Positions 1-5,353 of a DNA stretch of 5,353 nt are shown in pieces (positions within the stretch are counted from its first letter, which is position 1; each line of letters starts with the position of its first letter). Made by a program: the position numbers and the translations under genes. The stretch is from IMG/VR virus record IMGVR_UViG_2657245634_000006; one strand, written 5' to 3'. The DNA comes from a virus. Lineage: Duplodnaviria; Heunggongvirae; Uroviricota; Caudoviricetes. The notes under the pieces are model-generated. The model ran no database searches, had not been told where the DNA came from, and worked only from the letters and a program-made list of their open reading frames with translations.

Positions 1-1085
1 TTGAATCCGTTCTCGACCTGACCGGTAAACTGAATGAGGTTGAGTTCCGTGCAGAAGCCTCCACGTCCGTCATCCCAGCCACGAATAAATTCACCGCGTA
101 AATCAGGCAATTTATTTGTCGGATAAACCTTTGCCAGTTCCGGGTATTCTTCAGCAGAAAAAGCCGCACCGTTGCATTTCAGCCAGCCAGTAGGCGGTGT
201 GGCTGAAGGCCACGGAACAGGCACACCAACGGGTAATGCCGAACCTTCTCCCAAACCAAGGTATACGAGAAGACCGGCAACATCCTTTCCACTCAAATGA
301 GTCAGCGTATTGTCCAGCGGTTGTTTACCTGCCAGCGCATTGTTAATGGTGGTGCTGAATTTCGGGTCATTGTTAATGGCCGCGGCAATTTCTTTCAGTG
401 TGTCCAGTGTGGCTGGCGCACCGTTAATCAGAGCGGTAATAGCGGCCTGAACAAACTCAGTGGTCGCAATCCGCGTGGTGTTATTTCCTGCGGCAGGCGT
501 CGGCGCTTTTGGTTCTCCGGTAAATGTCGGATTATGTTTCTGTGCATACTGGGTATGAGGATCCTGTGCGGCAATGTGGTTTCTCATCTGGTCATCCACA
601 TACAGCCTTAATTCCAGGACTTCATCATCCACGTATTTACGGGTCGCCAGTACCACCGACGGGTCGATTTTCAGCGTAATAGCTTCGGTATTCGTGACAA
701 CCAGAATCATGCGGATAGTCTGGGTACGACCACTGCCTTCCTGCAACTGCGGTTTGTACGTTTCCGGGCAGTTCGCCACCGCAATGAGTACGCCTTCTTC
801 ATCATAAAGCCCAATCTCACGGATCCAGAATCCGCCCTCGTTCTCAGGGATGATTTGCTCCGCAATAATCTGGCTCTGGTTGTTCGGGTCAACACTCAGA
901 AGATTCAGCGGCGCAATGCGTTTCTGGTTAATCAGTTTTGTCTGTGCCGGGTCTGGTGTCGGCAAGACACCATTCGCATCACCAACGGCCATTTGCGTCA
1001 GATTCAGCTTACTGCCGAGCATCGTCGCGTTAGCCAGCCGTGCTGCGCCCTGATTAGTCAGAATGGCGTAGTATTTCACTGTCAT
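1..1085 (-). CDS. H: Tail fiber protein, P2 gpH-like; N-terminal 361 codons, 3' end beyond window start
   Basis: Absent from the ORF track because no stop codon falls in the window. I translated the minus strand by hand in the frame set by ATG at 1085..1083; no TAA/TAG/TGA occurs down to position 3. The ATG overlaps the stop of gene I (ATGA at 1082-1085). Translation reads MTVKYYAILTNQGAARLANATMLGSKLNLTQMAVGDANGVLPTPD..., continues through NPTFTGEPKAPTPAAGNNTTRIATTEFVQAAITALINGAPATLDTLKEIAAAINNDPKF (tail-fiber repeat-like) and ends in-window with WPSATPPTGWLKCNGAAFSAEEYPELAKVYPTNKLPDLRGEFIRGWDDGRGG (tail-collar-like). Position after gene I and the family assignment rest on remembered P2 gene order and tail fiber architecture. 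Confidence 0.8.
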   Translation of the reverse strand, partial: MTVKYYAILTNQGAARLANATMLGSKLNLTQMAVGDANGVLPTPDPAQTKLINQKRIAPLNLLSVDPNNQSQIIAEQIIPENEGGFWIREIGLYDEEGVLIAVANCPETYKPQLQEGSGRTQTIRMILVVTNTEAITLKIDPSVVLATRKYVDDEVLELRLYVDDQMRNHIAAQDPHTQYAQKHNPTFTGEPKAPTPAAGNNTTRIATTEFVQAAITALINGAPATLDTLKEIAAAINNDPKFSTTINNALAGKQPLDNTLTHLSGKDVAGLLVYLGLGEGSALPVGVPVPWPSATPPTGWLKCNGAAFSAEEYPELAKVYPTNKLPDLRGEFIRGWDDGRGGFCTELNLIQFTGQVENGF

Positions 1086-1693
1086 GCGTTTACTCTCAGG
1101 TTATCAATTAAATGAATGGCCGAGGCCGGGAAATAATCCCCTCCGACAATAATGGCCTCCGGGGTGTAGGGATAAACCGTCAGGGCGTCGCCGTGATAGC
1201 ATCCCGCACCGGCAAAAATGTTGCCGGTTGTACTTAAACTGATAGCCAGTCCCGTCAGATGGCGGCTTGCCGGTTTTGCATCAGCAACGAGGCGCTCCAG
1301 CTCCTGATACATTTCCTCGGTAATACCCTGCTCAAGCACGCCAACAACGATGCGGAACGTCCCCGGCTCCTCGTTGAGCTGCCACCACTCCCTCACCTCA
1401 ATCAGATAGCCGAGCGGCTCCACCACACGCCGGATTGCGCCTATAGTGCCCTTATGGCAGTGAATGAAATACGCATCGCGGATAACAGCGCGTTTTGTCG
1501 CTTCCGGCCACTTATCATCCCAGCGGTCAACCGAAAATGACCACGCCAGCCACGGCAGCAGATTTGCCGGGCAGGTGTCCGGGTTCCACAGCTCACGAAT
1601 ACTGACCGGCGTTTTTTCAATTTCCGCACAGGCTTTTGCGGCGGCAACTTCAAGCGGTGATGAGCCGGTCGGCAGCAGTCGCGAATCACTCAT
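1082..1693 (-). CDS. I: Baseplate/tail protein I, P2 gpI-like
   Basis: ORF-track ORF of 203 aa starting MSDSRLLPTGSSPLEVAAAKACAEIEKTPVSIRELWNPD..., which I recognise as the P2 gpI family. ATG at 1693..1691 overlaps the stop of J by 8 nt (ATGAGTGA). It sits between J and H as in P2. Confidence 0.88.
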   Translation of the reverse strand: MSDSRLLPTGSSPLEVAAAKACAEIEKTPVSIRELWNPDTCPANLLPWLAWSFSVDRWDDKWPEATKRAVIRDAYFIHCHKGTIGAIRRVVEPLGYLIEVREWWQLNEEPGTFRIVVGVLEQGITEEMYQELERLVADAKPASRHLTGLAISLSTTGNIFAGAGCYHGDALTVYPYTPEAIIVGGDYFPASAIHLIDNLRVNA

Positions 1694-2594
1694 CCGAGCC
1701 TCCGGTCACGACGCGGTATTCGGTACAGAAAGACGCCTGCGTACTGTTGAGCACGATGTCGGCCAGTGGTGCAGCCAGTTCGACACGCTGCACACCTTCC
1801 ACATGCAAAGCGGCATAAATGGCAGACAGACGGATGTCGCGCCCCAGCCGGTGCTGTGCCGTGATGTACGCTTCCAGTTTTTTCACGGCGGCAGCGCGTA
1901 TGGGTTCGCTTTCGGGACCAGGGTAAAGGTAAAGCGTGGCGTTTATCTGGTATTCAACGATGGCGGCAGACTGCACGGTCACGCGGTCGGCCACCGGCCT
2001 GACGTCCTCGCCATTAAGGGCGTTACGCACCACAGCCAGCAGGTCTTCGGATGCGACACCGTTATTTTCACGTGACAGTACGGAGATGGTGACGCAGGCC
2101 GGAGACGGACTGGTGACAGAGATATCCGCGACACGCCCGTCGGCACTGCGACCATGATACTGATAGGCTCCCACCGACCCGGCGACGCTTAAACCTTCAA
2201 ACGCCTGCTGAATACGCAGACGATAATCGGTGTCAGACTCCATCACTGCCGGTGTCGGCGGGATGGTCGAATCATCTGCCGGGGTGATAGTCAGGCGCGT
2301 GGTGTTGTAATTGGCACCAATCACATCAAGGTCATTACCGGCAGCACAGGCCAGCATCACCGCCCGTGCGGCCTCATTCACACGCTGACGCCAGATAAGC
2401 TCACGATAAGCATTTTCCTCCAGCAGTTTGACGAGAGGCTCAGATTCCAGCGTCAGGGTACGGGCGACCGCCTCCTGCTGGTCTTCCGGGTAAAGGGAAA
2501 TCAGTGTCGCCTTGCGTTCGGCGAGAATGGTTTCAAAATCCAGCTCCTCGACCACATCCGGTGCGGGTAGCTGGTTCAGGTCGATAATCGGCAT
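1686..2594 (-). CDS. J: Baseplate assembly protein J, P2 gpJ-like
   Basis: 302 aa ORF starting MPIIDLNQLPAPDVVEELDFETILAERKATLISLYPEDQQEAVARTLTLESEPLVKLLEENAYRELIWRQR..., recognised as baseplate J family. ATG at 2594..2592 lies 4 nt downstream of the W stop codon (2599-2601 on plus). Synteny W-J-I. Confidence 0.9.
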   Translation of the reverse strand: MPIIDLNQLPAPDVVEELDFETILAERKATLISLYPEDQQEAVARTLTLESEPLVKLLEENAYRELIWRQRVNEAARAVMLACAAGNDLDVIGANYNTTRLTITPADDSTIPPTPAVMESDTDYRLRIQQAFEGLSVAGSVGAYQYHGRSADGRVADISVTSPSPACVTISVLSRENNGVASEDLLAVVRNALNGEDVRPVADRVTVQSAAIVEYQINATLYLYPGPESEPIRAAAVKKLEAYITAQHRLGRDIRLSAIYAALHVEGVQRVELAAPLADIVLNSTQASFCTEYRVVTGGSDE

Positions 2595-2598
2595 GGTT

Positions 2599-2946
2599 TC
2601 AACTCACAGGGATGGTTAACGAAAGTGGCTGGCCGGTGTCGTTGTGCTGGCCGGTTAACGTGACCGTCATTCGCCCGTCAAAACTGCGCTCAGTGGTGAC
2701 GGATGACAGGGTGACGCGGGGTTCCCATTTCAGCACCGCCATGTAACAGGCGACCTTAATCTGCAACTCAAGCGCCGGGGTCTGCGGCTGGTCAATCATT
2801 GATGCCAGCAACGAGCCGTAATCACGACGCATCACCCGTGAGCCGACCGGCGTGCGCAGGATATCGCCGATACTCTGGCTGATATGCTCAAGGTCAGTGA
2901 CAGTCAGGCCATCACTGCGATTCATTCCGAGATAACGCGCAGTCAT
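2599..2946 (-). CDS. W: Baseplate assembly protein W, P2 gpW-like (T4 gp25 family)
   Basis: 115 aa ORF starting MTARYLGMNRSDGLTVTDLEHISQSIGDILRTPVGSRVMRRDYGSLLASMID..., recognised as the GPW/gp25 baseplate wedge family. ATG at 2946..2944 overlaps the V stop (ATGA at 2943-2946). Confidence 0.9.
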   Translation of the reverse strand: MTARYLGMNRSDGLTVTDLEHISQSIGDILRTPVGSRVMRRDYGSLLASMIDQPQTPALELQIKVACYMAVLKWEPRVTLSSVTTERSFDGRMTVTLTGQHNDTGQPLSLTIPVS

Positions 2947-3578
2947 AGAGGTCCCCCGGTTGTGCCGCCGCTGTCGCCGGGGTGTTTATGGGTATGCAGT
3001 ACCTTACCGTTTGATGAGAGTTCACCGCCGGTGTGTTCAATGTTGCCGCGCATCGTCCCGCCCTTCTGCACTTCCAGCGTGCCGGTAGTCAGTTTGTTAG
3101 TGCAGACCACTTCCGGTGTGTCCAGGGTGACACGGGTTGACGCTTTCACCGTGACCACCGGTACCGTGGCAGTAACAGAATCAGAAGCCGTCACGCTGGC
3201 CGTTTTAATTCCGCTTACCGTGAGTGCACTGGTTTCGGGTTCATACTCAATCACCGCCCCGTCAGGGAAACGGATATGCAGGGCATCCGCCGACACAGAC
3301 GGCGAGGGGTTATCGCCGGAATAAATCCCCGGCAGAACGAACGCCGTGTCGAGTTCACCGCCCACGGCCAGAATCAGCACCTGCTCCCCCACGGAAGGTG
3401 CCCACCATGTGCGCGAACGACCGGCACGATGGGTCAGCCACTGAAGCCAGTCAGTGCACATGCCGCCGGTCTGCACACGGCAGCGACCGGCGTTAAGGTC
3501 GGTTTCGACGACTAGGCCGGTACGAATCATGTTGCGCAGTGCGCGCGCGAGTTCCTGAATATTTGCGAGAGTGTTCAT
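2943..3578 (-). CDS. V: Baseplate spike / assembly protein V, P2 gpV-like
   Basis: The ORF track gives 2943..3596 with a TTG start (plus 3594-3596 is caa). I place the start at the in-frame ATG at 3578..3576, giving 211 aa beginning MNTLANIQELARALRNMIRTGLVVETDLNAGRCRVQTGG..., which matches my memory of the P2 gpV N-terminus. No obvious Shine-Dalgarno precedes either start, so the start is not fully certain. Confidence 0.87.
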   Translation of the reverse strand: MNTLANIQELARALRNMIRTGLVVETDLNAGRCRVQTGGMCTDWLQWLTHRAGRSRTWWAPSVGEQVLILAVGGELDTAFVLPGIYSGDNPSPSVSADALHIRFPDGAVIEYEPETSALTVSGIKTASVTASDSVTATVPVVTVKASTRVTLDTPEVVCTNKLTTGTLEVQKGGTMRGNIEHTGGELSSNGKVLHTHKHPGDSGGTTGGPL

Positions 3579-3661
3579 GCATGTGAGATTGCACAATATA
3601 TAAAAGTTATGCTATCTGGATTCATTTGTAGAACTACCAGACAACATTCAAGGAGAGCGTA
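3579..3661. promoter_or_regulatory. Divergent intergenic control region between V (minus) and cargo ORF (plus); putative promoters, positions uncertain
   Basis: 83-bp AT-rich spacer. Plus strand has TATATATAAAAG (3597-3608) as a possible -10 for the cargo gene, with a weak -35 (TTCATG 3574-3579 or TTGCAC 3589-3594). On the minus strand TATATT (3600..3595) is a possible -10 for V, with no good -35. The dyad TTGTAGAACTACCAGACAA (3626-3644) has TGT-N11-ACA outer halves resembling the P2 late-promoter activator element (consensus TGT-N12-ACA). All are visual matches only. Confidence 0.3.
3650..3655 (+). promoter_or_regulatory. Shine-Dalgarno sequence (AAGGAG) of the cargo ORF
   Basis: AAGGAG with a 6-nt spacer to ATG at 3662, read directly from the sequence. 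Confidence 0.6.
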
Positions 3662-4447
3662 ATGGTCAGCTATAATGTGACTAATGTGTGGGGGCTAATC
3701 GTTTTTTTCCTTTGTAGCTTTGCAGTATTAGCATTTTTTAGCTTTGGTAAAAGTAACCTTATGAGGCTTATTGCACATTATTTCAATTTTGGATATTCAG
3801 ACAAAAAATTAAAAAGACTTGACCGCGAGTGGCGCGACATTCAACTATTTAAAATAATTAACGGAATCAATGTATCAGGCATTGAAAATGTGAGAATGAT
3901 ACAGCAGGGACTGATTGATGGAAAACTAAAAACATCGTATTTTTTCCTTACTCGCATCTGGGGTGACATAACAAAACCACCACACATAATTAAAACAATA
4001 ATTGTAATTCTGGCCAGTATTTTTTACATTCTTCTCGCATGTTACATACACAACGAACAATCCGTTATAGTAAGGGATGCCATAGGCATACCATATAAAA
4101 ACATGATGTACTATGTTTATAGTGACAAAGTTCTTTTATCCTTCAAAAATAAAGCAGTTGAATTTAATAAAACTTATAGCCTTGCCGATTGCAAGAGACT
4201 GCAAAACGTATTTATAAAAGACACACTTCCTGAGATCGCCTGCAATAAGCTCTTACAGCTAAACGAGGAGGACTCCGAATGGTTAAGTCAGGAGATTAAA
4301 GATAATAACAGTCACAAAAAAGCATTATTAATACTATCCCTCGTCTATTTCACTTCAGGTCTGGTTATATTCCTGTCATATACAAAATTCTTTTACGCCA
4401 ATAAGAAGGTTTTAGAATACAAAGCATCAAATAAAAATCACTCATAA
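3662..4447 (+). CDS. Hypothetical integral membrane protein with three predicted TM helices; AT-rich accessory (moron) gene at the S/V junction
   Basis: 261 aa ORF on the strand opposite to all tail genes. AAGGAG at 3650-3655 lies 6 nt upstream of ATG 3662. TAA stop at 4445-4447 is followed by a hairpin. Hydrophobic stretches at aa 9-28 (VWGLIVFFLCSFAVLAFFSF), aa 109-129 (IIKTIIVILASIFYILLACYI) and aa 221-240 (ALLILSLVYFTSGLVIFLSY). Codon usage is strongly A/T-biased, unlike the flanking genes. I recognise no catalytic or nucleotide-binding motif. Confidence 0.8.
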   Translation: MVSYNVTNVWGLIVFFLCSFAVLAFFSFGKSNLMRLIAHYFNFGYSDKKLKRLDREWRDIQLFKIINGINVSGIENVRMIQQGLIDGKLKTSYFFLTRIWGDITKPPHIIKTIIVILASIFYILLACYIHNEQSVIVRDAIGIPYKNMMYYVYSDKVLLSFKNKAVEFNKTYSLADCKRLQNVFIKDTLPEIACNKLLQLNEEDSEWLSQEIKDNNSHKKALLILSLVYFTSGLVIFLSYTKFFYANKKVLEYKASNKNHS

Positions 4448-4452
4448 ACCTC

Positions 4453-4489
4453 TAAACATTGAGCGACCAGCATGGCCGCTCAATGTTTA
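4453..4489. terminator. Candidate bidirectional intrinsic terminator hairpin between convergent cargo ORF and gene S
   Basis: Read directly: AAACATTGAGCG (4454-4465) and CGCTCAATGTTT (4477-4488) are perfect reverse complements, with 4453 T and 4489 A extending the stem to 13 bp. The 11-nt loop ACCAGCATGGC can pair further (CCA/TGG). It is followed on plus by TTTAATT and on minus by a T-rich but interrupted tract. It lies 5 nt after the cargo TAA stop and about 30 nt after the S stop. Confidence 0.5.
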
Positions 4490-4518
4490 ATTGCGCATCA
4501 GCCTCTGACTGGATAAAA

Positions 4519-4971
4519 CTAACGCTCAAGGTGAGCCAGGATAATCTCTTCAATCATCTGCACATCCTCACAGGTAAAGCCGAGCAGAGGACGCGCCGGA
4601 TAATCAATTTTCTTACCGTCTTTCCGGGTTTCTTCCGACAGACCGAACTGATGCACGCTGGCGATTTTCGGTGACTTCCCGCCGTAAAACTCCATTGATG
4701 CCTGTTCCGGGCTGGCGCGGATATGCAAAAAACGACTGGTGATAAGTTTCGCAAACATTTTTCGCTTAACACGACCAGTCTTTTTTCTGGCGCTCTGCTG
4801 CTGGCGTGGCGCGTAGGGTGTGCCGTCCGGGGCTTTCTGAGCCATCACCCGACGTTGCTGACTCTGCCGCAGACGTTTCGCCAGTTCGGCGCTCAGTCGC
4901 CGACGCCCTGACGGTGACAGCGATTCAGTCAGTCCGGTCAGCCGGTCTTCAAAACGCTTAAACTCATTCAT
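4519..4971 (-). CDS. S: Tail completion protein S, P2 gpS-like
   Basis: 150 aa ORF starting MNEFKRFEDRLTGLTESLSPSGRRRLSAELAKRLRQSQQRRVMAQKAPDGTPYAPRQQQSARKK..., recognised as the P2 gpS family. ATG at 4971..4969 overlaps the R stop by 8 nt (ATGAATGA). TAG stop at 4521..4519. Confidence 0.9.
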   Translation of the reverse strand: MNEFKRFEDRLTGLTESLSPSGRRRLSAELAKRLRQSQQRRVMAQKAPDGTPYAPRQQQSARKKTGRVKRKMFAKLITSRFLHIRASPEQASMEFYGGKSPKIASVHQFGLSEETRKDGKKIDYPARPLLGFTCEDVQMIEEIILAHLER

Positions 4972-5353
4972 CCCACTTGCTCACCAGTTCGCCATTGATA
5001 TAAAGCTCCACCGGGCGGGTGACCGGCTCCGGCGGCGTGGGTTCCGGGATATTCTTCACATGCAGCGCACCGTCAACCTCACTGACCAGCGTGCGCTCGG
5101 TCAGCATCAGGCTGATGCTGATATCAAAGCTGCTGTCATTGTTGATGTCTGCATAAAACGTGAAGCCCTTTTTCTGGCCTTCGTCGGTGGTCATGATGTC
5201 GGGCTGATTTTCCCGCAGCCACGCCAGCACCGGCACGATGAGCAGGTCAAAATCACCGGTAAAGTCGGTCACAATGACATTGAGCGTGTAACGCTTTTCA
5301 AATGACAGCGACGCCGCCAGTGTGGAGGCAATACTCCCGTTATCCACGAATAT
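4964..5353 (-). CDS. R: Tail completion protein R, P2 gpR-like; C-terminal part, 5' end probably beyond window end
   Basis: The ORF track gives 4964..5347 from a GTG (plus 5345-5347 is cac), but the frame stays open through the last two in-window codons (5348-5353). The protein (...VDNGSIASTLAASLSFEKRYTLNVIVTDFTGDFDLLIVPVLAWLRENQPDIMTTDEGQKKGFTFYADINND...) matches my memory of P2 gpR, which I recall as longer than 127 aa. TGA stop at 4966..4964. Confidence 0.8.
   Translation of the reverse strand: MFVDNGSIASTLAASLSFEKRYTLNVIVTDFTGDFDLLIVPVLAWLRENQPDIMTTDEGQKKGFTFYADINNDSSFDISISLMLTERTLVSEVDGALHVKNIPEPTPPEPVTRPVELYINGELVSKWDE

Follow-up and report, generated by a model that had tools for sequence, protein, structure and literature searches.

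The orf30 cassette in the V–S slot of P2-like phages: an AT-rich resident and candidate envelope defence gene

The orf30 region of P2 and its copy in the window

In phage P2 the slot between genes V and S contains an open reading frame, orf30, which the genome record (AF063097) annotates as "nonessential", together with an activator site for the PV promoter and a terminator. The orf30 region is one of three variable regions of P2-like phages that are regarded as horizontally acquired (PMC3091744), and phage R18C carries a different ORF in the V–S slot (PMC6823313). Two other accessory loci of P2, old/tin and Z/fun, have been studied as defence hotspots (PMC9122126; PMC9519451; bioRxiv 10.1101/2024.10.15.618418). 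Another accessory gene, neaT, was described in a P2-like prophage of CFT073; its homologues remain richer in AT than the genomes that carry them. We considered neaT as an occupant of the V–S slot and rejected it, as it sits in the G–FI slot (PMC3573123).

The window, i.e. the whole stretch of 5,353 nucleotides of viral DNA analysed here, carries an AT-rich island at the same place. The 940 bp made up of orf30 and its flanking spacers are 99.5% identical to P2 (AF063097). The window shares with P2 orf30 (AF063097 / NC_001895; AAD03281.1) the V–S position, the orientation, the PV activator site and the O-operon terminator, and the two sequences differ only further left, in genes I and H. The protein matches the profile phrog_2407 over residues 1–261 (E = 5.5e-149), and PHROG 2407 is matched by all 24 of the 24 aligned relatives. 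The allele of the window is a P2-type prophage allele, 100% identical to that of E. coli O111:H21 strain 15A. The island, the orf30 cassette, is not new; the P2 genome record has annotated it since 1998, and finding a GC island here adds by itself nothing to this feature.

Composition and parts of the cassette

A GC profile of the window was computed over 200-bp segments. The original prediction of a low-GC block, at ~33% against ~62% in the adjacent gene V, is borne out: the G+C content is 0.341 in 3579–4452 and 0.596 in V (34.1% vs 59.6%), with sharp edges. It is 0.543 in S and 0.558 in the remainder of the window. The drop relative to the flanking genes is strong (island vs outside, binomial z = -12.9), and to the left of the island no segment of 874 bp has a G+C below 0.509. 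An unconstrained two-boundary likelihood segmentation placed the island at 3558–4460, near the 3579–4452 first proposed. The shift towards AT concerns all three codon positions (GC1/2/3 of 0.39/0.27/0.35 for orf30 vs 0.62/0.52/0.64 for V).

The edges were refined by comparison with relatives whose slot is empty. On the left, homology to these phages breaks at the ATG of V, and the edge stays at 3579, directly upstream of the V start codon, as had been proposed. This ATG is at 3578; the mechanical list of open reading frames runs the frame on to a TTG at 3596. On the right, the edge had to be moved from 4452 to 4518, at the S stop codon, the extension consisting of the hairpin and 29 further bases (46% GC). 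The segment replaced relative to the empty-slot phages is thus 3579–4518, i.e. 940 bp bounded by the V start codon on the left and by the S stop codon on the right. The search of the island junctions found no flanking direct repeats or target duplications, in agreement with the original prediction. Hallmarks of a transposable element or IS were also lacking: there are no junction repeats, and the only ORF lacks a transposase domain. Several variants have recurring short CACAAC-type boxes close to the slot edges; these boxes are putatively read as Ogr-site requirements rather than as recombination scars.

Table 1. Positions of the orf30 cassette, its parts and its flanking genes in the window.
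Feature	Position	Strand	Source or remark
Gene V (baseplate spike), left conserved anchor of the slot	2943..3578	-	P2 annotation mapped at offset +762
Left non-coding end of the cassette, 36% GC	3579..3661	.	P2 annotation
PV promoter activator (Ogr/delta) binding site	3620..3647	-	AF063097: "activator binding site; activation of pV promoter"
orf30, 261 aa, PHROG 2407, predicted three-pass inner-membrane protein	3662..4447	+	
Non-coding DNA right of orf30, 46% GC, reaching the S stop codon	4448..4518	.	Missing from empty-slot relatives
Hairpin, annotated rho-independent terminator of the late O operon (- strand)	4453..4489	.	P2 annotation
Gene S (tail completion), right conserved anchor of the slot	4519..4971	-	

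The left non-coding end holds the PV late promoter (- strand) and, on the + strand, the Shine-Dalgarno sequence of orf30 (AAGGAG, 3650–3655). It has no sequence relation to the 66-bp spacer of the empty-slot phages. In other slot variants a CACAAC-type box is present at an equivalent distance from the V ATG. A search of 3540–3661 on the + strand revealed no convincing -35/-10 pair of a sigma-70 consensus promoter for orf30. At the other end, the hairpin noticed before the S stop is real: its 17-nt arms are 94% complementary and its fold has a z-score of -4.77 on the + strand and of -4.66 on the - strand. Being 6 nt past the orf30 stop codon, it could terminate orf30 (+ strand) too. The island is not purely foreign cargo, since the annotated activator site for the essential PV promoter lies in its left 83 bp, and the annotated O-operon terminator at its right end. 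Both ends vary little among alleles (p-distances of 0.025 for 3579–3661 and 0.022 for 4448–4518, and of 0.066 for orf30).

We propose that the cassette is a self-contained 940-bp unit (3579–4518) that takes up the space separating the divergent V operon from the end of the O operon. It would bring a PV late promoter, complete with Ogr-binding site, as a replacement; orf30 itself, which is read from the opposite strand and has a strong ribosome-binding site; and a hairpin able to terminate both the late O-operon and the orf30 transcripts. With this three-part layout an accessory gene could be expressed without antisense reading into the tail genes.

Occupancy of the slot and evolution of the Orf30 family

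Among 82 loci with both V and S (78 viral contigs and four reference phage records), the slot is empty in 59, contains orf30 in 18 and other cargo in 5. The empty slot is a GC-rich spacer of 66 bp, present in place of the 940 bp in fiAA91-ss, MET_P1_103_31, KC618326 and 56 viral contigs. This alignment with P2-like genomes set the boundaries given above and showed that the sequence is not common to all relatives: about 70% of the close ones are without the island and have the 66-bp spacer. The qualification of the block as a moron is supported in the following respects. It is extra DNA between genes that are adjacent in relatives, its composition is deviant (0.34 vs 0.56–0.60 GC), and it forms an accessory cassette, free of transposon hallmarks, in a variable slot of the tail cluster.

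In complete E. coli genomes V was found in 1581 of 5426, at 1810 places. The island is present at 483 of these places (~27%) and ~1218 (~67%) are empty-type junctions; the remaining V–S slots carry other AT-rich cargo, some of it defence-like. About 9% of the complete genomes, including E. coli B REL606, have orf30. The E. coli copies of the island are 90–100% identical to the window, and all 21 phage records, as well as 460 of the 464 matching E. coli genomes, contain at least 80% of the 940 bp. No copy was found on plasmids in the plasmid collection searched. Of the other cargos, an AAA+TIR protein matches the PADLOC candidate family PDC-S59, a RelA/SpoT protein matches PADLOC PDC-S33, and a third, of 251 aa, is HNH-like with a Pfam match below threshold; a further cargo encodes a protein of 247 aa. 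The recognisable other occupants of the slot are defence-like, an association by position.

When 1.84 billion representative proteins were searched exhaustively with a profile, only 44 relatives of Orf30 were returned. Of the 11 contexts that could be read, 9 are the V–S slot of P2-like elements and the other two are short or cut contigs; no homologue with a readable context was found in a recognisably different genomic setting. At the nine distant loci the homologue lies between V and S and is transcribed opposite to both, as in the window. Homologues only 21–27% identical thus occupy the same slot in the same orientation in Serratia and in other P2-like prophages, whose V proteins are 64–81% identical to that of the window. 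Two family members (L085 and L096/L097) are not demonstrably in the V–S slot. The distant homologues still have a G+C of 0.30–0.38 (flanks, 0.50–0.62), therefore the low G+C of the Orf30 family is maintained in the slot and is not a residue of import.

Of the 19 orf30 alleles compared, from 18 loci and the window, 18 have an intact reading frame, the exception being the frameshifted L073, which was left out of the dN/dS calculations. Among the E. coli alleles dS is 0.129 for orf30, 0.081 for V and 0.118 for S. The pooled pN/pS of orf30 is 0.46, with 0.32 in loop 1 and 0.28 in loop 2. Judged from these substitution patterns orf30 is under purifying selection, although the constraint is weaker than on V (0.19) or S (0.08). 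Disparities appear when the slot gene is compared with its backbone: L086 and L088 have V proteins 94% identical and slot genes only 45% identical, and for the window and L093 these values are 81% and 23%. At one locus paralogues of the slot gene stand in tandem. The gene is also intact in decayed prophages (Serratia L087, the remnant L092 and E. coli B REL606). PHROG 2407 is a small family essentially confined to the V–S slot of P2-like (Peduoviridae) phages of Enterobacterales, and it has kept its place while diverging far faster than the backbone. We propose that its alleles are shuffled among phages by recombination in the conserved flanking genes, and that the slot gene has been repeatedly lost or swapped for other AT-rich cargo.

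The original prediction also held that the moron came from a low-GC donor. A recent capture by illegitimate recombination from a low-GC bacterium, with the GC gap as un-ameliorated foreign DNA, would account for the sharp drop and for the AT-biased codons at all three positions. It is also in line with the lack of the island in most close relatives, the lack of transposon scars, and the view in the literature that the orf30 region is horizontally acquired (PMC3091744). We nevertheless consider it improbable. The donor was not found: the 44 representatives from 1.84 billion proteins have, in nearly all readable contexts (9 of 11), the same P2-like slot. The homologues 21–27% identical, carried by diverged backbones, are as AT-rich, which leaves the GC gap unsupported as a sign of recent acquisition. 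The dS of orf30 (0.13) matches those of V (0.08) and S (0.12), i.e. the island is not younger than its flanks. Moreover, the E. coli copies are 90–100% identical to the window, therefore the alleles diverged within E. coli. Thus the acquisition from a low-GC donor is unsupported. A sharp GC discontinuity at this locus gives no date of acquisition, because the family has kept 30–38% G+C across phages whose structural proteins are 43–81% identical.

Proposed role of Orf30 and comparison with known systems

Orf30 contains three conserved hydrophobic helices. The family-wide net charge is +5.1 for loop 1 and -0.5 for loop 2, a positive-inside pattern, and the AF2 model has a pLDDT of 86. On this basis Orf30 is probably a three-pass inner-membrane protein. 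The predicted layout has the N-terminus out, a basic cytoplasmic helical loop (~29–108), a periplasmic beta/alpha loop (~132–219) and a basic cytoplasmic tail. The periplasmic loop would carry Cys177 and Cys194, the only conserved cysteines of the family, which are probably disulfide-bonded. The AF2 model gave no significant match in PDB or BFVD, and Orf30 and its family none in Pfam or NCBIfam. With PADLOC-DB 2.0 there was no match for Orf30, and 24 relatives gave one marginal match (E = 0.0067).

To our knowledge orf30 has never been assigned a function, the P2 annotation giving only that it is nonessential. On balance we favour the reading that the island is the P2 orf30 cassette, an old resident of the slot that may encode an envelope defence factor. 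The gene is somewhat more likely than not to be expressed from the prophage. Its anti-phage role is more tentative and is suggested by the context: the most likely function of Orf30 would be that of a prophage-expressed envelope factor guarding the lysogen against other phages. It could bring about superinfection exclusion when the DNA of an incoming phage enters, or act at the membrane in an abortive response. A 25-year-old ORF labelled "nonessential, function unknown" thus becomes a candidate with a predicted membrane location, a periplasmic cysteine pair and an evolution like that of conflict genes.

A protein predicted to span the membrane and to have a periplasmic domain, kept in decayed prophages, could also be a lysogenic-conversion factor that alters the envelope physiology or the virulence of the host rather than acting on phages. 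By analogy this has a precedent in neaT, a moron that is AT-rich, lies on the opposite strand, is "maintained in an un-ameliorated state" and aids fitness in bacteraemia (PMC3573123). Effects considered under this heading were stress tolerance, aggregation, and serum or phagocyte resistance. We find such a role rather unlikely for Orf30: a conflict function better fits its very rapid evolution with shuffling of alleles and the presence of divergent paralogues in tandem, the other recognisable cargos of the slot resemble defence genes, and the Pfam and NCBIfam scans detected no virulence-related domain. Confinement to P2-like phages and a fixed position beside the spike gene V, near the tail-completion and lysis genes, would instead be expected of a gene serving the cycle of the phage itself (lysis timing, DNA ejection or entry, or interplay with the satellite P4) and dispensable only in laboratory conditions. 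The 5' UTR region of orf30 moreover overlaps the Ogr-binding site, therefore late activation could switch orf30. But P2 annotates the gene as nonessential, ~70% of close relatives are without it and have nothing substituted, and it is transcribed against the late operons. It is also intact in prophage remnants unable to make particles, and its alleles do not co-vary with V. A role in the cycle of the phage thus appears quite improbable. Finally, since AT-richness is kept family-wide, synonymous sites included, the block might act mainly as DNA, e.g. for H-NS nucleation or as an insulator between the late operons, the ORF being incidental. This is hardly credible given a frame intact in 18 of 19 alleles, a pN/pS of ~0.3 in each of the two soluble loops, the conservation of motifs and of a cysteine pair down to ~20% identity and a confident AF2 model; the slot also works when empty, with a 66-bp GC-rich spacer.

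It is also conceivable, at a somewhat lower level of confidence, that PHROG 2407 (Orf30) is an unrecognised family of immunity or exclusion proteins of Peduoviridae, slot-locked, hypervariable and located in the inner membrane, which would make it a third anti-phage locus of P2. If so, phages with near-identical backbones would exchange its alleles and stack them in tandem, at a locus that surveys of defence hotspots passed over. The low G+C would then be actively maintained (e.g. for H-NS-dependent control) and not be a relic of transfer.

Temperate and virulent phages encode small multi-pass inner-membrane proteins, such as P22 SieA and T4 Imm, that act alone and mediate superinfection exclusion. 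The predicted architecture of Orf30, and its being encoded by a single gene, agree with this class; the likeness, for which sequence or fold similarity is not demonstrated, would be one of working mode. Like orf30, neaT is a single, very AT-rich membrane-protein gene on the opposite strand in a moron slot of P2. It differs by its acyltransferase domain, by homologues across phyla and by its rarity in P2-like phages, whereas orf30 lacks any known domain and occurs only in these phages. The old/tin (A–Q) and Z/fun (G–FI) loci of P2 resemble the V–S slot in that they hold non-essential, AT-rich variable cargo between conserved genes. The hotspot surveys examined here (PMC9122126; PMC9519451; bioRxiv 10.1101/2024.10.15.618418) do not single out the V–S slot. 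The old/tin and Z/fun hotspots accommodate hundreds of unrelated cargo families, while the V–S slot is dominated by one gene family or is empty.

Composition and limits of the orf30 cassette

The window belongs to a P2-type phage and spans its tail region, with H, I, J, W, V, S and R all on the - strand; it aligns with phage P2 (AF063097) as a single piece from 1263 to 5353. The AT-rich island with both its non-coding ends is 99.5% identical to P2 across 940 bp, and a prophage in strain 15A of E. coli O111:H21 matches V plus the island with 100% identity. P2 features were transferred to the window (window coordinate = locus coordinate + 762). Since the P2 record annotates orf30 and the literature lists it, with the TO region and Z/fun, among three regions of P2-like phages with foreign genes (PMC3091744), the island is a feature already known.

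Features of the window and their base composition (G+C by exact count)
Feature	Position	Strand	G+C	Source
H (partial)		-
I	1082-1693	-
J	1686-2594	-
W	2599-2946	-
V	2943-3578	-	0.596
Island as originally predicted	3579-4452		0.341
Activator binding site, pV promoter activation	3620-3647			AF063097 annotation
orf30, 'nonessential'	3662-4447	+	0.337	AF063097 annotation
Putative rho-independent terminator, O operon	4453-4489			AF063097 annotation
S	4519-4971	-	0.543
R	from 4964	-
All window sequence outside the island			0.558

The drop in G+C relative to the flanking genes, previously estimated from spot counts, is confirmed by these exact counts, by the binomial deviation of the island (z = -12.9) and by a 200-bp sliding profile, which falls from 0.58-0.65 at 3201-3600 to 0.32-0.37 across 3601-4500 and returns to 0.50-0.60. 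The lowest value of any 874-bp window left of the island is not below 0.509, and a free two-boundary likelihood segmentation gives 3558-4460. The shift affects all three codon positions (GC1/2/3 of 0.39/0.27/0.35 in orf30 vs 0.62/0.52/0.64 in V). The hairpin expected before the S stop is present; its 17-nt arms show 94% complementarity, and folding of either strand gives a z of about -4.7. The junctions of the island indeed lack direct repeats.

In three empty-slot phages (fiAA91-ss, MET_P1_103_31 and KC618326) V and S are separated, from V ATG to S stop, by a 66-bp spacer of 58-61% G+C, unrelated in sequence to the window. Homology to these phages stops exactly at 3578/3579 and 4518/4519. Thus the predicted left edge (3579) stands, while the right edge (4452) has to be moved: the replaced segment is 3579-4518, which takes in the PV promoter region and the terminator hairpin. 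The non-coding ends are more conserved among alleles than orf30 itself (p-distances of 0.025 and 0.022 vs 0.066), which fits a regulatory role. The break of homology also supports the ATG at 3578 as the true V start; a mechanical ORF list places it at a TTG (3596), 18 nt upstream of this P2-annotated ATG.

Elsewhere in the window, the similarity to P2 ends at about 1257-1263, within gene I (window 1-1262 differs), whose product has 203 aa (P2: 176 aa). It is MET_P1_103_31, KC618326 and pro483-type phages that match the C-terminal part of I and the tail-fibre gene H next to it; from sequence comparison this junction looks like a mosaic breakpoint that swaps a host-range module.

Contents of the V-S slot

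The 940-bp unit occurs in 21 phage records (identity 89.9-99.5%) and in 464 of 5426 complete E. coli genomes (483 places, all chromosomal), 460 of the 464 holding at least 80% of it at 90-100% identity; it has no match in the plasmid collection. Gene V is found in 1581 complete E. coli genomes (1810 places) and the empty-type junction in 1106 (1218 places). Roughly, ~27% of E. coli V-S slots carry orf30, ~67% are empty and ~6% have other contents. Of 82 loci with V and S, from 78 of the 80 viral contigs and from four reference phage records, 59 have an empty slot, 18 carry orf30, frameshifted in one, and five carry other cargo of 34-38% G+C. Alignment with relatives thus answers what fills the slot elsewhere: mostly the 66-bp spacer, otherwise orf30 or other AT-rich cargo.

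The other cargo is varied. Two loci (L040 and L046; 838-bp slot) encode a 251-aa HNH-like protein, with a Pfam match below threshold, on backbones where S is only ~54% identical. The 1721-bp slot of L034 encodes a 508-aa AAA+TIR protein matching PADLOC PDC-S59. That of L068 (1031 bp) encodes a 247-aa protein without match; its gene starts exactly 83 nt from V, the same distance as in P2, and is probably an ORF of the type found in phage R18C, where a different 741-bp ORF occupies the orf30 position (PMC6823313). L077 (1305 bp) has a 366-aa RelA/SpoT protein matching the PADLOC candidate PDC-S33. Its slot keeps the old hairpin and activator box on the S side and has a second box, GACACAAC, on the V side, so that the insertion brought or rebuilt a PV activator site. 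In locus L095 two extra + strand genes (5965-6899) lie between V and the orf30-family gene. One product, of 180 aa, contains an HExxH motif and matches nothing in Pfam; the other, of 133 aa, is a DUF7480 protein whose signal (...LTGC) is lipoprotein-like. The two may form a pair of the effector/immunity type. The frameshifted orf30, due to a 1-nt deletion (L073, 939-bp slot; 1 of 19 alleles), is an example of ongoing cargo decay in some lineages.

The regulatory elements are also arranged differently. The 66 bp of an empty slot are taken up by a GC-rich hairpin and a CACAA box. In Serratia and other relatives the same hairpin-plus-box spacer adjoins V and the orf30-family gene comes after it, while the P2-type cassette has its own AT-rich PV region and a different hairpin, placed on the S side. 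The sole S-V hairpin of empty-slot phages, GCCGCCGG...CCGGCGGC (fiAA91-ss, L002 2820-2885; likewise L003 and L004), has the CACAA activator-type box on one side and the V start codon on the other, which places it within the presumed PV promoter; the same 66 bp would thus serve both O-operon termination and PV initiation. In some Serratia prophages (L086 8776-8804, L088 8779-8801) the 3' ends of the orf30-family gene and S are convergent and overlap by ~23-29 nt, with no hairpin between them, unlike the P2 arrangement.

Residence in the slot and mode of evolution

The original prediction took the island for a moron acquired from a low-GC donor. The word moron is fair, but a recent import from such a donor is not supported and is now unlikely. 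Genomic context was readable for eleven distant members of the Orf30 family (PHROG 2407). Seven are in otherwise complete P2-like prophages, where they occupy the V-S interval in the same orientation; the sources are Serratia ureilytica, S. nevei, S. quinivorans, and other Enterobacterales or metagenomes. Two adjoin V in decayed remnants, of layout Ogr-J'-W'-V-gene-S' (S. rubidaea) and J'-W-V-gene-gene; the last two contexts are uninformative (an Enterobacter contig end, and two short contigs where the neighbour is DsbA-like). These slot genes are only 21-27% identical to P2 Orf30, on backbones 64-81% (V), 64-79% (J), 54-71% (W) and 33-49% (S) identical to the window proteins. Since all of them have 30-38% G+C vs 50-62% in their flanks, the G+C gap is a maintained property of a gene family long resident in the V-S slot, and not the footprint of a recent import. 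Synonymous divergence within E. coli is 0.129 for orf30, 0.081 for V and 0.118 for S; this resemblance indicates that orf30 is co-inherited with its flanks, which also argues against a recent import.

The reading frame is intact in 18 of the 19 orf30 alleles. Pooled pN/pS is 0.46 for orf30, vs 0.19 for V and 0.08 for S; constraint lies mostly in two soluble loops (0.32 and 0.28), and the N-terminal transmembrane segment is relaxed (1.07). Family identity correlates loosely with backbone identity (Spearman 0.42), and near-identical backbones can carry very different alleles: V is 94% and the slot gene 45% identical between L086 and L088, against 81% and 23% between the window and L093. One decayed J'-W-V remnant (L092 8001-9658) carries two tandem PHROG 2407 paralogues (256 and 252 aa, 26% identical). 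Fixed position, rapid divergence, allele exchange via conserved flanks and paralogue stacking are what one expects for a gene in conflict with other genetic elements.

Orf30 and its possible role

Orf30 (261 aa) has no match among Pfam, NCBIfam or PADLOC models; its sole match is PHROG 2407, a family without assigned function. A word-indexed search of 5.8 billion proteins gave five clusters and an exhaustive profile search of 1.84 billion representatives gave 44, the full-length ones mostly of 250-270 aa. Conserved in the 24-member alignment are three hydrophobic segments, the residues Gly68, Gly87 and Ile212, and, within the first loop, the motif 'DxQLF...G(I/V)NV...DA'; Cys194 is invariant, Cys177 is present in 23 of 24, and no other cysteine is conserved. 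From the family mean net charges (+5.1 for loop 1, 29-108; -0.5 for loop 2, 132-219; +1.7 for the C-tail) and the positive-inside rule, we infer an N-out, C-in topology, with loop 1 cytoplasmic and loop 2 periplasmic. A periplasmic loop 2 makes a Cys177-Cys194 disulfide likely. In the AlphaFold2 model from these 24 sequences (pLDDT 86, pTM 0.76), residues 6-40, 109-133 and 202-260 form helices, loop 1 is helical, and loop 2 consists of a four-stranded sheet and two helices; the model has no significant structural match in PDB or BFVD. The gene of one 250-aa family protein (P0017; L096 66-1743, and L097), on short metagenomic contigs without P2 backbone match, is divergent from a DsbA/thioredoxin-like gene, a suggestive neighbour that fits a protein with a conserved periplasmic cysteine pair.

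A literature search, which was not exhaustive, found no paper giving orf30 a function or noting the confinement of its family to the V-S slot. Studies of P2-like defence hotspots focus on the A-Q (old/tin) and Z/fun loci (PMC9122126; PMC9519451; bioRxiv 10.1101/2024.10.15.618418), and a 2026 survey mentions defence genes among tail genes without singling out this slot (PMC13586616). The remaining interest is the function of a widespread, slot-locked, fast-evolving membrane-protein family.

The cassette has the divergent PV promoter on one side and the O-operon end on the other, and orf30 runs in the opposite direction to both operons. A good Shine-Dalgarno sequence (AAGGAG) precedes the orf30 ATG by 6 nt, and the gene's stop is 6 nt before the strong symmetric hairpin; a promoter scan found no consensus promoter for orf30. 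The hairpin would terminate both transcripts (O operon and orf30), which would insulate the tail genes from antisense transcription. Orf30 would be made in the lysogen, inserted in the inner membrane, and would interfere with incoming phages, either at DNA entry, which it would block, or through an abortive response acting at the membrane. Because any promoter upstream of orf30 would be separated from its start codon by the site of Ogr, the late activator, late PV activation could, speculatively, also obstruct orf30 transcription.

A purely DNA-level role of the AT-rich block is contradicted by the selection acting on the Orf30 protein. A role in the phage's own cycle is less likely: orf30 is annotated nonessential, is absent from most relatives, and is kept in remnants unable to make particles. 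The family gene indeed persists in defective prophages. In the P2-like remnant of E. coli B REL606 (L090, NC_012967 2100409-2122347) the 786-bp orf30 (ECB_RS10570) is intact beside V, although the head and lysis genes have been lost and what is left of S, a truncated gene, is fused next to a portal fragment. The A-Q hotspot of this remnant holds an ABC-three-component system and an AAA ATPase, and its G-FI slot a glycosyltransferase. Besides interference with incoming phages, a role in host physiology or virulence is plausible, by analogy with neaT of the G-FI slot (PMC3573123).

Follow-up and report, generated by a model that had tools for sequence, protein, structure and literature searches.

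What transcribes the baseplate gene V in this 5,353-nt stretch of tailed-phage DNA (the window), and does the control of V reach into the divergent gene beside it? The start codon of V lies at 3578..3576 on the minus strand and that of the neighbouring cargo gene at 3662 on the plus strand, leaving an 83-bp gap between them (3579-3661). The initial annotation had placed in this gap an activator-dependent late promoter for V, with a dyad of TGT-N11-ACA spacing at 3626-3644 and a minus-strand -10 hexamer, TATATT, at 3600..3595; the gap, both motifs and the dyad spacing are all found where it put them. We conclude that 3579-3661 very probably holds PV, a late promoter of phage P2, along with the 5' end of orf30, the gene that diverges from V. 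This promoter is already known: it is annotated in the P2 reference genome, as are the activator site and the transcription start that belong to it, and the start is credited to work from 1985, so that the identification by itself has little significance beyond tidying the record. Our placement of the start and of the binding site follows the GenBank annotation of P2 and secondary citations. Set against that annotation, the earlier reading of the promoter was right about the activator site, but not about the -10, the start or the distance between site and start.

The window is the reverse complement of the R-S-orf30-V-W-J-I-H region of P2, from a P2-like phage or prophage. On its ORF map, an AT-rich plus-strand ORF (3662-4447) separates five minus-strand genes, complete or partial, from two others on the minus strand. 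A megablast search of 3200-3700 against phage genomes returned P2 itself (97.4% identity, full query), and the matched part of P2 is annotated with "V: gpV", with "orf30", and with the activator binding site of pV and the V-operon transcription start. Positions 1263-5353 of the window are colinear with P2 (AF063097) at 96.4% identity. By feature, identity is 100% for the gap, 99.5% for orf30, 95.4% for V (DNA) and 96.2% for S; orf30 and both gaps flanking it are 98.6-100% identical to P2, and the neighbours V and S 95-96%. The interval 3560-3680, which holds the gap, is 100% identical to P2 10206-10326, and through this alignment a window position equals 13886 minus the P2 position. Compared with PV of P2 (AF063097/NC_001895, 10239-10308), the whole promoter and the starts of both flanking genes, orf30 and V, are the same, with zero differences in the promoter itself. 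The surrounding phage is nonetheless a relative of P2 rather than P2, as the figures for V and S and a non-colinear tail-fibre end indicate. That end (window 1-1262, the H part and much of I) fits the usual mosaicism of tail-fibre genes. Gene V (2943..3578, minus strand), which encodes the baseplate central spike, is the first gene of the VWJIHG operon, and its product matches the gpV crystal structure, PDB 3qr8 'Baseplate assembly protein V', over residues 1-211 of 211 (E 2e-135). A search of Rfam gave zero matches anywhere in the window.

In the P2 record, a misc_feature at 10239..10266 is labelled "activator binding site; activation of pV promoter" (AF063097). This Ogr/delta site of PV corresponds to 3647..3620 of the window (minus strand; ATGTTGTCTGGTAGTTCTACAAATGAAT in the V sense), and the dyad TTGTAGAACTACCAGACAA (3626-3644, minus strand; TTGT-N11-ACAA) lies inside it. 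The dyad is the sole TTGT-N11-ACAA in the window, where 0.09 would be expected by chance, and at least one such match occurred in 17 of 200 shuffles. The pattern alone is only weakly above chance and too weak to carry the claim by itself. We judge the dyad to be real because the DNA around it is 100% identical to the annotated pV activator site of P2, not on the strength of these statistics. The proposal of a separate, activator-dependent late promoter for the V operon in the gap is supported on the same footing, the promoter being annotated in P2 and its activator dependence coming from the literature: PP, PO, PV and PF all have TGT-N12-ACA and all are Ogr-dependent (PMC3931495).

The two halves of the site differ in constancy. 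Promoter comparison identifies the distal half-site, TTGT (3644..3641, minus strand; TGT at 3643..3641), as the conserved anchor, and the proximal half-site, ACAA (3629..3626, minus strand), is one base out of the TGT-N12-ACA register. Read in the register of the other late promoters, PV has TGT-N12-CAA, whereas the corresponding triplet is CCA in P2 PO and PF and in 186 pJ, and so imperfect there too; the spacer of PV is unrelated to theirs. The proximal half-site also varies by lineage, with the nearest ACA at N10, N11 or N12. From these comparisons, the symmetry of TTGT and ACAA in P2 PV may be in part fortuitous, TTGT being the constant feature.

The initial annotation had suggested scoring the site against a weight matrix of known late promoters. 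We did this with a 25-column matrix built from six non-V late promoters (P2 PO and PF, 186 pV and pJ, P4 Psid and PLL), a small set whose members are homologous pairs rather than independent sequences, so that its spacer columns are weighted too heavily. The PV site scored -5.3 and ranked 70th among 10,658 window positions, and 200 of 200 shuffles reached the same score; the matrix gave no confirmation from sequence alone. This result weakens detection by sequence alone, but not the identity to P2 PV, which is a divergent member of the class.

We compared the DNA upstream of V in 80 gpV-encoding IMG/VR loci, in phage 186, in three more distant members of the Peduoviridae and in Erwinia phage ENT90. 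Among the IMG/VR loci, the 100 nt upstream of V sort into several types that are unrelated in sequence: type A, which lacks cargo; the orf30 type of P2, in three alleles; and two types that carry other cargo genes. In type A the stop codon of S adjoins TTGT, and the S-V interval is 66 nt in 55 of the 80 loci. TTGT starts 66 nt before the V ATG in P2, in types A, C and D and upstream of 186 orf32, and 65 nt before it in MHG101, FSL SP-004 and YenM_56.17. It is followed 53 nt later by CAnnCT, in the form CAATCT in P2, CATCCT in type A, MHG101 and FSL SP-004, CATTCT in 186 and CATGCT in YenM_56.17. Relative to the V ATG, TTGT lies at -66 or -65 in all eight V-promoter lineages, and CAnnCT lies at either -13 or -12. 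The promoters of P2 and type A agree at 19 of 66 positions, clustered at TTGT, at AT.GC (positions 29-33) and at CA..CT (53-58), and their GC contents are 0.33 for the P2 type versus 0.61 for the cargo-less type. PV shares its skeleton, TTGT-N49-CAnnCT-N6/7-ATG without a Shine-Dalgarno sequence, with the V promoters of P2-like phages that lack cargo and with the one that precedes orf32 in 186. For locating activator-dependent late promoters in P2-like prophages, this skeleton is a better guide than a good -10.

The cargo-less type differs from the P2 type in having a GC-rich hairpin in the spacer, which the P2 type lacks. The hairpin, GCCGCCGG-TATGAC-CCGGCGGC, lies between the -35 region and the -10 (approximately 2467-2488 in locus L004, and in other type A loci), and the type D promoter retains it at the same offset with paired changes, GCTGCTGG...CCAGCGGC (loci L038 and L044). 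It may be the terminator of the O operon, lodged within the V promoter; the P2 type has a separate one at 4453-4489. In ENT90 (L088), the sequence preceding the annotated V start (position 1492) did not show the TTGT-anchored geometry; its nearest TGT stands 2 nt farther away from the ATG than that of the other phages, and either the annotated start or the type of promoter may differ in this phage.

The P2 record puts the transcription start of the V operon at 10308, the first base of the V coding sequence, which is position 3578 of the window (minus strand) and the A of the V start codon. We aligned 13 late promoters at TTGT, using the first T of this distal half-site. From TTGT to the annotated start there are 66 nt in P2 PV, 65 nt in PO, 66-68 nt in PF and 67 nt in 186 pJ, and the centre of the 18-bp element falls at -56.5 in PV, -55.5 in PO and approximately -57.5 in PF. 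The initial annotation had described the activator site as closer to the promoter than the canonical position; measured from 3578 it is not, its centre at about -56.5 resembling that of PO, PF and 186 pJ. The distance from TTGT to the -10 is 53 nt in PV, PO, 186 pJ and all promoters of V homologues, and 54 nt in PF. From its position alone, conserved across these promoters, we infer that the -10 of PV is CAATCT (3586..3591, minus strand; -13 to -8), which begins 53 nt after the first T of TTGT. This hexamer matches TATAAT at just two of six positions. The hexamers upstream of the annotated starts of PP (TAGCCT), PO (GAAACT), PV, PF (GAAAAT) and 186 pJ (GACAAT) have in common an A at position 2 and a T at position 6.

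The -35 region of PV contains the block ATAGC (3611..3615, minus strand; -37 to -33), which emerged from the TTGT-anchored comparison as one of the few stretches alike in P2 and cargo-less promoters. Its counterparts are AATAGCC in P2 PF and 186 pJ, GATGGC in PO and ATTGC in the cargo-less V promoters, and the region, TAGCAT, is a poor match to TTGACA. A consensus scan of both strands of the gap turned up no sigma-70 promoter matching at 9 or more of 12 positions. PV has the traits of a late promoter: a partial dyad upstream, centred at -56.5, no recognisable -35 with a weak -10, and a fixed spacing from site to start. P2 PF and PO and 186 pJ and pV are like it in having the distal TTGT anchor with the start 65-68 nt downstream, a weak -10 with the same A2 and T6, the lack of a -35 consensus and, near -35, a block resembling A(A/T)(A/T)GC.

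The best-looking -10 at PV is a misleading one. TATATT is the best match to TATAAT on the minus strand of the gap (five of six positions), and if it were the -10, transcription would start near 3588, V would have a 10-nt leader, and the activator site would be centred near -47, closer than in the other promoters. A shift of 10 bp would leave the activator on the same helix face, and P4 PLL has AATATT at the same offset from TTGT. We nevertheless consider this arrangement very unlikely. The annotated start of the V operon is 3578 and not near 3588, and it places TATATT at -22 to -17, in the promoter spacer. TATATT is also confined to the orf30-type promoter: types A, C and D, 186, MHG101 and YenM_56.17 have no counterpart and no -10-like hexamer at its offset, although CAnnCT is present in all of them at offset 53. 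A 10-nt leader, moreover, would hold no Shine-Dalgarno sequence.

With CAATCT as the -10, PV would be laid out on the minus strand as a TTGT-anchored activator site (3647..3620), a poor -35 region (ATAGCA) and a weak -10. A small zinc-finger late activator (Ogr, and also P4 delta or 186 B) would bind the upstream site, and transcription would then proceed from the A of the V ATG, giving a leaderless VWJIHG mRNA. Late activators of this kind act by contacting the alpha subunit of RNA polymerase.

The V mRNA is leaderless because its annotated start is the first base of the V coding sequence. PMC4633059, citing Christie & Calendar 1985, names P2 as one source of the leaderless genes that have been investigated in E. 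coli, which also argues against a 10-nt leader. No Shine-Dalgarno sequence precedes V in any of the eight V-promoter lineages. The fixed spacing of TTGT and CAnnCT relative to the ATG fits the pattern expected of a promoter tied to a start no more than 1 nt from the ATG. In this respect the PV mRNA would be unlike those of O (40-nt leader) and FI (approximately 25-nt leader), both of which have ribosome binding sites. The classic leaderless phage mRNA, that of cI from lambda PRM, resembles it in starting at the A of the AUG from an activator-dependent promoter; PRM differs in its activator and promoter class and serves repressor maintenance, whereas PV serves a late structural operon. We considered an in-frame upstream TTG start for V at 3596 and rejected it: the other lineages do not conserve it, and the structure of full-length gpV begins at MNTL. 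An out-of-frame ATG (3582..3580, minus strand) lies 4 nt upstream of the V ATG, in the sequence ATGCATG; the annotated start is downstream of it, and the B' allele has ACG in its place, so it is not conserved.

On the other side of the gap lies the cargo gene, orf30 (3662..4447, plus strand), which is divergent from V, AT-rich (GC content 0.32-0.37), encodes a product of 261 aa and is described in P2 as 'Orf30; nonessential'. The protein has no Pfam or PADLOC match and belongs to PHROG 2407, a family without known function. The literature names orf30 solely as a variable, horizontally acquired locus of unknown function, and it is absent from two papers on the defence hotspots of P2. Between the convergent genes S and orf30 is a hairpin terminator (4453..4489; P2 feature 9397..9433), the O-operon terminator of P2, with a folding energy of -21.3 kcal/mol (z-score -5.7).

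Cargo-less relatives are homologous to the window up to exactly 3578 on one side and the S stop codon on the other, so the variable unit is 3579-4518, a low-GC cassette of 940 nt that runs from the S stop codon to the V ATG and comprises the terminator, orf30 and an AT-rich version of PV. At its V end the cassette is bounded by the A of the ATG, where transcription also starts, and so it carries its own version of PV. A leaderless V mRNA means that the cargo and the entire promoter can be exchanged as one piece, one of the junctions falling exactly at +1. That the S-V cargo cassette ends exactly at the start of a leaderless gene helps to define the limits of this cargo site in P2-like prophages. 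The orf30-type junction was present in approximately 463 of 5,426 complete E. coli genomes, and approximately 1,000 more had V with a different upstream sequence. Two other cargo genes occur at the S-V site, encoding a 508-aa protein (L032, 892-2418) and a 251-aa protein (L038, 1668-2423). Both run in the direction of V and the late genes and stop approximately 12-17 nt short of TTGT; only orf30 is divergent.

Alleles of the orf30 type differ mainly within the gene and little within the gap. Between the window and the most divergent alleles (L089 and L090), orf30 differs by 8-9% overall and by 20-21% in its first 150 nt (3662-3811), and the Orf30 proteins differ by 15% overall; judged from these sequences, the N-terminal part of Orf30 is evolving fast. 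V differs by 3.6-3.9%, and the gap at 4 of 83 positions (4.8%). Those four positions are one in the Shine-Dalgarno sequence of orf30 (AAGGAG at 3650..3655, plus strand; GAGGAG in the B' allele), two in the dyad spacer (positions 4 and 9, one of them with three alleles) and position -3. The half-sites and promoter positions 10-62 are invariant among these alleles. An inner inverted repeat within the dyad, GTAG/CTAC, noticed by eye, was discounted, since an A-to-C change at position 9 disrupts it in the B' allele and it is not centred on the same point as the outer dyad.

Could the late activator also control orf30? The dyad was said to sit only a few nucleotides upstream of the cargo Shine-Dalgarno sequence, and this is so, AAGGAG lying 5 nt beyond it; the activator site ends between 3 nt (annotated edge, 3647) and 6 nt (dyad edge, 3644) before that sequence. 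With so short a distance, the site must lie either in the leader of orf30 or in its core promoter. The transcription start of orf30 must be at or before approximately 3648, and its promoter must therefore overlap PV or sit inside V. The premise that both promoters must fit in 83 bp does not hold, as the cargo promoter could sit inside V. If instead the orf30 promoter overlaps PV, Ogr and RNA polymerase loaded on PV late in infection would shut off a gene otherwise expressed in the lysogen. We regard this as a doubtful prospect. P2 is not known to be inducible by UV, and its late expression would come from infection by P2, superinfection by P4 or ogr supplied on a plasmid. In its favour, the activator site abuts the Shine-Dalgarno sequence within the 83-bp gap, and any start at or before approximately 3648 would set the orf30 promoter on top of PV elements or send its transcript through them. 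Weak plus-strand candidates do lie directly on the PV core (TTGCGA at 3563, N16, TGtGAGATT at 3585-3590; and TATGCT at 3608-3613), although these are guesses, and on the plus strand of the gap every sigma-70 candidate for orf30 falls short of 9 of 12 matches. We found no expression data for orf30 in the literature. On its own, Ogr has only a weak hold on DNA and would make an unlikely roadblock; transcription in the divergent direction can inhibit an adjacent promoter but can also, by negative supercoiling, stimulate it. Since the other cargo genes found here point the same way as V, divergent coupling is not general to the site. A block at 3582-3634 is invariant in all alleles, a conservation that the comparison cannot assign to the signals of either strand. 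Taken more broadly, it is possible but improbable that the two promoters overlap within approximately 70 bp and are mutually exclusive, either with orf30 off when PV is loaded late or with orf30 transcription silencing PV in the lysogen.

Far less probable still is a bidirectional activator site that would also drive a late plus-strand transcript into orf30. P2 PP and PO offer a precedent, one site serving both divergent promoters at -55/-56 from each start, and the plus strand has a perfect TATAAT at 3671-3676, approximately 38 bp from the centre of the dyad. A start placed symmetrically, approximately 56 nt from the centre, would fall near 3691, however, and one set by TATAAT near 3683. Both are inside the orf30 coding sequence, downstream of its ATG and Shine-Dalgarno sequence, and would yield an mRNA without the start codon. 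The TATAAT is itself coding (Ser-Tyr-Asn) and is GATAAT in the B' allele. It lies at codons 4-5 of orf30 and is a rough mirror image of the minus-strand TATATT at 3600..3595.

What the first reader, a model, noticed from the sequence alone, without database searches (positions are those of the whole stretch)
3662..4447. Oppositely oriented, AT-rich membrane-protein gene at the S/V junction of a P2-like tail module: candidate defence or exclusion cargo
Every other gene in the window is a recognisable P2-type tail or baseplate gene on the minus strand with host-like GC and overlapping start/stop codons. This 261-aa ORF is the single exception: plus strand, its own strong RBS, its own hairpin, about one-third GC by spot count, three predicted TM segments and no motif I recognise. 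From established knowledge, P2 carries a non-essential ORF (orf30) at this same S-V junction, and non-structural cargo in P2-like phages is a known home for anti-phage functions (P2 old and tin are the classic examples, at other loci). Compact membrane proteins are a common architecture for superinfection exclusion and abortive-infection effectors. The function is inference; I cannot tell from sequence whether this is an orf30 homologue or an unrelated cargo.
Basis: partly seen in the sequence, partly recalled or inferred. Interest (0 to 1): 0.85.

Follow-up and report, generated by a model that had tools for sequence, protein, structure and literature searches.

The report
Phage P2 orf30 membrane-protein gene
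The flagged gene is orf30 of phage P2, a dispensable gene known since the 1990s whose function is still unknown; it encodes a fast-evolving inner-membrane protein that has sat at this tail-gene junction in P2-like phages of many enteric bacteria and may block entry of rival phages.

Summary
A 261-aa plus-strand ORF (3662-4447) has GC 0.34 against 0.56 in the rest of the window. It has a strong RBS, three TM segments and a stable hairpin, and lies between P2-type genes V and S. It is not new: it is P2 orf30 itself (99.6% aa identity), annotated "nonessential" and described in the literature as an insertion of unknown function.

What I add:
- In 5,426 complete E. coli genomes the S-V junction is empty (66 bp) in at least 1,027 records. 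It holds orf30 at 482 places and two other cargos at 79 and 2. It is a low-diversity slot, not a hypervariable hotspot.
- Homologues only 22-27% identical occupy the same slot and orientation in P2-like prophages of Yersinia, Pectobacterium, Cronobacter and Sodalis. All are AT-rich.
- The gene is under purifying selection but evolves 4-8 times faster than its neighbours, mostly in TM helices.
- Predicted topology is N-out/C-in, with a conserved periplasmic Cys pair.
- Nothing matches in PADLOC, NCBIfam, PDB or BFVD; there is only a weak link to Pfam DUF6216.

The best guess is an Imm-like superinfection-exclusion protein (about 0.35). This is inferred, not shown.

The parts
3662..4447 (+). orf30 coding sequence (261 aa plus stop); PHROG 2407; 99.6% identical to P2 Orf30 (AAD03281.1)
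3651..3656 (+). Shine-Dalgarno AAGGAG, 5 nt upstream of the ATG; comparable AAGGAG/AAGGAA sites precede several distant homologues
3579..3661 (.). 83-bp divergent V-orf30 intergenic region; holds the pV late promoter (minus strand); any orf30 promoter must overlap it, but none is recognisable
3620..3647 (-). Ogr/delta activator binding site of the pV late promoter, as annotated in the P2 record; lies directly upstream of the orf30 RBS
   Evidence: locus 3024-3051 plus 596 gives window coordinates
4453..4489 (.). Stable inverted repeat between the convergent orf30 and S genes; annotated in P2 as the rho-independent terminator of the O operon; folds on both strands
3579..4511 (.). AT-rich cassette that replaces the 66-bp S-V intergenic region of empty-site relatives; homology to empty sites stops at the V start codon and resumes about 7 nt before the S stop codon
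3686..3748 (+). TM1 (residues 9-29); N-terminus before it has no K/R in all 25 family members (predicted periplasmic); most variable part among E. coli alleles (omega about 1.2)
3749..3982 (+). Predicted cytoplasmic helical domain (residues 30-107), basic, with family motif D-x-Q-L-F/Y-R/K...G-I/V-N-V...D-A; omega 0.38
3983..4048 (+). TM2 (residues 108-129)
4049..4318 (+). Predicted periplasmic alpha/beta domain (residues 130-219; four strands plus helices) with Cys177 and Cys194 conserved across the family (probable disulfide); omega 0.24
4319..4444 (+). TM3 (residues 220-241; omega about 2 on few changes) and basic cytoplasmic tail (242-261)
2943..3578 (-). Flank: gpV baseplate spike gene (P2 start at ATG 3578; the mechanical ORF extends to TTG 3596)
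4519..4971 (-). Flank: gpS tail completion gene

Best explanation
Shown: the feature is phage P2's orf30, a self-contained single-gene AT-rich cassette (a 'moron') between the tail-completion gene S and the baseplate-spike gene V, read against the late operons. It encodes a 30-kDa inner-membrane protein with three TM helices. The topology is predicted, not measured: N-terminus out, an 80-aa basic helical domain in the cytoplasm, a 90-aa alpha/beta domain with a conserved Cys pair in the periplasm, and a basic C-tail in the cytoplasm. The gene is dispensable for phage growth and selectively maintained. It evolves much faster than its neighbours and is swapped between backbones. The family has held this slot and orientation across P2-like phages of Enterobacterales. 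Inferred: it is most likely a superinfection-exclusion (entry-immunity) protein. Made in the lysogen's inner membrane, it would bind the membrane-inserting part of an incoming phage's (or tailocin's) genome-delivery apparatus, most plausibly the tape-measure or ejection proteins. That would block channel formation or DNA translocation, as T4 Imm and HK97 gp15 do and as pore-forming-colicin immunity proteins do. Different alleles would recognise different invaders. Identity and anatomy are near certain; the stated confidence applies to the mechanism.
For: Identity: 99.5% DNA and 99.6% protein identity to P2 orf30, same position and orientation. Cassette: GC 0.34 against 0.56; it replaces a 66-bp empty junction. 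Dispensable: at least 1,027 empty junctions against 482 occupied among about 1,800 S/V places in E. coli; absent from W-phi and L-413C (PMC2771037). Functional gene: 9 of 9 alleles keep an intact 786-bp frame at up to 20% amino-acid divergence, with omega 0.24-0.38 in the soluble domains. Signs of an arms race: dN is 4-8 times that of V, S and W in the same genome pairs, and whole-gene omega is 0.43-0.55 against 0.07-0.26. TM1 has omega about 1.2 and TM3 about 2. Across genera Orf30 is 22-27% identical while J is 78-80% and V 71-81%. Alleles are uncoupled from the backbone. Two paralogues only 26% identical sit in tandem in L030. Host benefit: the gene is kept beside decayed P2 remnants and as solitary AT-rich chromosomal islands. 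Single-gene system: it is alone in the slot in E. coli, Yersinia, Sodalis and others. Placement fits an entry blocker: inner membrane with a periplasmic domain, positive-inside rule met in 25 of 25 members, Cys pair conserved, and a confident model (pLDDT 88). Precedent: T4 Imm is an inner-membrane protein that binds the tape-measure protein to stop genome translocation (bioRxiv 10.64898/2026.03.06.709160). Slot context: another occupant of the same slot weakly resembles the Lamassu effector LmuA.
Confidence: 0.35

Rival explanations
1. Abortive-infection effector. Orf30 sits idle in the inner membrane. Its conserved cytoplasmic domain senses a phage product, and the protein then oligomerises to depolarise or permeabilise the membrane, killing the infected cell before progeny form (RexB-like logic in a single polypeptide).
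For: It is an AT-rich, horizontally moved, single-gene membrane protein carried by a prophage. The most constrained part is the cytoplasmic domain, with a family-wide motif, as expected of a sensor or oligomerisation module. Another occupant of the slot looks like a defence nuclease. P2 accessory loci are known homes of abortive systems (PMC9122126; PMC13586616).
Against: There is no PADLOC match. Three TM helices with no amphipathic pore signature is a weak basis for a pore. The conserved disulfide-type periplasmic domain has no obvious role in a cytoplasm-triggered suicide switch. Variation concentrated in TM helices rather than in the putative sensor domain fits partner recognition within the membrane better.
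Confidence: 0.15
2. Lysogenic-conversion factor unrelated to phage defence. The protein is an envelope protein that changes host physiology, for example stress or antimicrobial tolerance, envelope signalling, colonisation, or immunity to a membrane-targeting bacterial toxin. It benefits the lysogen.
For: It has moron architecture. It is retained in chromosomes without any phage, in Serratia and Enterobacter. The family is restricted to Enterobacterales. A membrane-spanning protein with both periplasmic and cytoplasmic domains resembles a sensor or adaptor. Tandem divergent paralogues and fast-evolving TM helices would also fit an immunity protein against membrane-acting toxins.
Against: There is no similarity to any known virulence, signalling or immunity family. 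The only colicin-immunity hit is one member to PF17500 at E 0.11, which is noise. The tight, cross-genus association with one junction of P2-like phages is more than a generic host-fitness gene needs. No neighbouring toxin or partner gene is conserved.
Confidence: 0.2
3. Accessory function in the phage's own cycle. The protein is a non-essential inner-membrane factor that tunes P2's infection, lysis timing, tail or baseplate handling at the membrane, or release. It might protect the producing cell from re-adsorbing progeny, counter a host membrane defence, or interfere with the satellite P4.
For: The family has kept the same junction next to the spike gene V, and the same orientation, in phages whose Orf30 proteins are only about 22% identical. 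The E. coli slot is low in diversity, unlike real cargo hotspots. The RBS abuts the Ogr/delta activator site of pV, so expression could be tied to the late switch. Lysis genes lie just upstream of R and S.
Against: About two thirds of very close relatives do without it. It is read against both late operons and has no Ogr-type promoter geometry of its own: the dyad centre sits at about -27 relative to the ATG. It persists after prophages decay and in chromosomes with no phage. It stays AT-rich (GC3 0.30-0.36) in every backbone, which is atypical of integrated phage functions.
Confidence: 0.15
4. Functionless passenger: a decaying or selfish insertion with no current role.
For: No function is known after about 30 years. 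No promoter is recognisable. It is absent from most close relatives.
Against: The frame is intact and of identical length in all 9 diverged alleles, and 461 of 464 E. coli genomes carry at least 80% of it. Omega is 0.24-0.38 in the soluble domains. The architecture, the motifs and the Cys pair are conserved down to about 20% identity across genera. The AF2 model is confident when built from the family alignment.
Confidence: 0.05

Closest known systems
Bacteriophage P2 orf30 (AAD03281.1; 'uncharacterized 30.4 kDa protein'; PHROG 2407)
   Same: It is the same gene: 99.5% DNA and 99.6% protein identity, the same S-V position and the same antiparallel orientation, with the same flanking Ogr site and terminator.
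   Different: The host backbone is not reference P2. It is 96.3% identical over 1257-5353 and has an unrelated gpI C-terminus and gpH region at 1-1256. It is 100% identical to a prophage of E. coli O111:H21 strain 15A over V, orf30 and S.
T4 Imm and HK97 gp15 (inner-membrane superinfection-exclusion proteins that act on the tape-measure protein)
   Same: Both are phage-encoded, dispensable, small inner-membrane proteins. Imm's N-terminus faces the periplasm, as predicted here. The mechanism proposed for Orf30 copies theirs.
   Different: There is no detectable sequence or fold similarity. Orf30 is three times larger than Imm (261 aa against 83) and has two folded soluble domains, one on each side of the membrane. 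Imm is an early lytic gene of a virulent phage, whereas Orf30 sits in a temperate phage. No exclusion phenotype is known for Orf30.
Pore-forming-colicin immunity proteins (E1-type with 3 TM, A-type with 4 TM)
   Same: From general knowledge, these are inner-membrane proteins with 3-4 TM helices, encoded in the opposite direction to the killing gene they neighbour. They are AT-rich and recognise their target through helix-helix contacts in the membrane. That parallels Orf30's orientation next to the tail-spike operon and its variable TM helices.
   Different: There is no homology: a single family member hits PF17500 at E 0.11. Colicin immunity proteins are about 110-180 aa and lack large soluble domains.
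P2 accessory defence genes old, tin and fun(Z), and the P2 'hotspots' of Rousset et al. 2022
   Same: These are also non-essential, AT-rich cargo in a P2-like phage, placed between conserved genes and present or absent among close relatives (PMC9122126; PMC3091744).
   Different: The locus is different. Those hotspots hold hundreds to thousands of gene arrangements, whereas the S-V slot in E. coli has about four states and is dominated by one family. Orf30 has no demonstrated anti-phage activity and no PADLOC model.
Pfam DUF6216 (PF19723), a family of unknown function
   Same: 10 of 25 orf30-family members give near-full-length weak matches. One (Sodalis, P0030) scores 28.9 bits against the 27.3-bit cutoff over profile positions 10-265 of 270.
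   Different: P2 Orf30 itself gives no match even at E 10. DUF6216 carries no functional information.

Membership tests
P2 orf30 / PHROG 2407 | Near-identical sequence over the full length | tested here: met
   99.5% over 922 bp, 99.6% over 261 aa, phrog_2407 at E 5.5e-149 over residues 1-261 of 261
P2 orf30 / PHROG 2407 | Located between S and V and read opposite to them | tested here: met
   Window ORFs with Pfam assignments and the P2 annotation
Moron (Hendrix-type independent cassette in a phage operon) | Inserted between two genes that are adjacent in related phages | tested here: met
   A 66-bp S-V gap in L003 and L005 and in at least 1,027 E. coli records
Moron (Hendrix-type independent cassette in a phage operon) | Base composition distinct from the surrounding genome | tested here: met
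   GC 0.337 against 0.558; also 0.32-0.35 in every lineage against 0.48-0.61
Moron (Hendrix-type independent cassette in a phage operon) | Own terminator | tested here: met
   Hairpin at 4453-4489 is stable on the plus strand (z -4.8), although shared with the O operon
Moron (Hendrix-type independent cassette in a phage operon) | Own promoter | tested here: inconclusive
   No sigma-70 consensus match upstream (best 6 of 12); at most 8-9 of 12 in other lineages
Moron (Hendrix-type independent cassette in a phage operon) | Expressed from the repressed prophage | not testable with these tools
   Needs RNA-seq or 5'-RACE of a P2 lysogen
Known anti-phage defence systems (PADLOC-DB v2) | Match to a defence-protein HMM | tested here: not met
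   0 families at E up to 10
Superinfection-exclusion proteins (T4 Imm, HK97 gp15, P22 SieA) | Sequence or fold homology to a known member | tested here: not met
Superinfection-exclusion proteins (T4 Imm, HK97 gp15, P22 SieA) | Phage-encoded, dispensable, located in the cytoplasmic membrane | tested here: met
   Dispensable. Three TM segments and the positive-inside rule hold in 25 of 25 members; this is a prediction, not a localisation experiment
Superinfection-exclusion proteins (T4 Imm, HK97 gp15, P22 SieA) | Blocks DNA entry of a superinfecting phage without killing the cell | not testable with these tools
   Needs plating-efficiency, adsorption, DNA-entry and survival assays
P2 cargo 'hotspot' in the sense of Rousset et al. 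2022 | High turnover and many different gene arrangements between two conserved genes | tested here: not met
   E. coli: empty in at least 1,027 records, orf30 at 482 places, one other cargo at 79, another at 2. Extra genes do occur in the slot in Pectobacterium and Cronobacter, and other genes in Burkholderia and phi-CTX phages by the literature
Pfam DUF6216 (PF19723) | Score at or above the gathering threshold (27.3 bits) | tested here: not met
   P2 Orf30: no hit. Family: 10 of 25 weak hits, with only P0030 above the cutoff at 28.9 bits. A distant relationship of the family to DUF6216 is likely but not established for this protein
   Present at about 27% of S/V places in E. coli (482 of about 1,800); absent from W-phi and L-413C

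The most novel reading that the evidence does not exclude
Orf30 founds a previously unrecognised, Enterobacterales-wide family of P2-phage-borne inner-membrane immunity proteins, distantly related to DUF6216. These proteins would block genome delivery by contractile-tailed phages or tailocins through helix-helix contacts in the membrane with the invader's tape-measure or ejection proteins. Rapidly diversifying alleles, sometimes stacked in tandem, would set the specificity. The persistent AT-richness would keep the gene under H-NS-type control. That would make the S-V junction a dedicated 'immunity slot' coupled to the tail module, rather than a generic cargo hotspot.
Probability: 0.25. Interest if true: 0.65.

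Novelty: already known. Interest (0 to 1): 0.4.

Why it matters
P2 is the type phage of a very large family of prophages, found in about 29% of complete E. coli genomes here. Nearly all P2 genes have assigned roles; orf30 is one of the few orphans. If it is an entry-immunity protein, it adds a fourth exclusion function to P2 besides old, tin and fun(Z). It would also define a new single-gene defence family that current tools (PADLOC and similar) miss. And it would give a temperate-phage counterpart to T4 Imm for studying how contractile-tail phages cross the inner membrane. The comparative results are new as far as the searchable literature shows, and they turn an old annotation into specific cheap experiments: same slot and orientation at about 22% identity across genera, persistent AT-richness, and variation focused in TM helices. 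If no phenotype appears, the gene remains an ordinary moron of unknown role.

Tried and rejected
- Family libraries: Pfam, NCBIfam and PADLOC gave nothing for P2 Orf30. PHROGs only returns its own unknown-function family.
- Solved structures: the PDB sequence profile search gave noise only.
- Related loci: the search for related loci with the 25-member alignment failed for lack of a conserved stretch. The closer subset found only three Enterobacter loci.
- Promoter: the tool scan and my own relaxed scan found no convincing site for orf30. A perfect TATAAT at 3671-3676 lies inside the ORF and was rejected as its promoter.
- Bidirectional Ogr activation: considered and rejected. The dyad centre (about 3635) lies too close to the ATG (3662) for a -55 geometry.
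- RNA elements: Rfam found none.
- N-terminus as a cleavable signal peptide: rejected, because there is no basic n-region in any of 25 members.
- Pseudogene or functionless passenger: rejected on selection data.
- Literature: no functional study of orf30 was found. The Christie and Calendar P2 review is not held. The H-NS preprint that mentions DUF6216 could not be opened.
Full report
1. The observation

- The ORF list gives 3662..4447 on the plus strand, 261 aa, starting with ATG.
- Its GC is 0.337 (GC3 0.355), against 0.558 for the rest of the window. The sliding profile falls from about 0.60 to about 0.34 exactly over this stretch.
- AAGGAG lies at 3651-3656, 5 nt before the ATG.
- A 19-residue Kyte-Doolittle scan gives three hydrophobic segments, at about residues 9-29, 108-129 and 220-241.
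- The inverted repeat at 4453-4489 folds at -23.3 kcal/mol on the plus strand and -32.1 on the minus strand (z -4.8 and -4.7). None of 200 shuffles folds as well.
- All other long ORFs are minus-strand P2 tail and baseplate genes by Pfam: I, J, W, V, S and R.

Two corrections apply. The hairpin is the element that the P2 record annotates as the terminator of the convergent O operon, so it is shared. No promoter of the gene's own can be recognised.

2. What it is

Megablast of 3597-4518 finds phage P2 (AF063097, NC_001895) at 99.5% over all 922 bases, under the features "orf30: Orf30", "terminator" and "activator binding site; activation of pV promoter". The P2 record calls orf30 "nonessential", and the protein is 99.6% identical. 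So this is not an orf30 homologue or an unrelated cargo; it is orf30.

The window as a whole is a P2-like prophage rather than reference P2:
- Positions 1257-5353 are 96.3% identical to P2.
- Positions 1-1256 (gpI C-terminus and gpH) are unrelated at the DNA level.
- V, orf30 and S are 100% identical to a prophage of E. coli O111:H21 strain 15A.

The literature already describes the gene. Lavigne et al. [quoted passage not shown] Lynch et al. 2010 list Orf30 as "unknown" and name the orf30 position, with the TO and Z regions, as the places where P2-like phages carry horizontally acquired genes (PMC3091744). A Burkholderia phage has a DNA methylase there (PMC13366799). I found no paper that assigns a function.

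3. The slot in E. coli

Among 5,426 complete genomes, close copies of S occur at 1,803 places in 1,576 genomes and close copies of V at 1,810 places. The states of the junction are:

| State of the S-V junction | Count |
|---|---|
| Empty (66 bp) | at least 1,027 records |
| orf30 | 482 places in 464 genomes, 461 with at least 80% of the gene |
| 246-aa soluble Cys-rich protein (L014), GC 0.36, same strand as the tail genes | 79 places |
| 483-aa protein (L015), GC 0.33, weak PADLOC match to LmuA (E 1.2e-5) | 2 genomes |

Aligning occupied and empty junctions shows that homology stops exactly at the V start codon and resumes about 7 nt before the S stop. The whole intergenic region, including the pV promoter region, differs between the two states. 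The slot is therefore polymorphic but poor in diversity, with orf30 in about 86% of occupied slots. This contrasts with the gpA-gpQ hotspot, where 1,650 arrangements were reported (PMC9122126).

4. The family and where it lives

- **Size.** The word-indexed search found only four clusters at 80-98% identity and one 39% relative. The exhaustive profile search found 44 representatives at the 50% level, about 25 of them full length at 250-270 aa.
- **Taxonomy.** All named members come from Enterobacterales: Escherichia, Enterobacter, Serratia, Pectobacterium, Yersinia, Sodalis and Cronobacter. All are annotated "hypothetical".
- **Contexts in the slot.** Members from Yersinia (P0026), Pectobacterium (P0023), Cronobacter (P0036), Sodalis (P0030) and two unnamed lineages (P0008, P0047) lie between V and S of P2-like prophages, always antiparallel and next to the V start. 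P0021 lies beside a decayed V-W-J remnant. It is followed by a second family member, P0044, only 26% identical to it, so the two form a tandem pair. The Pectobacterium and Cronobacter slots hold extra genes: an ORF6N protein with two small ORFs, and a 180-aa protein with DUF7480.
- **Contexts outside the slot.** Serratia members sit in a small island, ybjL-ASCH-orf30-like-ecotin. That island has no prophage in L010. It abuts an intact P2-like prophage in L006, and abuts terminase, portal and gpR fragments in L008. An Enterobacter member is a solitary AT-rich island (GC 0.36 against about 0.6) between a DsbD/ECF-sigma cluster and an MCP gene.
- **Homology check.** Pairwise tblastn between the Yersinia protein and P2 orf30 is significant on its own (E about 1e-7).
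- **Pfam link.** Ten of 25 members weakly match Pfam DUF6216, one of them above the gathering score. P2 Orf30 does not match.

5. Evolutionary behaviour

In the Yersinia, Pectobacterium and Cronobacter prophages, identity to P2 is 78-80% for J, 71-81% for V, 59-71% for W and 47-48% for S, but only 22-27% for Orf30. The gene has GC 0.32-0.35 and GC3 0.30-0.36 in every lineage, whatever the backbone GC of 0.48-0.61.

Within the P2 group, nine alleles all keep a 786-bp frame. Nei-Gojobori estimates for pairs with P2 are:

| Gene | dN | omega |
|---|---|---|
| orf30 | 0.06-0.10 | 0.43-0.55 |
| V | about 0.02 | 0.12-0.26 |
| S | about 0.01 | 0.07-0.18 |
| W | 0.01 or less | 0-0.24 |

By region, omega is 1.24 for the N-terminus plus TM1, 0.38 for the cytoplasmic domain, 0.57 for TM2, 0.24 for the periplasmic domain, 2.0 for TM3 and 0.24 for the tail. 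The values above 1 rest on few changes, summed over non-independent pairs of recombining alleles, so they are a lead and not a demonstration.

Alleles are uncoupled from the backbone. In this window the cassette is 99-100% identical to P2 while the flanks are 93-98%. In strain SMS-3-5 the flanks are 96-99% identical at the protein level but Orf30 is 84.7%.

6. The protein

With the 25-sequence alignment, AlphaFold2 gives pLDDT 88.2 and pTM 0.78. The model has a long TM1 helix (6-40), cytoplasmic helices at 48-67, 74-86 and 91-94, and TM2 (109-134). A four-stranded sheet (141-173) with helices at 174-179 and 189-198 follows, and then one long helix (202-260) that contains TM3.

Topology evidence across all 25 members:
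- The N-terminal stub has no K/R in any member.
- Loop 1 carries net +6.5 charges per 100 aa, loop 2 carries -0.5 and the C-tail +8.8.
- Cys194 is invariant. Cys177 is present in 22 of 25 members at the same alignment column and 3 columns away in the other three.

This supports N-out/C-in with a disulfide-bonded periplasmic domain, as a prediction. The cytoplasmic domain carries the family motif D-x-Q-L-F/Y-R/K...G-I/V-N-V...D-A. No fold relative was found; see section 8.

7. Mechanism

**Shown:**
- The gene is a dispensable, selectively maintained, fast-evolving, recombining single-gene cassette.
- It encodes a membrane protein predicted to span the inner membrane, with folded domains on both sides.
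- It is tied to one junction of P2-like phages and survives prophage decay.

**Inferred (best explanation, about 0.35).** The protein is an entry-immunity protein in the manner of T4 Imm. Imm is an inner-membrane protein with its N-terminus in the periplasm. It binds the tape-measure protein and prevents the genome-translocation conduit from forming. [quoted passage not shown] This model accounts for six features:
- the single-gene organisation;
- the membrane location with a periplasmic domain;
- variation focused in the membrane helices;
- the allele diversity and the tandem paralogues;
- the host-beneficial retention;
- the defence-like character of another occupant of the slot.

**Against it:** there is no homology to any exclusion protein, no recognisable promoter, and, to my knowledge, no reported phenotype despite long study of P2.

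**Rivals:**
- An abortive-infection membrane effector (0.15).
- A conversion factor unrelated to phages, or immunity to a bacterial membrane toxin (0.20).
- An accessory role in P2's own cycle (0.15), favoured by the cross-genus fidelity to the slot next to V and by the Ogr site abutting the RBS.
- No function (0.05).

8. Comparison with what is known, and novelty

As a sequence feature this is already known. It fails the tests for membership of every functional family I could check:
- PADLOC: none.
- Known exclusion proteins: no sequence or fold match.
- Colicin immunity proteins: noise.
- DUF6216: not met by this protein.

It meets most criteria of a moron. The promoter is the exception: it could not be recognised, and expression from the prophage cannot be tested with these tools.

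As far as the accessible literature shows, the following are new:
- the E. coli census;
- the finding that one protein family has kept this slot and orientation across enterobacterial P2-like phages while diverging to about 22% identity and staying AT-rich;
- the chromosomal and tandem copies;
- the topology and Cys-pair model;
- the selection pattern.

One unread lead remains. A 2026 preprint on H-NS silencing of antiviral loci mentions DUF6216 once and P2-like elements four times, but never orf30. Its text could not be opened.

9. Verdict

Interest is 0.4: a known orphan gene of a model phage, now with a specific and cheaply testable hypothesis.

Noticed in passing
window 1-1256: The left end (gpI C-terminus and the start of gpH, minus strand) has no DNA similarity to reference P2, whereas 1257-5353 is 96.3% identical. 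gpI here is 203 aa (1082-1693) against 176 aa in P2. This looks like a tail-fibre or host-range module swap with its breakpoint inside gene I.
   Followed up: partly
window 3576-3596: The mechanical ORF for gpV starts at TTG 3596, but the P2 record starts V at ATG 3578 and places the V-operon transcription start at that same nucleotide. That would make the V message leaderless or nearly so.
   Followed up: no
L014 3678-4418 (-), E. coli VG48B2: Alternative cargo in the S-V slot: a 246-aa soluble protein, GC 0.36, with C-x2-C...E-H...C-x2-C-N spacing reminiscent of an HNH or zinc-ribbon nuclease. It has no Pfam, NCBIfam or PADLOC hit. It is present in 77 complete E. coli genomes and is co-oriented with the tail genes.
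   Followed up: partly
L015 3726-5177 (+), E. coli AST215: Second alternative cargo: a 483-aa protein, GC 0.33, with a weak PADLOC match to the Lamassu effector LmuA (E 1.2e-5) and a D...Q-C-K stretch that looks like a PD-(D/E)xK nuclease motif. It occurs in only 2 genomes. One RefSeq record labels it 'PCRF domain-containing protein'.
   Followed up: partly
L030 6001-7658: Two orf30-family genes only 26% identical (P0021 and P0044) lie in tandem beside a decayed V-W-J fragment of a P2-like prophage, inside otherwise chromosomal DNA.
   Followed up: partly
L006, L008, L010 (Serratia and relatives), gene at about 7001-7760: An orf30-like gene sits in a small island between ybjL and ecotin, often preceded by an ASCH-domain gene. 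The same site is a P2-like prophage integration site in L006 and holds terminase, portal and gpR fragments in L008. This suggests the gene was kept after the prophage was lost.
   Followed up: partly
L020 7800-9440 and L022 5965-6899: In Pectobacterium the S-V slot also holds an ORF6N-domain gene and two small ORFs. In Cronobacter it also holds a 180-aa protein and a DUF7480 protein. The slot can therefore grow into a multi-gene island outside E. coli.
   Followed up: no
window 3579-3650 compared with L003 2935-3000 and L016 6882-6950: The pV promoter region of orf30-bearing P2 is AT-rich and unlike that of empty-site E. coli prophages. The Yersinia orf30-bearing prophage keeps the 'empty-type' promoter sequence. 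All share only a distal ...CACAAC/CAGACAAC element about 65-70 nt upstream of V, probably one half of the Ogr dyad.
   Followed up: partly
window 3671-3676 and 3777-4353: A perfect TATAAT lies just inside the orf30 coding sequence, and six promoter-like sites (four of them antisense) lie within the gene (6 found against 3.6 expected). This is typical of AT-rich DNA that H-NS would be expected to silence.
   Followed up: no
literature: bioRxiv 10.64898/2026.09.05.749240: A 2026 preprint, 'H-NS silences antiviral immunity through 3D chromatin compaction', mentions DUF6216 once, 'transmembrane' once and 'P2-like' four times, but not orf30. The text could not be retrieved, so its relevance to this family is unknown.
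   Followed up: partly

What the first reader, a model, noticed from the sequence alone, without database searches (positions are those of the whole stretch)
3686..4381. Predicted topology of the cargo protein: N-terminal signal-anchor, two soluble domains of about 80-90 aa separated by TM2, short Lys-rich C-terminal tail
The hydrophobic segments at aa 9-28, 109-129 and 221-240 (nt 3686-3745, 3986-4048, 4322-4381) are each about 20 residues of uninterrupted I/L/V/F/A, flanked by Lys/Arg. With an odd number of TM helices the two intervening domains (aa 29-108 and 130-220) would sit on opposite faces of the inner membrane. One could be a periplasmic sensor of incoming phage and the other a cytoplasmic effector or interaction domain. 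The C-terminal tail (TKFFYANKKVLEYKASNKNHS) is basic. This is hydropathy read by eye, not a computed prediction.
Basis: inference. Interest (0 to 1): 0.5.

Follow-up and report, generated by a model that had tools for sequence, protein, structure and literature searches.

The report
Phage P2 orf30 membrane protein
The ORF is the long-catalogued but never-explained gene orf30 of bacteriophage P2, a real three-helix inner-membrane protein with one conserved domain facing the cytoplasm and one disulfide-type domain facing the periplasm, most likely an accessory gene that acts at the cell envelope, though its function is still untested.

Summary
ORF 3662-4447(+) encodes 261 aa with three hydrophobic segments exactly where stated. 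Only 6 of 20,000 composition-preserving shuffles do as well. It is bacteriophage P2 orf30 (99.6% aa identity; "nonessential", function unknown; PHROG 2407). It lies in a 938-bp, 34%-GC cassette (3579-4516) between tail genes V and S, and some relatives have that slot empty.

Across 38 homologs, charge bias and an always-present Cys pair in loop 2 indicate this topology: N-terminus out, loop 1 (aa 29-108, most conserved, helical) cytoplasmic, loop 2 (aa 130-220, beta-meander plus helices) periplasmic, basic tail cytoplasmic. TM1 is therefore a reverse (N-out) anchor, not a classical signal-anchor.

The family is always a solo gene. Relatives down to about 20% identity keep the same V|S slot in P2-like prophages. 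Others survive in a decayed prophage, an ICE beside Hachiman, or alone in chromosomes.

Best guess (unproven): an envelope-level exclusion or defence protein analogous to P22 SieA, HK97 gp15 and T4 Imm. This is a known gene with a new topology model and a testable hypothesis. Interest is moderate.

The parts
3579..4516 (.). Swapped accessory cassette (938 bp, about 34% GC) filling the whole V-S intergenic space
   Evidence: In E. coli P2-type prophages with an empty slot (L011, L012) homology to the window ends at 3578 (V start codon) and resumes at 4517; a 64-bp spacer replaces the cassette. GC profile.
2943..3578 (-). Gene V (baseplate spike), left flank
   Evidence: Pfam Phage_base_V, Phage_spike and Apex; coordinates mapped from the P2 annotation.
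3620..3647 (-). Ogr/late-activator binding site of the pV promoter (as annotated in P2), inside the cassette and only about 15 bp from the orf30 start codon
   Evidence: P2 record AF063097 feature 10239-10266 mapped to window coordinates; TGT-N11-ACA motif at 3627-3643.
3650..3655 (+). Shine-Dalgarno AAGGAG, 6 nt before the ATG
   Evidence: Read directly from the sequence.
3662..4447 (+). orf30 CDS, 261 aa plus stop
   Evidence: 99.6% aa identity to P2 Orf30 AAD03281; PHROG 2407 at E = 5.5e-149 over the full length; intact in all 8 alleles compared, dN/dS 0.45.
3662..3685 (+). aa 1-8, short uncharged N-terminus, predicted periplasmic
   Evidence: Net charge 0 here and -0.7 on average across the family.
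3686..3745 (+). TM1 (aa 9-28), predicted N-out to C-in
   Evidence: KD 2.41, WW -15.1; AF2 helix 8-28.
3746..3985 (+). Loop 1 (aa 29-108), helical, most conserved segment, predicted cytoplasmic
   Evidence: Net +7 here, +4.6 family mean; 40% mean pairwise identity against 25% for loop 2; conserved G29, Q61, G68, N70, D76, G87, F94, G101; AF2 helices 30-40, 48-67, 74-86, 91-94.
3986..4048 (+). TM2 (aa 109-129)
   Evidence: KD 2.59, WW -10.0; AF2 helix 109-134.
4049..4321 (+). Loop 2 (aa 130-220), beta-meander plus helices, predicted periplasmic
   Evidence: Net charge 0 (family mean -0.2); two or more Cys in 38 of 38 homologs; AF2 strands 141-173 and helices 174-179, 189-198; domain-only model pLDDT 78.
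4190..4192 (+). Codon of Cys177, first half of the conserved Cys pair
   Evidence: Conserved in 35 of 38 aligned columns; every sequence has at least 2 Cys in loop 2.
4241..4243 (+). Codon of Cys194, second half of the conserved Cys pair
   Evidence: Invariant in 38 of 38.
4322..4381 (+). TM3 (aa 221-240), predicted out to in
   Evidence: KD 2.25, WW -12.7; part of the long AF2 helix 202-260.
4382..4444 (+). Basic C-terminal tail (aa 241-261), predicted cytoplasmic
   Evidence: Net +4 here, +2.3 family mean; K254 conserved.
4453..4489 (.). Stem-loop between the convergent genes orf30 and S; candidate bidirectional terminator
   Evidence: dG -21.3 (+ strand) and -26.5 (- strand) kcal/mol, z = -5.6 and -5.2; annotated in P2 as a putative rho-independent terminator of the O operon.
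4519..4971 (-). Gene S (tail completion), right flank
   Evidence: Pfam Phage_tail_S at E = 1.3e-43.

Best explanation
The ORF is bacteriophage P2 orf30. It is a genuine single-gene accessory cassette ('moron') lodged between tail genes V and S and read in the opposite direction to them.

It encodes a polytopic inner-membrane protein with three TM helices. The short N-terminus and loop 2 (aa 130-220, an alpha/beta domain probably stapled by a C177-C194 disulfide) face the periplasm. Loop 1 (aa 29-108, the conserved helical domain) and the basic tail face the cytoplasm.

Most likely mechanism (inferred, not shown): it sits constitutively in the lysogen's inner membrane and acts at the envelope against incoming phages. 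The periplasmic domain would meet a component that arrives with the tail tip (tape-measure, ejection or spike proteins). Together with the TM bundle and the conserved cytoplasmic domain, it would prevent formation or use of the DNA-entry channel. This is superinfection exclusion of the P22 SieA / HK97 gp15 / T4 Imm kind.

Shown: gene identity, reality of the gene, cassette boundaries, three hydrophobic helices, family-wide charge and cysteine pattern, solo-gene status, linkage to P2-type prophages. Inferred: orientation in the membrane (about 0.8), the disulfide (about 0.6), expression from the prophage (unknown), anti-phage exclusion function (about 0.35).
For: - Identity: 99.5% nt and 99.6% aa to P2 orf30.
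- Real gene: intact in 8 diverged alleles, dN/dS 0.45, with loops at 0.29-0.38. Found at 482 places in 464 of 5,426 complete E. coli genomes. 36 clusters at 50% identity in 1.84 billion proteins, all about 250-270 aa with the same plan.
- Topology: hydropathy and shuffle test. Mean net charge is N-terminus -0.7, loop 1 +4.6, loop 2 -0.2, tail +2.3. K/R flanking the TMs is biased to loop 1 plus tail in 23 of 24 sequences. There are at least 2 Cys in loop 2 in 38 of 38 sequences, against 0.3 on average in loop 1. AF2 model pLDDT 81.5.
- Moron features: 34% GC against 58%; empty-slot relatives and exact cassette edges; strong SD; stem-loop after the stop codon. The orf30 allele is decoupled from its flanks: dS to P2 is 0.019, against 0.13-0.14 for V and S.
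- Solo gene, no conserved partner, in nine contexts.
- Retained where the prophage has decayed (L021) and present beside Hachiman on an ICE (L004), which suggests a benefit to the host.
- Analogues: P22 SieA is a 162-164-aa inner-membrane protein with three predicted TM that blocks DNA injection (PMC10883804). HK97 gp15 is an inner-membrane exclusion protein carried as a moron inside a tail operon (PMC3594210). T4 Imm binds the tape-measure protein (bioRxiv 10.64898/2026.03.06.709160).
Against: - No experimental phenotype for orf30 exists in the literature I could search. P2's known exclusion genes are old, tin and fun/Z. The hotspot surveys read here do not treat the S-V slot.
- No match to any PADLOC defence model and no sequence relation to SieA, Imm or gp15.
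- No consensus sigma-70 promoter upstream of orf30. The 83-bp upstream spacer is largely occupied by the pV late promoter, so expression in the lysogen is unproven.
- Loop 2 shows purifying rather than diversifying selection among close alleles, which is not what a simple arms-race sensor predicts.
- From my own knowledge (not checked here): P2 lysogens are reported to accept DNA from superinfecting P2, so any exclusion would be aimed at other phages.
- Topology was not run through a dedicated predictor, and the Cys-Cys distance in the model could not be measured.
Confidence: 0.4

Rival explanations
1. Abortive-infection membrane effector. Orf30 is a latent pore-former or membrane-disrupting toxin (SLATT-like in logic) that is triggered by infection and kills or arrests the cell rather than blocking entry.
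For: One homolog (P0010) carries the automated UniRef name 'SMODS and SLOG-associating 2TM effector domain-containing protein'. It is a multi-TM single-gene cassette on mobile elements, and one copy lies about 2 kb from a Hachiman system on an ICE. The uniformly low GC (30-36%) in every host fits a toxic gene kept silent by H-NS. The conserved cytoplasmic loop 1 could be the trigger-binding module.
Against: No SLATT family of Pfam or NCBIfam is hit by any of 31 members, nor by 10 more distant ones in Pfam, even at E <= 10. The protein has three TM helices, not two. No SMODS, SLOG, reverse-transcriptase or other signal-generating partner is present in any of nine loci. It is widespread as a stable chromosomal solo gene in Enterobacter (341 index blocks) with no obvious antitoxin.
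Confidence: 0.2
2. Lysogenic-conversion factor unrelated to phage defence, for example immunity to a pore-forming bacteriocin or toxin, or an envelope or stress-fitness function for the host.
For: The gene is retained after the surrounding prophage decayed (L021) and occurs as a chromosomal solo gene in Enterobacter and another enterobacterium. That argues for host benefit but does not specify phage defence. From my own knowledge: pore-forming colicin immunity proteins are small inner-membrane proteins with 3-4 TM helices. The T4 Imm preprint explicitly draws the parallel between exclusion proteins and such immunity proteins.
Against: There is no toxin or bacteriocin gene next to it in any locus examined. 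The two soluble domains of 80-90 aa are atypical for colicin immunity proteins. There is no family match of any kind. The tight, ancient link to one slot of P2-type phages suggests a phage-related role.
Confidence: 0.2
3. Accessory function in the P2-type phage's own cycle, for example protecting infected or induced cells from re-adsorbing progeny, or modulating injection or lysis. It would be non-essential in the laboratory.
For: Homologs as low as 20-24% identity still occupy exactly the V|S slot in the same divergent orientation in Serratia, Kosakonia, Enterobacter-type and E. coli P2-like prophages. That is unusual for random hotspot cargo. The start codon lies about 15 bp from the Ogr-binding site of the late promoter pV, so its expression could be coupled to late gene activation.
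Against: It is annotated nonessential in P2. It is absent from roughly three quarters of closely related E. coli P2-type prophages (482 against 1,803 places), some of which have a completely empty slot. It is also found away from phages and is read on the opposite strand to all late operons.
Confidence: 0.12
4. Spurious ORF: an open frame in AT-rich spacer DNA whose Ile/Leu/Phe-rich translation merely looks like TM helices.
For: AT-rich DNA is enriched in hydrophobic and Lys/Asn codons. No promoter was detected.
Against: Only this frame is open (the other five have 13-28 stops). There is a strong SD. The full-length family reaches down to about 20% identity with conserved motifs and a conserved Cys pair. 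dN/dS is 0.45 with no frame disruption in 8 alleles. The shuffle test gives p of about 3e-4. The AF2 model is confident.
Confidence: 0.01

Closest known systems
Bacteriophage P2 Orf30 (AAD03281; 'putative 30.4 kDa protein'; PHROG 2407)
   Same: It is this gene: 99.6% aa identity, same position between V and S, same orientation, same flanking terminator and pV activator site.
   Different: One amino-acid difference. The window's V and S genes are a diverged allele (dS 0.13-0.14 to P2). The window is 100% identical to a prophage of E. coli O111:H21 strain 15A. The function of Orf30 is unknown ('nonessential').
P22 SieA (prophage-expressed inner-membrane superinfection-exclusion protein)
   Same: It is prophage-encoded, single-gene, an inner-membrane protein with three predicted TM helices and no signal peptide, and its family members are very divergent (<30% identity) with a conserved motif on the cytoplasmic side (PMC10883804). 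Orf30 shares this architecture logic and this conservation pattern.
   Different: There is no detectable sequence or profile similarity. SieA is 162-164 aa and lacks the two soluble domains of 80-90 aa. SieA's activity (block of P22-type DNA injection through the ejection proteins) is demonstrated, whereas Orf30's is not.
HK97 gp15 and T4 Imm (membrane exclusion proteins that act on the tape-measure protein)
   Same: gp15 is the archetypal moron inside a tail operon, with deviant GC and its own transcription signals, and it inserts in the inner membrane and blocks genome entry (PMC3594210). Imm binds the tape-measure protein of a contractile-tailed phage. Orf30 is likewise a deviant-GC cassette among tail genes that encodes an inner-membrane protein.
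   Different: gp15 and Imm are small (Imm 83 aa) and unrelated in sequence. Orf30 is three times larger and has a folded periplasmic domain. No interaction or phenotype is known for Orf30.
SLATT (SMODS and SLOG-associating 2TM effector) domains
   Same: They are multi-TM proteins on defence-linked mobile elements, and one homolog carries this name in UniRef.
   Different: No SLATT profile hit for any member. Orf30 has three TM helices rather than two. It has no nucleotide-signal-generating or RT partner gene.
Pfam DUF6216 (PF19723)
   Same: This is the only recurrent weak profile signal: 6 of 31 members (best E = 9.6e-4) and three more distant relatives. In P0069 the match is nearly end to end (residues 17-226 against profile 21-242 of 270). 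Protein length is similar.
   Different: All scores shown (11-15 bits) are below the gathering cut-off (27.3 bits). Orf30 itself does not hit. DUF6216 has no known function. I could not retrieve bona fide members for a profile-profile test.
SNIPE / PD-lambda-1 (membrane-anchored nuclease acting during genome injection)
   Same: The concept is the same: a defence protein stationed in the inner membrane at the site of phage DNA entry, with an N-out topology shown by PhoA-LacZ-alpha fusions (PMC13190303).
   Different: SNIPE has one TM helix plus DUF4041 and a GIY-YIG nuclease. Orf30 has no recognisable enzymatic domain.

Membership tests
P2 Orf30 family (PHROG 2407) | Full-length match to the family profile | tested here: met
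   phrog_2407 at E = 5.5e-149, residues 1-261 against profile 1-261; all 30 diverse relatives also hit it.
P2 Orf30 family (PHROG 2407) | Near-identity to the P2 reference protein and the same locus (between V and S, divergent from V) | tested here: met
   99.6% aa identity to AF063097 orf30, with the same neighbours and signals.
Three-TM inner-membrane protein, N-out/C-in | Three hydrophobic helices long enough to span the membrane | tested here: met
   KD 2.25-2.59, WW -10 to -15 kcal/mol; shuffle test 6 of 20,000; AF2 helices.
Three-TM inner-membrane protein, N-out/C-in | Positive-inside charge distribution and periplasm-specific features | tested here: met
   Family mean net charges are -0.7, +4.6, -0.2 and +2.3. 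K/R bias is seen in 23 of 24 sequences. A Cys pair is present in loop 2 only, in 38 of 38. This is a prediction, not an experiment.
Three-TM inner-membrane protein, N-out/C-in | Experimental localisation and topology (fractionation, PhoA/LacZ or GFP fusions) | not testable with these tools
   Wet-lab only. DeepTMHMM and TOPCONS were also unavailable.
Sec-type cleavable signal peptide / classical N-in signal-anchor | Positively charged n-region before the hydrophobic core | tested here: not met
   The N-terminus MVSYNVTN has no K/R, and the family mean net charge is -0.7. The K/R residues follow TM1 instead.
SLATT (2TM effector) domains | Match to a SLATT profile (Pfam SLATT_1-6, NCBIfam SLATT models) | tested here: not met
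   No SLATT hit for 31 members in Pfam and NCBIfam at E <= 10, nor for 10 distant relatives in Pfam. Profile-profile (HHpred) was not possible.
SLATT (2TM effector) domains | Two-TM core | tested here: not met
   Three TM helices at conserved positions.
SLATT (2TM effector) domains | Genomic association with SMODS, SLOG, RT or another signal-generating partner | tested here: not met
   It is a solo gene in nine loci, and none has such a neighbour.
Pfam DUF6216 (PF19723) | Score above the gathering cut-off (27.3 bits) | tested here: inconclusive
   Orf30 does not hit. 6 of 31 members hit with best E = 9.6e-4, and distant relatives score 11-15 bits, one nearly full length. A remote relationship is possible but unproven.
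Known anti-phage defence systems (PADLOC-DB v2) | Match to any defence-protein model | tested here: not met
   No hits for Orf30 at E <= 10. Only three isolated chance-level hits among 30 relatives.
Prophage moron-encoded inner-membrane superinfection-exclusion proteins (functional class: SieA, gp15, Imm) | Horizontally acquired cassette with deviant GC and its own signals inside a prophage | tested here: met
   34% against 58% GC; exact cassette edges; empty-slot relatives; SD and stem-loop terminator. A promoter was not identified.
Prophage moron-encoded inner-membrane superinfection-exclusion proteins (functional class: SieA, gp15, Imm) | Expressed from the repressed prophage | not testable with these tools
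   No transcript data. The consensus promoter scan upstream is negative.
Prophage moron-encoded inner-membrane superinfection-exclusion proteins (functional class: SieA, gp15, Imm) | Blocks DNA entry of superinfecting phage without blocking adsorption | not testable with these tools
   Requires plaque, adsorption and injection assays.

The most novel reading that the evidence does not exclude
Orf30 founds a new single-gene, envelope-level anti-phage family and makes the S|V slot a third defence locus of P2-type phages. A disulfide-bonded periplasmic domain would recognise an incoming tail-tip or tape-measure component. A highly conserved 80-aa cytoplasmic helical domain (Q61, N70, D76, G87 motif) of a fold with no known counterpart would execute the block or signal. 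The gene would be kept AT-rich (30-36% GC in every host) for H-NS silencing.
Probability: 0.3. Interest if true: 0.6.

Novelty: new member of a known kind. Interest (0 to 1): 0.4.

Why it matters
P2 is a founding model temperate phage, and orf30 is one of its very few genes still without a function, more than 25 years after the genome was annotated.

This work gives a concrete, testable topology: which domain faces which compartment, and a probable disulfide. It also shows that the gene belongs to a sparse but deep family that has stayed in one slot of P2-type phages across Enterobacterales and is kept when prophages decay. That points to a host-beneficial function at the envelope.

The current P2 defence-hotspot surveys cover the old/tin and Z/fun loci but not this slot. 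About 9% of complete E. coli genomes carry the gene. If it proves to be an exclusion or defence protein, it would add a new fold to the small set of membrane proteins known to act at the phage DNA-entry step. If not, it is simply a better-described orphan membrane protein.

Tried and rejected
1. Pfam, NCBIfam and PADLOC scans of Orf30 and of 31, 30 and 10 relatives gave no significant family, only sub-threshold DUF6216 hits.
2. The SLATT lead from a UniRef name could not be reproduced and was rejected as a membership claim.
3. The PDB sequence search with one sequence and with a profile gave only chance-level hits (GST, alpha-lactalbumin; E >= 0.047).
5. The third large homology search, with a broad alignment meant to reach DUF6216 members, hit the candidate cap and found none.
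6. Literature: 'orf30' with P2 terms gave only 'unknown/nonessential/variable locus'. The hotspot papers do not cover the slot. The Christie & Calendar P2 review and the H-NS preprint that mentions DUF6216 could not be opened.
7. The promoter scan found no consensus sigma-70 site upstream of orf30.
8. dN/dS per domain found no positive selection in loop 2, so the 'arms-race sensor' signature is absent.
9. The Cys177-Cys194 distance could not be measured because model coordinates are not exposed.
Full report
**What the window is.**

The 5,353-bp window is a P2-type tail and baseplate module on the minus strand. It carries I (1082-1693 as listed), J (1686-2594), W (2599-2946), V (2943-3578), S (4519-4971) and R (4964-5347), each with the expected Pfam family. 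Between V and S lies a stretch of about 34% GC, against about 58% on both sides. It carries one long ORF on the plus strand, 3662-4447, of 261 aa.

**Check of the observation.**

The three hydrophobic segments are where the finder said, and the aa-to-nt mapping is exact.
- Kyte-Doolittle 19-residue maxima are 2.41, 2.59 and 2.25.
- Wimley-White octanol sums are -15.1, -10.0 and -12.7 kcal/mol. No other part of the protein comes close.
- AT-rich DNA inflates Ile/Leu/Phe codons, so I shuffled the protein 20,000 times. Three separate windows with KD >= 2.0 appeared 6 times.
- The other five reading frames carry 13-28 stops.
- The wording 'uninterrupted I/L/V/F/A, flanked by Lys/Arg' is loose. The segments are 65-75% I/L/V/F/A. 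TM2 as delimited includes K111. TM1 has no basic residue before it.
- The tail has net charge +4.

**Identity.**

The cassette is 99.5% identical in DNA, and the protein 99.6% identical, to orf30 of bacteriophage P2 (AF063097, AAD03281, annotated 'nonessential'). It matches PHROG 2407 ('unknown function') end to end at E = 5.5e-149.

The P2 record also annotates two features here, which I mapped to window coordinates:
- the Ogr activator site of the late promoter pV, at window 3620-3647;
- a putative terminator of the O operon, at window 4453-4489.

That hairpin folds at -21.3 kcal/mol on the plus strand and -26.5 kcal/mol on the minus strand, with z about -5. A strong Shine-Dalgarno (AAGGAG, 3650-3655) precedes the ATG.

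The literature I could read lists Orf30 as 'unknown'. It names the orf30 locus as one of three places where P2-like phages carry foreign genes (PMC3091744). Phage R18C has a different ORF there (PMC6823313). The recent P2 defence-hotspot studies deal with old/tin and Z/fun (plus other loci) and do not mention orf30 or the S-V slot.

**Cassette and population data.**

Some E. coli P2-type prophages have an empty slot with a 64-bp spacer (L011, L012). Homology to the window stops at the V start codon (3578) and resumes at 4517, so the mobile unit is 3579-4516.

Among 5,426 complete E. coli genomes, orf30 occurs at 482 chromosomal places in 464 genomes, and gene S at 1,803 places. Roughly a quarter of close P2-type prophages therefore carry it. 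The window is 100% identical to E. coli O111:H21 strain 15A at both loci.

Eight alleles (80-99% aa identity) all keep the 261-codon frame.
- Whole-gene dN/dS is 0.45, against 0.14 for V and 0.09 for S.
- By segment: loop 1 is 0.38, loop 2 is 0.29, and N-terminus plus TM1 is 1.26.
- The gene is under purifying selection, looser than that on structural genes, and loop 2 shows no excess of replacements.

The window's orf30 is almost identical to P2's (dS 0.019), while its V and S genes are not (dS 0.14 and 0.13). The cassette therefore recombines independently of its flanks.

**The family.**

A first search found only 5 clusters. A profile search found 42 proteins. Exhaustive HMMER over 1.84 billion representatives found 36 clusters, 17 of them at E <= 1e-10. 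Nearly all are 250-270 aa with the same plan.

In a 38-sequence alignment, loop 1 is the most conserved part: 40% mean pairwise identity, against 25% for loop 2 and about 20% for the TM segments. The conserved positions are G29, Q61, G68, N70, D76, G87, F94, G101, C177, C194, L208, I212 and K254.

**Topology.**

Three lines of evidence give the orientation.
- **Charge.** Family mean net charges are N-terminus -0.7, loop 1 +4.6, loop 2 -0.2 and tail +2.3.
- **Positive-inside bias.** K/R within 15 residues of the TM helices favour loop 1 plus tail over N-terminus plus loop 2 in 23 of 24 sequences with three clear TM segments.
- **Cysteines.** Every one of the 38 sequences has at least two cysteines in loop 2 (C194 invariant, C177 in 35 of 38 columns). 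Loop 1 averages 0.3.

A conserved Cys pair confined to one loop is what a DsbA-formed periplasmic disulfide would look like.

Together these give N-out, loop 1 cytoplasmic, loop 2 periplasmic, C-in. TM1 is thus a reverse (N-out) anchor, not a signal peptide or a classical signal-anchor. This is prediction: no dedicated topology predictor was available, and I could not measure the Cys-Cys distance in the model.

**Structure.**

AlphaFold2 with 31 sequences gave pLDDT 81.5 and pTM 0.65. Its elements are:
- helix 8-28;
- a helical loop 1 (30-40, 48-67, 74-86, 91-94);
- helix 109-134;
- four strands (141-173) and two helices (174-179, 189-198) in loop 2;
- one long helix, 202-260, that contains TM3.

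A loop-2-only model (pLDDT 78) shows a beta-meander followed by three helices.

Fold searches found nothing specific.
- BFVD gave nothing below E = 0.22.
- PDB sequence and profile searches gave chance-level hits.
- The AFDB libraries were unavailable.

So neither soluble domain matches a well-characterised fold.

**Family labels tested.**

One homolog (P0010) carries the UniRef name 'SMODS and SLOG-associating 2TM effector domain-containing protein'; all NCBI names are 'hypothetical protein'. I could not reproduce the label. None of 31 members hits a SLATT model in Pfam or NCBIfam at E <= 10, nor do 10 more distant relatives in Pfam. The protein has three TM helices, and no locus has a signal-generating partner. 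PADLOC gives nothing.

The only recurrent weak signal is Pfam DUF6216: 6 of 31 members (best E = 9.6e-4), plus distant relatives, one aligned nearly end to end. It is below threshold, and a search meant to fetch true members failed. DUF6216 is named once in a 2026 preprint on H-NS-silenced antiviral loci that also mentions P2-like prophages, but the text could not be opened.

**Genomic contexts.**

The gene is always alone.
- **Same V|S slot and orientation.** Relatives of 32-36% identity sit there in P2-like prophages of Kosakonia and in two metagenomic contigs (L005-L007). So does a 23%-identity relative in Serratia (L020).
- **Near or in decayed prophages.** A 21%-identity relative lies about 1.9 kb outside the integrase end of a P2/186-type prophage (L019). 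Another survives inside a decayed remnant beside a gpR fragment, at what appears to be the same chromosomal site (ecotin, PAP2, DeoC neighbours) (L021).
- **Away from phages.** Others are chromosomal solo genes: Enterobacter (listed in 341 index blocks) and a second enterobacterial site. One sits on an ICE about 2 kb from HamA/HamB (Hachiman) in Dickeya.

Every copy is 30-36% GC in hosts of 52-62%.

**Interpretation.**

Shown:
- a real, mobile, single-gene accessory cassette;
- it encodes a three-helix membrane protein with a conserved domain on the basic side and a Cys-pair domain on the other;
- it has been linked to one slot of P2-type phages for a long time and is retained when the prophage decays.

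Inferred:
- It probably benefits the lysogen and acts at the inner membrane.
- The best-supported concrete mechanism is exclusion at the DNA-entry step, by analogy with three proteins. [quoted passage not shown] HK97 gp15 is a moron inside a tail operon (PMC3594210). T4 Imm binds the tape-measure protein. SNIPE shows that other defences also station themselves at the entry site (PMC13190303).
- I put the topology at about 0.8 and the exclusion function at about 0.35.

Against the exclusion idea:
- no phenotype is on record;
- there is no defence-family match;
- no promoter was found;
- loop 2 shows no diversifying selection.

The rivals are an Abi-type membrane effector, a non-phage lysogenic-conversion role such as toxin immunity, and an accessory role in the phage's own cycle. 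They are scored in the rival list. The spurious-ORF reading is refuted.

**Novelty and score.**

The gene has been catalogued since the P2 genome annotation, so the object is not new. What is added:
- a family-wide topology with assigned sides and a probable disulfide;
- the exact cassette edges;
- the depth and slot-fidelity of the family;
- the negative results against SLATT and all known folds.

If it is an exclusion or defence protein, it is a new family within a known kind. Interest is moderate (0.4). A specialist would not be astonished, but an old open question about a model phage becomes directly testable with a handful of standard experiments.

Noticed in passing
window 2943-3578, 3662-4447, 4519-4971: Mosaicism. 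The window's orf30 is almost identical to P2's (dN 0.002, dS 0.019), but the adjacent V and S genes are clearly different alleles (dS 0.14 and 0.13). The cassette has therefore been exchanged independently of its flanks.
   Followed up: partly
L011 2935-2998 and L012 (E. coli Combat13F7, T16R): Closely related P2-type prophages have an empty S-V slot. A 64-bp spacer with its own GC-rich hairpin (GCCGCCGG...CCGGCGGC) replaces the 938-bp cassette. The pV promoter region and the terminator are therefore part of what is swapped.
   Followed up: partly
L002, L004-L007, L009, L019-L021 (orf30 homologs): Every family member, down to about 20% identity and in hosts of 52-62% GC, is itself 30-36% GC. 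Such uniform AT-richness over deep divergence suggests selection for it, for example H-NS silencing, rather than recent import. This was not tested.
   Followed up: no
L004 8001-8780 and 10778-14205 (Dickeya zeae CP040815): An orf30 homolog (37% identity) lies on an ICE (T4SS genes) about 2 kb from a Hachiman system (HamA plus helicase), a defence-island-like setting.
   Followed up: no
L019 9001-9768 and L021 9001-9750: Two relatives of about 20% identity lie next to the same chromosomal neighbours (ecotin, two PAP2 genes, DeoC, DeoR). One is just outside the integrase end of a P2/186-type prophage. The other is in a decayed remnant beside a gpR fragment. The membrane-protein gene seems to outlive the prophage.
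   Followed up: partly
L006 8875-9377; L020 10085-10879: In some P2-like prophages the slot holds extra cargo between the orf30 homolog and S. L006 has two small, very hydrophobic ORFs (107 and 53 aa). L020 has a 264-aa ORF with an N-terminal hydrophobic segment and a charged, probably coiled-coil remainder. These were not analysed.
   Followed up: no
window 3579-3661: Only 83 bp separate the divergent start codons of V and orf30. The annotated Ogr-binding site of pV (3620-3647) ends about 15 bp from the orf30 ATG, and no consensus sigma-70 promoter for orf30 was found. How orf30 is transcribed, and whether Ogr binding interferes with it, is unexplained.
   Followed up: partly
P0010 (Enterobacter homolog), database annotation: The UniRef name 'SMODS and SLOG-associating 2TM effector domain-containing protein' is not reproducible with current Pfam or NCBIfam models and may be an annotation artefact that could propagate.
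   Followed up: yes
preprint 10.64898/2026.09.05.749240 (not readable here): A 2026 preprint on H-NS silencing of antiviral loci mentions DUF6216 once and P2-like prophages four times. DUF6216 is the only Pfam family with a recurrent weak signal for this family, so the preprint may hold relevant functional data.
   Followed up: partly
window 1-1256: Megablast homology to the empty-slot prophage L011 starts only at window 1257, inside gene I. The 3' part of I and the 5' part of the tail-fibre gene H at the window's left end are therefore a different allele, as expected for host-range modules.
   Followed up: no
window 1082-1693 and 2943-3596: The mechanical ORF list extends I (203 aa) and V (217 aa) to upstream start codons. 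The P2 annotation uses later starts (176 and 211 aa), so the real V start is at 3578.
   Followed up: yes
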